Source: Candidatus Multivoradales bacterium (GTDB taxonomy: Bacteria > Acidobacteriota > Thermoanaerobaculia > Multivoradales > J023). Taken from it: DNA of 64,000 nucleotides. The position numbers and the translations under genes were made by a program. Each line of letters starts with the position of its first letter. Positions within the stretch are counted from its first letter, which is position 1. Under the pieces are notes generated by a model. It saw only the letters and a program-made list of their open reading frames with translations. It ran no database searches and had not been told where the DNA came from. The stretch is taken from the NCBI GenBank assembly GCA_965248925.1, contig CBDFLE010000006.1, forward strand, positions 3,648,001 through 3,712,000. Reading direction: 5' to 3'. Positions 1 through 64,000 of this stretch are shown one piece after another.

Positions 1-711
1 TACCTGTTGCATGCCAGCGGTGCTGGCGGTCTGGGTTCGGCGGCAGTCACGGTCGAGCTGGGTGAGGTGTCGCCAGCACCTGTTGAATTGCAGTTGGTGC
101 GCAGCGGTTGGGTTTCGGGTCGGGTGGTGGCCGTGGGTGCCGAGCAGGTCGGTCTGTCGGGGGTCAAGATCGAGGTTTCCGTGACCTCGCCGGCATTTAC
201 CCACTGGAGCGCCACCTCTGACTTGGATGGCTATTTCCGGTTGTTTCTTCCCGTCGGAGCAGATCGGGCGGCGGTGCAAGTTTATGCGCCATCCGTCGGA
301 CTGTGGGCCGCTTGCCGCGGTCTGCCATCCGCTGGCGAACAATGGCTTTGGGCGCTACCCGCGGCGGGGGAGCTAGTGTTCGATATCAAGGCTGACGAGT
401 CGTTACCGCCGGTCTCAGCCGGACAGCTCTTTGTGGCGACCAGTGGTGGCGGCCTGTTGCGGATGACAGATTTTTTTCGCTGGCAAGCGATGCGCGGCGA
501 GCCGAGAGATGCCGAGAAATTTGCTGGGGTTGCCGCGGATTCCTACGCCCTGGACTATCACCTGGGCTCGCGGTGGACGCTGGTCGACCAGCTCTGCACC
601 CAGGGCTACGGGACACCCGCGAAAGGGTGGGAGATCTTGGCAGCTGGTGGCAGTGTTGAGCTGGCATTGGATCTACGCCCGGCACAGAAAGCCGAGGCTT
701 CTCTGCCCTGA
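1..711 (+). CDS. C-terminal part of a probable secreted protein with carboxypeptidase-regulatory-like (beta-sandwich) repeats; 5' end probably outside window
   Basis: ORF 7..711 has G-x-V-x-G-R-V and 'TSDLDGYFRL' motifs typical of these repeats; frame is open to the window edge. Confidence 0.5.
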   Translation, partial: YLLHASGAGGLGSAAVTVELGEVSPAPVELQLVRSGWVSGRVVAVGAEQVGLSGVKIEVSVTSPAFTHWSATSDLDGYFRLFLPVGADRAAVQVYAPSVGLWAACRGLPSAGEQWLWALPAAGELVFDIKADESLPPVSAGQLFVATSGGGLLRMTDFFRWQAMRGEPRDAEKFAGVAADSYALDYHLGSRWTLVDQLCTQGYGTPAKGWEILAAGGSVELALDLRPAQKAEASLP

Positions 712-734
712 GGGGGACAAGCAGGAACGCTGAC

Positions 735-756
735 TCAGCCGGCCGCTGTCGGCTGA
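735..756. terminator. Hairpin downstream of first ORF
   Basis: tcagccg-N8-cggctga inverted repeat 24 nt after the stop; no clear U-tract. Confidence 0.3.
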
Positions 757-966
757 TCGGCGTCCTCTCAGTGGGTCGCTCGGGTCCGTTGCTGATCACG
801 TCGCGCCTTTGTTTCCTCATCATCAGCTCTCTATTGCCGGTCTGGCTGTTGCCGGTCGGGGTTGGCACCTGCCTTGCTCTCTCTGTCTGGTGGGAAGGGC
901 TGGGGAGGAACGCGACACCAAGCTTGCCGCCACCTGTTGAATGACTGACCGAGAGGAGGCTCAACC

Positions 967-3051
967 ATGTGCCCACTCCATGATCTATACCGCTCTCATC
1001 TGCACATTCCTCTATTGCTGCTCGGTTCGGTGCTGGTCACGGGCACGGCGCTGGCGGCTACCACCGCCGAACTGGAGCCCAGCTACCAGCGCCAGGGTGA
1101 GGCATCTCGCCGGCCGGCGGTGCGCTCGCCGAACAGCAGGCTGCCCGAGGAGCTGCGGGCTGAGCTGGGAGATCTCGCGCCGCGACAGCGCGGCTACGCT
1201 GAGCGCCGGGCAAGTACGGAGTCGAAGTCGCACGAAGATCCGATCTATCGCGCCGCTAGCCTTGCCGCGCGGCAGACCGCCAGCCGTTGGGCCGAGCCTG
1301 CGGGTCGGCGCCAGCTCTACCGGCTGGGTTTCACGCGGGGCTCTCGGCGGGCTCTCGACGATCCCCACTTGGCGGAGTGGGATTTTCGCCAAGGGCGTTT
1401 CCGTGGCGAGGATGATCCGCAAGCTCACTCGGCAGGGGGCCAGGTGGGTCATGAGGCAGCTGTGAATCATGCCGAGTCGAATGCCTTGGAGCGCGTCGCC
1501 GAGCAGTTTCACGATCTAAGGGTCGAACCGCGGCGGGAAGCAACGCCGGCGTTGCGGCCCGATTGGCAGCCACCGGAGATTGTCGCGCCACGCATTGAGG
1601 AGGCTTTCCATGAGGTGCCTCTGCGGCATTTTTGGCAGGGTGGAGATAGCCGCCAGCCAAGCCCCCGGCAGCTGCTGCGTCACACCGGGTGGCGGAGCCA
1701 CTACTCGGGCGACTGGTGCGATCCGGCACGGGGCTGGAGCCATTGGCGGCGACATGGTGAGCGGTCTGTGCTGTGGGAGCAATTGGACGAGGCCGACCGC
1801 GAGCACTTTGCCGTACTGTTTCGCCAGACCTTCGCGGCTGAGATCAGTCGGCGGGCGGCTGAATTCTCAGACACCGTTTTTGATCATGGCTTTGACGATG
1901 GCTGGCGCTGGGGAGCCGAGGTCAGCTTTGAGTGGGCTTACCGGCGTGGCTATCACCAAGGATTCGCCGCCACCCACCAACGAGCGGCCGAAGTTGCCTA
2001 CCTCGATTCCTACTCCACGGCCTGGCGGGGGGCCTACCTGGATGAATTCGAGCGCTGGTCGTCGACGGCGCAGCTGGAGATCGTCACAGTGGAACTTACG
2101 GATGGCAGTGACGATGGTGTGTTCGAGCCTGGCGAGGAAGTTCTGGCGAATTGGCGGCTGGTCAATTTCGGCGGTGCAGACACCGAGATCTCTGTGTCTC
2201 TAGACGGCCTCGTGTTACTTACTGGCGATCTCCACCGGGTGCGCTTGCCGCGCCGCCGCGCGCTGCGGGGCTCGCGTCCTCTAGCGGTGGTTATCGAGCC
2301 TGCCACCCGGCCGCGCAGCACCGTCCGTCTGAGCTTTCGTGCTGGAGCGTTGCAGCGAGATCTGGAGTTGGCGGTCGCCTACCCGCTGCAGCTGGAACGC
2401 TCGGTGGTCCTGGGCGCGCACGACAGCCTGGCTGGCTGGGCCGAGTTGCAGGTCGAGGTGGTCAACATCAGTCGTCGCGCGGTGCCGGCCAACTTTGAGC
2501 TGTTGGGTCCCGCGGGAGAATTAGTGTCGGCCGACCCGACGCCGGATCTGATGGCGTCGGGCGAGAGGCGCCGGCTGACCTTCCATCTTGGTGGAGTCGA
2601 GCCACTCGCTTTCTTGGCCGGTGAGTTGCAGGTGTCGCTGGTGGCGCGATCCGCGGCTTTCGTGCACGATCGGATGAATTACCGCTTTCCGGAACTGGCC
2701 GCGGATCTCGACAATCGCGACTTGTTGCGTTTCATGGTCCAACTGGCGCGCCGGCCAATAGCGAGTAACAGCGAGATCGAGCGGGCGCAGGGGTTGATGG
2801 TGCGCCGGCTGCAGCTGGATTGGACCGCCGCGGTTGCCGCCAAGGGGAATCCCTATCGTGACGACTACCGCGCCGGTTCGCGGCGCACCGCGTTGGGGGA
2901 TCTAGTGGTCACCGCTGCCGCGATCGGGGGCGACCGGCACCAGGTGTTCGTCGACCTGGCTCCGCGTCTCGATCGCATGGCTGGCGAGTTGCCGGGTAGC
3001 CATCCCTTCCTTCGCCGCTGGGCGCGCAAGCTGGTTCGCCGGCTGAGTTGA
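967..3051 (+). CDS. Secreted hypothetical protein (694 aa)
   Basis: GAGGAGG RBS; hydrophobic signal ending ALA; GFDDGW..AYRRGYHQGF helical segment; DGSDDGVFEPGE acidic loop followed by Ig-like beta segments. Confidence 0.75.
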   Translation: MCPLHDLYRSHLHIPLLLLGSVLVTGTALAATTAELEPSYQRQGEASRRPAVRSPNSRLPEELRAELGDLAPRQRGYAERRASTESKSHEDPIYRAASLAARQTASRWAEPAGRRQLYRLGFTRGSRRALDDPHLAEWDFRQGRFRGEDDPQAHSAGGQVGHEAAVNHAESNALERVAEQFHDLRVEPRREATPALRPDWQPPEIVAPRIEEAFHEVPLRHFWQGGDSRQPSPRQLLRHTGWRSHYSGDWCDPARGWSHWRRHGERSVLWEQLDEADREHFAVLFRQTFAAEISRRAAEFSDTVFDHGFDDGWRWGAEVSFEWAYRRGYHQGFAATHQRAAEVAYLDSYSTAWRGAYLDEFERWSSTAQLEIVTVELTDGSDDGVFEPGEEVLANWRLVNFGGADTEISVSLDGLVLLTGDLHRVRLPRRRALRGSRPLAVVIEPATRPRSTVRLSFRAGALQRDLELAVAYPLQLERSVVLGAHDSLAGWAELQVEVVNISRRAVPANFELLGPAGELVSADPTPDLMASGERRRLTFHLGGVEPLAFLAGELQVSLVARSAAFVHDRMNYRFPELAADLDNRDLLRFMVQLARRPIASNSEIERAQGLMVRRLQLDWTAAVAAKGNPYRDDYRAGSRRTALGDLVVTAAAIGGDRHQVFVDLAPRLDRMAGELPGSHPFLRRWARKLVRRLS

Positions 3052-3382
3052 CCAGCCGCTCGGCACCTGACGGTTGCGGCGGGCGAGAAGGCGTAGCCGT
3101 TGGGCGGGTCGATCCCACACTCCTTGGATGCGCTGGAGACGGCTACTTGGATGATCCCCTGCAGACGGGTCTTGAGATGCCCTCATGGGTTGAGGTAAAC
3201 TTAACGAAGCCTGCCAATTCAGCGGACCTCTTGAGATCCAGCCACCTATTTAGGGCCTTAGCTACAGAACATCAGCGGTATCGAGTGTCGGAAGAACCCG
3301 CGCCTTGGCAGCGTAAGAAGGCTCCCGCAATCGCTGATCCCCGAATCAACTCGCCGTCGACCCAGGCATCCGGAGTAAGTCA

Positions 3383-5152
3383 ATGCCCGAGCAGCTCGAA
3401 GAAACCCGCACGGACGAAGCGTCCGAGACCCTAGAAGCCTCGCCAGCCGAGGACAGCAAAACGCCAGAGCCCTCCGCTGACGAGGCCGTGGCGACCACTG
3501 CTGAAGAGCTGACCGAGGCCGCGGATGGGGCGACGGAAAAGGCGGTGAAGACCGCAGAAGCCGCCGTCGAGGTCGCTACCGAACCAGCGAGCGAAGCCGG
3601 GCCCGCGGTGAAGGAAGTCGAGGCAGCTGCAGAAGCCGCCGTCGACGGGGCCAAAGCCAAAGCCAAGGCAGTCGCGGAAGAGCCGGCAGCGGCCGAAGAA
3701 CCTGCGGCTGACGAGGTCGAGGTGGCCGCTCAAGAGCCCGCCGAGGCGGAGCAGGCTGCTGCTGAGAAGGCTGCCGAGATCGAGGTGACGGCCGCGGTGG
3801 CGAAGACCGCTGCCAAGCCCAAGCCCAAGGCCAAGAAAGCCGCGAAGGCCAAGAAGGCCAAGAAGGCCAAGACGCCTGCCGAGGCGCTAGCGGCCGAGGT
3901 GAAGACCGCCGCCGCTGGCGAGAGCGACCAGCCGGCCACCAAGGCTGCCGCTGAGTCGAGCGGTAGTACGAAAGAAAAGGCAGCTCCTTCCGAGCGCACT
4001 CTGCGGCAACAGGAGACCATGGTTGAGCTGGCCAAGGCGATGGAGGCGAAGACTGTTGTCGAAGGCCGAGTAATCGGCTGGAACAAGGGCGGCTACCACG
4101 TCGCGGTGGGTGAGATTGCCGCCTTCTGCCCGGTATCGCAGATCGAGATTGGCAACCCCCGCAGCCCCAAACGCTATGTGGAGAAAGAATTCTCCTTCCA
4201 CATCATCGAGATCGAGAAGGGCGGTAAGCGGGTGGTCTTGTCCCGGGGCGACGCACTCAAGGCGGCGCGTAAGCATCGCGCTTCGCAGGTGCGCTCCAAA
4301 CTTGCCCAGGGCGCGGTGCTCGAAGGCCGGGTGAGTTCGATCACCGACTTCGGTGCTTTCGTCAGTCTGGGTGGGGGCATCGAAGGTCTGATCCACGTTT
4401 CCGAGATCAGCCGTCGCCGGGTGGAGCATGCCAAGGAGTTGCTCAAGTCCGGCCAGCAAGTCCAGGTGCAAGTGATCAAGATCGAGAACAAAGGCAAGCG
4501 CATTGGCCTGTCGATGAAGCGGCTGGAGAAGGATCCTTGGAAAGGGGCCGACGAGCGCCACAAGCCGGGTGAGAGTTTCAAGGGCACGATCTTGCGCAAG
4601 GCCGAATTTGGCCTGTTTGTCGAGGTCGAGCCGGGTCTCGAAGGCTTGGTGCACAGCTCCCGCTTGGCTCTTGGGCTGACCTTGTCCAGTGACGAACTTG
4701 AGGTCGGCAAGGAGATCGAAGGTTGGGTGCAGGAGTGCAGCCCCAAGCGGCGGCGGCTGGCGCTGTCAATGCGCGAAGTGGCTAAGAACGACCCTTGGAT
4801 CGGTGTCGCCGATCGTTACGAGGTGGGCTCGGTGGTCAAGGGTACGGTCGAGCGTTTGGCCAGCTTCGGCGCTTTTGTCGAGATTGAGCCTGGACTGACC
4901 GGCCTGCTGCCTTTCTCTGAGGTTTCTCTGTCGCCGGGCTCGAACCCCAAGCGTCAATTCCACGCTGGCAAAGTGGTCACCGTGCAGGTGTTGACGGTGG
5001 AGCCGGGACGGCGGCGGATGTCACTCGGTACCGAGACCTCCAAAGCCGAAGGCACGCCGGCCGATTTCAAAGACTTCAAGAAGCAAGAGCAGGTTGATAC
5101 GGGCAGTGGTCTCAGCGCCATGGCCGCGGCTTTCGCCAAACTCAAAGGTTAG
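3383..5152 (+). CDS. S1 RNA-binding domain protein (ribosomal protein S1 paralog, 4 S1 domains) with long Ala/Glu/Lys low-complexity N-terminus
   Basis: Repeated S1 motifs (FGAFVSLGGGIEGLIHVSEIS; FGLFVEVEPGLEGLVHSS; FGAFVEIEPGLTGLLPFSEV); C-terminal 'SAMAAAFAKL'. Confidence 0.85.
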   Translation: MPEQLEETRTDEASETLEASPAEDSKTPEPSADEAVATTAEELTEAADGATEKAVKTAEAAVEVATEPASEAGPAVKEVEAAAEAAVDGAKAKAKAVAEEPAAAEEPAADEVEVAAQEPAEAEQAAAEKAAEIEVTAAVAKTAAKPKPKAKKAAKAKKAKKAKTPAEALAAEVKTAAAGESDQPATKAAAESSGSTKEKAAPSERTLRQQETMVELAKAMEAKTVVEGRVIGWNKGGYHVAVGEIAAFCPVSQIEIGNPRSPKRYVEKEFSFHIIEIEKGGKRVVLSRGDALKAARKHRASQVRSKLAQGAVLEGRVSSITDFGAFVSLGGGIEGLIHVSEISRRRVEHAKELLKSGQQVQVQVIKIENKGKRIGLSMKRLEKDPWKGADERHKPGESFKGTILRKAEFGLFVEVEPGLEGLVHSSRLALGLTLSSDELEVGKEIEGWVQECSPKRRRLALSMREVAKNDPWIGVADRYEVGSVVKGTVERLASFGAFVEIEPGLTGLLPFSEVSLSPGSNPKRQFHAGKVVTVQVLTVEPGRRRMSLGTETSKAEGTPADFKDFKKQEQVDTGSGLSAMAAAFAKLKG

Positions 5153-5249
5153 AAGCCGCCTGCCGCTGAGCGGCGCACGCTCAAGACTAGGCGTGTCGCC
5201 TCGGCCACCGTTTTTTGTCTGCGGGTGGGTGCCCGGAGGTATGTAGTAG

Positions 5250-6113
5250 ATGTCTGAGGAAATCCGAACGATTGGCGTCATCGGCGCAGGCACTATGGGC
5301 CATGGAATCGCTCAGGTGGCGGCGGCGGCTGGCTTTGAAGTCTGCATGGTCGATATTGCCGAAGCCGCCCTGGAGCGGGGCCTGGCGAAGATCGGCAAGG
5401 GCTTCGATCGCTTGCTGGCGAAGGATAAGATCACTGCCGAAGAGCGCGCTGCCGCTTTGGCTCGCTTGACCACTTCTTCCGAGTTGTCGAGCTTGTCGAG
5501 TGCCGATCTGGTGATCGAAGCAGCGGTCGAGAAGCTCGATATCAAGCGGCGGATTCTTGCTGATATCGATAGCGTGCTCGACCGTGGCGCGATTCTTGCC
5601 ACCAACACCAGCTCGATCTCGATCACTCAGCTGGCGGCCGCCACCGGCCGACCCGAGAAGATGATCGGCATGCACTTCATGAATCCGGTACCAGTGATGA
5701 AACTGGTCGAGGTCATCCGCGGCTTGGCCACCGATCAGCAGACCTACGACCGGATTGAGGCCGCCGCGAAAGCGATGGGCAAGACGCCGGTCGAAGTTCA
5801 CGACTCGCCGGGTTTCGTCTCCAACCGAGTGTTGCTGCCGATGATCAACGAGGCGGTTTTCTGTCTCTGGGAAGGGGTCGGCAAGCCAGAGGCTATCGAT
5901 CAGGTGCTGAAGCTGGGCATGAATCACCCGATGGGGCCGCTGGCACTGGCCGATTTGATCGGTTTGGATGTCTGCCTTGATATTCTGCGCGTGCTGCAAG
6001 AGGGCTTTGGCGATCCGAAGTATCGCCCGTGTCCACTGCTGGTGAAGATGGTTGACGCTGGTCGCCTGGGGCGCAAATCCGGTCACGGGTTCTACGACTA
6101 CTCCCAGGCCTGA
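5250..6113 (+). CDS. hbd: 3-hydroxybutyryl-CoA dehydrogenase
   Basis: [10 protein letters not shown] Rossmann motif, [34 protein letters not shown]. Confidence 0.93.
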
Positions 6114-6153
6114 GAGCAGGGAGAGTCCCTGCATTTAGTTCTTCGAGACAACT

Positions 6154-7974
6154 ATGCTCTGTCAGGTCTGTGGTCGCAAAAGCTCCGAAGACGCCGAGTA
6201 TTGCTACCACTGTCATCACAAGCTGCTAGTTCTATCCGGTCCCTTCACGGTCGAAGATCAAGAGGCTTTCGAGTCCAACCCGGAAGAGCAGTTCTCCTTC
6301 GACGAGCACTTGCTCGAGCGCATTTCGATCCTCGAAGAAGTGCTCAAACGCACCGCTGGCACCTTGCGACAGGTGCTCGGCGCTCTCTACAAGTTAGAGC
6401 AGAAGACGCTGGTCAACCAGACCGGCCTGACATCACTGCGCGAGTTGCTCGACGCCAAAGAGGTAGTGGCCCGTGGCGAGTGGAGCGAGCTGTGGGAATC
6501 GCGCATGGACTACCAGTTGCTGGCTTTGGAGAAGCGCGAGCGCTTTATTTCCGTGCGCGAGAATATCCTAGCGCTCTATAGCGGCGAGCAGCGCGAAGCC
6601 TTTGAGAGTCATCTCGACAGCGCCGAGGTCGCACTGTTGAGTTTCCACATCGAGGGCGCGGTGGAATCTCTGGAGCGTGCTCACCAGCTAGATCCAGAGA
6701 ATCACGAGTTGGCGTTTTTTCTCGGTGAGACCTCCTTCAACGAGGGCGAGACCGAGCGCGCGCTGAAGTATTTCGACAAGGTGTTGGTGGTCAAACCAGA
6801 ACACTACGAAAGCCTGGTCTATGGCGGTGTGCTATGCCACGAGCAAGGCCGCATTGAGCGCGCCGAGGAGTTGCTCAAGCTGGCCGTCGGTCTTTATGGA
6901 GATGCTTTCCTCCCTGCCTTCAGCCTCGGCGCGGTTTACTCGGGTCAGGGGCGTTTGCCGCAAGCGGTGCATTTTCTCGAACGTGCGGCGGCTCTCGACT
7001 CGGTGCCACAAGCGCTCTATCTCTTGGGTAGCTGCTACTACGAGATGGGCAAGGTGGGTCCCTCGATCCGACACTTGCAGGCCGCCTTGCAGGTGGATCC
7101 AACTTACGAAGAAGCCCAGTTCCTATTGGGTTTGGCGTATCTCGACCGGCGCTGGTACCGTAAAGCGATGGCGGCCTTTGGCGACGCCTATCAACTGCAT
7201 CCTCGCCATCTAAGTTATGCCGAGCTAGCTCAGTTTCTTGGCGGTGGCGCTGGCGAGGGTGCCGATGAGTGGCTGGTGCGGGCCAAGACTCTGCTCGACG
7301 AGGGTAAGGTGCGGCAGGCTCTGGCGGTCTATCGCAGTGCCCTCGGTCAGCGACCCGAGGATCCCCGCTTGCTGGTGGGCTACGCGATGGCCTGCTTGGA
7401 AGTTAATCGGGCGCAGGAGAGTGCCTCGGTGATCGACCGCCTATTGCGTCTCGAGCCAGGCGAGCAGTTGCGCGCCACCGCCTATGCCACCTTGCTCGAA
7501 GCCTTGCGGCTACAGGGCAAGTTGCGCGAAGGGCAGCGCATCGGCAGCCGGCTGCTCGAAGAGGGTGGCACCTCGTTGGCGCAGAGCGTGGCTTGCTATG
7601 AGATGGCCTTCATCCACGCCGAGATGGAAGAGGATCTCGATGCGGCTCTGCGCTTTGCCCACCGCTCACTCGAGCTGTCGCCGCCCGAGCTGCGTCGCCT
7701 GTCCCTCGATGCCCTCGGCTGGGTACATTACAAACGTCGTGAATTCTCCCAGGCGGTCGACTACCTGAGCCGTTCGAACGATCTTGAGTCGTCGCCGCGA
7801 ACCCTCACCCACCTGGGTATGGCGCTACTCGCCAAAGGGGAACGAGAGCGGGCCCGCAGCGTATTGGTGGACGCCCGCCGACTCGAAGTGCGGCAGGTCA
7901 GCCTGGGCTCGAAAGTACTCGAGTGCTTGCGAGAGAACGCTCGCTTGCTGCCCGCGGGCAAGGCAAAAAAGTAA
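6154..7974 (+). CDS. Zinc-ribbon + TPR repeat protein
   Basis: N-terminal CxxC..CxxC (CQVC..CYHC), then many TPR motifs (ALYLLGSCYYEMG, AQFLLGLAY, LDALGWVHYKR). Confidence 0.85.
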   Translation: MLCQVCGRKSSEDAEYCYHCHHKLLVLSGPFTVEDQEAFESNPEEQFSFDEHLLERISILEEVLKRTAGTLRQVLGALYKLEQKTLVNQTGLTSLRELLDAKEVVARGEWSELWESRMDYQLLALEKRERFISVRENILALYSGEQREAFESHLDSAEVALLSFHIEGAVESLERAHQLDPENHELAFFLGETSFNEGETERALKYFDKVLVVKPEHYESLVYGGVLCHEQGRIERAEELLKLAVGLYGDAFLPAFSLGAVYSGQGRLPQAVHFLERAAALDSVPQALYLLGSCYYEMGKVGPSIRHLQAALQVDPTYEEAQFLLGLAYLDRRWYRKAMAAFGDAYQLHPRHLSYAELAQFLGGGAGEGADEWLVRAKTLLDEGKVRQALAVYRSALGQRPEDPRLLVGYAMACLEVNRAQESASVIDRLLRLEPGEQLRATAYATLLEALRLQGKLREGQRIGSRLLEEGGTSLAQSVACYEMAFIHAEMEEDLDAALRFAHRSLELSPPELRRLSLDALGWVHYKRREFSQAVDYLSRSNDLESSPRTLTHLGMALLAKGERERARSVLVDARRLEVRQVSLGSKVLECLRENARLLPAGKAKK

Positions 7975-8059
7975 AGCGAGCGGGCGCCGTCCCCGGCGGT
8001 CGGTTAAGATCCGCCCGCCGAACTACCCATTCCCTCGCTGAGATCCGCGGAGAACAACC

Positions 8060-9769
8060 ATGCGCTGGACCGACTACTATCTTTTTACCGCTCGCGAGGT
8101 GCCGGCCGATGCTGAAGTTGTCAGCCATCGCCTGATGCTACGCGCCGGCATGATCCGCAAGGCCGCTGCCGGGATCTACAGCTACCTTCCCTTCGGCTGG
8201 CGTAGCTTGGAGAAGTTGTCGGCGATCGTCCGCCGTGAACTCAATGCCAAGGGGGCTCTGGAGCTCACCATGCCGGCGGTGCAGCCGGCTGAGCTGTGGC
8301 AGGAGACCGGCCGTTGGCAGAAGTACGGCAAAGAGCTGCTGCGGATCAAGGATCGCCACCAGCGGGACTTCTGTTTCGCCCCCACCGCCGAGGAAGTAGT
8401 GACCGACATCGTGCGCAACGATGTGCGCAGTTACCGCCAGCTGCCCTTCAACCTCTACCAGATTCACACCAAGTTTCGCGACGAGATCAGGCCCCGCTTC
8501 GGCCTCATGCGCGGGCGCGAGTTCCTGATGAAGGATGCCTACTCCTTCCATGCCGGCGAGGAGTCCCTCGATGCCACCTATCGCGATATGGCCGACGCCT
8601 ACCGGCGTATTTTCGAGGCTTGCGGGCTAGATCACATCCAGGTCGAAGCCGACACCGGCACCATCGGTGGTTCGTCGTCGCACGAGTTCATGGTGGTAGC
8701 GCAGACCGGCGAGAGTCTGGTGGTGCGTTGTCCCTCAAGCAGCTACGCGGCCAATGTCGAGCGGGCCGAAGCCGGTGCCCTCGAAGTTCCGGACGGGGGC
8801 GAGCCGGCGGCGCTCGAAGAGGTCGCCACGCCGGGAAAGAAGACCATCCAGCAGGTCGCGGAGTTTCTCGACATCGACCCGCGCAGCTCGATCAAGGCGC
8901 TGGTCTATGACAGCGAGCGCGATGAGCGCGTCTTGGTGTTCATCCGCGGCGACCGCGAGGTCAACGAGATCAAGCTGGCCAACCATCTTGACGTGCAGCA
9001 TCTGGTGTTGGCCAGCGAAGCCCAACTCGAAGAGTTCACCGGTTCGCCGGTGGGTTTCGTCGGTCCGGTGGGGTTGCCGGCGGGGGTGCGGGTGATCGCC
9101 GACCTGACGGTCAAGGGTTTGAGCAATTTCGTCTGCGGCGCCAACCGGCTCGATTTTCACCTGAAGAACGTCAACTGGGGCCGCGATGCCGAGCCCAGTG
9201 AGTGGGTTGATCTGTTGCATGTCCGTGGCGGCGATCCCAGTCCCGATGGCCAAGGGATGCTCGAGGAGTACCGCGGTATCGAGGTGGGTCACATCTTCAA
9301 GCTCGGCAACAAATACTCCACCGATATGGGCTGCACCTACCTCGACCAGGAAGGTAAGAGCCAGCCGATGGAGATGGGTTGCTACGGCCTCGGCATCGGC
9401 CGCACGGTGGCGGCGGCGATCGAGCAGAACCATGACGACGACGGCATCATCTGGCCGCTGCCCCTGGCGCCTTTCCAGGTGTTGCTGCTGGGTCTCAACA
9501 CCAACGTCGAGGAGGTTTGCGCGGCCGCCGACATGCTCTACGACGAGCTGCGCGAGCAAGGCATCGAGGTGCTCTATGACGATCGCAAGGAGCGCCCGGG
9601 GGTCAAATTCAAGGATGCTGATCTGATTGGTATCCCGCTGCGGGTGGTGGTCGGCAAGCGCTCCCTCGACGAAGGCAAGGTCGAATTTTCTCTGCGCCGT
9701 GATCGTGAGAAGCAGATGATCGACCGTGGTGACGTGGTCGCCAAGCTGCGCCAGTTGATCGATAACTGA
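8060..9769 (+). CDS. proS: Proline--tRNA ligase (bacterial type with INS editing domain)
   Basis: SHRLMLRAGMIR, FRDEIRPRFGLMRGREFLMKDAYSF, GIEVGHIFKLG, MGCYGLG, GVKFKDADLIGIP. Confidence 0.98.
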   Translation: MRWTDYYLFTAREVPADAEVVSHRLMLRAGMIRKAAAGIYSYLPFGWRSLEKLSAIVRRELNAKGALELTMPAVQPAELWQETGRWQKYGKELLRIKDRHQRDFCFAPTAEEVVTDIVRNDVRSYRQLPFNLYQIHTKFRDEIRPRFGLMRGREFLMKDAYSFHAGEESLDATYRDMADAYRRIFEACGLDHIQVEADTGTIGGSSSHEFMVVAQTGESLVVRCPSSSYAANVERAEAGALEVPDGGEPAALEEVATPGKKTIQQVAEFLDIDPRSSIKALVYDSERDERVLVFIRGDREVNEIKLANHLDVQHLVLASEAQLEEFTGSPVGFVGPVGLPAGVRVIADLTVKGLSNFVCGANRLDFHLKNVNWGRDAEPSEWVDLLHVRGGDPSPDGQGMLEEYRGIEVGHIFKLGNKYSTDMGCTYLDQEGKSQPMEMGCYGLGIGRTVAAAIEQNHDDDGIIWPLPLAPFQVLLLGLNTNVEEVCAAADMLYDELREQGIEVLYDDRKERPGVKFKDADLIGIPLRVVVGKRSLDEGKVEFSLRRDREKQMIDRGDVVAKLRQLIDN

Positions 9770-9779
9770 AACCGAGGAG

Positions 9780-10613
9780 TTGCTGGTGAGTGCGCCCTTT
9801 GTCATTGATGCCTGGATGCAGCATCCCACGCAGCGTTTCTTGGCGCAGCCCTATTTCGCCTCCCTGCGTCGCTGGCTGGGTGAGCCAGGTATCCCGCAAG
9901 ACGAACTGCCAATCACCGCCACGCTGGCTAGCCTGGACGCCAGCGGAGTGCGCCTTGGCCTGCTCAGTGCCTGGCACGGGCCGCAGGGTGAGCTGATCTC
10001 GAACGACGAGGTCGCCGCAGCTGTTGCCGCTGCCCCCGACCGTCTGGTCGGCATCGCCTCGGTGGATATCTCGCGGCCGATGGCTGCGGTCGCTGAAATT
10101 CGTCGCGCGGTAGGCGAGCTTGGCTTCAAAGGTGTGCGGGTGCTGCCCTGGCTGTGGAATCTACCTCCTGATGACCGCCGGTTCTATCCGGTCTACGTCG
10201 CCTGCTGCGAGCTGGGGGTACCTTTCTGTTTGCAAGTGGGCCACACCGGCCCACTGTGTCCGTCGGAGCCGGGGCGGCCGATCCCCTACCTCGAAAACGT
10301 TGCTCTCGACTTCCCCGAGCTGAAAATCGTCGCCGGCCACATCGGCGCGCCTTGGGCGGAGGAGATGATCTCGCTGGCCACTAAATTTCCCAATCTTTAC
10401 ATCGATAGCTCGGCCTACAAGGCGAGCCGGTATCCGCCTGCCTTCGTCAACTACCTACGGGGCCATGGACGCAAGAAAGTACTCTTCGGCAGCAACTACC
10501 CGATGCTCACCGCCGCCGATTGCCTACGCGATCTCGATAGTCTGGAACTCGATGACGATGCTCAGCAACGTTTCCTATACCAGAACGCCGAACGGGTCTT
10601 TGGACTGTCCTGA
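9780..10613 (+). CDS. Amidohydrolase_2 family metal-dependent hydrolase
   Basis: IDAWMQHP, QVGHTGP, AGHIGAPW, LFGSNYP motifs. Confidence 0.88.
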   Translation: MLVSAPFVIDAWMQHPTQRFLAQPYFASLRRWLGEPGIPQDELPITATLASLDASGVRLGLLSAWHGPQGELISNDEVAAAVAAAPDRLVGIASVDISRPMAAVAEIRRAVGELGFKGVRVLPWLWNLPPDDRRFYPVYVACCELGVPFCLQVGHTGPLCPSEPGRPIPYLENVALDFPELKIVAGHIGAPWAEEMISLATKFPNLYIDSSAYKASRYPPAFVNYLRGHGRKKVLFGSNYPMLTAADCLRDLDSLELDDDAQQRFLYQNAERVFGLS

Positions 10614-10654
10614 CGTCGGTCTTTGATCGAGTGGTTGCGAAACAGCGGATGGGC

Positions 10655-11197
10655 TCAGGCGGTTAGCTCGAAGTCGAAGTCGAAGTCGAGCATTCTATCG
10701 CCATCAAAAATCGAGCGGCTATCGATCCGCTCGCTAGCGAGCATTCTGGGCAGCCACAGACGATCGTCAGCCCACATCTCGTCGTAGGGGATGGCTTCCA
10801 GTGGGGTCCACAACGGGATCGCCTCGGCGGTTTCACCGGCTTCGCCACGGTGGCCGCTGGCGCGAAACACCCAGACGTGGAGGGAGTAGCCGTCGACAAA
10901 TTGAAAACGCAGCTGGCCGCACTCGACCAAGCCTGTGGGGGTGATGAGAAGCTCTTCCTCGACTTCGCGCACGGCGCATTCGAGAGGGGTTTCGCCGGTC
11001 TCGATGCGGCCTCCTGGACCGTTGATCTTGCCGGCGCCGAGCCCCCGCTTCTTGCGGATCAAGAGGATCTGCTGCTGCTCAACCACAAAGCACAGGGTGG
11101 CGCGGTCGACCGCTCGCCAATGAGGCCAGTCGATCTCGGCAACGCGGCGGGGAACCGGCTCGAGTGGGGCCTTCCCGGCTGTAGATTCTTCGGCCAT
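10655..11197 (-). CDS. NUDIX hydrolase, MTH1/8-oxo-dGTPase-like
   Basis: [34 protein letters not shown] Nudix box; [15 protein letters not shown]. Confidence 0.9.
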
Positions 11198-11269
11198 GGT
11201 GCAAAAACTACCATGCTATCTGGTGTGGCCAACTCCACTTTGCGGCCGGTTGACGAGTAAAGCTAGCTC

Positions 11270-13936
11270 TTACTTACGTTTTCGCCACCACAGAGTGAGG
11301 AGCAAAGCCGCGACGGCAAGGGCGCTCAGCAGCCATCCGGAGCCGGACCGGCTGCTGGGAAAGGGCACTGTCGAGCCATCGCCCCAGACCACCACTCCGG
11401 CCCAGGCGGCGGCCGGTGCTCCGGCGGCCGCCCGCTCGCGCTGAGTCTCGGCCAGTGCCGTGGCGATGTCCGCGCCGCGAACGAGGTGGTGGTAGAAGGG
11501 GTCGAAGAACTCGCTGGCCTCGTCGTCGCGCAGGGGCCACAGGCTGGCCACGACGGAACTGGCACCGGCTTGGAGGAAAGCTCGGGCCGGGCTTAGCGCA
11601 CCTTCGCCATTCAGCAGTCGGCCGCCGCCGCTGCGACAAGCCGCCAACACGACGACTTCGCCAGCGAGGTCGAGAGCGGCGATCTCGTCGAGTTCGAGCA
11701 GCCCGTCCGCGCTGGCATCGCCAGTCAGCACCAGGCCCGAGGCTTGGCCGCGACGTTCGTCGGTCAAGGCGTGGGTGGCGAAGTGGAGTACCCGATGCTG
11801 ACCTGCCGACACTCGGTGCAAGCTCGATTCGGTGGCCTCGGAGCCGAGCAGCAGGTGGGCTTTGCGGCCCAGTCGGCGACGGATCTGTTGGGCTTCGCGC
11901 CGGGCACCGGGTAAGGGGCGCCAGCTGATGCTCTCGGTGGACTCACGGTCTCCGTCTTCACCATCGGCGCTCCGAGGATCTGCCAGTACCAATACCGAAC
12001 CCTCTCCTTGGCTTGCCGAGTGGATCGACTGCCAATGTGCCCACAGGGTGGCCGAGGGTGCCATCGAGAGGCGGAAACGAGCCAGCAGCAGCTCGCCGGA
12101 GGGGTCGCGAAAAGTGGCGAATGGGAGTCGATTGAGGGCCCCGTCCGGCACCAGGATCAAGTGATCGACCGTCGTCGGTAGATCTGCCAATGCCGGCCAA
12201 AGGAGTCGGCTGGCGAGCTTCTCGGCGACCGCTTCTTGGCGCCCATCGCGGGCTTCAAACATGCCGGTGAAGAGATCGATTGCGGGAGCGGTGTGGGCGG
12301 CGTCGGGCAGGGCGTAGAGCCGTACGCCCTGACGGTGGACAGCCAGCAGCCAGGAGCCGCCCTCGAAATTGCCAAAGAAATTCAGCCATTGGGCTAGTTG
12401 CCAGATGAGGATGGCTTCGTTGGGTCCCAGAGTAGCCTGAAGCCGTGCCAGATCCACGGACGGTTGTGACTGCGGGTCCTTGGCGGCTGAGGATACAGGC
12501 TCCAGATTCTCCCGCAGTAGCCGACCCCGCATGCTCTCGCCGACCTGGAAGGCTTGGTCGAGCCACCGTGGTTCGGTGATCGAAAGTGCCGCTGGTTCCG
12601 TGCTGTTCGCGACCCGTGGTGAAAGCGGCGACTCGTTCACCGACCGTCCGCCCGCTTGCAGGTACAGCCGGCCGGCCAGCCACTGGTGGAGGTTGATCCA
12701 CAGCGAGAAATACTCGCCCCGACCGTGCGTCTGACGGCTGCGCAAGGCCTCGACTTCGGCCAGGACTTCATAGGAGGGTGCCAGCGCCTGATCAGGAGTT
12801 GCCGCGAGGTGCCAGGCGATTCGCAGGCGGTGTAGCCAACCGTCGGCGAGGAAGCTCGCGGGACTCGCATCGGGTAGTGAGCGGTTCGCTTCCGCGGCCA
12901 ACTGCCGGGCCTGATCAGGGTCGTCGTCGGCCAACCGTTCCGCCTGGGCCAATAGAGCGAGGTGGAGTAGCTCCGGATCCTTCAGCTGGCGGGCGATAGC
13001 GACGGCTGCGCCGAGTAGCTCCGCCCCTTGGGCGCCAGCGGTTAGCTGGCCTAGCTTGCGCAGCGCGGCGCCTTGAGTCCGAAGATTGCCAGCCGCCGCC
13101 GCCAGCGTGGCTACTTCTCTCATTTGTTCTTTGGCCTGCCGCAGCAGTGGCTCGGAGGGTAGCCCTGGGAGGCCGCACATGGTGGCGTTGAACCGCGCCG
13201 TAACCGCGGCATAGGCATTGCCGAGCCGCTGCTGGCGCTCGGCCAGAGTTTCGAAAGAGGTGCGAGCTAGATCGAGATCACCCAGGCGAAAACGGGCCTG
13301 GGCTAGCAGGTGCATGGCTTCTAGTTCCAGCTGCGGGTTTGCACTTGGGTCGATGCGGCCGAGTAGCTCCTGCAAGCGTTCCTCGATCTCGCCCAGGTCG
13401 CCGCCTTGTTCGAGCGCCAGGGTCAACAGTTCCACCTCCGCCGCGTCGAGCAGCGCTGGCTCTTCGAGCCGTCGAGCGATGGCGATCCCACGCTCCATCT
13501 CGGTTCGCGCATCCTCGAATAGCGAACGGCTGCGGAGCCAGCGGCCAAGGCTCATTTGGGTGTAATACGCTCCTCTAAACTGGCCATCAGCGGTGTAGAG
13601 ATCAGCCGCTTTGCGGAACTCCCGCGCAGGATCGCCACCGTCTTCGAAGGTTAGACTGGCGAGGTAGAAGAACGGGCAGGCAAGCTCTGGCCGCTGCCGG
13701 GTGAGGGCTTGCAACCGTAGGCTGGCCGCCGAGCGCAGCCGCGGCTCGCGAGCGAGGTGGTAGAAGCAGGCACAGCCGTTCCAGTCGTCCACCTGCGCCA
13801 GATAGTCCGCCTCGCAAGTCGCCAGGCGATCCTCGCCTTGCGCCATACTGCTGATCGTCGCGGAGATCAGCAGCCACAAGAAAGTCCGTTGCCAGTTCAC
13901 CTGTGGTGGCAGGTGTATTTGTTGACGCTCATCCAC
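11270..13936 (-). CDS. TPR-like + CHAT (caspase-like) domain protein with signal peptide and C-terminal membrane anchor
   Basis: LILVPDGALNRLPF, LPGARREA, LHFATHA (His), VVLAACRSG (Cys), VVASLWPLRD; C-terminal GWLLSALAVAALLLTLWWRKRK. Confidence 0.9.
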   Translation of the reverse strand: MDERQQIHLPPQVNWQRTFLWLLISATISSMAQGEDRLATCEADYLAQVDDWNGCACFYHLAREPRLRSAASLRLQALTRQRPELACPFFYLASLTFEDGGDPAREFRKAADLYTADGQFRGAYYTQMSLGRWLRSRSLFEDARTEMERGIAIARRLEEPALLDAAEVELLTLALEQGGDLGEIEERLQELLGRIDPSANPQLELEAMHLLAQARFRLGDLDLARTSFETLAERQQRLGNAYAAVTARFNATMCGLPGLPSEPLLRQAKEQMREVATLAAAAGNLRTQGAALRKLGQLTAGAQGAELLGAAVAIARQLKDPELLHLALLAQAERLADDDPDQARQLAAEANRSLPDASPASFLADGWLHRLRIAWHLAATPDQALAPSYEVLAEVEALRSRQTHGRGEYFSLWINLHQWLAGRLYLQAGGRSVNESPLSPRVANSTEPAALSITEPRWLDQAFQVGESMRGRLLRENLEPVSSAAKDPQSQPSVDLARLQATLGPNEAILIWQLAQWLNFFGNFEGGSWLLAVHRQGVRLYALPDAAHTAPAIDLFTGMFEARDGRQEAVAEKLASRLLWPALADLPTTVDHLILVPDGALNRLPFATFRDPSGELLLARFRLSMAPSATLWAHWQSIHSASQGEGSVLVLADPRSADGEDGDRESTESISWRPLPGARREAQQIRRRLGRKAHLLLGSEATESSLHRVSAGQHRVLHFATHALTDERRGQASGLVLTGDASADGLLELDEIAALDLAGEVVVLAACRSGGGRLLNGEGALSPARAFLQAGASSVVASLWPLRDDEASEFFDPFYHHLVRGADIATALAETQRERAAAGAPAAAWAGVVVWGDGSTVPFPSSRSGSGWLLSALAVAALLLTLWWRKRK

Positions 13937-14945
13937 CGGGTGGAATCATCGGCCCATTGTGGGTCACGGTCAAGCCGGATTTGGCCTCTCCTTCTCGGTG
14001 CCAGATGATTTCGAGGTCGACCGGCAAGCCGTGGGTCATCGGTCCGGTGCCGTTGTCGAAGTCCTGTTGCAGGGCTTCAAACTCCTGCCAACCTTCGTCG
14101 CTCAACAGAATGTGCTGGCGGGCATGGGGGGCTACCCACAGACCTAAGGCGAGGGGGGAGTTGGTCGGGTTCGGCGCGACGCTGAGTTCTAGATCGGCGA
14201 GCTGGCGGGCGGTACCGAGGGTCGGTCCCAGGGCGAGCAAGGATGGCCAGGTGTGATCTGTGGCTAGCACAGGTGGGCGCTGGATCCCTGCGGCTTCGTG
14301 CCACACCGCGGCGAAAACTAGTTGGCCCTGGTCTTGGTAAGTCTCCACGTCCACCAGGTAACGTCCCAGGCCGTTTTGTAGGAGGTCAAGCTGGTCTAGG
14401 AAATCTCGGGAGAGGCCAAGGGCGTAGTGATGGTCCATCGGATGGGGGTGGAAAACCGCCGCCACCAGCTGCCAGCCGGCTAGCTGGTAAACCTCGAGGT
14501 CGACCAGGCGATAGCCGTTGGTGAGTTCCCAGACAGCCAGCGCGTCGAGTTGCCCGATCGGTAGGTCGATGATCAGGTGCGAGGTCTGTGAGAAGCCATT
14601 GGCTTCGATGGACGCCTGGTGCCAGATGCCGGCGAATCGCCGCCCGGCCACGCCGCCGACTTCCTCACCGGCGAGCTCAAAGTCGACCAACTGAAAGCCC
14701 GCCGCCTGATAGGTGCTGTTGCGGGCCAAGAAGGTAGCGAAGGAGTGGGTCGAGGTGATTCTCGACTCTCCCGGAGTTTCGGACCACACCATGCCGTAGG
14801 TGGTTTGGAAGGAGTCGGACTGTGGTGGAGTCCACGGATTCTCCGCGCTCGCGATTTTGGCGGCCAAGACTAAGGTAAGACCGACGAGAAGGGCTCGTAG
14901 GTGGATGTTCTTCGAGCAAGGCAGCTGAGCTGTAGTCTGAGTCAT
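13929..14945 (-). CDS. Secreted tandem-repeat protein (BTRD1 / polyglycine-hydrolase-like structural repeats)
   Basis: About 5 copies of G[YF]xLVD[LVF]E..[FV]A[AG][IV]WH; signal peptide; ATG at 14945 with GGAG RBS. Confidence 0.7.
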   Translation of the reverse strand: MTQTTAQLPCSKNIHLRALLVGLTLVLAAKIASAENPWTPPQSDSFQTTYGMVWSETPGESRITSTHSFATFLARNSTYQAAGFQLVDFELAGEEVGGVAGRRFAGIWHQASIEANGFSQTSHLIIDLPIGQLDALAVWELTNGYRLVDLEVYQLAGWQLVAAVFHPHPMDHHYALGLSRDFLDQLDLLQNGLGRYLVDVETYQDQGQLVFAAVWHEAAGIQRPPVLATDHTWPSLLALGPTLGTARQLADLELSVAPNPTNSPLALGLWVAPHARQHILLSDEGWQEFEALQQDFDNGTGPMTHGLPVDLEIIWHREGEAKSGLTVTHNGPMIPPGG

Positions 14946-15101
14946 GTGGGTTCTCCAACTTGAGGTCCTAGAGTAACGCCCGCTGCCCGGAGAAGGCGGG
15001 CAGCGAATTCTCCTCAATTGCTCTAACCCAACGAGTGTCGAGACGACTTTCCCTCACTCGAAGTGAGCACCGGCTGAATCGGATGGCAAGCCCTGCTCAA
15101 G

Positions 15102-15532
15102 TCACCTCAGTGGGTTGCTCCAGCGCAAGCCGGAGAAGCGGCCAAAGTCGGAGTCGTTGGAGCACAGCTTAGCTTGGCATTCGATGGCGATGGCGGCCAA
15201 GTGAATGTCTGCGGTGAGCTTGCCGGCGGTTCCCGCTTCGGCGGTCAAGGTCGCCAACAGGCCGAGATGGCGAGAACCAGGATTGAGAATCTGCGTCTGG
15301 GGGCGGTCGAACCACGTCCGAAGATGGTGCAGAGCCTGCTCGGCCGGCAACGGCTCGACCAGAATGCTGCGGCTAGTCATCAGGCGCAAGAACCCCAGTA
15401 GCACCACCCACGGTAGACCCACCGGGCGTTCGCCGGAGAGAATATCTTCCTACCATGCCCGAGCCCGTGGGTGTTGGGGGGGGCGTCCGAATTGTAGGCG
15501 TAGATCAGCAGATTGATGTAGGGCAGGATCAT
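15102..15532 (-). pseudogene. vapC: VapC PIN-domain toxin pseudogene
   Basis: MILP-Y-INLLIYAYNSDAP..(frameshift in C8 run at 15476-15483)..QHPRARAW*EDILSGERPVGLPWVVLLGFLRL..DIHLAAIAIE..SNDSDFGRF; first catalytic Asp replaced by Tyr; in-frame TAG. Confidence 0.85.
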
Positions 15533-15807
15533 CAGCGGCCGATTTTCTCCGCGTGAACTCGGTTGAAATCCTCGAGTTCCAGGTCGTCTAGGAGCTGATT
15601 GAGCTTCCCTGGGTCGATTGCCGTCCTGAAGCCGTGGGCCTTCGCTTCGACGACGAACCGGGGCTGCGGTGGCTTTGGCATCTCACCTCGGAGCAGTCCT
15701 CTGCGCAATACAGCGTTGACCACCGCCTTGAAACTCACCCCGCTATGGCGCGCCTTCTCACGAAGCTTTTTCGCCAGATCGTCGTCCAAAGTCAATGTTG
15801 TTCTCGT
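15532..15807 (-). CDS. vapB: VapB-type (RHH) antitoxin, canonical start apparently mutated to ACG
   Basis: ACG-AGA-ACA-ACA-TTG-ACT-TTG-GAC-GAC = (M)RTTLTLDDDLAKKLRE..SFKAVVNAVLRRGL; stop overlaps vapC start (TGATG). Confidence 0.75.
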   Translation of the reverse strand, partial: TRTTLTLDDDLAKKLREKARHSGVSFKAVVNAVLRRGLLRGEMPKPPQPRFVVEAKAHGFRTAIDPGKLNQLLDDLELEDFNRVHAEKIGR

Positions 15808-15810
15808 CTC

Positions 15811-15824
15811 GACATCATGATGCC
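15811..15824. promoter_or_regulatory. Palindromic vapBC operator candidate
   Basis: Perfect palindrome CATCATGATG (15813-15822) immediately upstream of the antitoxin start. Confidence 0.55.
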
Positions 15825-15940
15825 TCGCTATTCTGACTTCAAGGGGCCAAGCCTCCTAGCCCGAATAAGTGGCCGCCTTCAATCGAAAGCGGCGGTCGGT
15901 TTCGCTGAGCGCAGGCAATTCTGATTAACTGCCAACGAGT

Positions 15941-16864
15941 CTAGACAGACCAGGAGTAGCGTTGGCTACTGTCTTGCTTGTAGGTCTTGTCACGTAGCAC
16001 GTACGGAGTCGCGCAGAATTCGACAATCTGGTTGTCTTTCACTTCAATCCCCAGCAGACTAAACGAATTCTCTGAGCGGGCGGGGATCAACTTATACCTC
16101 TGCGTCAGAAATGTCGCGCCCGCGCAAGCGATACGGAGCTGGGCGCTGCCGGAAGTTAGAGAGTAAAATATCGTCTCGTGGACATGGCCAGCGACAAGCT
16201 GGTTGACTCCGCATCTTTTGGCGGCTGCGACCACTCGCCGCCATTCTTTCAGCCGTAAAGCTCGCTTTACATTGTCCCCTGGAGGAAAGTGGAAGACCCA
16301 CAGTACGGCATAGTTTTTTCTGGTCTTCTCTGTCAGCAGCTTGAGCTTGGCGACGGTTTCTTCGTGGGCCCTGCCTTGCCCGAGAAAACCAGGCTCCAAG
16401 GATTCCAAACTAAAGTCAGCGAAGATAATCGCAAGCCCATCGCCTTCGGGTTTCCCGAAATACTCGACTCGAACAGCGTCCCCCTGCCAGTAGTTCGAAA
16501 AAACGTCTTCAAAAGCTGTGCCTCCGGGTAGAAGGCCGCGGCGATAACGGTCGTGGTTTCCCGGCAGTAGAACTGTTCGGAGGCCACTGCTCTTTAGGGT
16601 GGCAAGGCCATTCCAATAGTCTGAGTTGTTGGTAGATTCGACGAACGACAATGCTCTCTCCAGACTCGGTCTGGAACCAACTGCTGCCAAGTCGCCGGAG
16701 ATCAGTATCGCATCGAGCAGAGACTTCTGGCGGAAAGCAAATTGAGCTACTAGAGATGCCAGAAATCTGTCAGCCTCCGAAATCTGACTCGCATCCTCGG
16801 GCAGCCAGTGCTCTTGCAGAAAATGAAAATCCGAAAGGTGGAGAAGCGAGTACCTCTTCGCCAT
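15941..16864 (-). CDS. Calcineurin-like metallophosphoesterase
   Basis: All five motifs: HLSDFH, SGDL, PGNHD, VFHFPP, AGHVH; AT-richer than flanks. Confidence 0.88.
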   Translation of the reverse strand: MAKRYSLLHLSDFHFLQEHWLPEDASQISEADRFLASLVAQFAFRQKSLLDAILISGDLAAVGSRPSLERALSFVESTNNSDYWNGLATLKSSGLRTVLLPGNHDRYRRGLLPGGTAFEDVFSNYWQGDAVRVEYFGKPEGDGLAIIFADFSLESLEPGFLGQGRAHEETVAKLKLLTEKTRKNYAVLWVFHFPPGDNVKRALRLKEWRRVVAAAKRCGVNQLVAGHVHETIFYSLTSGSAQLRIACAGATFLTQRYKLIPARSENSFSLLGIEVKDNQIVEFCATPYVLRDKTYKQDSSQRYSWSV

Positions 16865-16891
16865 TGAGACTGGATGCTCCTATTATCTTTT

Positions 16892-17569
16892 TTACAGGCC
16901 GAGGACGTGACGGACTTGCCTGGTTTCTTCACCAACGTTCGGGGCCGTTGGGTGGAACCAAATATTGTCATCTTGCATTTCGAGACGGCCCCAGTCTCCA
17001 TCTAGAATCCCCCTGGCAGCATGGACGACAGTCTTGAATTCACCGAGAAGGTCTCGCAAGAGATCGCTGTCACCAACGCCAAGATGGAGGCTTAGGGTGA
17101 TCTGGGTCTTGAATGGCTCGCAGAACTTGACTCCTTCGCTTACCAAAAGGCGATCGACCCCCTGTTCGATCCAGATAGCAGGGAAGAGTCCTCGAAGATG
17201 GTCGCGTAAGACCACAGAGTATTCTTTGGCCGCTTCAAGCGAGGTTTCAATCGGCGGAGAACGCCGCTGAGAACTCTCTTCCTGCGCTTGCAGCAAGCGG
17301 AGGGTGAAGGCCGGACTTGGGAAGAGTTCTGCGGCGGGCGCCACTTCTTCCACTACGTCCGAATGAGCTTCCAGGCACTGCTCGGCAGGCGCCGCAATCT
17401 CATTCACTGATTCAGTCGAAGTCTCCATACACTGTTTTGCGGCGGACTGCTCTTGGGCCCAAGGCATTGTGTCTACCTCCTGATCCTTGCGTGGAAGATG
17501 CTGTTCCACATCAAGAGAAGCGCTTCTCACATCTCTTTCCGAGCCGGAAGAGTGGAGCTTATCATCCAT
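16892..17569 (-). CDS. Hypothetical protein (acidic, probably disordered N-half; small globular C-domain)
   Basis: ORF co-oriented with, and 27 nt upstream of, the phosphoesterase; promoter upstream; no family recognised. Confidence 0.6.
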   Translation of the reverse strand: MDDKLHSSGSERDVRSASLDVEQHLPRKDQEVDTMPWAQEQSAAKQCMETSTESVNEIAAPAEQCLEAHSDVVEEVAPAAELFPSPAFTLRLLQAQEESSQRRSPPIETSLEAAKEYSVVLRDHLRGLFPAIWIEQGVDRLLVSEGVKFCEPFKTQITLSLHLGVGDSDLLRDLLGEFKTVVHAARGILDGDWGRLEMQDDNIWFHPTAPNVGEETRQVRHVLGL

Positions 17570-17610
17570 AGGCAACCCTGCAACCAAAGCCTAGCGGCAT
17601 GGCGGGCCAC

Positions 17611-17639
17611 ATAGTATAATTACATGGCCATGAATGCAA
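17611..17639 (-). promoter_or_regulatory. sigma70-like promoter for the 17569-15941 operon
   Basis: Minus strand TTGCAT-N17-TACTAT; spacer contains palindrome CATGGCCATG (17623-17632). Confidence 0.55.
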
Positions 17640-17735
17640 GCGCGTCGTGACTGATTCAGCGCTTCTGTTGCGTCTCTTCGGGCTATTAGGGAACACTATC
17701 ACTATCTGCTCTTGTCCCTTCTACCTGTCCGCGAC

Positions 17736-17783
17736 GGGAATTGCTGCGATCCAAAGTTGGGAATTGCTGCGATCCAAAGTTGG
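17736..17783. repeat. Perfect 23-bp tandem duplication
   Basis: gggaattgctgcgatccaaagtt x2 (17736-17758, 17759-17781) plus gg. Confidence 0.95.
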
Positions 17784-18069
17784 TGGCGGTGTCCTCGAAT
17801 TCCGGAGAGAGCGGCCGATCTAGGTCATCACCTCATTGCTGTCTATACGGGCCGGTCCTGGTTGCATCCTGTTTCTGGGACGACTTGTCGCTGTTCTGCC
17901 ACTAGCTGCCACCACTCACTAATTATTACGCAAAAACCGCGCCAACGACGTTCTTGTGGCTGGCACAGTGGGCGGACGGCGTGAGGTGAATCCTTAGCAG
18001 GAAGTTCGGAAAAGACAACTCGATACTGATTGCGGCGCTGGTCAAGAAGTCGTTATGGGGTTCTTCGAC

Positions 18070-20901
18070 CTAGAACGGATTGCCGAAAGTGATGAAGAAG
18101 GTCGGGGCGGCGTCTTCGAAGGCTTCGCGGTCGAGTTTCCAGCCGATGTCGAAGCGCAACGGGCCGATCGGCGAGCGGTAGCGTAGGCCGAGGCCGGCGC
18201 CAGGCTTGAGATCGCCAGCGTCAAAATCGCGCCAGTCGGCCCAGATGTTGCCGGTATCTAAGAACACGGTGCCACCTAGGTCGCCGGAGATGGGGAAGCG
18301 GTAGTCGAGGTTGAGCAGAAAAAGGCCGTTGCCGCCGACCTCGACTTGCTGTCCAGCACTTTCGACCAGGGTCTGACCGAGAATGCCGAGGCTGTCGCGG
18401 TCGTAGGCGCGGTGAGTGGTGCGGCCGCCGAGGAAGAAGCGCTCAGAGATCGGCACCCGGGCGCTGGCCAGAGTCGCGGGCACTAGCGGATCGGGGGTGG
18501 CGCCCCGGCCGTAGGGCTGGATTGCGCCGAGCCGCAGGCTGGTGGCGAGAATGCCGAAGCGCCGTAGTTTGAGATATTGGGTTTGCTGCCAGAAGAGCTT
18601 GAGGAACTCGGCGTTGGCGTCGAGCAGCGGAAAGGCGTACTCGAGCTGCAAGGCGGTGGACCACCCGCGGCTGGCATCGAGTGGGTCGTCGCGACGATCA
18701 ATGAACAGATTTGGGGTCAAACTAGAGATCTGGATCTCGCGGTCGGCACGGTCGATCTCGCCCAGGCTCAGGTTGTCGAAGCGTGAGTCCACCAGGCGGT
18801 ACTCGTAAGCCAGACCGAAACGGGCGCCCTGGGTGTCCTTGGTTATCGCCACCCGCACGCCGAGATCGTCGACGGTGAAAGCGTCGCGTTTTTCCCGCTG
18901 GCGAAACAAGCTGTAAGTGATCGGCAGCCGCCAGCGGCCCACTGAGGGCTGGTCGAAGAGTAGCCGGAAGCGGCTATCCACCTGATTGCCGCGAAAATCG
19001 AGCTGTAGCCGGCCGGCCTTGCCGCCGATATTGGTGCGCGACAAGCCGAGCAAGCCGCCGATGCCGTCGTCGGAGTGATAGCTCAAGCCGTAGGAAAGTC
19101 GCCAGCGACGCCCTTCTTCGAGCCGCACCAGTACGTCGCGACGGCCATCGCCGGTGTGGTCTGGACCGCGCTCGACGTCGACTCGCGAGAAGATCCCCAG
19201 GCGATAGAGATCGCGCTCGGCTTCAAGCAGGCGCCGCCGGCTGATTGGCTGGCCGGATTCCAGGGGCAAGAATCTCCGCACCACTTCCGGGCGGGTGAGT
19301 TCCAGACCGCGCAGGATGACTCGGTCGATGTTCTCTTGCCGCCCCGGAGCGATCTCGAAGGCAACATCGACCAAGGTGTTGTCGGAGTTCCAGTCGAGTT
19401 GGGTTTCGATGGTGATCTCGCGATAGCCCTCTTCTTCGTAAAGGGCACGGAGCAGGTTGAGGGACTCGTCGAGCAGGGCCCGGTGGTAGGGGCCGCCGGG
19501 TTCAAGCGGCAGCGAGGCGCGGACCTGCGAGTCGTCGAACGTTGTGCTCTCCGTGGAAGCCGTCCCGCCACCGAGGGTCAGCTCAACCAGCCGTTGGCGT
19601 GGCCCCTCGGTGATCGGGATGTGGAGTTCGAGTTGGCCGTCGCTATGCACCACCTCGGCCGGGCCGACTTTGGGTTCTGGGAAACCGTTCAGTAGGTAAT
19701 AAGAGCGGATGTTGGCTAAGTCTTCTGCCAACACCTCGTCGACCAATCGGCCGCCGCGGTGCAAGAGACCGGACGGGGTGGCGGTGTTCATCAGGGTGAG
19801 CAGGGTTATGGCGTCGGCGAATTGGTTGCCGGAGAAGCGGATCTCGCCGAGCTGCCAGGTTTCGCCGAGTGCGACCTCGATACGGCGGTGCAGCTCCACG
19901 CCGATCCGTTCCTCCGGGCAGTCGATGGTGACTTGGTGGTAGCCCTGGCGTTGGAAGTGTGACCGCAGACGGTTGCAGGTTTGAATCACCAGCGCATCGT
20001 CGTAGACCTGGTCGTCGAGGAAGGGCAGCAGGCCCTTCTTCTCCAGCTCTTGGCGCTCAGCGCCGGTGACTTCGATCACCACCCGTGGGCCGACCTCCAG
20101 GTGGTGAGTGATCGACATGCGGTCGCTGGAGGCGTCGTAGATCTCTTCCGGGGTGCCGACCTGGGCGGCCAAGCGACCTTCCGCCACCAACCAGGTGCGA
20201 AGGTCGCGAGCGTCGGCCTTTAGCTGCCGGGGATCGAATCCCTTGCCCTCCTGCAAGCGCAGGGGTTGTAGTAGTTGGGCGCGGTCAAAGGGGCCGAGGT
20301 CGCCCTCGAAATGCACTTCGCCGACCGTCATGCGCGGTCCGCTGACGACCGCGAAGGTGACATCCACGCCGCTGCCCTCGCCGATAGGCTCAACGGCCAC
20401 CCGTACTTGATGGCGGCGAAAACCCCGCTGTTCGTAGAGGTCTTGCAAGGCATAGACGCTGCGTAGCACTCGGGTATCGATCAGCGGGGTACCAGCTTTT
20501 TGTTCGATGGTGCGTTCGAGTTCGATCCGTCGCAAGCCCAGTTCTTCGCCTTCGAGCCGTACACTGCGCACCCAGGTGTGGGTTCGCACCACCACCACGG
20601 CGACCAGTCCCAAGGGCTCGTCGCGAGTCCACAGATCGGCTTCCGCTACCAACCCGGTGGTGTAGAGATTCGATAGCGTGCGGCGGATTCGCAGCGGGTC
20701 GATAGGCTCGCCGACCGCGATGGCCAGGTGCTCGCTGAGGTCGAGGGCACGTTGGGGCAAGCCGTCGACCCGCAGTTCAATGGCCACCAAAGGAGCCGTC
20801 GTAGGCGCGGTTGCCGCCAGCGGCGGAGTGAGAATTGGCAGCAAGGCCAAGCCCAAGAACAGCCAGCCAGCGGCTCGCCAGATTTGTAAGGGAGGGCTCA
20901 G
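18070..20901 (-). CDS. Omp85-family outer-membrane protein (TamA/BamA-like, multiple POTRA domains + barrel); start uncertain
   Basis: POTRA-like repeats; ERFFLGGRTTHRAY; GAGLGLRYRSPIGPLRFDIG; terminal FGNPF; likely start is CTG overlapping the tamB stop or a TTG just downstream. Confidence 0.9.
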   Translation of the reverse strand: MSPPLQIWRAAGWLFLGLALLPILTPPLAATAPTTAPLVAIELRVDGLPQRALDLSEHLAIAVGEPIDPLRIRRTLSNLYTTGLVAEADLWTRDEPLGLVAVVVVRTHTWVRSVRLEGEELGLRRIELERTIEQKAGTPLIDTRVLRSVYALQDLYEQRGFRRHQVRVAVEPIGEGSGVDVTFAVVSGPRMTVGEVHFEGDLGPFDRAQLLQPLRLQEGKGFDPRQLKADARDLRTWLVAEGRLAAQVGTPEEIYDASSDRMSITHHLEVGPRVVIEVTGAERQELEKKGLLPFLDDQVYDDALVIQTCNRLRSHFQRQGYHQVTIDCPEERIGVELHRRIEVALGETWQLGEIRFSGNQFADAITLLTLMNTATPSGLLHRGGRLVDEVLAEDLANIRSYYLLNGFPEPKVGPAEVVHSDGQLELHIPITEGPRQRLVELTLGGGTASTESTTFDDSQVRASLPLEPGGPYHRALLDESLNLLRALYEEEGYREITIETQLDWNSDNTLVDVAFEIAPGRQENIDRVILRGLELTRPEVVRRFLPLESGQPISRRRLLEAERDLYRLGIFSRVDVERGPDHTGDGRRDVLVRLEEGRRWRLSYGLSYHSDDGIGGLLGLSRTNIGGKAGRLQLDFRGNQVDSRFRLLFDQPSVGRWRLPITYSLFRQREKRDAFTVDDLGVRVAITKDTQGARFGLAYEYRLVDSRFDNLSLGEIDRADREIQISSLTPNLFIDRRDDPLDASRGWSTALQLEYAFPLLDANAEFLKLFWQQTQYLKLRRFGILATSLRLGAIQPYGRGATPDPLVPATLASARVPISERFFLGGRTTHRAYDRDSLGILGQTLVESAGQQVEVGGNGLFLLNLDYRFPISGDLGGTVFLDTGNIWADWRDFDAGDLKPGAGLGLRYRSPIGPLRFDIGWKLDREAFEDAAPTFFITFGNPF

Positions 20902-23900
20902 AAGGTCTTCTCCCAACGGGCGTCGGCGGAGTAGCTGCCGTCGCCATTCTGAGTCAACACCAAGGTCAGACCGCGGTCTACTTGCCATTCCAGGCGCAAG
21001 CGCTGTTCCTCGGTCGAGGAGGGATCCACCGAGTAGGTTAAGAAGAGGTCTTCAGCCACTCTCTTGCCGACCGTCACTCGGGCGCGGGAGATCGAGTCGC
21101 CGCTCTCGGTCAGCGGATCGATGCGGAACTTGTCGAAGCCGAACAGATTCGATACCCGGTTGCCGATCACCGAGGCGGCTTGGCCATAGAGGAAGCTGGC
21201 GGCGGCCAAGCTCTGCTCGCCCCGTTCCTCGTTTTGGCGCACGGCGCGGGCGGTGAGTTCTTGCTCATCGCCGGTCGAGAGAATTCGGAATAGCTCGGTA
21301 CTGGGCAGCGGCGGTTCTGAAGAGAAGCGTGTTTCGGGCCGATCCAAGGGACCCGAGATTGCCAAGGTAATGTCGTGGTTACGGACTCGGGTAACCGCTT
21401 CCAAGTCGATCTCGGGCTCGATGGAATAAGGGTTGGTGAAGGTTAGTTTGCAGCGCCGCACCTCGTAGTCGGTGCTGAGGTAGCGCAATTGGCCGCCAGG
21501 ATCGATGTCGACATCGCCGTAGATCACCGGCCGGGCGGCGGTGCCACGCAACACCAAATCGGCGCTGCCGGTGAGTTCGGCCAGATTGTTGTGCATCGCG
21601 ACCGCGCCGAGGCCGTCAATGTCGATATTGAGGTGGATCGACGACAGGAGTTCGTCCGATTCTTCGACCTCTAGCCGTTGTCTTTGGAAAAAGCCGCGCA
21701 GTAGGTCGTCAAAGCCCACCGGCAGATCTGGCAGGTACTCAATCAGCTCAAGCTGGGCACTGCCGCCGAGGCTCATTGCTTGCAGATCGTCGTCGCCCGC
21801 TTCGGCATAGGGGCGCAGGTCGAGGTCGGCGTCGCCGACCAAGGCGAATCCCTCCGGATAGCGCAGCCGGAGGTCGCGGCCGACGAGCTGCAGCTGGTAG
21901 TCGAGCGGCTGGTGCTCTTGCGGCAGCTCGAACCTTCCCTCGACCGAGACCTGGCCCCCAGCGAGGCGCGCTTTGAGCTGATCGATCACCACCCGGTGAG
22001 GGTAGAAGAGCAGCACTCCGGACATGCCGTCGACGGTGTGCGGAAATTCCTTGGGCAACATCATCGTCGCCTGGCTGACCTCGCCCTGGCCGTCCAACCA
22101 AGGAGAGGCCAAAGTGCCGCCAATCTTGCCCAGCAGGTCGAAGTAGCCATCGAGTTCGAGGTCGGGGTAGAGCAGCCGCAGCCAACTGGTCGAGAGCGAG
22201 CTTTGCAGACGCAGATCGAGGGGCGCGCCGGAAGCAAAGCCGATATCGCCAGAGAGGAAAAAATCGCTGGCGGTTGCGTCTTCGCTGACGAAGAACGACT
22301 CGATGCGTGCTCGGTCTTGGCTTAGGTGGACGACGATCGGTTCCAGGTTGTGTAGCTGGCGGCCGCGCAGGGCGATGTCTAGTGAGTCGAATTCCAAGGT
22401 GATATCGGGCTGCTGCCGGTGCTCCAGGTTGCCGGCGATCAACAGCTGACCGCGAAACGAGCCACCGAGAGTCTCGGGCGGTCGTTCGAGCAGCAGATCG
22501 AGCAGGCCACGCAGGTTGGGACCCACCAAATCGATGGCCAGGTTGGCGCGCTGCTTGTCGAGTCGGCCGCCGCCTTCGATGGTAATTAGATCGAGTAGAC
22601 GGCCGCTGGCCTGCAACTGGTCACCCGCCCAGCTCAGCTGTAGCCGGGAAGCTCCTGCGGCGAGTGCTTGGCCGCCCAAGAAGATCTTTGGCAGCTCGGC
22701 GAGCAGTTGGATTTCTGGGCTTTCCAAGGTGCCGCCTAGATTGGCGTCGAGACTGATTCGGGCGCGCATATCCGGGCGCGGGAGGAAGCCCTTCAAAGGG
22801 GCTTCGCCGATTTCCAGACCGGGACTGCTGAAATGCAGGTTCAGGGTGCCGTCTTGCCAGCCAAAAGTGCCGCCGCCGGCCAGCCGGCCACTGCGGGAGC
22901 GGATTTCGAGATGATCGATGCGCAGTTCTTGCGCGTCCCAGCTCAGCCGAGTTTCCACCTGCTCGACGTCGATCACCGTGTCCGGATTGGCCACCAGATG
23001 AGCAGGGTCGAGGGTGGCGCGGAGGGTGCCCGAAGTGGCCTCCGCATCGATTTCCAGATCGAGCCGGCCGCTGACCCGGCCGTCGAGCGGCAGGTCGAAA
23101 GACAACCATGGGCGAATGGTCTCCAGGGTGCAGCCAACGGCGTCGAAAGACAGCAGTGTACTCTCCCCGCTCTGCTCGTAGTCAAACGGCACCCGACCTT
23201 TGATCAACAAGGCTTCTCGACCGCTGCTGATCTCCAGCTGCAAGCCGTTTATGGAGTTTTCGCTGATTTCGAAGGAGCCGTTGACCACGTCCCCACTCAG
23301 GCCGGGGGTGCGTACTCGCGACAGCTTCATCCGCACTTCGCTGTGGCTGTCCTGGGGAGAGAGGTAAAAGGTGCCTGCCAGTTCTCCCTCGCCCGAGTGC
23401 GGTAGCCACAGCTGCGGCGTGCTGAGCTGCTCGTCGCTGAGCGGCAGGAGGGCAGCCAGCTCACCGAGATCGGCGGTGGCCAACTGGTAGTCCCACTGGC
23501 CGTTTTTTTGCCGCAAGTCATACCAACCATCGATCAGGCCGTTCTGATTGCCGGCGGCCAGCCGCACTGGGTCGGTGCGCACCACCCCGCGTTCGATAGA
23601 GATCGGTACGGTGCCGCTGAGCAGCAGGCCGGCGGCTTGCGGATCCGGCCGTAGTTCGAGTTCCCCACCGCCCTTGCCGAGGTCGCCCTGTTGGCGCGGG
23701 AAGCGATAGCGCAAGGCGCCGCTAGCGCGCGCCGCCAGGCCATCGACGGGAATCTTCTGGTCGGCCAACAAAGTGTCGAGGCCGACATCCTTGATCGCCA
23801 AATCGATGGTGATCGGTTCGCCGGGCTCAGAGCGCTCGAAGGCAACGTTGCCGCTCAACTGGCCGCCGCCATAGCTGGCGCTGTTGATCACCAACTGCAA

Positions 23901-24926
23901 TCCGTAGCGGTCGGCCACCAGGGTGCCGCTGGCGTTGTCGATCTGGCGATCCCAGAGGGTCAAGCGCGGCGAGCTCACCTGGCTACGCCAGCCGTAGGTC
24001 AGCGGCCGCCAGTGAAAGCTGCCATCGATCTTCAGCTCACCCTCCAAATCGGTGAAATAACCCAGCTCGGCGAGGGCGCGGCCGCGGGTGTTGGCGCGGG
24101 TCTGGAAATAACACTTTTTGTCGTCACTCTGCCGCGTCCACTGGCAGAAGCCGTCGCCGGTAGCGTCGAAATCCGTGCTTGAGACTGCCGCCTTGAGGAT
24201 GTCCAAGCGGCCCCGGCCGAGTTCGCCCTCGGCGACAAAGTCGAGTACTTGGGGGGCCGCCGCGTTGGGCAATCGTAGGGTGACGTTCTGTCCCGACAAA
24301 CTACCGGTCAGGCGCATCTCCCCGAGCCCTTGCAGCTGGCCGTGGAGATCGTCGGCGCTGATTGACAGCCGCACCGATTCTTGATCCAGGGCGAACTCGG
24401 CGCGGTCGATTTCGATGTGGTCGATAAACAGGTCGAAGCGCCGTTGGTGCTGGCGGCGATGCCGCAGGTCGAGCAGGTTGTGGCTACCGTCGGGCAGGAA
24501 GTGCAGGAATACCCTGGGTCGTTCGACCTTGATCTGCCGCAGGTGAATGCGCTGTTGCGGCAGCGACGATATGTCAGCCTCGACATAGGCCCAGGGGACT
24601 TCCAAGAAGGCGGCGTCGCCGTTTTCAGGGCCGGCCACCGCCAGGCCCCAGATCTCGAGCGAGAAAGGCAACAGCTCAAAAGAAATATCGTCGATCACCA
24701 CGGGTCGGTCGAGGTAGACCTCGAGCCGTTGGGTGATCAGTTTGCGCCCCCAATCGCGGGCCCGGCGGGTGTCGAGGAAGAGTTGCAGCACGAAGAGCAG
24801 CACTACCGCCGCCGCCAAGCTCCACAGCAAAGGTCGGAGAATCCAGCGCCGAAAACGTCCAGGGCGCCAGCGTGGTGGTCGGCTGGCACTCGCTTGCTCG
24901 CTGGCGCTAGATTCGTCGGCATTCAC
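20898..24926 (-). CDS. tamB: TamB/AsmA-like translocation-assembly module protein
   Basis: N-terminal TM anchor, long beta-taco-like region, C-terminal DUF490-like segment (LVLRGTAARP, FTNPYSIEP, FSSEPPLP, VTVGKRV); adjacent to Omp85 gene. Confidence 0.85.
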   Translation of the reverse strand: MNADESSASEQASASRPPRWRPGRFRRWILRPLLWSLAAAVVLLFVLQLFLDTRRARDWGRKLITQRLEVYLDRPVVIDDISFELLPFSLEIWGLAVAGPENGDAAFLEVPWAYVEADISSLPQQRIHLRQIKVERPRVFLHFLPDGSHNLLDLRHRRQHQRRFDLFIDHIEIDRAEFALDQESVRLSISADDLHGQLQGLGEMRLTGSLSGQNVTLRLPNAAAPQVLDFVAEGELGRGRLDILKAAVSSTDFDATGDGFCQWTRQSDDKKCYFQTRANTRGRALAELGYFTDLEGELKIDGSFHWRPLTYGWRSQVSSPRLTLWDRQIDNASGTLVADRYGLQLVINSASYGGGQLSGNVAFERSEPGEPITIDLAIKDVGLDTLLADQKIPVDGLAARASGALRYRFPRQQGDLGKGGGELELRPDPQAAGLLLSGTVPISIERGVVRTDPVRLAAGNQNGLIDGWYDLRQKNGQWDYQLATADLGELAALLPLSDEQLSTPQLWLPHSGEGELAGTFYLSPQDSHSEVRMKLSRVRTPGLSGDVVNGSFEISENSINGLQLEISSGREALLIKGRVPFDYEQSGESTLLSFDAVGCTLETIRPWLSFDLPLDGRVSGRLDLEIDAEATSGTLRATLDPAHLVANPDTVIDVEQVETRLSWDAQELRIDHLEIRSRSGRLAGGGTFGWQDGTLNLHFSSPGLEIGEAPLKGFLPRPDMRARISLDANLGGTLESPEIQLLAELPKIFLGGQALAAGASRLQLSWAGDQLQASGRLLDLITIEGGGRLDKQRANLAIDLVGPNLRGLLDLLLERPPETLGGSFRGQLLIAGNLEHRQQPDITLEFDSLDIALRGRQLHNLEPIVVHLSQDRARIESFFVSEDATASDFFLSGDIGFASGAPLDLRLQSSLSTSWLRLLYPDLELDGYFDLLGKIGGTLASPWLDGQGEVSQATMMLPKEFPHTVDGMSGVLLFYPHRVVIDQLKARLAGGQVSVEGRFELPQEHQPLDYQLQLVGRDLRLRYPEGFALVGDADLDLRPYAEAGDDDLQAMSLGGSAQLELIEYLPDLPVGFDDLLRGFFQRQRLEVEESDELLSSIHLNIDIDGLGAVAMHNNLAELTGSADLVLRGTAARPVIYGDVDIDPGGQLRYLSTDYEVRRCKLTFTNPYSIEPEIDLEAVTRVRNHDITLAISGPLDRPETRFSSEPPLPSTELFRILSTGDEQELTARAVRQNEERGEQSLAAASFLYGQAASVIGNRVSNLFGFDKFRIDPLTESGDSISRARVTVGKRVAEDLFLTYSVDPSSTEEQRLRLEWQVDRGLTLVLTQNGDGSYSADARWEKTF

Positions 24927-24927
24927 C

Positions 24928-25788
24928 TCAGCCACCCCAGCCGAGCTTCTGCCGCAAGGCATCGTAGAAGGTGCGGTCGTTCAGCCGTACCAGTCGCACC
25001 GGCGCCGCACTGCGCTTCACCCGCACCACATGGCGATGGCCGATGCTGCTGCCCTCCTGGCCATCGACCGACAGGTAGACCTCCTCACCTTGGGTTTCCA
25101 GCGTCACTTCGATGATTTCAGAGTCCGGCACGACGATCGGCCGCAGTGACAGAGTGTGAGGGCAGATCGGTGTTAGGACGGCGACCGGTAACTGGGGGTA
25201 GATGATCGGTCCGCCGGCCGACAAGTTGTAGGCGGTCGAACCGTTAGGCGTCGAGATGATCAGGCCGTCGGCACGGTAGCGCGCCACCTGACTGCCACCT
25301 ACCCGCACGGTCAGTTCGATGATGCTGGCCAGCGCTGCTTTCGACAATACCGCGTCGTTGAAAGCTCTGTAGCGGGCCACGTTGCCGCCGGGTCGGCAGA
25401 GTTCGACGTCGAATAAAGAGCGTTCTTCGAAGTGGAATTCGCCTTTCAGCACCTGCACCAGGCTGGGGTAAAGCTCAGGCCGAGAAACTTCGGTGAGAAA
25501 GCCCAGCCGGCCCAGGTTGACCCCCAGCAGCGGTACTCCGGCGGCCACGGATCTGGCGACGCCGAGGAGGGTGCCGTCGCCCCCCAGAACCACGACCAGA
25601 TCGTAAGGATGGTTCGCTTGGATGGGGCTGATTCCGGCGCTGCCACAAGACCGCAGACTGGCCTCGTCGAGAGCGATCTCAATGCCGCGGCGTCGCAGCC
25701 AGTCGGCCACTTCGGAGGCGGTTCGTACCGCATCTCGGCTCTCAGTGCGGGCGACAACGGCAGCCTGTCGGATTTTATGCACGGACAT
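24928..25788 (-). CDS. nadK: NAD+ kinase
   Basis: VLGGDGTLL, GVNLGRLGFL, FND, DGLIISTPNGSTAYNLSAGGP. Confidence 0.96.
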   Translation of the reverse strand: MSVHKIRQAAVVARTESRDAVRTASEVADWLRRRGIEIALDEASLRSCGSAGISPIQANHPYDLVVVLGGDGTLLGVARSVAAGVPLLGVNLGRLGFLTEVSRPELYPSLVQVLKGEFHFEERSLFDVELCRPGGNVARYRAFNDAVLSKAALASIIELTVRVGGSQVARYRADGLIISTPNGSTAYNLSAGGPIIYPQLPVAVLTPICPHTLSLRPIVVPDSEIIEVTLETQGEEVYLSVDGQEGSSIGHRHVVRVKRSAAPVRLVRLNDRTFYDALRQKLGWGG

Positions 25789-26566
25789 CGTCTCCACTGG
25801 GTGACGGGCTCATTCGGCTTTCTTGGCCGATGCGGCGCAGCAGGGTAAAGGCTTCGCGATTGCCGCCAACCCCGGTGACCGGCGAATCGAAGACTCCCGC
25901 CGATTCCAGGCCGAGGGCACAGAGTTCTTCCACCCGGCGGTCGATCACCTGGCGGCGCAGCTGCGGGTCACGGACGATGCCTCCTTTGCCGACCTGGCCT
26001 CGGCCGGCTTCGAATTGGGGCTTGATCATCGGTAGCAGAAGGCCGTCCGCGGTCAAATGTGCAAGCAAGGCCGGTACCACCTTGGTAAGGGAGATGAAAG
26101 AAACGTCGATGGTGATCAAGCTACAGCGCTCGGGGAGGGCCTCGGCCTCGAGGTAGCGGGCGTTGATCCGCTCCATGGCCACCACCCGGGGGTCGTTGCG
26201 CAGGCGGTAGTCGAGTTGGCCGTAGCCAACATCGAGGGCATAGATCCGCCGGGCGCCCCGCTGTAGAAGGCAGTCGGTAAAACCGCCGGTCGAGGCACCG
26301 ATATCCAGGCAAATCCGTCCGCTCGGGTCGATGGCGAAGTGGTCGAGGGCGTGGGCCAACTTGCGGCCTGCGCGGGAGACGTAGGGCTCGCGCACCGCGG
26401 TGACTCGGAGTTCTGCCCGTTCCGCAATCGCCGTGCCGGGTTTGTCCATCCGCTGGCCGTCGACCTCCACCACCCCGGCCATTACCGCCCGACGGGCCTT
26501 CTCGCGGCTGCCAAAAAGGCCGCGCTGGAAGAGCAGTTGATCGAGGCGCACGGTGCTTCGCCTCAA
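25775..26566 (-). CDS. tlyA: TlyA family rRNA 2'-O-methyltransferase
   Basis: S4 domain RLDQLL..SREKAR, YVSRAGRKL, DIGASTGGFTDCLLQ, DVSFISL, KPQFE. Confidence 0.95.
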   Translation of the reverse strand: MRRSTVRLDQLLFQRGLFGSREKARRAVMAGVVEVDGQRMDKPGTAIAERAELRVTAVREPYVSRAGRKLAHALDHFAIDPSGRICLDIGASTGGFTDCLLQRGARRIYALDVGYGQLDYRLRNDPRVVAMERINARYLEAEALPERCSLITIDVSFISLTKVVPALLAHLTADGLLLPMIKPQFEAGRGQVGKGGIVRDPQLRRQVIDRRVEELCALGLESAGVFDSPVTGVGGNREAFTLLRRIGQESRMSPSPSGDDVRA

Positions 26567-26588
26567 CTCACCGCGGCGAGAGACAGAA

Positions 26589-27527
26589 TCAACGGTCGCG
26601 GGTCGAAAGGTAGGAGATCAGTGATGGGAACAGCCCTCCTTGCGCCGGCAGATCTCGCGCCAATTCTAGTGCTTGATCGCGGGTTCGCCGCAGCAGGCGC
26701 TTGCTTTTCTCAAGGCCGTGGAGTCCCGGATAGGTCAGCTTACGGGCCGCTGCGTCCTTGCCGGCGGTTTTTCCCAAGGTCTCGTCAGTGCCCTCGATGT
26801 CGAGTATATCATCGGCAATCTGGAACATCAGGCCGAGCAGATCTCCCAGCTGGCCTAGCTCGTTGGCCTGCCGCCCCTCGGCGCCGGCGTAGATACCGGC
26901 CAGATCGATGCACACTCGTAGCAGGGCGCCGGTTTTCCGCCGGTGGATTGCCTCCAGCATCGCCGGTGGGTCGTCGGGCCATTGGCGCTCGGCCAGCAGG
27001 TCGTCCACTTGGCCGCCGATCATCCCCGTGCTGCCGATCACCCGTCCCACCTCGGCGGTGGCCCGACGTCGCCGTTCGCTGCCGAGGTCGGCGGGTTCGG
27101 CGGCCAGGGTTTGCAGGCCCAGAGTCAGCAGAGAGTCGCCCACCAAGATTGCCGTGGCTTCGTCCCAGCGCCGGTGGACGGTCGCGCGGCCGCGGCGCAG
27201 GTCGTCGTCGTCCAGTGCTGGCAGGTCGTCGTGGACCAGGCTGTAGGTGTGGATCATCTCCAGAGCGGCGGCGCCGGGCAGTGCTAGTCGAGGTTCGACC
27301 CCAAGGGTGTCGGCGGTCAGCATGACCAGCGCCGGGCGCACCCGCTTGCCGCCAGCGAAAACAGCGTAGCGCATAGCTTGGTGGAGCAGCGCAGGCGAGC
27401 AGTCGGTAGCTGGCAAGAGGCGGTCGAGTTCAGCTTCCACCGCTGGACGCAGGGTTTTTAAGTAGGCGCTAAAGGTGGCGCCGCTGTTGCTCGCCGGCTT
27501 TGGCTGGTGGGTGTCGGTGCTCATCAC
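26589..27527 (-). CDS. ispA: Farnesyl/geranylgeranyl diphosphate synthase
   Basis: GGKRVRP, LVHDDLPALDDDDLRRG, FQIADDILD, LGKTAGKD. Confidence 0.93.
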   Translation of the reverse strand: MMSTDTHQPKPASNSGATFSAYLKTLRPAVEAELDRLLPATDCSPALLHQAMRYAVFAGGKRVRPALVMLTADTLGVEPRLALPGAAALEMIHTYSLVHDDLPALDDDDLRRGRATVHRRWDEATAILVGDSLLTLGLQTLAAEPADLGSERRRRATAEVGRVIGSTGMIGGQVDDLLAERQWPDDPPAMLEAIHRRKTGALLRVCIDLAGIYAGAEGRQANELGQLGDLLGLMFQIADDILDIEGTDETLGKTAGKDAAARKLTYPGLHGLEKSKRLLRRTRDQALELARDLPAQGGLFPSLISYLSTRDR

Positions 27528-27547
27528 AGGTTCATCTCGGTGGTTCT

Positions 27548-28816
27548 TCAGTGCTCGTCTGCACTGCTGTTCTGCTCTGCTTTACCCGGTGCTTTCTCAG
27601 TCGCTGCGGATTGGCCTAGGTGGCCGGCCGTGAGGCCGGTGGGTAGGGCCAGGAGTACCAGGAAGACGCGTTGGACCTCCGAGTCGCTCCAGTTGGCTTC
27701 GAAGAGTCCGGCGATAGCGAAGGCCAGGATTGCCAGCAGGGGGCCGAAGTAGAGGTCGGCGTCGCCACCGGTAGGTCCCTGGCGTCGGTAGCCACGCCAA
27801 GCCATCACCAGCCCGGCTCCTAGCAACCAAAGGTAGGCCGCCAGGCAAGGTAAACCCCGTTCAGCGGCAATCTGCAAGTAGGAGTTGTGCAAGTGGGCGA
27901 CGGTCAGTCGTGGTGCCGAGGGATGGCGATAGATCGGATACAGCTGCCGCACCATCTCGGGGCCGAGGCCGAAGATCGGCCGCTCGCCGATCATGTAGAG
28001 GCCGGCTTCAGCCATGCATAGACGGTCGTAATTCGAAGCGTCGCCGAGATCGGTGATCGACACGAGTCGGGTGCGCCAGGTCTGCGGACCGGTGACTAGC
28101 AAGATGCCACCTAACAGCACCAAGAGGGGCAGCCGGCGGGGGGCTCGTAGGACCAACGCCACGACGACGCTGAGGGCGATCGCCACCCACGAGCCGCGGG
28201 ACAGGCTGAGCAGCAGCGCCCAGCTGACTATCATCAGTCCGCTGATTTCCGCCAGGCGGCGGCGCCATCCCTGATGTGGACGCCCACAGAGCAGCCGGCC
28301 AACCAGCAACAGATGGCCCAGCATCAGTACGCCGGCATAGGTCAGGTAATGGGCGAAGGGGCCGCGAATGCGGTTGTTCAAGTCACCGTAATCGGTGGCA
28401 TAAAACTGCCAAACGCCGTGCAGCGCCAGACCGACGGCGACCCAGATCAACACATTCAGTAGCCGCCGGGCGTGCCGCGGATCGCGCAGCAGAGCGATGC
28501 CCAGAAGGACTGGCGCCAGCGAGAAGGCTTCCTTCACCTCGCCCAAGCTGACCGCGGGATCCACCGACATCACCATCGCCGCCAGCGACCAGGCCATGTA
28601 GATCCCCAGGGGCAATAGCAGCACTCTGCCGGTGGCCCCTCCGAGGTCGAGCAAGCGCCGTCGCCACAGCGCCCAGAGAATGCTCAGGCCAAGCAGAATG
28701 CTCGATGGGCTCATGCCGAGGAACGTCAACGCCTGGCCGCCAAAGAGGGTCAGACCGGTGCGCAGAGATCCCGCCAAGCTTGATTTGCTAACCGGGGCGG
28801 GGGCGGGCGGACTCAT
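27548..28816 (-). CDS. O-antigen ligase (Wzy_C)-family membrane protein
   Basis: Multiple TM segments; LSRGSW, RPIFGLG, HLHNSYLQIAAERG. Confidence 0.85.
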   Translation of the reverse strand: MSPPAPAPVSKSSLAGSLRTGLTLFGGQALTFLGMSPSSILLGLSILWALWRRRLLDLGGATGRVLLLPLGIYMAWSLAAMVMSVDPAVSLGEVKEAFSLAPVLLGIALLRDPRHARRLLNVLIWVAVGLALHGVWQFYATDYGDLNNRIRGPFAHYLTYAGVLMLGHLLLVGRLLCGRPHQGWRRRLAEISGLMIVSWALLLSLSRGSWVAIALSVVVALVLRAPRRLPLLVLLGGILLVTGPQTWRTRLVSITDLGDASNYDRLCMAEAGLYMIGERPIFGLGPEMVRQLYPIYRHPSAPRLTVAHLHNSYLQIAAERGLPCLAAYLWLLGAGLVMAWRGYRRQGPTGGDADLYFGPLLAILAFAIAGLFEANWSDSEVQRVFLVLLALPTGLTAGHLGQSAATEKAPGKAEQNSSADEH

Positions 28817-28946
28817 GAGTTCTAGGATGTGTTGGCGACTTCGCGATTTGCACTTCGATCCGGCTCAGATTGGGCTTGGGGAAAGCGTCTCCATGCTAGC
28901 ATCCGCCCTCCGACTCGAGCTGTCCCAGAAGGTGAGAATCCCTACC

Positions 28947-30179
28947 ATGAACTCTCTAGAATGCCGTTTCTGTGCCGCCGCGCTGACCGAGACCTTCGTC
29001 GATCTTGGCATGTCGCCGCTGGCCAACTCCTATGTCGAGCCGTCAGATCTGAATCGCGGAGAGAAATTCTACCCTCTGCACACTTACGTCTGCACTTGCT
29101 GCTGGTTGGTGCAGTTGCCGGAGGTGGAGTCGAGGGAGAAGATCTTCGGCGACTACTCCTACTTCTCCTCCTATTCCGAGTCTTGGCTGCGCCATGCCAA
29201 GGGCTACAGCGAGGAGATGATCCGTCGCTTTGGCTTCGACCGCGACAGCCAAGTGGTCGAGGTGGCCTCGAATGACGGCTACCTGCTGCGCTACTTCAAG
29301 CAACGCCAGATACCAGTGTTGGGTATCGAACCGGCGGCCAATGTCGCCGCCGTGGCCGAGGCTGATGGCATCCCGACGCGGGTGAAATTCTTCGGCGTCG
29401 AACTTGCCCGCCAGCTGCGTAGCGAAGGGGTGCGGGCCGATTTATTGGTGGGCAATAACGTGCTCGCCCACACGCCCTATCTGAATGACTTCGTCGCCGG
29501 GTTGGCTGAGTTGTTGGCGCCAGCGGGGGTGGTGACTCTGGAGTTCCCCCACTTGCTGCGCTTGGTGGCGGGCAACCAATTCGACACTATTTACCACGAG
29601 CATTACTCCTACTTTTCGTTCACCACGGTGCGGCGAGTGTTGGAGCAGCATGGCTTGGAAGTCTTCGATGTCGAGGAACTCAGCACCCACGGTGGTTCGC
29701 TGCGGATCTACTCGCGACACCCTGGTGGCCGCTCGGAAGCGATCAGCGAACGGGTCGAGGAACTCGCGGCGCGCGAGCTGGCAGCGGGATACGCTACCCT
29801 TGAGCCCTATCGCGCGTTTGCCCAGCAGGTCCGTGAGACCAAGCGCAACTTGCTCGAATTCCTGATCAAGACCCAGCACGACGGCAAACGGCTGGCGGCC
29901 TATGGTGCGCCGGCCAAGGGCAATACCTTGCTCAACTATTGCGGCTTGCGTGGCGACTTTGTCGACTACACCGTCGACCGTAGTCCGCATAAACAGGGGC
30001 GCTACTTGCCGGGCACCCGCATTCCGGTGTACGCGCCAGACAGGCTGCTCGAAACCCGGCCGGACTACGTCTGGATCTTGCCATGGAATCTTCGCCAAGA
30101 GATCGTCGAGCAGATGGCCGCGATCCGCGACTGGGGAGGTCGCTTCGTAGTTGCCATTCCCGAGGTAGAGGTGCTGTGA
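28947..30179 (+). CDS. NDP-hexose C-methyltransferase family (Zn-binding N-terminus, SAM-dependent)
   Basis: CRFC..DLGMSPLAN..CTCCWLVQL, EVASNDGYLL, FDTIYHEHYSYFS, GAPAKGNTLLNY; ATG at 28947. Confidence 0.9.
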   Translation: MNSLECRFCAAALTETFVDLGMSPLANSYVEPSDLNRGEKFYPLHTYVCTCCWLVQLPEVESREKIFGDYSYFSSYSESWLRHAKGYSEEMIRRFGFDRDSQVVEVASNDGYLLRYFKQRQIPVLGIEPAANVAAVAEADGIPTRVKFFGVELARQLRSEGVRADLLVGNNVLAHTPYLNDFVAGLAELLAPAGVVTLEFPHLLRLVAGNQFDTIYHEHYSYFSFTTVRRVLEQHGLEVFDVEELSTHGGSLRIYSRHPGGRSEAISERVEELAARELAAGYATLEPYRAFAQQVRETKRNLLEFLIKTQHDGKRLAAYGAPAKGNTLLNYCGLRGDFVDYTVDRSPHKQGRYLPGTRIPVYAPDRLLETRPDYVWILPWNLRQEIVEQMAAIRDWGGRFVVAIPEVEVL

Positions 30180-30706
30180 GATTTTGTCAGCTCGACATTC
30201 CGGGCGCTTTTTTGCTTGAGCCCGAGGAGCAGAAAGACCGCCACGGATTCTTCACCCGCGGCTATTGCAAACATCAGCTCGAGGCGCGCGGTCTCGATCC
30301 GGCGATCGTTCGCTGCGATATCGCCATCAGCCACCAGCGCGGCACCTTGCGGGGTCTACATTGGCAGGCGGCGCCCTATGCCTCTGCTCGGCTGCTGCGT
30401 GCTACTCGCGGCCGCGCCCATTTCGTGATTGCTGATCTGCGCCCCGAATCGCCGGCTTACAAGCGCCATTGGGCAATCGAACTCGACGATCAAAGCCGTT
30501 GCTCGCTCTACGTGCCCGCGGGGGTGGCGCATGGTTTCCAAACTCTGACCGATGAGGCTGAGGTATTGGCTCAAGCGTCGGAATTTCATCATGCCGAGTC
30601 TAGCTGTGGGGTGCGCTGGAACGATCCGGCTTTGGCCATCTCCTGGCCACTACCGGTCAGCGAAATCTCGGAGCAAGACCGCTCCTTTCCTGACTTTGAC
30701 AGCTGA
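30176..30706 (+). CDS. RmlC-like dTDP-4-dehydrorhamnose 3,5-epimerase family protein (degenerate active site)
   Basis: DRHGFF, GTLRGLHWQ, DLRPES, VAHGFQTL, GVRWNDP; GTGA overlap with upstream stop. Confidence 0.8.
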   Translation: MRFCQLDIPGAFLLEPEEQKDRHGFFTRGYCKHQLEARGLDPAIVRCDIAISHQRGTLRGLHWQAAPYASARLLRATRGRAHFVIADLRPESPAYKRHWAIELDDQSRCSLYVPAGVAHGFQTLTDEAEVLAQASEFHHAESSCGVRWNDPALAISWPLPVSEISEQDRSFPDFDS

Positions 30707-30714
30707 GCGCGACC

Positions 30715-31623
30715 GTGGCACCTTGGCGGGCGTTGGAGCTGTTTTGCGGCCTAGGTGGATTCGCCGCTGTCGCTGCTGAGCAGGTCGAGGTGAAGGCGGC
30801 AGTGGATGTCAGTCAAGTGGCGCTCGGTGTCTACGCCCACAATTTCCCCCATCCCACTTACTGCCGTGCTGTGGAGTCGCTCACAGCGGCTGAGATCGCT
30901 GCTTTCGAGGCTGATCTGTGGTGGCTGTCGCCGCCCTGCCAGCCTTACACCCGCCGCGGTCATGGTCGAGGGCTGCAAGATCCTCGCGGTCGCGGCTTCT
31001 TGGCCGTCCTGGATCACCTGGCCGAGTTGTTGCCGCTGGCGGTGGCGTTAGAGAATGTTCCTGAGTTCTGCCGCTCCGAGGCCCATCGCCGACTGCGTGC
31101 GGTGCTCGATGGGGCGGACTACGAGGTGGCCGAGCAGCAGCTCTGTCCTTCGGACTTGGGCCTGCCCAACCGCCGCCGCCGGTTCTACCTGGTGGCTTGT
31201 CGACAGGGTTTGCAGCAGCCTAAGTTCGCCCAGTCAATAACTCGGCGCCCGCTGAGTAGTTTTCTCGATCGGCGACCGTTTGCCGAGTTGCGGGTCAGCG
31301 AGGAGTTCGCAGAGCGTTATCGCGGTGCTCTCAGAATCGTCGAAGCCGAGGATCCGCAGGCCGTTACCGCCTGTTTCACCTCGGCCTATGGCCGCTCGCA
31401 TGTGCGCAGCGGCTCTTACCTACGCGATGCGCAGGGCTTGCGCCGCTTTTCACCGGCCGAAATCCTGCGCCTGCTGGGATTTCCCGCCGACTACCGGCTG
31501 CCGCCGGAGTTGCCGCTCAAGAATGCTTGGCGGTTGACCGGCAACAGTCTGTCGTTGTCGGCGGTGGGCAAGATCCTGGCGAGATTGCCGAAGTGGCCTC
31601 GGGGAAAGCAGCCGGGCCAATGA
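30715..31623 (+). CDS. C5-cytosine methyltransferase, Dnmt2 (tRNA C38) type
   Basis: ELFCGLGG (I), SPPCQPYT (IV), ENV (VI), PNRRRRFY (VIII), CFTSAYG (Dnmt2-type CFT motif), LRRFSPAEILRLLGFP (IX), GNSL (X). Confidence 0.8.
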   Translation: MAPWRALELFCGLGGFAAVAAEQVEVKAAVDVSQVALGVYAHNFPHPTYCRAVESLTAAEIAAFEADLWWLSPPCQPYTRRGHGRGLQDPRGRGFLAVLDHLAELLPLAVALENVPEFCRSEAHRRLRAVLDGADYEVAEQQLCPSDLGLPNRRRRFYLVACRQGLQQPKFAQSITRRPLSSFLDRRPFAELRVSEEFAERYRGALRIVEAEDPQAVTACFTSAYGRSHVRSGSYLRDAQGLRRFSPAEILRLLGFPADYRLPPELPLKNAWRLTGNSLSLSAVGKILARLPKWPRGKQPGQ

Positions 31624-32114
31624 GCACCGCTCCACTCAGCGAGGAGGGGATTTTCGATGTTGGGCTGGAGAAGACCCCGTCAATTGCACCTGCGATAGCA
31701 TTGATGTACCATCCCCAGCCAGCGATCACTGAGTTTTGTCGCTATGCCCCCGAAATCTGGGCATTTGCCCGGAGAGCGGGCGCGATCTGCTTGGCTGGGA
31801 TATGATTTACCTAAGGGGTTGAGGGTGTCGGATAGTGCATCTGGTCGGTGAAGGGATGCGATCGGCAGTGGTCTTCTTGAGTAGCGAGGGAGGATTTGTT
31901 GCGGAGGAACGATGTTTGGAAGAGCAGCTCAGAGCTGGCTTGGTCCAGGTGGCGCGAGCAGAACCCGTCTGCGGGCCGAACAAGGCTGGCTTTCATACGT
32001 AGACAAGAGAGGGTGGTTGCGACCTCAGCCTGAGTGTCGCGAGGATCCTACGATCCGATCGGGACAGGGTCTCGAACCGCCCCATATGCCGAATTAGGAC
32101 CGCGGAGCAATACC

Positions 32115-32999
32115 ATGAGCTACAGCCTTCCAGTCTACCGACGCGGTTTCCTCCTATCCTCGCAGCAGCAGGTGAGTGAAGATATCGCAGATCAGGTTGC
32201 ACGCCGGGTTGTTGAGCATGGGGATGAGTTCCTAGATGCATTTACGGCGAGCACGCGGTCGGCCGGTGGGACCGGCTACCGGCTGGCGAAGAATGAAGAG
32301 ACCAGGCGACATCACCCCGACAAGCGAATTTTTGATTTCCCAGCAGTCGATCTTCGCGTCGAGCCCTACGAGATTGAGTCGCGGAGTTCACTCACCGTTT
32401 GTGTCGGTACGCGCAAGTCGAAGCTATGGACTCGGCTGACCTGCGTTGGGGTCAACGAAGCTGACGCCAGGGAGCTGGATGTCTCGGAGGTGAAGCAGTA
32501 CTTCGAGCGCGCCGAGGAGGTCGCCAAGGTTGCGCTGGAGGGGTTGTTGAAGATTTACCGAAAGCATCTGACCGCGGTCGGAATCAAGATTCAGCAACGC
32601 AAGCCTTACTCGTTCAGCTTCCGGGCCTACAACTCGCATAGTGGAGATGTTCGGGATCTCTTTCAGAAGCTGAGTTACGATTTGACGCTCAAGGAAGCCT
32701 TGGAGGAGGAGGCCTTCGGGCCGCAGCTTCACGACTTTTTCGATGTCGCCCTCGAGAACGGCAGCGAGATGTCGAGCAAGGCCTTGGTCAAATGGCCCGT
32801 ACTGCCGTCCAAGAAGAGATTCAGAGATATTTTTACCTACAGGTTGCCAAAGCATCGGGCTCTCTATACTTTACAGAGCACTGACCGACACACGGATTTG
32901 TGTGGATTTGGATACGATAGGCGCGGCCGAAAGCCTAACAACACTCTAGCTTTTCTCACTACCAGCGGCCTGTTAGAAGAGTTCGCTCACCGTTTCTAG
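32115..32999 (+). CDS. Hypothetical protein (294 aa), AT-richer islet
   Basis: ATG with GGAG RBS; long ORF with globular composition; no family recognised. Confidence 0.7.
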   Translation: MSYSLPVYRRGFLLSSQQQVSEDIADQVARRVVEHGDEFLDAFTASTRSAGGTGYRLAKNEETRRHHPDKRIFDFPAVDLRVEPYEIESRSSLTVCVGTRKSKLWTRLTCVGVNEADARELDVSEVKQYFERAEEVAKVALEGLLKIYRKHLTAVGIKIQQRKPYSFSFRAYNSHSGDVRDLFQKLSYDLTLKEALEEEAFGPQLHDFFDVALENGSEMSSKALVKWPVLPSKKRFRDIFTYRLPKHRALYTLQSTDRHTDLCGFGYDRRGRKPNNTLAFLTTSGLLEEFAHRF

Positions 33000-33039
33000 C
33001 CGCCAGTAGTTTGTTGGAGCGAAGAGCCATCTGATCGGG

Positions 33040-34083
33040 GTGGTTGTGCAGGATATTATCAAAACGATTGCCAACATGGACAAACTGCCGCCAGAGTGGG
33101 AGGCAGACCTGAAGGTTCTGAGGAATCTGCTGGAACGCAGTGCCAAGATCAACGAACCGAAGCCATGGCCGGTCGCGGGCAGGGGAGGCGCTCGGAAGGT
33201 AAAAATCGCAACGGTGTCGCTGGGTCCGAGCCTGGAGGAGTTGCGGCTGTTCCCGCAGAGTCGGGAGAACCGGTTCCGCACTTACTGGGTCGAGGATAAG
33301 ACAATTCGTCGTCGCCTGCGCGAGGATTTCCTGGCAGCCCTACGCCGTGTGGCGAAGGCAGGTGCCAAGTTGGTCTGCTTCAACGAGATGTCCTATCCGG
33401 ATGCGATGGATATCGAGACTAGTCGCGAACTCAGAGCTGAGATCCGTGAGATTGTCGATGAAAACCAGCTCTTCGTCATCGCCGGTACTCACCATCACCG
33501 ACAGACTTTCCACAATCTCTGTCCGATTTTTGCAGCGAACCGGGAGATCATTCCGCACGCTAAGCTGTCGAGTGCTGCGAAGCTTGAAGAGAAAATAAGA
33601 ACTCCGGCAGGTCGCGTCATGCGGTACTACAAGACCACTTTTGGAGCCGTAGGTTTACTGATCTGCCTCGATGCCTACGAGCCCACATTGTTCTTGCGGA
33701 TGATGAAGCAGAGTAGCGTGTGGCAGAATGAGGAAGGGGTCGATTTTGTGTTCGTCCCAGCGTTCAGCCCCAATAACAGCAAGGCAGTCTGTGATGCGTG
33801 CCAGGATCTGAGCTACACCACGGGCGCGATCGTGGTCTATGTCAACTGTCCAGAGCGTCGGCCCCGGCATGCAGTTTTCGTTGCTGGGAAAAAGATGCCC
33901 GCCAAGGGTATGGTTGAGGGATACAGCCGTCGTTCTCTTCGCAAAGGGATCGAATTGCACACCATCGATTTGGACTACTCTAGGACACTTCGAAACGGGG
34001 TGAGGGACAATTACTCTCCAATACTGCGCTACATCATGGGCGACGAGCGAGTCGGGTTTATCGAGAAGGTGTGGTTGGAATAG
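33040..34083 (+). CDS. Carbon-nitrogen hydrolase (nitrilase-fold) protein
   Basis: Glu-Lys-Cys triad contexts: LVCFNEMSYP, HAKLSS, FGAVGLLICLD; also VDFVFVPAF, VVYVN. Confidence 0.8.
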   Translation: MVVQDIIKTIANMDKLPPEWEADLKVLRNLLERSAKINEPKPWPVAGRGGARKVKIATVSLGPSLEELRLFPQSRENRFRTYWVEDKTIRRRLREDFLAALRRVAKAGAKLVCFNEMSYPDAMDIETSRELRAEIREIVDENQLFVIAGTHHHRQTFHNLCPIFAANREIIPHAKLSSAAKLEEKIRTPAGRVMRYYKTTFGAVGLLICLDAYEPTLFLRMMKQSSVWQNEEGVDFVFVPAFSPNNSKAVCDACQDLSYTTGAIVVYVNCPERRPRHAVFVAGKKMPAKGMVEGYSRRSLRKGIELHTIDLDYSRTLRNGVRDNYSPILRYIMGDERVGFIEKVWLE

Positions 34084-34132
34084 CTCTGGCTTGGCCAGAT
34101 CAAGTTGACTCTCAGAGTGGGGTTGCGACTCA

Positions 34133-35011
34133 ATGAATAAACTCTGTGTTACCGGTGCTGGCCAGATGGGTTCGCAGATCGCGGTGTTGGCAGCCCTGGC
34201 TGGCGTCGATGTGGCCTTGCACGATATTTCCGACGACCAGCTCGAACGCGCCATGGCCGGCAATCGGCAGCAATTGGAGCGGCGGGTAGAGAAGGGCAAG
34301 CTGGAACGCCGGGTGGTGGACCAGGCGTTGGCTCGGCTAACCACCACGAGTTCGCTGGAAGAAGGCTGCCAAGGTGCCGATTTCGTGATCGAGGCAGTTG
34401 TCGAGATTCTCGAAGTAAAGCGGCAGGTCTTTACCGAACTCGATCGCCTAACCCCGCCCCATGCCATTCTCGCCACCAACAGTTCCTATCTGGGTAGCTC
34501 GCAGATCGCCGATGTCACCACCCGGCCACAGCAAGTGTGCAACATGCACTTCTTCTTCCCGCCGCTAGTGATGCGTTTGGTGGAAGTGGTGTGCGGACCC
34601 CATACCGCGCCCGAGACCGCCCAGGCGGCGATGGAGTTGGCTCGGTTAATGGGCAAGGAAGCAGTGTTGCTCAACAAAGAGCTGCCGGGTTTCCTGGTCA
34701 ACCGGGTGCTGCGGGCGATCTCCAACGAAGCCTATGCCTTGCTGGAGAGCGGTGTGGCCAGCTTTGCCGATATCGATCGAGCTTGCGAGCTGGGTCTGAA
34801 TCACCCCCTGGGCCCCTTCAAACTGGCCGATTTCAGCGGCCTCGACATCGGCTACAACGCTCGTCTCGAGATATTCCGTGAAAGCGGCGAAGAGCACGAC
34901 CGCCCCCCGGCGGCGCTGGCGCGGCGAGTCGAACGCGGTGATGTCGGGCGCAAGAGCGGCCGCGGATTCTACGACTACTCGGTCAAACCACCGAGTCCGA
35001 CCGAGGAATGA
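34133..35011 (+). CDS. 3-hydroxyacyl-CoA dehydrogenase (second paralog)
   Basis: GAGQMGSQIA, ATNSS, NMHFFFPP, PGFLVNR, GRKSGRGFYDY. Confidence 0.92.
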   Translation: MNKLCVTGAGQMGSQIAVLAALAGVDVALHDISDDQLERAMAGNRQQLERRVEKGKLERRVVDQALARLTTTSSLEEGCQGADFVIEAVVEILEVKRQVFTELDRLTPPHAILATNSSYLGSSQIADVTTRPQQVCNMHFFFPPLVMRLVEVVCGPHTAPETAQAAMELARLMGKEAVLLNKELPGFLVNRVLRAISNEAYALLESGVASFADIDRACELGLNHPLGPFKLADFSGLDIGYNARLEIFRESGEEHDRPPAALARRVERGDVGRKSGRGFYDYSVKPPSPTEE

Positions 35012-35090
35012 GGGAGCGGAAGCACTGGTTGCCGCACGATCATTGAGTGTTGGGCTGGGCGATCCAGGCAGCCGTTGATATCCTTGACTG

Positions 35091-36140
35091 ATGCCCCCGC
35101 CCCAGCAGCTGGCGCCGCCTGACAGCCCGCCGCTCAAAGACACCCTGTCGCGGCCGATGACCGATCTGCGGATTTCGGTAACTGATCGCTGTAATTTTCG
35201 CTGCACCTTTTGCATGCCGGCGGAGCAGAAGTACGAATTCTTGCCCAAGCCGCAAATTCTCAGCTTCGAGGAGATCGAGCGGCTGGTGAAGATCTTTGTT
35301 GGCCTGGGGGTGCGCAAGCTGCGATTAACCGGTGGGGAGCCCTTGCTGCGCTCGCAGATCGCCCACTTGGTCGAGCGTTTGGCGAAGATCGACGGTATCG
35401 ACGATCTGGCCTTGACCACCAACGGCTGGCTGTTGGCGCAGCAGGCCGAGGGGCTGGCGGCGGCCGGGCTCAACCGGGTGACGGTGAGCTTTCACTCTCT
35501 AGATCCTGAGATCTTCGGTCGGCTGAGTGGCCTCGGGATGGACCTAAATCGGGTGTTTCAAGGGCTGCGGGCGGCGACTCGGGCGGGCCTCGGGCCAGTG
35601 AAGCTGAACGTGGTTGCGGTACGCGGCACCAATGAGCACGAGATCGTCGATCTCGCTCGCTTTGCCCGTGAGGCGGGTTACGTGCTGCGATTTATCGAGT
35701 ACATGGATGTCGGAACGGTCAATCGCTGGGATCCGCAAGCAGTGATCTCGGCCCGGCAGATCGTCGAGCAGATCGACGCCGTGTTGCCGTTAGAGGCAAT
35801 CGATCGCGAGCATCCTGGCGATGTCGCCACGCGCTACCGCTACCTCGATGGCGGCGGCGAGATCGGCGTCATCCCTTCGGTGACGCAGCCGTTCTGCGGC
35901 AACTGCTCACGGGTGCGGCTGTCGGCGGAGGGCACGCTCTACACCTGCCTGTTCGCTGCCGGTGGCCAGGATCTCAAGCAGCCGCTGCGAGCAGGAGCGA
36001 GCGATGAGGAGCTGGCTGAGCGCATCGCCGGCATCTGGGGCTCGCGCAGCGACCGCTATTCCGAGAAGCGCACCGCCCAGCTCAAGGCGGGGCGTTTCGT
36101 GCCGGCCGCGAAAGTCGAGATGTTTCGCATCGGTGGCTGA
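35091..36140 (+). CDS. moaA: GTP 3',8-cyclase (molybdopterin biosynthesis radical SAM)
   Basis: LRISVTDRCNFRCTFCMP, RLTGGEPLLR, FCGNCSRVRL..C, C-terminal IGG. Confidence 0.97.
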   Translation: MPPPQQLAPPDSPPLKDTLSRPMTDLRISVTDRCNFRCTFCMPAEQKYEFLPKPQILSFEEIERLVKIFVGLGVRKLRLTGGEPLLRSQIAHLVERLAKIDGIDDLALTTNGWLLAQQAEGLAAAGLNRVTVSFHSLDPEIFGRLSGLGMDLNRVFQGLRAATRAGLGPVKLNVVAVRGTNEHEIVDLARFAREAGYVLRFIEYMDVGTVNRWDPQAVISARQIVEQIDAVLPLEAIDREHPGDVATRYRYLDGGGEIGVIPSVTQPFCGNCSRVRLSAEGTLYTCLFAAGGQDLKQPLRAGASDEELAERIAGIWGSRSDRYSEKRTAQLKAGRFVPAAKVEMFRIGG

Positions 36141-36197
36141 TCGTGCCGCTCCCGAAGTGAACCACGAACTCGCGGCTCAACACATTCTAGGTAGCAC

Positions 36198-36230
36198 AAA
36201 AAAAAGCAGCCCGTCCTTATTGGACGGGCT
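36198..36230 (-). terminator. Rho-independent terminator (minus strand)
   Basis: 9-bp perfect stem AGCCCGTCC-AATAA-GGACGGGCT followed by GC-T8. Confidence 0.9.
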
Positions 36231-36570
36231 AAGAGTGGGGAGGGACCGCTAGCGCCCTTGGGGACCACAACGACGCAGCGGTTGCCTGTTTCGACACCCG
36301 AAGGTGTCTGGCATGTCGCCCGAACCACCAGAGTGGATAGGTCTCCGGACAAGGGAGCGAAACCAGTCCGAAGCCCTTCGCCTGCCGGCTGACCGAGATC
36401 GAAACCTCGACCTGCCGACGCGACCTCCAGGATGACAGTCGAACGCGGGTGTCCAGGGGGGGACAGATTGCGTCACGACCGCGAGCGACCTACAAGCCGA
36501 AACTCGTCGATAACTCGATCCGATCTCAAGGACCGGCTCACCGCAACGAGAGGTCTCGCGCGAGCGGCGT
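36198..36570 (-). ncRNA. Candidate novel highly structured non-coding RNA (~370 nt)
   Basis: Own promoter and intrinsic terminator, no credible ORF, about 10 helices visible by eye including three UUCG-capped hairpins; G-U pairs work only on the minus strand. Confidence 0.7.
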
Positions 36571-36573
36571 TGA

Positions 36574-36604
36574 ATACTACATCAAACATATTGAGATTTG
36601 TCAA
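36574..36604 (-). promoter_or_regulatory. sigma70-like promoter driving the candidate ncRNA
   Basis: Perfect TTGACA (36604-36599), AT-rich spacer, then TGTAGT (N17) or TAGTAT (N19) in an otherwise GC-rich region. Confidence 0.6.
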
Positions 36605-36661
36605 TAGACGAGGAGAGAAATTGCCAACCGCGGCTCTTGGTGCGCTGGTGGTGGCGGTGTG

Positions 36662-36821
36662 GACGTCGTAGATCCAGGAGCCGTGCTAGATGTTTAACTC
36701 GCGGACCTCCCCGGCGCGGGCGAAGATCTGGTTTTTCTCTCATACCGTCATCTTCGCCATTGTTGGAGTCGCTTTCCAGCGTAGTGAGATTTCTCGGCCG
36801 TTCGGACGCCTAAGAGTAGTG
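36662..36821 (-). pseudogene. Decayed duplicate of the 3' part of the DUF4340 gene (41181-41336)
   Basis: 72/88 identical nt by hand alignment of 36662-36749 with 41181-41268, including a 20-nt exact match tcgtagatccaggagccgtg; translates EKNQIFARAGEVRELNI*HGSWIYDV vs EKSEILARVDEIHEFNTYHGSWIYEV. Confidence 0.85.
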
Positions 36822-36988
36822 AGTCCCAATGCTAAGTTTTGTTGACCTCCCGTTCCCGACGGCTCAGGCCCGATCGCCGGGTATGAGAGTCTAGATAGCT
36901 CTACAACGGAACCACCTCGAGTCAGGCTGTAGCACGAACTGGACCGAAACCTGCGCCAACGCCAACTGATGAGGGAGGGAAGAAAAAC

Positions 36989-37260
36989 CTGCGAATTCAA
37001 CCTTTCACCCTCATCCTTCTTGGCCTCTCAATCTCCCTGCCGCTGAACGCCCAACTCCCCCCAAGCCACCAGCGCGGAGTGACCGCCGACACCGCCTATC
37101 AGGCCAGCGACCTGGATCAGTTCAACCTCTTCAACGGCAGCCTGTCGGTAGCTCTGCCAATTGGGATCACTTACCCAGTAGGCCCGTCTCTGAGCTTCAG
37201 CTTGACCGCCACCTACAGCTCTGGCGGCTGGGAATACGACGGGAGCGCCTCCAATCTTGC
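36989..37260 (+). pseudogene. Truncated N-terminus of a secreted RHS/YD-repeat-type protein
   Basis: Strong SD GAGGGAGG then CTG in place of ATG; signal peptide RIQPFTLILLGLSISLPLNA; DLDQFNLFNGSLSVALPIG..SFSLTATYSS resembles the 'VNLFNGNL..IP...L.L.YNS' RHS N-terminal motif; similarity ends after about 90 codons. Confidence 0.6.
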
Positions 37261-37770
37261 CGGTTCGGGCGAGAAGCTTCGAAGATTCTGCGGAAGATCT
37301 GGTGCGGCATATCTCGTGCGTGTCGTAAACGGTTGAAAACAATCGCGTGCGACTTGGGTGATACTCTGGAAGCACCCTGGGAGGAGTAGGTCTCGGGGGA
37401 GCACCTCGGGTCAATTGCCTATTCCGACGAAACTGACCAGCCATTCCGATCGAAACCGACCACTTGTCGGAGCGAAGCGACGCTGGCGCTCTCCTCAGTT
37501 GTAAGTGTCCACTTTCGTTGTAGCTGGAGCCCTCCTTCCGGCTCTTCTTCTTGATTGATTGTATTCAAATAACCCGTCGTCGGGGCTGTGCGTAGCTGTG
37601 GGAAACGCAGGTTGGGGGGCAGGGGGGCGTTTTCCAAGCGGTTGTGGGAATCGCAGAGCGATTTCCACAACCGCGGCAGCTTCCACAGTCCATCTTGGGT
37701 CGGGTCCGGATCGGGCCGCAGGCCCGCTGATGGGTCCGGATCGGCGATCGCTTCAGCATGCTCTTGGATC

Positions 37771-38535
37771 TCACCTTGCCTCTCGCTGGGCGGCCTTGCG
37801 AATACCGCCGGCTCTCTTCGCCCGCATGGAGTCACCGTCCACCGCGAGCTTGTAGGCGCCGTGGACAATGCGATCGAGGATGGCGTCGGCCAAGGTCGGA
37901 TCGCCGATGACCTCGTACCAGCTCTCAACCGGTAGCTGGGAGGTCACCAGCGTGGAGCGGTTGCCGTAGCGGTCCTCAAGAATCTCGAGCAGGTCGCGCC
38001 GCTCGCTGGCCCCGATCGGCGCCAGCCCCCAGTCGTCGAGGATGAGCAGGTCTGTGCGAGCATAGCTCTTGAGCAGCTTCTCGTAGCTACCATCACCCCG
38101 CGCGATGGCGAACTGGCGAAACAGCCTCGGCACCCGCAGGTACAAAGCGGTGTAACCCTCCCGACATGCCTTGTGCGCGAAGGCGCAGGCGAGAAAGGTC
38201 TTGCCCACCCCGGCCTTGCCGGTGATCAGCACGTTGAGATGCTCGGCGATCCACTGGCACGAGGCCAGGCGCAGGATCTGGCCTTTGTCCAGGCCCCTCT
38301 TGGCTCGCCAGTCGATGTCTTCGATGGCCGCCTGCTCGCGCAGCTTGGCTTTTCGCAACCGCGCTATCAAGCGGCGGCTGGATCGCTCGGTCGCTTCGCG
38401 CTCGACCAGCAGCCCGAGGCGCTCTTCGAAGGAGAGCTCTGAGACATCGACCATCGACAGCTGCTCCTCAAAGGCTTTGGCCATACCGTGGAGCTTGAGC
38501 GCGGCGAGTTGATCGAGCGTCGCGTGCCTCAGCAT
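37771..38535 (-). CDS. istB: IS21 helper ATPase IstB
   Basis: GKAGVGKT Walker A, LILDDWG Walker B, TSQLPVESW, DAILDRIVH; start overlaps istA stop. Confidence 0.95.
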   Translation of the reverse strand: MLRHATLDQLAALKLHGMAKAFEEQLSMVDVSELSFEERLGLLVEREATERSSRRLIARLRKAKLREQAAIEDIDWRAKRGLDKGQILRLASCQWIAEHLNVLITGKAGVGKTFLACAFAHKACREGYTALYLRVPRLFRQFAIARGDGSYEKLLKSYARTDLLILDDWGLAPIGASERRDLLEILEDRYGNRSTLVTSQLPVESWYEVIGDPTLADAILDRIVHGAYKLAVDGDSMRAKRAGGIRKAAQREAR

Positions 38536-40103
38536 GGCGGCGTCTCCTCGCGGCGCGCGGCACTGTAGTAGCTGGCGCCGCGGACGTTGCGATGCTCGAT
38601 CGGCGCCGTCACTTCGGTGGGCTCGGGCGCTGCTTGCTGGTCCAGGCCGCTCTTCAGGATCGACTTCACGCTCTTGTAGGACAGGCCGTGAATGGCGAGC
38701 GCGCGGCGGCACGCAGCCTCCAAACGATTGGCACCATAGGTCTTGCCCAGGCGCATCAGCCCCAGACACGAGCGAAAGCCGTGCTGAGGATGGGAGCGGT
38801 TAAGCATGATGGTCTCCACCAGTTCGGCCGTCGCCTGGCCTGTTTTCGCCGCCCAGCTGATCAGCCGTGTCGGTGTCCACTCCAGGTACGCCTGGTGCGC
38901 TTTGGGCATGTGCTCGCTCTGGGTCGTGTGCCGACCCCGACACCGATTGCGACGATGAGCAGCCACACGCTTGCCGCGATCGAGCACCTCCACCAGTTGC
39001 GCCGTCGCCCGCAGATCGAGCTGCTTCTTGATCAGCTGGTACGGCACACTGTAATAGTGGCCCTCGAACTCGACGTGGTAGTCCGGGGCAACGCGTACCT
39101 TCTTCCATTCGGCAAGCTCGTAGGGCTGGAGCGGCAAAGCACCCAGAGCAGGACGATCGACCTGCTCGAACAGCGCTCGGCGCGAGACGCCCAACACCTT
39201 CAGCGGACGGTCGTTAAGCTCGACCAGAAGCTTCGCGATGCTCTCGTTGAGCTCTCGCAGGCTGAAGAACTGCTGGTTACGCAGCCGGGCCAGAATCCAG
39301 CGCTCCACTTGCAATACACCGTTTTCGACCTTCGCCTTGTCTTGGGGCTTCCTCACCCGCGCCGGCACCACCGCCACGCCGTAGTGCTCGGCCAACTCCG
39401 CGTAGGTGCGATTGATCTCCGGCTCGTAGCGGCACGGGCTGGTCACGCCGCTCTTCAGATTGTCCGGCACCACCAGCTCGCTCACCCCGCCCAGAGCCGC
39501 GAAGGTCCGCACATGAGAGCCGATCCAGTCCTCCAGGCCCTGGCTCCACGTTGATTCGGCATAGGTGTAGTTGCTCGCCCCCAGCACCGCCACGAAGATC
39601 TGCGCTTCGCGCTCTTTGCCAGTCGCCGGGTCGATCACCCTCACGGTCTGTCCGGCATAGTCGACGAACAGCTTCTCGCCCGCCCGGTAGGCTTGGCGCA
39701 GGCACACATCCAGGCGCCCTTCCCAGATCCGGTACAGCTGACAGAAGCGGCTGAGACCGTAGCCGTCAGGATGGTCCTCCCGGTACTCCTGCCACAGCAG
39801 CGACAGGGTTACGCACTTCTTCTTCAGCTCGCCATGCACCTTGGTCCAGTCGGGCAAGGCTCGCTGACCACCCCTCCGAAGCGGCTGCGGCCGAGGGTAC
39901 AGGCGTTGCTCCAGCTCAGCGTCGCTCAAAGCTGCTACTTGCTCCCAGCTCAGGCCTTCAACCTTGGCTCGCAGCAGGTAGTTGCACACCGTCCCGTGGC
40001 CCAGCCGAACCGACCGTCCGATCTGGCGGTGCGACAGGCCATGCTGCCATTTCAGTCTCAGTACCTCGCGTATCTTGCGCATCGATGTCCTCACTCTCGG
40101 CAT
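38529..40103 (-). CDS. istA: IS21 DDE transposase IstA
   Basis: HTH N-terminus, FVDYAG, VPDNLKSGV, KPQDKAKVENGV, HYYSVPY. Confidence 0.95.
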   Translation of the reverse strand: MPRVRTSMRKIREVLRLKWQHGLSHRQIGRSVRLGHGTVCNYLLRAKVEGLSWEQVAALSDAELEQRLYPRPQPLRRGGQRALPDWTKVHGELKKKCVTLSLLWQEYREDHPDGYGLSRFCQLYRIWEGRLDVCLRQAYRAGEKLFVDYAGQTVRVIDPATGKEREAQIFVAVLGASNYTYAESTWSQGLEDWIGSHVRTFAALGGVSELVVPDNLKSGVTSPCRYEPEINRTYAELAEHYGVAVVPARVRKPQDKAKVENGVLQVERWILARLRNQQFFSLRELNESIAKLLVELNDRPLKVLGVSRRALFEQVDRPALGALPLQPYELAEWKKVRVAPDYHVEFEGHYYSVPYQLIKKQLDLRATAQLVEVLDRGKRVAAHRRNRCRGRHTTQSEHMPKAHQAYLEWTPTRLISWAAKTGQATAELVETIMLNRSHPQHGFRSCLGLMRLGKTYGANRLEAACRRALAIHGLSYKSVKSILKSGLDQQAAPEPTEVTAPIEHRNVRGASYYSAARREETPPC

Positions 40104-40317
40104 CCAATCCTCCTTTCAAGGAGGCTGGAATACCCCAATTGTGAGGAGCGCGCTACCGTCGAACTCCGCCGTGGCCAGGATTCCGATCCAATCTGACCAC
40201 CCATTCCGATCGACCCGGAAAAGTGGTCACTTTCGATCGGAATCGATGGTCAGATTCCGTTGGAATCACTGGTCACTTTCAATCGGAATCGGTGGTCGGT
40301 TTCCGTCGGTGCAGGCA

Positions 40318-41063
40318 TAGGTACCTGACGATTGTCGTCGACCATGACCGCCGTCGCTTCGTTTGGACGGGCGAAGGCAAGAGTTCCGAGACACAGGCCC
40401 TTCTTCGAACTCCTGGGCGAGCAACAGTGCCAGAAGATCGAGACGGTCACCATCGACCTTTCCGCAGCCTTCATCAAGGCCGTCCGTGAAGGGCTGTCGA
40501 AAGCAGAGGTGGTCTTCGATCGCTTCCATGTACAGCGCTTGGCCTCCGACGCGGTTGACGAAGTGCGGCGCAGCATCGTACGCGAGCTGGCGATCGATCC
40601 CGAGAGGGCTCGAGCCGTCAAGAGCACGCGATACGTCCTGCTCGAGCATCCCTGGAACCTGAGTCGCGCGCAGCGCAGAAAGCTGGCGGAAATCCAAGCT
40701 ACGAAACGGCGCCTGTACCGGGCTTACCTCCCCAAGGAGACGTTGGCTCAAGCCCTCGACTATCGCCAACCCTGGCGGGCAGAGATGGCACTCGGCGAAT
40801 GGCTGGCTTGGGCGTCGAGATCTAAGCTCAAGCCCTTTGTCAAGGCCGCTCGAACGATCCGCAAACACCGGGCCGGCATTCTCGCCTACATCAGAACACG
40901 CCTCACCAATGGACTCGTCGAAGGCATCAACGGGAAGATCAGAATGATCGCCCGACGTGCTTTTGGTTTCCACCCCCATCAAGCAATCTCTGCCATGATC
41001 GTCCTCAACTGTGGCGGCATCAAACTACAGCCTCCGGTACCCACTGTAAGTTGAGGAGAGTCC
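40318..41063 (+). pseudogene. ISL3-family transposase remnant (5'-truncated by IS21, frameshifted) with right end
   Basis: YLTIVVDHD..GEGKSSET / frameshift / TIDLSAAF..VVFDRFHV..TNGLVEGINGKIRMIARRAFGF; stop at 41054 followed by gaggagagtcc end-like motif. Confidence 0.85.
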
Positions 41064-41081
41064 GAAGTTTGGATTCAGTCG

Positions 41082-41107
41082 CGGGCTCGTCTCGGTAACC
41101 GAGCCCG
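41082..41107. terminator. Hairpin downstream of DUF4340/gld-like operon
   Basis: cgggctcg-N10-cgagcccg inverted repeat 13 nt past the minus-strand stop. Confidence 0.5.
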
Positions 41108-41120
41108 TCGGATGGGTGGC

Positions 41121-42155
41121 TCAGGCGTTCTCGACCAAGTCGCGCTTCTTCAGCCGGGCTTTGTCGGCGGTAGCTTCGGAGACTTCGTAGATCCAGGAGC
41201 CGTGGTAGGTGTTGAACTCGTGGATCTCGTCGACGCGGGCCAGGATCTCGCTTTTCTCTTTCACCGTCTCTTCGTCGTCATCAGGGTCGATTTCGATCGA
41301 GGTGATGGTGGAGAAGCCCTGGATGCGTAAGTAGTGTTTGCCGTCGCGGCTGGCAACCGCCAGGTCGTAGCCGGTCTTGTCGTCGAGTTCGATGCTCAGG
41401 GAATCGCGAAAGTACAGCCCTTGCACCTCGGGGTCATCAGCGAGAAAATGATGGTCGAAACGCAAGTAGGAAAGGGCTCCCTTAGCTTGACTGGCCTTGG
41501 AGGTGTTTTCTTTCTTACCCGCCGGTAGGTCCGCCAACTGCAAAGTGCCGTCGATGGTTTCAAATGAGAAGTCGACGCCGCGGATGGCCACCACGCTGCT
41601 CGCCTGCACATCGAGGATCTCCTGGTCGAGGAAGTCGTCGGCGCCGCTGGAGAAACTCACCCGCGAGCTGGTGAGGTAGATCGCGGTGTCTTCGCCGTCG
41701 GTGCGGCGGATGTAGTTGCCATCACCGTCCTCGCGCTCGGCACCGATCAAGAAGCTGACCATGTCGTTGCCAGCGGCGTTCTTGAGCACTACCTGGCGGG
41801 TGTCGTCGCCAGCTTCTTTGACCTTGAGTTCCTCAGCCAACGAGTCGCCAGCGCCAATCTTTTTTTCCAAACCCAGGTCGAGGACGTCGCGGATGAAGCG
41901 ATTGACCGCCTCGTTGCGGGTGCGATAGCCGCCGGCGGTGACTACTGAGAAACGGTCGTTACCGCGTCGCAAGTGAGTCGTCTCGCCCTCCGCGGTGATC
42001 AGGATCTCGGCGATCTCGTCAGGATTGAGGTTGGAGAGGAACTTCTGTCCGCGCTCGAAACGCTCGGCGCGGGTGACGCTGTCGCGATAGCTCCAGGCCG
42101 AAAGTAGCAGCAGCAGGGTCGCAGCCGGCAGCAGAATGCGGTTGATCTTCAGCAT
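41121..42155 (-). CDS. DUF4340-like periplasmic accessory protein
   Basis: N-terminal TM, acidic beta-rich body (SFLIG..NYIRR..IYL); last gene of gldAFG-like operon. Confidence 0.75.
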   Translation of the reverse strand: MLKINRILLPAATLLLLLSAWSYRDSVTRAERFERGQKFLSNLNPDEIAEILITAEGETTHLRRGNDRFSVVTAGGYRTRNEAVNRFIRDVLDLGLEKKIGAGDSLAEELKVKEAGDDTRQVVLKNAAGNDMVSFLIGAEREDGDGNYIRRTDGEDTAIYLTSSRVSFSSGADDFLDQEILDVQASSVVAIRGVDFSFETIDGTLQLADLPAGKKENTSKASQAKGALSYLRFDHHFLADDPEVQGLYFRDSLSIELDDKTGYDLAVASRDGKHYLRIQGFSTITSIEIDPDDDEETVKEKSEILARVDEIHEFNTYHGSWIYEVSEATADKARLKKRDLVENA

Positions 42156-44200
42156 TATTGGCCTCTCCGTGCCAGCTTGTCCGAGCGTCGCCGGCGGATG
42201 AACAATGCCAGCCCCAGGGCCAGTACCAGCGATGGGGTGACGAATAGGGTGGAGAAGCGAACCTGCCGCTCTTCACCTGCCAGCGCCCGGCGCTTTTCCT
42301 TGCGGATCTCGCGCAGTTCGCCGTTGGCTTGTTGGATGCGGTCGTTGAGGTCGTTGACCTCGTCTTGCAACTGCTTCTGGAAGAGAGCAGCGTTTTTCGA
42401 TCCCAGCCCACGCTGCTTCTCGTTGAGCTCGTCCTGGAAGCGCTCGATCTCGGCGCGCAACTGACCTTCGCGTTCGAGAGTGTCGCGGTCGGCCCGTGCC
42501 TCGATCTCGTCGAAGAGCAGGAACGGCCGCTGAATCGGTTTCTTGCCGCGGACCTTCATCAACTCTTCGGAGCCGAGCAGGAAGTCGACCGAATTGAGCA
42601 GCACCTTGTAGTTGTCGTTCGCCGCCGCGGTGCCGAAGAAGCTCTGCTGGAAGGCGATCTGGTCGCTGAGCAAGTCGACATCGGCATAGACCAACACAGT
42701 GGCCGCCGCCCGCTGATCTTCGGGCACCGGCGTCTTGTCGATCATCTCGGCGTCGGCGGCGGGCGGCATCTGCATACCGGGAGGCAGACCCGGTGGTGGC
42801 GCTGGGGTCGAGGCCGGGAACGAACCGCCTTCAGGGAAGGCTGAGTCCAGCTTGCCACTGATCGCGTAAGCCAGCACCACCGGCGCAGTGCCGGGCTCGA
42901 AGTGGTCGGCCAGCTTGCCCGGATTGTTGACGTCGGCGAAGGTCAGGGTCTCTCCGCTGGGGAAACCGGCCTGGATTTGCAGCGTGCCTCCCTCGGCGGT
43001 GGTGGTGATCAGCGGAGTGCGCTCGATCTCGTCGCTGGCTCCGTCGACCGTCTCCAACGCGCCGGCGAGGAAGAAGCGTAGGTCGGTGACCCCTTGGAAA
43101 ATCGGATGCCCCGGCGCCAGAGTAGAACCAGTTGTTTGGGCGTTGATCGCCAGGTCGACCAGCAGCCTTTGAGCTGGACCACGCTGGGCTACCGGCCGGC
43201 TGACCGCCAGGTTGAAGTCCGCGGCCACCTGATCTTCGATTCTTCGCACGCCCCACTTCTCAAGCAACTTGGCGAGGTTTGACGACGGCTTGTACTGCAT
43301 CGCCGCCCACGGTTGTTGCGGGTTCTGTGGCGGTTGGTCGTCGATCGAGTAGGGATCGAGAAAGATCAGCGTATTGCCTCCCTTGACCACCCACTCGTCG
43401 ATGGCGAAGAGGGCCTTCTCGGGCAAGTCGCGGGGGTGGATCACCAACAGCAGGTCGAGTTTTTCGGCCGACAGGGAATCGGTGTCGGCGTCGATCTTCT
43501 GCACCGCGTAGGTCTCCTCTAGCAGTTTCATTGCTAGCCACGACTCTTGCGGCCGCTTGCCTTGGGCGGCGAGGATCTGCGCCATGTAGGGGTTCGAGGC
43601 GTCGGAGATCACCGGCAGGCCGGCGAGCACTCCGAGGCGCTGCCGGGTGGGCCAGATCAAGTTATGCAGGCGCTTCGAGATCTCGTATTCGACGGTCTCC
43701 TGGCGGTTGGGCCAGAGGAAGTCGATGACTTCTTTGCTGCCGGTCTGGGTCTCCAGCACCAAGCCGAAGAAGAAGAGATCGCCATATTGATTGATCGGCT
43801 TGCCGTCAAGGCCGAAGGCCAGGGCGTCTTGCGCCTCGTCGGAATCCGGTGCCGGATCGATGAAGGCGACCTTGACTTTGCCTTGGGACTGAGTCTCGTA
43901 CTCCTTGAGCAGCGCCCGCAGGTACTTCTCGTAAGTGAGGAAGTCCTTGATGAACTCGGGCAGGGTCTTGCCGGTGGTCTCTGAGAAGTAGAGGGTCATG
44001 TCGAGCGGCTTGACGCCTTCGGACTGCATCCGCCCGAGGATCATCTCGGTGCCTTCTGAGAGGGAGTAGAGGTCGTCGGCGGTGAGATCGGCGCGGGCGC
44101 CTTCAGTGAACCGCGACAGGACGTGGATCGATAGCACGGCGACCACGGCGATCAACACCAGGGTGGTTAGCCGGCTGTTCAAGATTCTTTGTAAATTCAT
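42155..44200 (-). CDS. GldG-like ABC transporter auxiliary component
   Basis: DLTADDLYSLSEGT, EYEISK, IDEWVVKGGNTLIFLDP, N..LLNSVDFL, coiled coil + C-terminal TM. Confidence 0.88.
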   Translation of the reverse strand: MNLQRILNSRLTTLVLIAVVAVLSIHVLSRFTEGARADLTADDLYSLSEGTEMILGRMQSEGVKPLDMTLYFSETTGKTLPEFIKDFLTYEKYLRALLKEYETQSQGKVKVAFIDPAPDSDEAQDALAFGLDGKPINQYGDLFFFGLVLETQTGSKEVIDFLWPNRQETVEYEISKRLHNLIWPTRQRLGVLAGLPVISDASNPYMAQILAAQGKRPQESWLAMKLLEETYAVQKIDADTDSLSAEKLDLLLVIHPRDLPEKALFAIDEWVVKGGNTLIFLDPYSIDDQPPQNPQQPWAAMQYKPSSNLAKLLEKWGVRRIEDQVAADFNLAVSRPVAQRGPAQRLLVDLAINAQTTGSTLAPGHPIFQGVTDLRFFLAGALETVDGASDEIERTPLITTTAEGGTLQIQAGFPSGETLTFADVNNPGKLADHFEPGTAPVVLAYAISGKLDSAFPEGGSFPASTPAPPPGLPPGMQMPPAADAEMIDKTPVPEDQRAAATVLVYADVDLLSDQIAFQQSFFGTAAANDNYKVLLNSVDFLLGSEELMKVRGKKPIQRPFLLFDEIEARADRDTLEREGQLRAEIERFQDELNEKQRGLGSKNAALFQKQLQDEVNDLNDRIQQANGELREIRKEKRRALAGEERQVRFSTLFVTPSLVLALGLALFIRRRRSDKLARRGQ

Positions 44201-44213
44201 CCCGAAGATCTCC

Positions 44214-45002
44214 TCAGGAAGCCTTGGTGCGGTCTAGGGCCAGCATGCCGCAGGCCAACCAACCGAGGGTGAAAATGGCGAAGAAGCCAAGGGTCGAAAG
44301 CTCCAGCAGGCCACGGGTCAGGGTGTCGAAGTGATCCGGAATGCTCAGCGCCTCGAACAGCTGCTCGGCGTAGCCGCCGAAGGTGTTGCCGATGAATTCC
44401 AGCGACTGCGGCAGGCCGATAATCAAGAAGAACACTGTCGCCGCGGTGCCGAGGATGAAGGCCACTACCTGATTCTTGGTGATCGCCGAGAACAACATGC
44501 TGATCGCCAAATAGCAGCCGGCAAGCAGGAACGAGCCAAGGTAGCCAGTGAGGATCACTCCCCAATCCGGATCGCCGAGGCGAGCGATCTGCAACAGCAG
44601 AGGGAAGCTGAGCAGCAGGGAGAAGCCGAGGAAGCACCAGCCGGCCAGGAACTTGCCGAGATAGGAAGCCTCGAGGGTGATTGGCAGGGTGAAGAGCAAC
44701 TCCACCGTGCCGCTCTTGCGCTCCTCGGCCCACAGCCGCATGGCCACCGCCGGCACTAGCACGACGAACAACCAAGGTAGGTAGGAAAAGAACGGATCGA
44801 GGCTGGCTTGGCGCAGCTCGAGAAAGCGTCCGAAGTCGCGCGACAGGGTCAGCCAACCGCTGGCGACCAGGAAGATGACGATGAAGATGTAGCCCAAGGG
44901 CGAGGAAAAATAGCCCTTGAACTCACGCTTGAAGATCGCCTTCAAGCCGGTCAGCGGACCGTTCTTGTAGGCGGTGCTGCCGTAAGAATCGGAATGGCTC
45001 AT
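44214..45002 (-). CDS. GldF-like ABC-2 permease
   Basis: REFKGYFSSPLGY, AMRLWAEERKSGTVELLFTLP, KNQVVAF. Confidence 0.9.
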   Translation of the reverse strand: MSHSDSYGSTAYKNGPLTGLKAIFKREFKGYFSSPLGYIFIVIFLVASGWLTLSRDFGRFLELRQASLDPFFSYLPWLFVVLVPAVAMRLWAEERKSGTVELLFTLPITLEASYLGKFLAGWCFLGFSLLLSFPLLLQIARLGDPDWGVILTGYLGSFLLAGCYLAISMLFSAITKNQVVAFILGTAATVFFLIIGLPQSLEFIGNTFGGYAEQLFEALSIPDHFDTLTRGLLELSTLGFFAIFTLGWLACGMLALDRTKAS

Positions 45003-45949
45003 CAACTGGTTGCTCCCTGGGTCATTTGGCGGAACAGGTCGTCGAGCCGGCCTTCTTGCAGATGGCAGCTGGCGACGTCAGTGCCGTCGAGCAGGGCCAG
45101 CAAGTCGGCGAGGTGATCGGCTCCCTGTTGCGGGTAGATCAGCCACCGCAGTTCGCTGGGTTGTTCAACTCGGGCGCACCAGGGCTCGGCCTCGATACGG
45201 GCGGCGAGTTCGGCTGCGGGGGCGAGCAAGTCGAGGCGGATGAGGTTGTGGTTCGGTGCCTGGGTGATCAGCTCTTGGGGGGTCGAATCGACCAGGATCT
45301 TGCCTTCTGAGATGATCAACGCTCGATTGCAGATCTTCTCCACTTCGTCGAGGATGTGGGTCGAGAGGATGATGCACTTATTGCGCGACAGGCTGCTGAT
45401 CAGCTCTTGCACCATCGCCTTCTGATTCGGATCGAGGCCATCGGTGGGCTCGTCGAGGATCAGCACCTCGGGATCGTGGATTAACGCCTGGGCCAGGCCG
45501 ACCCGGCGTTTGAAGCCTTTCGACAGGGTGTCGATGGTCTGGTGGCGCACCCGCCCCAGGCCAGTGTCGGCGATGACCTTGTCGATCGCTGCTGCCGGGT
45601 TTGCCACCTCGCGGGCCTCGGCGATGAATTCGAGGAAGCTGGCGACGGTCATCTCACTATAGGCCGGGGCGTTCTCGGGCAGGTAGCCGATCCGCTGCCG
45701 GGCGGCCAGCGAATCGCTAGCCAGATCGTGACCGGCGACAGCCACGCGGCCGGCATCGGGTTCGAGGAAGCCGGTGATAATGCGCATGGCGGTGGTCTTG
45801 CCGGCGCCGTTGGGACCAAGAAAGCCCAAAATGTCGCCACGCCGCACGTCGAAACTGATGCCGTCGACAGCGCGAATCGGTCCGTAATGCTTGTGCAGAT
45901 CCCGGACTTCGACCAGGGTCTCGGCACCGGGGCTGGTGTGCTCCTCCAT
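45002..45949 (-). CDS. GldA-like ABC ATP-binding protein
   Basis: GPNGAGKTT, LSKGFKRRVGLAQA, ILDEPTDGLDPNQ, STHIL. Confidence 0.93.
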   Translation of the reverse strand: MEEHTSPGAETLVEVRDLHKHYGPIRAVDGISFDVRRGDILGFLGPNGAGKTTAMRIITGFLEPDAGRVAVAGHDLASDSLAARQRIGYLPENAPAYSEMTVASFLEFIAEAREVANPAAAIDKVIADTGLGRVRHQTIDTLSKGFKRRVGLAQALIHDPEVLILDEPTDGLDPNQKAMVQELISSLSRNKCIILSTHILDEVEKICNRALIISEGKILVDSTPQELITQAPNHNLIRLDLLAPAAELAARIEAEPWCARVEQPSELRWLIYPQQGADHLADLLALLDGTDVASCHLQEGRLDDLFRQMTQGATS

Positions 45950-46336
45950 GGATACCTCGCTGAAGTGTTGCAATTAGTGTCTTCTTAGGAACCAAAACGG
46001 CCGGCCTACGCGTCAGATTGACACACCTTCCGCCCGCGGCTTGGTCTAAGACGCGTCAATAGACCGGAAAGAACGCGGATAAAGCAGAAAGCGTGCCAGA
46101 GGTGGCAGCCGATGCCGGATCCGCGCCGCGCGGCTGCTAGGATCCAGTTGGTCGAGCGACTTGAAAGATTTTGCCCTCGACAAGGCGGAGGGCGTGGTGC
46201 GCAAGGCCGGCGCAGCGGTCGATGAGATGCGGGCCGAATAGCATCGGTCGCCCGTCGCGAGGTGGTTTCAGATAGCCTCGTTCCCTCGCGGCGGTCCATT
46301 CTGGGCCGCCGCGTCCGATTGAGCAGGAGAGAGCAA

Positions 46337-48700
<2,364 letters not shown>

Positions 48701-48721
48701 GAAGGAGGGGCGAGAGCTGCG

Positions 48722-49288
48722 ATGGAGGCCCGACCCCATGCCGTGACCCAGTTGTTGCTGGATTGGAACGAAGGCAGCGAACAGGCCCTCGACCAGTTGA
48801 TCCCGCTGGTCTATCAAGAGCTGCGACGTCTCGCCCAGCACGCGCTGGCGGGCGAACGTGACAGTGGGTTAGATGGCACCGTCCTGGTCCACGAAACCTA
48901 CCTCAAGTTGATCGATCAGCGCCGCGTGCGGTGGCGCAACCGAGCCCATTTTTTTGCTCTTGCCGGCCGCCTGATGCGCCGCATCCTGGTCGACCACGCG
49001 CGCCGTCGTAGGGCGGCCAAACGCGGTGGTGGCCGCCCCCTGACCTTGGTCGAGGGAGTTACCTCGGAGCGCCCGGTCAACATCGACCTGATTGCCTTGG
49101 ATGAGGCGCTGAACGATCTCTGCGAGTTCGACAAGCGCCAAGCGAGCATTGTCGAGATGCGCTTCTTCAGCGGTTTGACGGTGCGCGAAACCGCCGCTGT
49201 GATGGAGATCTCGCCGGCCACGGTGAAACGCGAATGGAGCATGGCCAAGGCTTGGCTGTTCGGTCGCTTGGCTAGCGCGCCGGCTTGA
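48722..49288 (+). CDS. ECF sigma factor, kinase-associated type (ECF43 / TIGR02999-like)
   Basis: VTQLL..W..G, LIPLVYQELRRLA, TVLVHETYLKL, NRAHFFA..MRRILVDHAR..KRGG, TVKREWSMAKAWL. Confidence 0.92.
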   Translation: MEARPHAVTQLLLDWNEGSEQALDQLIPLVYQELRRLAQHALAGERDSGLDGTVLVHETYLKLIDQRRVRWRNRAHFFALAGRLMRRILVDHARRRRAAKRGGGRPLTLVEGVTSERPVNIDLIALDEALNDLCEFDKRQASIVEMRFFSGLTVRETAAVMEISPATVKREWSMAKAWLFGRLASAPA

Positions 49289-49300
49289 ATTGTTGATTTC

Positions 49301-49330
49301 TGAGCCCTGGTCGGTTTGTTTTGCGCGTTA
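49301..49330 (+). promoter_or_regulatory. Candidate ECF-type promoter upstream of the 920-aa gene
   Basis: TGAGCC-N17-CGCGTTA 12 nt after the sigma stop; CGT core typical of ECF -10 elements. Confidence 0.4.
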
Positions 49331-49465
49331 TGGGAGCTACCGCAGATTCTCGTTGCCATGAGGGTGTCTACGAAGGCTGCCCACGGGGTCGGGCAATCTT
49401 GGGAATCGGACGGTGGGTGATTTTTGAATCCGCGGCCCGGGTGCCGGCGGAGAAAGGAGCTTCCG

Positions 49466-52228
49466 ATGTTCGTAGGCTTTGTTTCGCGTCTCTCCCATTC
49501 GCAGACGACTAGCCGCCGCCGCCCGTTGCATTGGCCGTGGTTGAGCGCGGTAGCGGCGATCGGGCTGCTGTGCTGTGCTCAGGCCCAGGCCGGAGTAGTC
49601 GCGTTGCCGTTCGAGCTTGAGCTGAGAGTGGAGAATGTGAGTTCGGTCCATCGTCAAGGCGAAGTCGTGAGTTCAGGGGTGCCGTTGCCGCGCTATGTCG
49701 CGGGAGCACGCAGCAGCCTGGTCGGTTTGAGCCTGTTTGACGAGCAGGGCGAGCCGGTACCCATGCAACTCGAGGTGCTGTCCAGATGGGGAGGACTCGC
49801 CACCAACAACACGCTACCGATCAAGTGGCTACTGGTTTCCTTTCCGGTCGATGTTCTGGCCGGTGGTAGCCGCAGTTTCTTTCTCCGTGACCAACCCGGC
49901 CTCGCGGCCGGCCAGGTGAACGCGTCTTTCATTGACGGTGTTTTGACGGTGGACACCGGCGCGATGAGAGTGGAGTTCCCGAGTTCGGGCGGTTCGTTGC
50001 TGAGCGGTGTCTGGATTGACCAGGTTAGAGTCGTCGAGGGAGGTTTCTTGGATCTCCGAGATGCTGGCGGAGTGCAGGTCGCCGCGGTACTTGAAAGCAG
50101 TGTGATCGAGGTGGCTGGCAAAGTTCGGACGGTAGTCCGGCAACGAATCTCGGTGCCAGCGCTGGGGCTTGCCGCCACTTTGCGTTACCGCCTGGTCACC
50201 GGTAGTGCCGAGTTGCAGGTCGACCTGCGGTTGGAGAACAACGGAGCGTACGGCTCGCCCTTCGAGCCGCTGCCTTCGGCGACTACCCACTTCGACTCTC
50301 TGGAGCTGGTCCTGCGGTTGCCGGCGGCGAGTTCGCGGGTGGCAGACCACCGCCAAGTCTACGCCAGCGGCGGGTCGTCCTTCGAAGTGCAGCAACGCTA
50401 CGGTTTGGCAAGTTCTGCAACTGCGGCGATGAGCGGCTTTAACTACGACGTCTTGATCGATGGAGTGACCGTCCAAGCCAGCGACCGCTTCGCTGGCGGT
50501 CTGGCCACTGACCAGGTGACGGTGGTGGTCGATCGCTTCTGGCAGACCTTTCCCAAGGCGCTGGCGGTAGAGGACCAGGATCTGCGAATCGGCTTATTCC
50601 CCGGCTTTGGCAACGGGCCGGAGTTCCGCGGTCAGTACGAGAGCCCGCCCGACATCACCGGCGTTGGCGGTAGTGGCAGCGTGCTCGACCCGCTTGATAG
50701 CACTGCCTTTCGCTTCGAGGGCGGCCGCTGGTCGAGCCACTTGCTGGAACTGGGCTTCCGAGCGGTATCGCAAGTAGACCCGGAGCAAGTAGCGGAGCGG
50801 GTCGAAGCGCTGGCGCAACCATTGATGGCTCTGCCCGCTGATGAGCGGTGGGTTTTCGAGGTCTTCGCTTTCGGCGAGATACAGATCCCGCGGTTACAGG
50901 ATCTGTATCAACGATTCGAGCAGATGCAGGAAGTGCTAGTCGATGATGCCGCCGCCGACCAGGTCTCCGGACTGGGTCGAATCGGGCTGCGAGGCTATCG
51001 CGATCGGGGCGGCCGTTGGGGCGGTCGGCAGATGTACGGCTGGCAGAATTTCGGCGATCTGTCGGGGGCCTATGGTTACTCCGGCGGCCACTACGACCTG
51101 GCTTTCTCGGTGCTGATCAACTACTTCCGCACCGGCGATCGCCGATTTCTGGATACTGGCCGCGACCTGATCCACCACCGACGCGACTACGACCAATACC
51201 ACAGCCGTGATCTGGCCGATCCGCGTCGGGGTGGCCAGTTCCTCGACAAAGGTTTTTGGCACGGTAATTCCGGAGCTCCGAGCGGGACCGCCATCTGGGT
51301 CCACGGTCTGTTGCTGTGGCATGTGATGACCGGCGATCCGGGAGCGCGCGAGGCGGCCGTCGAGGTCGGTGAGTTCATTGGCCGCCAATCTCCTGAGACC
51401 TGGAGCGGCTATTGGGGCGCGGCTCAGATCGGCTGGCAGCTAGAGGCTCTGGTACACCTCTACAACTATCTCGGCGATGAGTCCTACCTGGAGCAGGCCA
51501 AGTTGGTGGTCGAGCGGTGGGTGGAGCTTGAGCAGAGTCAGCCCAGCTGCGGCGCGGCCCTGGGCTGTGGCTATGTGCTCAATCCGGGTTTCAATCCGGG
51601 GTCGAACAACGTACCTAGCGAGTTCGAGCCCTTCTACTCGCAGAGTGCGACGATCCCCGGCTATCAGCCCGCCAGTCACGCCGTGGTTGCCATGGCGATG
51701 GCCAAGCTGTACTTCATCGACCTCGACGTGGCGGTCTACCGAGCACTATCGAGGTTGGGTGGTCAGCTGTCTGCCCAGGCGCTGGTAGCTGCTGATGTGG
51801 ATGCCGCGACAGGTCCCTGGGTGCATGGCCGGCTGTGCTTCGCAAGCGCCGAGCCATTGTCCGAGCCTAGCTTCTCGCTCGACCCGAGCACCCACGACGG
51901 CTGGGCGGTGATCACCGCGCTGGTTTACCACGACTTTGTCGAGGCGATGGTTCAAGGGGTTGCCTTGTCGCCGTCGTCGCAGAGTGCGTTTCAGGCGCTT
52001 TACAACTTCCTCTTCGATAGCTTCCTGATGCCCCCTACGAGTGTGATCTTGCCAGCAGTGTTGAGCCCGATCGGCTGGCATCCCTCTGCTTCAAGCGGCA
52101 CCCAGGAGCATGCGCAGAGGGCGTTGTGGGGCTTGCAGCTGACTGCGCTGGTGAAGCTCTATGCCCAGATCATCGAGCTGGGTGAGTCGATCATCATCCA
52201 GGTCGATCCGACAGCGCCGAGGAGTTGA
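49466..52228 (+). CDS. Secreted PcRGLX/YetA-like protein (RIFT barrel + beta-sandwich + alpha/alpha barrel; possible polysaccharide lyase)
   Basis: AAGGAG RBS, signal ending AQA; VSSGVPLP, PVPMQLEVLSRW..IKWLLVSF, GWQNFGD, HYD..YFRTGD, GLLLWHVMTGD. Confidence 0.6.
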   Translation: MFVGFVSRLSHSQTTSRRRPLHWPWLSAVAAIGLLCCAQAQAGVVALPFELELRVENVSSVHRQGEVVSSGVPLPRYVAGARSSLVGLSLFDEQGEPVPMQLEVLSRWGGLATNNTLPIKWLLVSFPVDVLAGGSRSFFLRDQPGLAAGQVNASFIDGVLTVDTGAMRVEFPSSGGSLLSGVWIDQVRVVEGGFLDLRDAGGVQVAAVLESSVIEVAGKVRTVVRQRISVPALGLAATLRYRLVTGSAELQVDLRLENNGAYGSPFEPLPSATTHFDSLELVLRLPAASSRVADHRQVYASGGSSFEVQQRYGLASSATAAMSGFNYDVLIDGVTVQASDRFAGGLATDQVTVVVDRFWQTFPKALAVEDQDLRIGLFPGFGNGPEFRGQYESPPDITGVGGSGSVLDPLDSTAFRFEGGRWSSHLLELGFRAVSQVDPEQVAERVEALAQPLMALPADERWVFEVFAFGEIQIPRLQDLYQRFEQMQEVLVDDAAADQVSGLGRIGLRGYRDRGGRWGGRQMYGWQNFGDLSGAYGYSGGHYDLAFSVLINYFRTGDRRFLDTGRDLIHHRRDYDQYHSRDLADPRRGGQFLDKGFWHGNSGAPSGTAIWVHGLLLWHVMTGDPGAREAAVEVGEFIGRQSPETWSGYWGAAQIGWQLEALVHLYNYLGDESYLEQAKLVVERWVELEQSQPSCGAALGCGYVLNPGFNPGSNNVPSEFEPFYSQSATIPGYQPASHAVVAMAMAKLYFIDLDVAVYRALSRLGGQLSAQALVAADVDAATGPWVHGRLCFASAEPLSEPSFSLDPSTHDGWAVITALVYHDFVEAMVQGVALSPSSQSAFQALYNFLFDSFLMPPTSVILPAVLSPIGWHPSASSGTQEHAQRALWGLQLTALVKLYAQIIELGESIIIQVDPTAPRS

Positions 52229-52231
52229 GTC

Positions 52232-54967
52232 TCAGCCTTCGGGCGGCGAAGCCACAGCGCGAAACTGCTCAGCTTCTGGGTGGCGCCCGAGCTGTTGGTA
52301 CAGCTCGGCCAGAAACTGGGCCGCTCGGCGGCCGAGTACTCGGGTCCTGTCGCTGCCTTCCGCGGCTGCCTCGAAGGCGATCAGCAGCTGCTCTTCGGCC
52401 TCGCCAAGGCGCCCGAGCTGGCGCAAGGTCCGGGAAAGGCCGAGGCGGGTGAGGAGGGTGTCTGGATCGCTGTCTCCGAGGTGGTTGGTGCGGAAGTCCA
52501 AGGCTCGTCGAAACTGAACCATGGCTTGGTCAAGCTGCTCGGCCCCTTGTAGCGCCGAGGCCAGATTGTGCCGTGCCAAGGCGGTGGCGGGGTGTTGCTC
52601 CCCATGCACCTGGCGTCTGGCCTCGAGCACCTGGCGAAAGTAGCGAGCTGCTTCTAGTGGTTGGTGCTTCTTGATCAGGAAGGAGCCGAGGTTGCTCAGT
52701 GTGCTCAGCAGGTCGTTGTGGGTCGGCTGCAGGTGCTGGCGTTGGATTTCGAGAGCTTGCCGCAGATACTCGATTCCCTCTTCTGTGCGTCTCTCACGGT
52801 AGCTGGCCGCCGCTAGATTGTTCAGCGTCAGGGCGATCGCTGGATGACTGGCGCCGTGCAAAGCGCGGTTGAATTCTAGTTCGCGCAAGAACAGGCTCTT
52901 GGCTTCTTCGATTCGGCCTTGGGCAAAAATGCTTTTGGCGAGTAAATTGAGTTCTTCGACCACTTTGGGATGGGCTCTGCCCCGTTCCTGGCGTTGAATC
53001 TCCAAAGTCTGGCGGAAGATCTGCTCGGCCTCGGTGTAGCGTTTTTCGATGTTGGCGGCTCGGCCCAGGCCTTGGAGGGTTGCCGCGAGGTCGATTGGGT
53101 TGGAGTCCGCATTGGCTCGATGCAGGTCGAGGGCTTCTTGGAAGTGTGTCTCAGCCAGATCGGTGTGGCCTTCCTGGAGCTCGAGCAATCCCAGGTGGGT
53201 CAAGCTGGCGGCGATCTGGCGATCCTCGGTGACCTCCGCTTGGCGGCGGAGGCGCAGCGCTTCGTCGAAGGCTGTCCGGGCCTGGTCGTAGTGGCCAGCG
53301 TCGAACAGCGTGACGCCCAAGTGGTCGAGACTGTCGGCCAGTCTTGGCGCCTCCGCGCCGAGTAGGCGGCGGTTCAGGGCGACTGCTTCTTCGAGCTGCT
53401 TGGAACTTCGTTCGTAGAGGCCCAGGTCGCGTTGCAGGACGCCAAATCGGTCGAGTAGAGCAGCTCGCAACCCAGGCTGATCCGCCAGTTCTGAATTGAG
53501 CACCTCGACTGCGCGATCGAACGCTTCCTTGACCGTCAGCTCTTCGCCGAGCAAGGTGCCCGCGGACTGAAAGATCTCAGCCAAGAACTGGAAGGTGCGT
53601 TCATTCTTGATTTGCTCCGCTTTCACTTCGGCCAGGCTGTCTTCGGCCCGCTGGCGCTCGCGATCGGCGATTCGCGCTTGCCAGGAAATCGCCACGATGC
53701 CGGCCAGCAGGGATGCGACCGCCAAGACGGTGGCGGCGACCCCGAGTCGGTGGCGGAGGACGAATTTGGAAGTTCGATAGCTCAAGGTGTCGCGCCGCGC
53801 ACTGACCGGCAGACCGCGTAGATGACGCTCGATGTCGTTGGCGAGCTGTTCCACCGAGGGGTAGCGGCGCTTGGGTTCCTTGCGCAAGGCCATCAGCACG
53901 ATGTTGTCGAGGTCACCTTCGAGCTTGCGCCGCAGCTTGGTGGTGGTCGCAGTGCGCGACTCGTCATGGCTGCCCGGCGCCGGCGTTGCCGCCGGTGCGG
54001 TGCGCTCGGGAGGGCGCGACAAGGCCAGGCTGGGACGTTCGATCGGTTCTTCGGTGACGATCCTGGCGGCTTCCGGGGAGATTCGTTCGGGCAGCCGGTA
54101 GGGGCGCTGGCCGGTGGTCAACTCGTAGAGCACCACGCCGAGTGAGTAGACATCTGAGGCGGTGGTGATCAGGGTGCCGCGCATTTGCTCCGGGCTAGCG
54201 TACTCCGGAGTCATCGGCCGCAAGTCGGCGGCGGTGGGGGTGACCCCCATCATCACCGGCAGAGGTTCGAGCAGCTTGGCGGTGCCGAAGTCCAACACCC
54301 TGGGCACGCCGTCGGCGGTGACCAGGATATTCGACGGTTTGAGGTCGCGATGCACCACCAGATTTTGGTGCGCGTATTGCACCGCGCTACAGATCTTGCA
54401 GAACAGCTCTAGCCGCTGGCGCAGAGAGAGGTCGGCGCGCTCGCAGTAGGTGTCTACTGGCTCGCCGTCGATGTGCTCCATCACCAAGTAGGGGCGTCCA
54501 TCCGCCAGCGTGCCGCCGTCGAGCAGCCTGGCGATCGAGGGGTGATCGAGGCTGGCCAGGATCTGCCGTTCCTGGCGAAAACGGGCGACGATGAAGTCGC
54601 TGTTCATGCCGCGGCGAATGATCTTGACCGCGACGTGCTGTTGGTATTGTTGATCGGCGCGGGCGGCGAGATAGACTGTCGACATGCCGCCTTGGCCGAT
54701 CTTGTGCAGGATCTTGTAATGACCGACGGTCTGGCCTTGCAGCGGGTCGAGATCCGTGGCCGTGGGATCCAGTCCGGGCCTGCCTAGCACCGGTGTTTCG
54801 ATAAAGTCGCCAGCGCGATGGTGATCGCGAAGTAGCCGCTGGACTTGGGCGAGCAGCTCAGCCTGGTCACCGCAGGCGTGGGCGACGAACTCTTGCTGCT
54901 CGTCCAACGGCAGTTCGACGGCTTCGGTGAAGAGTTGCTTGATGATTTGCCAGTGCTCGGAATCCAT
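52232..54967 (-). CDS. Membrane Ser/Thr protein kinase with extracytoplasmic TPR repeats
   Basis: GQGGMSTVY, VAVK, HRDLKPSN, DFG, TPEYASPEQ, DLDNIVLMALRKEPKRRY; TM; TPRs; start MDSEHWQIIKQLF. Confidence 0.95.
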   Translation of the reverse strand: MDSEHWQIIKQLFTEAVELPLDEQQEFVAHACGDQAELLAQVQRLLRDHHRAGDFIETPVLGRPGLDPTATDLDPLQGQTVGHYKILHKIGQGGMSTVYLAARADQQYQQHVAVKIIRRGMNSDFIVARFRQERQILASLDHPSIARLLDGGTLADGRPYLVMEHIDGEPVDTYCERADLSLRQRLELFCKICSAVQYAHQNLVVHRDLKPSNILVTADGVPRVLDFGTAKLLEPLPVMMGVTPTAADLRPMTPEYASPEQMRGTLITTASDVYSLGVVLYELTTGQRPYRLPERISPEAARIVTEEPIERPSLALSRPPERTAPAATPAPGSHDESRTATTTKLRRKLEGDLDNIVLMALRKEPKRRYPSVEQLANDIERHLRGLPVSARRDTLSYRTSKFVLRHRLGVAATVLAVASLLAGIVAISWQARIADRERQRAEDSLAEVKAEQIKNERTFQFLAEIFQSAGTLLGEELTVKEAFDRAVEVLNSELADQPGLRAALLDRFGVLQRDLGLYERSSKQLEEAVALNRRLLGAEAPRLADSLDHLGVTLFDAGHYDQARTAFDEALRLRRQAEVTEDRQIAASLTHLGLLELQEGHTDLAETHFQEALDLHRANADSNPIDLAATLQGLGRAANIEKRYTEAEQIFRQTLEIQRQERGRAHPKVVEELNLLAKSIFAQGRIEEAKSLFLRELEFNRALHGASHPAIALTLNNLAAASYRERRTEEGIEYLRQALEIQRQHLQPTHNDLLSTLSNLGSFLIKKHQPLEAARYFRQVLEARRQVHGEQHPATALARHNLASALQGAEQLDQAMVQFRRALDFRTNHLGDSDPDTLLTRLGLSRTLRQLGRLGEAEEQLLIAFEAAAEGSDRTRVLGRRAAQFLAELYQQLGRHPEAEQFRAVASPPEG

Positions 54968-55070
54968 GCTCAGTAGGCCGTTCTTGGAGATGTTTTCACG
55001 ATATGTTATCTCGCTGGGCGGGTCTGGTTGGCGGGCCGGCCACAAGAAATAGGAATTTTGGATACGCGAA

Positions 55071-55820
55071 ATGGGGCGAAGACTTCTTTGGCTGCCGCTA
55101 AATCTGTTGCAGGCGGCCTTTCTGGGGCTGTGGTCCCTCGGCTGGATCTTGGCTGCCCTGGCGGTTCGCCTGATCGCCCGCAGTCCTGAGCCGGCGCTGG
55201 CCATGGCGCGGCGCCTGTGGGCGCCCGGATTGCTATGGGGTGCATTGGCCCGGCTCGAGGTTCGCGGCTTGGAACAGGTGGATTTCTCGCGTCCGGCGCT
55301 CTTTGTGATGAACCACCGGTCGCAGATCGATATCGTGGTGGCTTTTCGTGCCTTGCCGGTCAATTTGCGCTTTATCGTCAAAGACGAACTGCGCCGAGTG
55401 CCGGTGTTGGGTTGGTACATCGCTGCCATGGGCATGATCTTCGTCGACCGAAGGCGTCGTATACAGGCCCTCAACAGCATTGCCGAAGCAGCTCGTTTGC
55501 TGCGCGAGGGGCATTCGGTGTTCGCATTTCCGGAAGGTGGCCGATCCCGTGGCGGGCACCTGCGGTCGTTCAAGACCGGTGCTCTGCTACCTGCTATCGA
55601 AGCCGGGGTGCCGGTGGTGCCGATCGCCCTCGAAGGAGCGGACCGGATCTTGCCGCCGGATGGTTTTGCCGCCCGTCCCGGCAAGCTGCGGTTAGCCATC
55701 GGCGAACCGTTGGCGACCACCGGATTGGCGGCGGCCGACCGCCGTGAGTTTGCCCAACGGGTCCGCGACCAGGTGAGCGGACTCTATGATCAGCTGGTCG
55801 CAGAAGCGTGGCAACATTGA
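55071..55820 (+). CDS. PlsC-type lysophospholipid acyltransferase
   Basis: NHRSQID (HX4D), FVDR, FPEGGRS, VPVVPI. Confidence 0.9.
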   Translation: MGRRLLWLPLNLLQAAFLGLWSLGWILAALAVRLIARSPEPALAMARRLWAPGLLWGALARLEVRGLEQVDFSRPALFVMNHRSQIDIVVAFRALPVNLRFIVKDELRRVPVLGWYIAAMGMIFVDRRRRIQALNSIAEAARLLREGHSVFAFPEGGRSRGGHLRSFKTGALLPAIEAGVPVVPIALEGADRILPPDGFAARPGKLRLAIGEPLATTGLAAADRREFAQRVRDQVSGLYDQLVAEAWQH

Positions 55821-55895
55821 CCGCTCAGGGGGCATCTTCTAGGCTTGGGGCTCAGTAGGGGTGCGGGCGAAGATTTGCAGGGGAGCGACCCAACG

Positions 55896-56825
55896 ATGAC
55901 AGCAAGGACAGCAACAGCGATCTCAGAGCCCGGTGTGCCGAAGATGGCCGACGCCGAAGTACCGGAGTGGGTGAGAGGCTACCTGGGTTGGCGATCCGGC
56001 TGGCGGACTATTGCCGATGGGTTGGAGCTACGCCAGGTCGAAGGTGACGAGCATTGCCTGCTGTCCCTCCGGGCGACGGCAGCGGTGCTGCTCGACCAGC
56101 AAGATTTTACCGCTCGCACCGGGCAGCTCTATGACGCACTCGGCTCGCGCCTGCGGCTTTCCAGCCACTGCCATGCAATTCGTCTGTGGAATTTCATTCC
56201 CGACATCCTGCATCCCCTGGGCGATCTTCCGCACCGCTACATGGCCTTTAATGCCGGCCGTTTCCAGGCCTATTTGCGCTGGTTTGGCGATGTTACCGCG
56301 TTGACCCGACGGGTCCCGACCGCTTCGGCGGTAGGGCATCGGGGCGATTCCTTGGTGGTGCATTGCTTGGCTGCTGATCGCTGCGGTACGCCGGTCGAAA
56401 ATCCACTACAAGTGGCTTCCTACCATTACTCAAAATGCTATGGTTCGCCGCCCCCGACCTTCGCTCGGGCGACTCGCGTGGAGGGCGATGACTCCCTGCT
56501 GTTGGTGGGCGGCACGGCCAGCGTGCGCGGTGAGCACAGTACCCACCTGGGCCGACTCGAAAGCCAGCTCGACGATACCTTCGAGAATCTGGCGATGCTG
56601 GTTCAAGAGGGTTTGGGGGGTGGCGATGGCGGCGGCTTGGCGGCGGCTTGGCGACGTTTCCGAACCCTGCGGGTCTATTGGGTCGAAGCCGCTGACTTGC
56701 CGGTCATCCAACAGCGGGTCGAGCAGACCTTTGTCAGCGCCACTGAGATCGAATACGTCGCAGCCGAACTCTGCAGGCCAGAGCTGCTGGTCGAGATCGA
56801 GGGCGTTGCTGGACTGAGCGGCTGA
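55896..56825 (+). CDS. Chorismatase, FkbO/Hyg5/XanB2 family (hydroxybenzoate-forming type)
   Basis: RLWNFIPDI, RYMAFNAGR, PTASAVG, ENPLQVASYHYS..YG..PPTFARAT, GTASVRG, LCRPELLVEIEG. Confidence 0.88.
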   Translation: MTARTATAISEPGVPKMADAEVPEWVRGYLGWRSGWRTIADGLELRQVEGDEHCLLSLRATAAVLLDQQDFTARTGQLYDALGSRLRLSSHCHAIRLWNFIPDILHPLGDLPHRYMAFNAGRFQAYLRWFGDVTALTRRVPTASAVGHRGDSLVVHCLAADRCGTPVENPLQVASYHYSKCYGSPPPTFARATRVEGDDSLLLVGGTASVRGEHSTHLGRLESQLDDTFENLAMLVQEGLGGGDGGGLAAAWRRFRTLRVYWVEAADLPVIQQRVEQTFVSATEIEYVAAELCRPELLVEIEGVAGLSG

Positions 56826-58186
56826 TGGCCGCGGCACCGCCGCAGCTCGATGTAGTGGTGATCGGTGGTGGCCCGGCAGGGGCGATAACCGCCCGCCAGT
56901 TGGCTTTGGGTGGTCTCGATGTCGTGCTGCTCGAGCGCCAGCCCATGCCGCGTTTCCAGATCGGTGAATCCTTGCTTCCCAGAACCTTTGACCAGCTGCG
57001 TGACCTGGGGCTCGGTGCTCAGCTGGAGCAGCTGCCGAGAGTGACCAAGGGCGGTGCCGAATTTGTTGTCGGACACGGCTTGGATGCGCCTTCATGGGCC
57101 CACTTCAGCGAGGCCCTCGACGGTACCGGCGAGGAGTCGGTGAACATCACCAGGGCGCCCTTCGACGCCATGTTGGTCGAAGCGGCGAGAGAGGCTGGCG
57201 CGCGGGTCGAAGAAGGGGTGGGGGTGCGCGGCTTGAACTGTCTTGAGGAGGGCCGGGTGGAACTCGAGGCGAAAGGGCCGGAAGGTTCGTCGCGGCAGTG
57301 GCGAGCACGCTGGTTGGTCGATGCTTCAGGACAAGCGACGGTGGTCGGGCGCCATCTGGGGTCGCGACAGGCGCTGCCTCTAGAGCGCCGGGTGGCTTGT
57401 TTTGGCCACTTTCGGGGCGTTCGCCGGCATGCCGGGGAGGCGGGGGGGTACATCTCGATCGTGATCTGCCAGGAGGGCTGGTTCTGGCTGATTCCGCTGG
57501 ATGACGAGCACACTTCGATCGGGCTGGTGATCGACCAAGAAGCCGCCCGTAAGAGCGGCGTGGCGGCGCGGGAAGTGCTGGCATGGGGCATCGAGCGGTG
57601 CCCGGTAGTGGCTGAGCGTTGCCAAGCTGCGGAGTTGGTAGGCGCGACCCGAGTGCGTGCCGACTTCAGCTACTCCTGCCGGCCCTATGCCGGCTCAGGA
57701 TATTTTTTGGTCGGCGACGCTGCGACCTTCATTGATCCGATTTTTTCCACCGGTGTCTGTCTCGGCATGATGTCGGGCGCCGAGGCCGCCTTACATCTGC
57801 TGCGGATCCTCCGCCAGGGGCGGTCGGCCAAGCCCCTACTTAGGAAGTATCGGCGCTACGTCGAGCGCAGTTCGCGAACTTTCTACCGGCTGGTGGAGCA
57901 ATTCTACGATCCGGCGTTCCGCGATCTCTTTCTCGGTACCAAGGGGCCGCTGGGGGTGCATCGGGCGATGCTCTCGGTGTTGGCCGGCGATGTCTATCCG
58001 CGACCGCGCTTTTCAATGCGCTGGCGGATGGCCTTGATGGAGTTGTTTATCGTGTTGCAGCGGCGGGTAGGCCTGGCGCCACGGCGACAGGCCTACTCGC
58101 TACTTGATCGCGCTGGTGCTTCGTCCTTCCCCACCGCAGCAGCACCCGCCGCTGGTGGGTTCTCCTCGGCGCCCGTTGAGGAGTGA
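56825..58186 (+). CDS. Flavin-dependent halogenase (carrier-protein-tethered substrate type)
   Basis: GGGPAG, IGESLLP, WFWLIP (WxWxIP), GDAATFIDPIFSTGV; coupled to chorismatase (TGATG). Confidence 0.85.
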   Translation: MAAAPPQLDVVVIGGGPAGAITARQLALGGLDVVLLERQPMPRFQIGESLLPRTFDQLRDLGLGAQLEQLPRVTKGGAEFVVGHGLDAPSWAHFSEALDGTGEESVNITRAPFDAMLVEAAREAGARVEEGVGVRGLNCLEEGRVELEAKGPEGSSRQWRARWLVDASGQATVVGRHLGSRQALPLERRVACFGHFRGVRRHAGEAGGYISIVICQEGWFWLIPLDDEHTSIGLVIDQEAARKSGVAAREVLAWGIERCPVVAERCQAAELVGATRVRADFSYSCRPYAGSGYFLVGDAATFIDPIFSTGVCLGMMSGAEAALHLLRILRQGRSAKPLLRKYRRYVERSSRTFYRLVEQFYDPAFRDLFLGTKGPLGVHRAMLSVLAGDVYPRPRFSMRWRMALMELFIVLQRRVGLAPRRQAYSLLDRAGASSFPTAAAPAAGGFSSAPVEE

Positions 58187-59169
58187 GTCGGTCGGGAGTT
58201 GGCCCAGGTTTCCTGAACCAACTCACGGGGCCACAGGCGGCGGAAGCAGAACCACTGCTCCGGGTGCTGGCGGATGGCCCATTCGATCTCATTGGCAATT
58301 CGTTGTGCCGTGCGTTGGCTGTCGAGCTGACGATCAGCGTTGCGGTCGGCCTCGATCGGCTGGCGGAAGACGACTCGGGCGCGCCGCCGGCCTTCGCGAA
58401 AGACGAACACCGGCACGATGGGTACGGCCGCGGCGCGGGCCAGAGCGATGGTGCCCGCCGGCAGCAGGTAGGGCAGGCCAAACAAGCGCACCTCGACGGT
58501 CTTGCCGTGGGCGCTGGGGCGATCCCCCTGCAAAGCCACCAATTCTCCTCGCCGCAGGGCAAACATCAGCCGAGTGCCGATGCTCGCCTCGTTGTCAGCG
58601 AAATGCACGGTGTAGCCATCGCTGGCCTGAGCTGCCAGCTGCTGCTCGAGAAAAGCTTGGGCGCGAGGATCCATCTCACGCTCGCGAACGACGTTGACAT
58701 GCCGCTGGCTGCGTTCCGATGCGACCCATGAACCGGCTTCCCAATGGCCGATGTGGGCGGTCGCCAAGACCAGGCCGCGAGGGCTTTCGAGCAGTTGGTC
58801 CCAGGTCTCGTTGCCCTCCAGAACGGGTTCGATCTGGCCTCCGGGATGCTGTCTTTCGTAGCGCTCGGTGAGGCACCAGGCGTGATTCCACAAGGTGCGA
58901 AACCCCCGTCGCTGGCGGCGCCACCAGCCACAGGGTCCCAACACCGCTTCGAGGTTGCCGGCCACCGCTTGGCGTACTTGGGGCAAAAGGAGGAAGAAAA
59001 GGGCAGTAAAGGCGGCGGTCACCACCCACACCGCCCAGCCAGGAAGCAGTCGCAAAGCGCTGGCGTGCAGGCGGTACCAGAAGACGCCGGTGAAATGCAG
59101 CGGCCCGAGCAGGCGCCGAAGCCGGCCGACTTCAGGAGCTTGCGGTGGCGAGGGGGTTGCCGTTCTCAC
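58093..59169 (-). CDS. LpxL/HtrB-type acyltransferase
   Basis: ATAHIGHWE, LQGDR, LFGLP..P.G..LA, PIVPVF, HPEQWF. Confidence 0.88.
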   Translation of the reverse strand: MRTATPSPPQAPEVGRLRRLLGPLHFTGVFWYRLHASALRLLPGWAVWVVTAAFTALFFLLLPQVRQAVAGNLEAVLGPCGWWRRQRRGFRTLWNHAWCLTERYERQHPGGQIEPVLEGNETWDQLLESPRGLVLATAHIGHWEAGSWVASERSQRHVNVVREREMDPRAQAFLEQQLAAQASDGYTVHFADNEASIGTRLMFALRRGELVALQGDRPSAHGKTVEVRLFGLPYLLPAGTIALARAAAVPIVPVFVFREGRRRARVVFRQPIEADRNADRQLDSQRTAQRIANEIEWAIRQHPEQWFCFRRLWPRELVQETWANSRPTHSSTGAEENPPAAGAAAVGKDEAPARSSSE

Positions 59170-61649
59170 GAGAGCTTTTCACCGCCACCACCCCAGCCGG
59201 AGATCGTGGCTAGGGCGGGCAACACCAAGAGGGTAGCGACCAAGCAGGCGATGACCCCCAGCGATACCAGCAGGCCGCCACTGCGCAAGCCGGGTACGCT
59301 CGACAGCAGCAGGCTGCCGAAACCAACAGTCGTTGTCAGGGTGGTCAGCACCATCGCTCGGCCGGCATCTCGCACCGCGGCCGGCAACCCGCGAGCCGCC
59401 GAGCCGTGGACGGCGTGCAGGCCGTCATCGATGCCGATTCCCAGCAAGATCGGGATCACCGCTAGGCCGACCAGGTCGATGCCGAGACCCAGGCCGCTCC
59501 ACAGGCCGAGGGTCCACAGGGCTCCCAGAGTCACGGGTAGCAAGGCCAGCAGGGCCTGACGCCAGCGTCCCTTGAGCGAAATCGCCACCGTCACGGTGAC
59601 CAGCAGCAGGGCGAGCAGGCTGAGTCGGCGCAGATCGCCGGTCGCCAGTTGGCGGATCTCGCTGCCTAGAGCCGGCACCGAGGCCACCGTACTTTCGGGA
59701 GCAATGGACGCAAGTTCGGTGAGCCAACTAGGGGGAGGGCCGGTGGGCCACCGGCCGGAGGGCAAGCGGACCCGCAGCGCTGCCCAGCTGCCCTCTTCAG
59801 TCTGTCGCAGCAACTCGGCCAGCCATGGTGGATAGCCAGCTGAGAGCTGGACCGGGTCCTGGCCTCGGGCCAGAGCGCGGAGGGCGTTGAGGCCATCGGC
59901 GAAGGCTGCTGGCGCCAGGCCGTTGGCGGCCAGATCTCGTTGCAGGCTGTCGGCGGCGTTCTCCAGCTCAAGAGAGGTGAAGGCGGTCAGCCGTTCCGCG
60001 GAGCGACCGTCACCCAACCAACGCACCGGTGAGTTCAGTTCGATTTGCTGGCCTAGTTCGCGGCGCAGACTGGCGCCCACCGCTGCCGCTCGCCTGAGTA
60101 CCGTATCGAGATCCTCGCCAGGCACTACCACCGTCAGAGTGTCGGCACCCAGTCCAAAGTGGTGTGCCAGCAGCCGCTCGGCCTGATGCAGAGGGTGATT
60201 GGCCGGACGCAGGGCGCTCAACCCGGCGTCGAGGTGCAGCCGGCTCAGCCCCCCAAGCGCCAGTAGCGAGACCAGCGCGGTCAAGGCGAGCACCATCTTG
60301 GAGCGGCCGATAGCCAGCTTTACGCTCTGATCCACCAACCTACCGAGGCCCCGCCAGAGCATTCCCCGAGGGCGGCTGCGGCGCTTGGCTCCCCTGACCA
60401 GCAGCGCAGCTCCCAGAGTGGCGGTGGCGATCAGCACCCAAACAATACCCGGAGCCACCAAAAGGCCGAGTTCTCGCAGTGGTCGGAAATGTCCCAGACC
60501 GAGCACTGCGAAAGCCGCCGCGGTGGTCAACGCCGAGGTCAGAATAGGCGGGCCACAGTGGCGGAATACTGCGATCAAAGCGCTGCGGGCGGAAGCTCCC
60601 GCCAAGCACTCCTGGCGATATCGGGTGGCTCCGTGGATGGCGTAGTCGATCCCCAGGCCCACCAGGACGGCAGCGAAGCCCAGGCTGATGGCGGTCAGTC
60701 GGCCATCGGCGAGGCCCAAAGTGCCGGCGGTCCAGAGTAGGCCAACGAGCAAGGCCGCAGTCGCTGCCAGGGCGACGGCCAGGCCCTCGAAAGCGACCAC
60801 TAGCAGCAAGCCACAGCCGATCAGGGAGCCGCTGATAGTGCGTTCAAGATCGCCGCGCAGCAGCTTTTCGTCCCAGGCGGCGTAGAGCGGCCCGCCAACC
60901 GCTGCGAACTGCAGTTCAATGTCGGCCGCGCTGCGAACCACGGCGTAGGCCGCTTCGAGAGCGGCGATCAGCGCCCGGCCGCCGGCTGGGTCGATCTCGG
61001 CCTGCGCCGGGGTCAAGCTGACCAAGCTGGCGGAGCCGTCGGCGGAGAGGAACGCGCCGCTCAGAGGATCGATTGGCAGGCCGTCGAGATCGAGGCCGCC
61101 GAGCTGGTCGATCAATCCCAGTGGATCGCGTCGCAGCAGTGGCGCGCGGGCTGCGCCGGCTGGGGTGCGCAACAATGCTCGCAGCTGCGCCGCGCGTTGG
61201 GCGAGGGCCGCCGGTCGGGTGCGGGTAGCCATCTCGTTCGGGCCCTGGTCTCCCAATAGCAAGGCTGCTCGGGGTACCACTTGATCGAGGAAGAAGCGCT
61301 CGTCTTCGGGCTCTAGACCACTGCGCACCAGCCCCACCTCGGAGCTATTGGCGAGCTGCTCGGCGAGTCGGTCGGCGGCGTCGATCAAGGCGCCGGCGCG
61401 CTGCTCTGGATCGAGGGTCGAGGGGCTGGTGACGACGATGAAGACCTTTTCCAAACCACCGAAGCGTCGCTGAAATTCGGCATAGCCGCGAGCTGACGGA
61501 GATCCTTCGGGCAGCATCGCCAAAAGGTCGGTGTCGATGCGCAAGCGACTGGCCTGTGGTAATGCTAGCAAGGTGAAGAACAGGGCCAGGGCGAGGGTCC
61601 TACCGGGTCGGTTGGCGATGCTGCCGGCGAGCTTTTCAGCGAGGCTCAT
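59166..61649 (-). CDS. MMPL/RND-family lipid exporter (ApeO/XanE-like)
   Basis: DTDLLAMLP, GLGIDYAIH, SALTTAAAF, LGIGIDDGLH, LTTLTTTVGFGSL; two TM repeats. Confidence 0.9.
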   Translation of the reverse strand: MSLAEKLAGSIANRPGRTLALALFFTLLALPQASRLRIDTDLLAMLPEGSPSARGYAEFQRRFGGLEKVFIVVTSPSTLDPEQRAGALIDAADRLAEQLANSSEVGLVRSGLEPEDERFFLDQVVPRAALLLGDQGPNEMATRTRPAALAQRAAQLRALLRTPAGAARAPLLRRDPLGLIDQLGGLDLDGLPIDPLSGAFLSADGSASLVSLTPAQAEIDPAGGRALIAALEAAYAVVRSAADIELQFAAVGGPLYAAWDEKLLRGDLERTISGSLIGCGLLLVVAFEGLAVALAATAALLVGLLWTAGTLGLADGRLTAISLGFAAVLVGLGIDYAIHGATRYRQECLAGASARSALIAVFRHCGPPILTSALTTAAAFAVLGLGHFRPLRELGLLVAPGIVWVLIATATLGAALLVRGAKRRSRPRGMLWRGLGRLVDQSVKLAIGRSKMVLALTALVSLLALGGLSRLHLDAGLSALRPANHPLHQAERLLAHHFGLGADTLTVVVPGEDLDTVLRRAAAVGASLRRELGQQIELNSPVRWLGDGRSAERLTAFTSLELENAADSLQRDLAANGLAPAAFADGLNALRALARGQDPVQLSAGYPPWLAELLRQTEEGSWAALRVRLPSGRWPTGPPPSWLTELASIAPESTVASVPALGSEIRQLATGDLRRLSLLALLLVTVTVAISLKGRWRQALLALLPVTLGALWTLGLWSGLGLGIDLVGLAVIPILLGIGIDDGLHAVHGSAARGLPAAVRDAGRAMVLTTLTTTVGFGSLLLSSVPGLRSGGLLVSLGVIACLVATLLVLPALATISGWGGGGEKLS

Positions 61650-62374
61650 CGTCGCGGGCTGCTCAGGGCGCTTGCCGGCGGGCTGTGGGGTAGGGGTTCG
61701 AGGCGGGCTCGGGCTACCGCCAGGCCGATCCGCAGCCCGTCCACCAGCGGCCGGTAGTGGCTGGTGAGGCGGCCATCGGCGGCGCCCAACCGGACCGCCA
61801 CGCTGCGCACTCGCATGCCCAGGCGACCGGCCCGGATCACCACCGCACTTTCGGCTTGGAAACGGGGTTCAGGGAAGCCGGTGGCATAGAGAAGTCGTCG
61901 CGTGTAGAGGCGAAAGCCGGTCTGGATATCACTCAGCTGCAAACCGGCGAGGCGCGAGATCAACTTCGAGGAGAGCCGGTTGCTGACCCTGCGCAGGCCA
62001 CCCATCTCGGCAAAAACATGGTCGCGGGTGCCGAGCACTAAGTCGGCCCCTGTGGCGGCTTCGAGCAGCACCGGAATCTCTTCCGGCAGGTGTTGACCAT
62101 CGGCATCGAGGGTCACGATGCGATCGTAGCCGGCGGCGAAGAGGTGGGTGAAGCCGGTGCGTAACGCATTGCCCTTGCCGAGATTGTGCGGCGATCGCAA
62201 CACCTCGGCGCCGGCCTGGCGGGCAAGCTCGCCGGTCGCATCCGCCGAGCCGTCGTCGATCACTAGCACCGTCGGCGAGATGGCGAGCGAGCGTTCGACC
62301 ACGTCGGCAACTGTGGCGGCGGCTTGAAAAGCCGGTATGGCGATGGCTAGCTTCCCGTTAGAGGGTTCTTGCAT
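61646..62374 (-). CDS. GT2 glycosyltransferase
   Basis: IPAFQ, IDDGSAD, NLGKGNAL, TLDADGQH, DIQTGFRLY, SHYRPLVD; ATG at 62374. Confidence 0.9.
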   Translation of the reverse strand: MQEPSNGKLAIAIPAFQAAATVADVVERSLAISPTVLVIDDGSADATGELARQAGAEVLRSPHNLGKGNALRTGFTHLFAAGYDRIVTLDADGQHLPEEIPVLLEAATGADLVLGTRDHVFAEMGGLRRVSNRLSSKLISRLAGLQLSDIQTGFRLYTRRLLYATGFPEPRFQAESAVVIRAGRLGMRVRSVAVRLGAADGRLTSHYRPLVDGLRIGLAVARARLEPLPHSPPASALSSPRR

Positions 62375-62583
62375 GAAAACTTCGGGGTGGTCGCCTGGGC
62401 GAATTCTGGTTGCCGGATACAGCTGCTGGCAGCGATGAGCTGCTAGAGTCAGCGGCGAGCGGAAGAGCCGATTATAGACGATCCGGCGGCACAGACGAGT
62501 CGCTGGCGATGGCGGTCCAGTGTTACCTAGAGATTCGTTGACTTGATGACGATTTCTGACCAGAATTTTTATTGCCCAGAGCC

Positions 62584-63381
62584 ATGCCACTGACCCCTTC
62601 CTGGCACCTCACCCCTTTTCTTTGGCTGAATCTTGGCCTGCATCTGGCGGCCGCTGTCGCGGCTGTGGTCAAGCCGTCTCTTTGGCCCTGGCTGCTGCCC
62701 GGAGTGGTGCTTGCTCATGGAACGATCTTGCTGGCCGCGGTAAGTCCGCGTTGTAGTCTTCTCGGCCCCAATTTGATGCGTTTGCCGGCAGACCAGGCAG
62801 CGGGTGTGGTGGCCTTGACCTTCGACGACGGGCCGGATCCGGAAGTCACCCTGGAGGTGCTTGAGATGCTCGATCGGCATGGCGCGCGGGCCAGCTTCTT
62901 CCTCATTGGCGAGCGCGCTGAGCGCTATCCCCAGGTGGCTGCCGAAATCGTCCGCCGCGGCCATCGGGTAGAGAATCACACCCAACACCACTCCTATGCC
63001 TTTGCTTTTCTCGGCCGCCGACGGTTGGGAGCTGAGATCGATGACGCGCAGCACTCCTTGCGCCGTCTTTGTGGCCGCGCTCCCGAGTATCTGCGCGCCC
63101 CAGCCGGCGTCCGTAGTCCGTTGCTGGAGTCTGTGCTCGCGCGCCGCGGCTTGCGGTTGGCGAGCTGGACCCGGCGCGCTTTCGATACGGTTGAGAAGGA
63201 CCCGCGAAGGGTGGTTCGACGCCTGCTAAGAGGCCTGCGAGAAGGTGATGTGCTGTTGTTGCACGACGGCTCCGCAGCGCGCGATGCGACCGGTCGCGCG
63301 GTGGTTCTCAGCGCCTTGCCAAAAATCCTCGACGAGCTGGCCCGGCGCGGCTGGCAAGCGGTTGCGTTACCGAGTCGCTAG
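62584..63381 (+). CDS. Polysaccharide deacetylase (NodB/CE4) family protein
   Basis: LTFDDGP, ENHTQHH, RAPAG, DVLLLHD. Confidence 0.92.
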   Translation: MPLTPSWHLTPFLWLNLGLHLAAAVAAVVKPSLWPWLLPGVVLAHGTILLAAVSPRCSLLGPNLMRLPADQAAGVVALTFDDGPDPEVTLEVLEMLDRHGARASFFLIGERAERYPQVAAEIVRRGHRVENHTQHHSYAFAFLGRRRLGAEIDDAQHSLRRLCGRAPEYLRAPAGVRSPLLESVLARRGLRLASWTRRAFDTVEKDPRRVVRRLLRGLREGDVLLLHDGSAARDATGRAVVLSALPKILDELARRGWQAVALPSR

Positions 63382-63405
63382 CACTGCTACGATCCCCCCC
63401 CTCTT

Positions 63406-64000
63406 ATGCCGACCATGCCGAGTCTCAAGACCAATCCGCGGCTCGCGGATGCCAGCATTCTGCGCGCGCAGAGGTGGCTCGGGGTACTTTGCCATCTGAC
63501 CCTGTTCCTGCCCTATGTGCGGCGAGTCGAAGGTGCCGAAGCCCTGCGTGCCCCAGGCCGGCGATTGTTCGCGGCCAATCACGTCAGCTTGCTCGACACT
63601 CCGCTACTGGGAGCGGTGCTGCGTCAGGTGGGTCGATCGCCGATTCTGGTTCTCGGTGACCGCGGTGTTTGGCGGCGCAGCTGGCTGCGCCGCTTGTTGA
63701 GCGCCAAGGTGGGTTTTCTGATCGACCGAGAAGGGTCGGCTAGAGTGCGGCTGCGCGAAATGAGCGCTTACGGTCGCTCAGTCGGCGACTTCGATTTGAT
63801 TATTTTCCCCGAAGGGACCCGCGGCGACGGTCGCAGTGTGCAGCCCTGCCAACCGGGCATCTACTATGCCGCCAAAGCTGCCCAGGTACCGATTGTGCCG
63901 GTCTTCATTGACGGTATGGCTAAGTTATCGAGCAAGCAAGGCGGCCTACACCCGTGGCGAGCCTGGCGCAGTATCGACGTTTACTTCGGTCGCGGGATCA
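63406..64000 (+). CDS. PlsC-type acyltransferase (runs off the window end)
   Basis: Manual translation MPTMPSLKTNPR..FAANHVSLLDTP..IFPEGTRG..VPIVPV; no stop seen before 64000. Confidence 0.85.
   Translation, partial: MPTMPSLKTNPRLADASILRAQRWLGVLCHLTLFLPYVRRVEGAEALRAPGRRLFAANHVSLLDTPLLGAVLRQVGRSPILVLGDRGVWRRSWLRRLLSAKVGFLIDREGSARVRLREMSAYGRSVGDFDLIIFPEGTRGDGRSVQPCQPGIYYAAKAAQVPIVPVFIDGMAKLSSKQGGLHPWRAWRSIDVYFGRGI

What the first reader, a model, noticed from the sequence alone, without database searches (positions are those of the whole stretch)
36198..36604. Candidate novel ~370-nt structured ncRNA with its own promoter and terminator
Seen: between moaA (convergent) and the island lies a self-contained minus-strand unit. 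It has TTGACA (36604-36599) with an AT-rich spacer and -10-like box, and a 9-bp stem + T8 terminator (36230-36198). Read 5'->3', the RNA folds almost throughout. The 5' domain is closed by CGCGAGACCU (36560-36551) / AGGUCGCUCGCG (36491-36480). It encloses CCGGUC-cuuga-GAUCGG (36536-36520), UCGA-guua-UCGA and ACGAGU-UUCG-GCUUGU (36507-36492). Further helices: UGUCC-cccccu-GGACA (36465-36450); GUCGGC/GCCGGC enclosing CGAGGU-UUCG-AUCUCG (36409-36394); UUCGGAC/GUCCGGA (36372-36344); CCAC-ucug-GUGG; UGCC/GGCA enclosing GACACC-UUCG-GGUGUC (36308-36293); ACCGCU-GCGUC/GGCGC-U-AGCGGU (36282-36245). Three UUCG tetraloops and several G-U pairs that would be A-C mismatches on the plus strand point to selection on minus-strand RNA structure. 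Established: the size resembles tmRNA or RNase P RNA, but their invariant motifs are absent. Inference: an undescribed large ncRNA class (ribozyme, protein scaffold/sponge or regulatory RNA).
Basis: partly seen in the sequence, partly recalled or inferred. Interest (0 to 1): 0.9.

Follow-up and report, generated by a model that had tools for sequence, protein, structure and literature searches.

The report
Orphan noncoding RNA unit near moaA
A 370-base stretch with a promoter-like site and a strong terminator but no gene is most likely a lineage-specific small regulatory RNA or a leftover of a wrecked operon, and there is no support for a new class of large structured RNA.

Summary
The terminator (36231-36198, minus strand) is one of the strongest in the genome.

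The claim that the RNA "folds almost throughout" does not hold. The full-length z-score of -4.05 comes mostly from the terminator hairpin. Without it, the 339-nt body scores -1.74 or -1.51. A quarter of random strand-windows from the same genome score -1.5 or lower. One structural signal remains: the minus strand folds better than the plus strand by more than any of 26 background windows.

The region shows no coding signal and matches no Rfam family. RNase P RNA and tmRNA lie elsewhere in the genome.

No homologue was found in 299 other genomes of the order, 400 of the phylum, plasmids, phages or pattern scans. Two metagenome runs hold short contigs about 95% identical to the body.

The -35 box is a perfect TTGACA, but the good -10 box sits 19 nt away. 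That spacing is near background frequency in this genome.

The unit lies among insertion-sequence debris, next to a pseudogene fragment.

Verdict: a plausible orphan sRNA-type gene (about 45%) or a relic (about 30%). Low to moderate interest.

The parts
36599..36604 (-). -35-like box, a perfect TTGACA
   Evidence: Read. It belongs to one of 108 TTGACA-N16-19-TANNNT sites in the 8-Mb genome, of which 89 lie in crudely defined non-coding DNA.
36574..36581 (-). -10 candidates: TAGTAT (36579-36574, 19-nt spacer) or TGTAGT (36581-36576, 17-nt spacer, lacks A at position 2, preceded by TGA)
   Evidence: The strict scan calls no promoter. Genome-wide spacer counts are 17 nt: 49, 18 nt: 37, 19 nt: 9, and 20-22 nt: 2-6, so a 19-nt spacer is near background.
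36232..36570 (-). Putative RNA body, about 339 nt, non-coding
   Evidence: GC by codon phase is flat at 0.61/0.61/0.69, against 0.67/0.46/0.79 in moaA. No protein relatives were found. z is -1.74 on the minus strand and +1.06 on the plus strand.
36380..36425 (-). Most stable internal hairpin (GUCGGC...GCCGGC enclosing the CGAGGU-UUCG-AUCUCG hairpin)
   Evidence: -21.2 kcal/mol when folded alone. The 120-nt window 36380-36499 has z -2.43 on the minus strand and +0.5 on the plus strand.
36293..36308 (-). Hairpin GACACC-UUCG-GGUGUC, with a C(UUCG)G tetraloop
   Evidence: It is present in the MFE and centroid folds.
36245..36282 (-). Long hairpin with a UCCCC-containing apical region
   Evidence: -20.8 kcal/mol alone. 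It is kept in all folds. The relatives in runs X5 and X6 have 1-nt deletions at 36250 and 36253 (table 4).
36456..36462 (-). C7 run in the loop of hairpin UGUCC-CCCCCU-GGACA
   Evidence: Mean unpaired probability 0.72.
36236..36244 (-). CCCUCCCCA tract (window 36244-36236) just upstream of the terminator, preceded by U at 36245. It contains CCUCC, which I recall as the anti-Shine-Dalgarno core.
   Evidence: It lies inside the weak sub-threshold match to Rfam suhB/mmgR at 36193-36272 (28.1 bits, cut-off 41).
36198..36231 (-). Intrinsic terminator: 10-bp stem, AAUAA loop, U8 tail. It works on the minus strand only, because no T run follows the hairpin on the plus strand.
   Evidence: -18.4 kcal/mol. 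It is one of 112 strict terminator-like sites in the genome. The X6 relative has a 1-nt deletion at 36217, which is in the loop.
36635..36809 (-). Context: pseudogene fragment of a DUF4340 paralogue, C-terminal part
   Evidence: 97 of 126 nt match window 41181-41305, with TAG in place of TAC and a 1-nt gap. tblastn against DUF4340 residues 291-334 gives E = 1.4e-8.
36911..37372 (-). Context: diverged fragment of a multi-copy repeat
   Evidence: 76-84% identical to about a dozen other places in the genome.
37416..40317 (-). Context: IS21-family element (istA 38529-40103, istB 37771-38769)
   Evidence: Pfam IstB_IS21 2.1e-75, plus rve and Mu-transpos_C_2. There are 20 other full-length copies at 99-100% identity. 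No target-site duplication is seen at its flanks.
35091..36140 (+). Context: convergent moaA
   Evidence: Pfam Radical_SAM and Mob_synth_C.

Best explanation
The stretch 36604-36198 on the minus strand is a lineage-restricted, non-coding transcription unit of the small-regulatory-RNA kind. An AT-rich promoter-like site would start an RNA of about 370 nt near 36570, and a strong intrinsic terminator would end it at about 36200. Inferred: that the unit is transcribed from its own promoter, and everything about what it does. My preferred mechanism, at about 40% if the RNA is real, is base-pairing through exposed C-rich segments. These are the C7 loop at 36462-36456, UCCCC at 36264-36260, and the CCCUCCCC tract just before the terminator hairpin and U-tail. 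They could pair with G-rich ribosome-binding sites of mRNAs, possibly helped by Hfq, which the genome encodes. It is not a member of any described RNA family. Nothing shows that it needs a large defined tertiary fold.
For: 1. Non-coding. GC by codon phase is flat. The 75-aa ORF and the 70-aa frame-0 translation have no relative among 5.8 billion protein clusters. tblastx against the organism's own genome gives nothing better than E = 0.001.

2. Terminator. It has a 10-bp stem and U8 on the minus strand only. No intact same-strand gene ends within 1.5 kb upstream of it.

3. Promoter. The -35 box is a perfect TTGACA. Of the 108 TTGACA-N16-19-TANNNT sites in the genome, 89 lie in the roughly 22% of DNA that is crudely non-coding, and some sit directly upstream of tRNA genes. 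This is the only such site followed by a strict terminator within 30-600 nt on the same strand.

4. Strand asymmetry. Body z is about -1.5 to -1.7 on the minus strand and +1.1 to +1.2 on the plus strand. None of the 26 background windows reached that gap.

5. Exposed C runs. Predicted unpaired probability summed over C runs is 14.9, against 7.9 +/- 3.1 in shuffles, and 1 of 150 shuffles reaches it (a post hoc statistic).

6. Relatives in metagenomes. Short contigs from runs X5 and X6 (two samples, one study) cover 36235-36387, 36199-36325 and 36403-36549, with 5-7 differences each. One deletion falls in the terminator loop. The X6 contig that reaches 36199 carries 27 further letters that did not align to the window (tables 4 and 8).

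7. Hfq is encoded in the genome (56.9 bits).

8. A second, much shorter unit with TTGACT-N17-TAGTAT, CCUCC motifs and a terminator exists elsewhere in the genome (L127).
Against: There is no expression evidence of any kind.

The body folds no better than 25% of random genomic strand-windows, and the MFE structure makes up only 0.0004-0.0006 of the ensemble.

The strict promoter scan finds nothing. The good -10 box needs a 19-nt spacer. Sites with that spacing number 9 in the genome, against 2-6 for the clearly non-functional spacings of 20-22 nt and 49 and 37 for 17 and 18 nt.

A promoter-like site followed by a terminator-like site is expected roughly 0.4-2 times per genome by chance. This is my arithmetic from the counts.

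Only 28 of the 112 strict terminator-like sites lie within 100 nt downstream of a gene end, so such sites are not all functional.

No homologue was found in 23 genomes of the family, 299 other genomes of the order or 400 of the phylum, either by BLAST or with two single-sequence covariance models.

The unit sits among insertion-sequence and pseudogene debris.

The two deletions at 36250 and 36253 in the relatives fall in one arm of a predicted helix. No compensating change is visible to me.
Confidence: 0.45

Rival explanations
1. Non-functional relic. The terminator and the AT-rich stretch are what remains of the 3' end of an ABC-transporter-like operon (gldG-like gene, then DUF4340 gene) that insertions and rearrangement destroyed. 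The 340 nt in between would be an old 3' untranslated or intergenic region whose hairpins are what any 64%-GC sequence gives.
For: A DUF4340 pseudogene fragment ends about 30-60 nt upstream of the TTGACA. An intact gldG-like/DUF4340 pair lies 4.5 kb upstream on the same strand. A repeat fragment and an IS21 copy without a target duplication show that the locus was rearranged. Body z is within background. The 19-nt spacer is near background frequency. Synteny is not conserved: in 28 relatives the DNA downstream of moaA is coding almost at once and shows no similarity to this stretch.
Against: The -35 box and the terminator are perfect, while the neighbouring pseudogene is already broken. The strand asymmetry of folding is unusual. 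Contigs about 95% identical to the body occur in two other metagenome samples.
Confidence: 0.3
2. One reading: a large, highly structured ncRNA of a new class, such as a ribozyme, a protein scaffold or a sponge.
For: It is about 370 nt long. Several stable hairpins, including three with UUCG loops, are present. The minus strand folds better than the plus strand. C runs are predicted to be exposed. It matches no Rfam family.
Against: The body z-score is ordinary. No homologue was found in any assembled genome searched, so there is no covariation. The UUCG excess is not significant (p = 0.067).
Confidence: 0.08
3. Cargo or accessory RNA of a mobile element, moved horizontally and therefore found in different surroundings in different organisms.
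For: It lies next to a repeat fragment and an IS21 copy. It is unrelated to whatever follows moaA in relatives. In run X6, a contig about 95% identical to the 3' end continues past 36199 with 27 letters that did not align to the window (table 8).
Against: It is single-copy in this genome. BLAST of plasmids and phages found nothing. Two exact-pattern scans of viral contigs found nothing. No recombinase, reverse transcriptase or nuclease gene that uses a guide RNA was recognised beside it.
Confidence: 0.08
4. A small protein gene or a decayed protein gene.
For: Minus-strand frame 0 has only one stop in 140 codons. ORFs of 75 and 98 aa can be drawn.
Against: GC by codon phase is flat. The translations are Arg/Gly/Ser/Pro-rich. 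Two protein searches found no relative, and tblastx against the genome found nothing significant. I saw no start codon 5-10 nt downstream of the GGAGG at 36432-36428 (reading).
Confidence: 0.04
5. Partner in convergent transcription with moaA. moaA has no T-run terminator of its own, so its transcripts may run into this unit and form duplexes with the minus-strand RNA.
For: In 35500-37500 the only terminator-like site is the minus-strand one. On the plus strand the same hairpin is followed by CTAAGAGT, not by T's.
Against: This is pure inference. The unit ends 58 nt short of the moaA stop codon, so it does not overlap the coding region.
Confidence: 0.05

Closest known systems
Trans-acting sRNAs with C-rich, anti-Shine-Dalgarno-like seeds ahead of an intrinsic terminator. 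Examples recalled, not tested here: alphaproteobacterial MmgR (Rfam suhB, RF00519), the CcsR/'cuckoo' sRNAs with CCUCCUCCC loops, and staphylococcal RsaE and RNAIII with UCCC loops.
   Same: Hairpin, then a C/U-rich tract (CCCUCCCC), then a GC-rich terminator hairpin and a U-tail. Further C runs are predicted in loops. Hfq is present in the genome. Rfam's suhB/mmgR model aligns end to end with 36193-36272.
   Different: The score of 28.1 bits is below the cut-off of 41, and much of the aligned length is the terminator hairpin and U-tail. The putative RNA is about 370 nt rather than 70-150 nt. It comes from a different phylum. No homologues, targets or expression are known.
RNase P RNA and tmRNA, which are of similar size
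   Same: Length of about 350-400 nt, and stable hairpins.
   Different: There is no Rfam or ARAGORN match here. The genome's real copies are at C5:523431-523831 (294.7 bits) and C6:2766993-2767348 (145 bits). Those RNAs score z -3.47 and -2.82 in the test where this body scores -1.5.
Large structured bacterial ncRNAs of unknown function. Names such as OLE, GOLLD, ROOL, HEARO and raiA are recalled, and I did not check that each is in Rfam 15.
   Same: A non-coding stretch of several hundred nucleotides with many hairpins, next to mobile DNA.
   Different: Those families were defined by many homologues with covariation. Here no homologue was found in assembled genomes, and no Rfam model matched even at E <= 10 apart from terminator-driven hits.

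Membership tests
Any Rfam 15 family (4227 models) | Score at or above the family's gathering cut-off | tested here: not met
   0 matches in the whole window. In 35900-36900 at E <= 10 there were 4 matches, all below cut-off. The best was suhB/mmgR at 28.1 bits against 41.
tmRNA | tRNA-like ends and a tag reading frame recognised by ARAGORN or RF00023 | tested here: not met
   ARAGORN found 0 genes in the window. RF00023 hits C6:2766993-2767348 at 145 bits, not this locus.
Bacterial RNase P RNA type A | Match to RF00010 | tested here: not met
   The only match in the genome is C5:523431-523831 at 294.7 bits.
suhB/MmgR sRNA (RF00519) | Covariance-model score of 41 bits or more | tested here: not met
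   28.1 bits, E = 0.0016 for a 1-kb search. I treat it as a resemblance in layout only.
Independent trans-acting sRNA gene (a kind, not a family) | Own promoter | tested here: inconclusive
   Perfect TTGACA, but the strict scan is negative. The A2/T6 -10 box is 19 nt away, a spacing near background frequency.
Independent trans-acting sRNA gene (a kind, not a family) | Rho-independent terminator with a U-tail at the 3' end | tested here: met
   10-bp stem, 5-nt loop and U8, on the minus strand only.
Independent trans-acting sRNA gene (a kind, not a family) | No protein-coding capacity | tested here: met
Independent trans-acting sRNA gene (a kind, not a family) | A discrete transcript is made | not testable with these tools
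   No RNA run was listed. All runs that were laid are contigs of unknown kind.
Conserved structured ncRNA class | Homologues in several lineages with compensatory base changes | tested here: not met
   No homologue by BLAST in 60 relatives, 299 other genomes of the order or 400 of the phylum. None with covariance model R1 in 60 relatives or R2 in 39. The short metagenome contigs at about 95% could not be read letter by letter.
Conserved structured ncRNA class | Folding energy clearly below shuffles and below the genomic background | tested here: not met
   Body z is -1.74 or -1.51, against a background mean of -0.58 with sd 1.23.

The most novel reading that the evidence does not exclude
The unit is a real RNA of about 370 nt that environmental relatives keep at about 95% identity. 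It carries several exposed C-rich loops and works as a multi-site regulator or sponge for G-rich ribosome-binding sites, or for a protein that binds C-rich RNA. It would be a founding member of an RNA family from a lineage with almost no described sRNAs. One review's table counts 4 distinct annotated sRNAs for Acidobacteria (PMC9029176, one table passage seen).
Probability: 0.12. Interest if true: 0.6.

Novelty: new member of a known kind. Interest (0 to 1): 0.3.

Why it matters
If the unit is transcribed, it would be an unannotated regulatory RNA in a poorly studied soil-type lineage. With the second, shorter CCUCC-bearing unit seen elsewhere in the genome, it would hint that regulation by sRNAs that pair with ribosome-binding sites reaches beyond the phyla where it was described. 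If it is a relic, the case shows that a strong terminator can inflate a whole-region folding z-score, and that hairpins picked out by eye in 64%-GC DNA are not evidence of a structured RNA.

Tried and rejected
Known families. Rfam at gathering scores over the whole window and at E <= 10 on 35900-36900, plus ARAGORN, gave nothing usable.

Homologue searches, all negative:
- BLAST in the organism's own genome. The unit is single-copy, and the short hits are chance.
- BLAST in 60 relatives, 299 other genomes of the order and 400 of the phylum. The 23-45-nt hits in G033, G045 and G104 lie inside long ORFs and are chance.
- Covariance model R1 (36198-36325) in 60 relatives and R2 (36340-36432) in 39 relatives. 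Both were built from this one sequence and its predicted fold, so they are weak probes.
- Exact-pattern scans of genome contigs, viral contigs and metagenome contigs: 0 each.
- moaA-anchored metagenome loci.
- BLAST of plasmids and phages.

Synteny. The 1.5 kb downstream of moaA in 28 relatives shows no similarity and, in most, no comparable non-coding gap.

No internal or tandem repeats of note were found.

Expression. No RNA holder was listed by the look-up of sequencing runs, so nothing can be said about expression.

Cover in the laid runs. In X5 and X6 I saw no contig of 95% or more on moaA or on 36596-37015. This is absence of cover at depths of about 2.5, so I do not use it as evidence.

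Side trail. C-rich motifs upstream of strict terminators genome-wide number 11 of 112, against a 5.2% background. The most striking cluster, C6:504362-505040, turned out to be tandem small Cys-rich ORFs, not sRNAs.

Supplementary files of papers were not consulted. One literature search and one passage gave only background.

Full report
**What is at the coordinates.** On the minus strand, TTGACA lies at 36604-36599. An AT-rich stretch follows it, with TGTAGT 17 nt downstream and TAGTAT 19 nt downstream. The terminator scan finds one site in 35500-37500. It has a 10-bp stem and a 5-nt loop at 36231-36207, followed by CUUUUUUUU, on the minus strand. On the plus strand the same hairpin is followed by CTAAGAGT, so it can terminate only minus-strand transcription. 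The strict sigma-70 scan calls no promoter.

**Is the folding more than chance?** The 373-nt stretch 36570-36198 has z = -4.05 on the minus strand and -0.73 on the plus strand (my own shuffles gave -3.97 and -0.93). Most of this comes from the terminator hairpin (-18.4 kcal/mol).
- Without the terminator, the 339-nt body 36570-36232 scores -1.74 with 4 of 100 shuffles as stable, or -1.51. The plus strand scores +1.06 and +1.21.
- In 26 random 339-nt windows of the same genome, read on both strands, z has mean -0.58 and sd 1.23, and 25% of the 52 values are -1.5 or lower.
- This genome's RNase P RNA and tmRNA score -3.47 and -2.82 in the same test.
- In 120-nt sliding windows, the terminator windows stand out on both strands (-2.6 to -3.2). 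Two body windows stand out on the minus strand only: 36380-36499 at -2.43 and 36500-36619 at -2.24.
- The MFE fold is 0.0004-0.0006 of the ensemble.
- UUCG occurs 7 times against 3.8 in shuffles, p = 0.067.

So "folds almost throughout" is what a 64%-GC sequence gives anyway. Two signals remain. The gap between the strands is about 2.7 z-units, larger than in any of the 26 background windows (largest about 1.7). C runs are predicted to be unpaired more than in shuffles, at 14.9 against 7.9 +/- 3.1, with 1 of 150 shuffles reaching it. I chose that statistic after seeing the sequence.

**Not coding, and not a known RNA.**
- GC by codon phase is 0.61/0.61/0.69, against 0.67/0.46/0.79 for moaA.
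- The 75-aa ORF (36249-36476) and a 70-aa frame-0 translation have no relative among 5.8 billion protein clusters.
- tblastx against the genome gives nothing better than E = 0.001.
- Rfam at gathering scores finds nothing in the whole window.
- At E <= 10 the only notable match is suhB/mmgR on 36193-36272, at 28.1 bits against a cut-off of 41. The alignment covers a small hairpin, a CUCCCU-like tract and the terminator.
- ARAGORN finds nothing.
- RNase P RNA and tmRNA are elsewhere in the genome.

**Surroundings.** moaA (35091-36140, plus strand) converges on the unit. Upstream on the minus strand lie, in order:
- a fragment of a DUF4340 paralogue (36635-36809). It matches window 41181-41305 at 97 of 126 nt, with a TAG and a 1-nt gap;
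- a diverged fragment of a multi-copy repeat (36911-37372);
- an IS21-family element (37416-40317). It has 20 other full-length copies in the genome and no target duplication at these flanks.

The intact gldG-like and DUF4340 genes lie beyond the IS. The unit therefore sits in a rearranged patch. In 28 relatives with a moaA match (best 73% amino-acid identity), the DNA downstream of moaA is coding almost at once and shows no similarity to this stretch.

**Homologues.** The unit is single-copy in its own genome. BLAST found no homologue in 60 relatives including all 23 genomes of the family, in 299 other genomes of the order or in 400 genomes sampled from the phylum. The few 23-45-nt hits lie inside ORFs. 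Two covariance models built from this sequence found only the sequence itself. Exact-pattern scans, moaA-anchored metagenome loci, plasmids and phages gave nothing.

The one positive result comes from sequencing runs. X1-X4, all from one sample and possibly the source, hold the whole stretch. X5 and X6, from two other samples of one other study, hold small shares. Laid on the window, X5 has a 151-nt contig on 36235-36387 with 7 differences and 2 gaps. X6 has contigs on 36199-36325 (5 differences, 3 gaps) and 36403-36549 (7 differences). Depth is about 2.5. The gaps are at 36217, which is in the terminator loop, and at 36250 and 36253, which are in one arm of the long hairpin. The X6 contig that reaches 36199 has 27 more letters that did not align to the window. 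So a relative about 95% identical exists in the environment. I could not read its letters, so no covariation test was possible.

**How good are the promoter and terminator as evidence?**
- The genome has 108 TTGACA-N16-19-TANNNT sites. Of these, 89 lie in the roughly 22% of DNA that is crudely non-coding, and 47 of the 89 have a same-strand gene start within 300 nt. Some of the rest sit just upstream of tRNA genes. The sigma-70 consensus therefore works in this organism.
- Spacer counts peak sharply at 17 nt (49 sites) and 18 nt (37 sites). There are 9 sites at 19 nt and 2-6 at 20-22 nt. A 19-nt spacer, as here, is close to background.
- There are 112 strict terminator-like sites, and only 28 lie within 100 nt downstream of a gene end.
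- This locus is the only one where a promoter-like site is followed by a terminator-like site within 30-600 nt on the same strand. My arithmetic from these counts gives about 0.4-2 such pairs per genome by chance.

The pairing is suggestive, not decisive.

**Reading.** Most likely, at about 45%, this is an orphan sRNA-type gene. It would have a promoter of imperfect spacing, an RNA of about 370 nt, exposed C-rich tracts including CCCUCCCC directly before the terminator, and an Hfq-type 3' end. The genome encodes Hfq. If it is real, the mechanism I prefer is pairing with G-rich ribosome-binding sites. That is inference from layout only.

The main rival, at about 30%, is a relic of the 3' end of a destroyed operon. 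Smaller rivals are cargo of a mobile element, a protein gene, and interplay with moaA read-through.

**Novelty and score.** At best this is a new, unannotated member of a well-known kind. Interest is 0.3. The boldest reading the evidence allows is a conserved, multi-site C-rich regulator founding a new family, at a probability of about 0.12.

Noticed in passing
L127 (G000:C6:4559100-4559700), about 402-508, plus strand: Outside the window. TTGACT-N17-TAGTAT is followed by a unit of about 65 nt: a GAGGAGG...CCUCCUC hairpin, then UCAUCCCUCCCAAC, then a GC-rich terminator with T7. It lies just after a gene that ends at 356. It looks like a compact sRNA candidate with anti-Shine-Dalgarno-like motifs. 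Rfam gives only ncS16 at 23.6 bits against a cut-off of 48.
   Followed up: partly
window 37416-40317: An IS21-family element (istA and istB) with 20 other full-length copies at 99-100% identity in the 8-Mb genome. The copy here has no matching target-site duplication at its two flanks, which suggests recombination between copies.
   Followed up: partly
window 36635-36809, minus strand: A pseudogene fragment of a second DUF4340 gene. It matches the C-terminal part of the intact gene at 41121-42155 (97 of 126 nt identical over 36662-36787 against 41181-41305), with an in-frame TAG and a 1-nt gap.
   Followed up: yes
window 36911-37372 and L011-L013: A fragment 76-84% identical to about a dozen other places in the genome. 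Its best matches lie in a repeat of more than 3.7 kb that has about 8 copies at 93-95% identity. ORFs of that repeat have no Pfam match, except for an Ig-like (Big_9) domain on the opposite strand near its end.
   Followed up: partly
window 40314-40500: The other flank of the IS21 copy belongs to a different repeat with 4 further copies at 90-95% identity. The 238-aa ORF at 40266-40982 runs from it into the IS and has no Pfam or NCBIfam match.
   Followed up: no
L125 (G000:C6:504200-505600), minus strand: Outside the window. A tandem array of small Cys-rich ORFs (starting MNSHSYICPHC... and similar), each followed by a near-identical 12-bp-stem terminator.
   Followed up: no
window 36140-37400, plus strand: moaA has no T-run terminator of its own within 1.3 kb downstream, so its transcripts may read into the candidate unit in antisense.
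   Followed up: no
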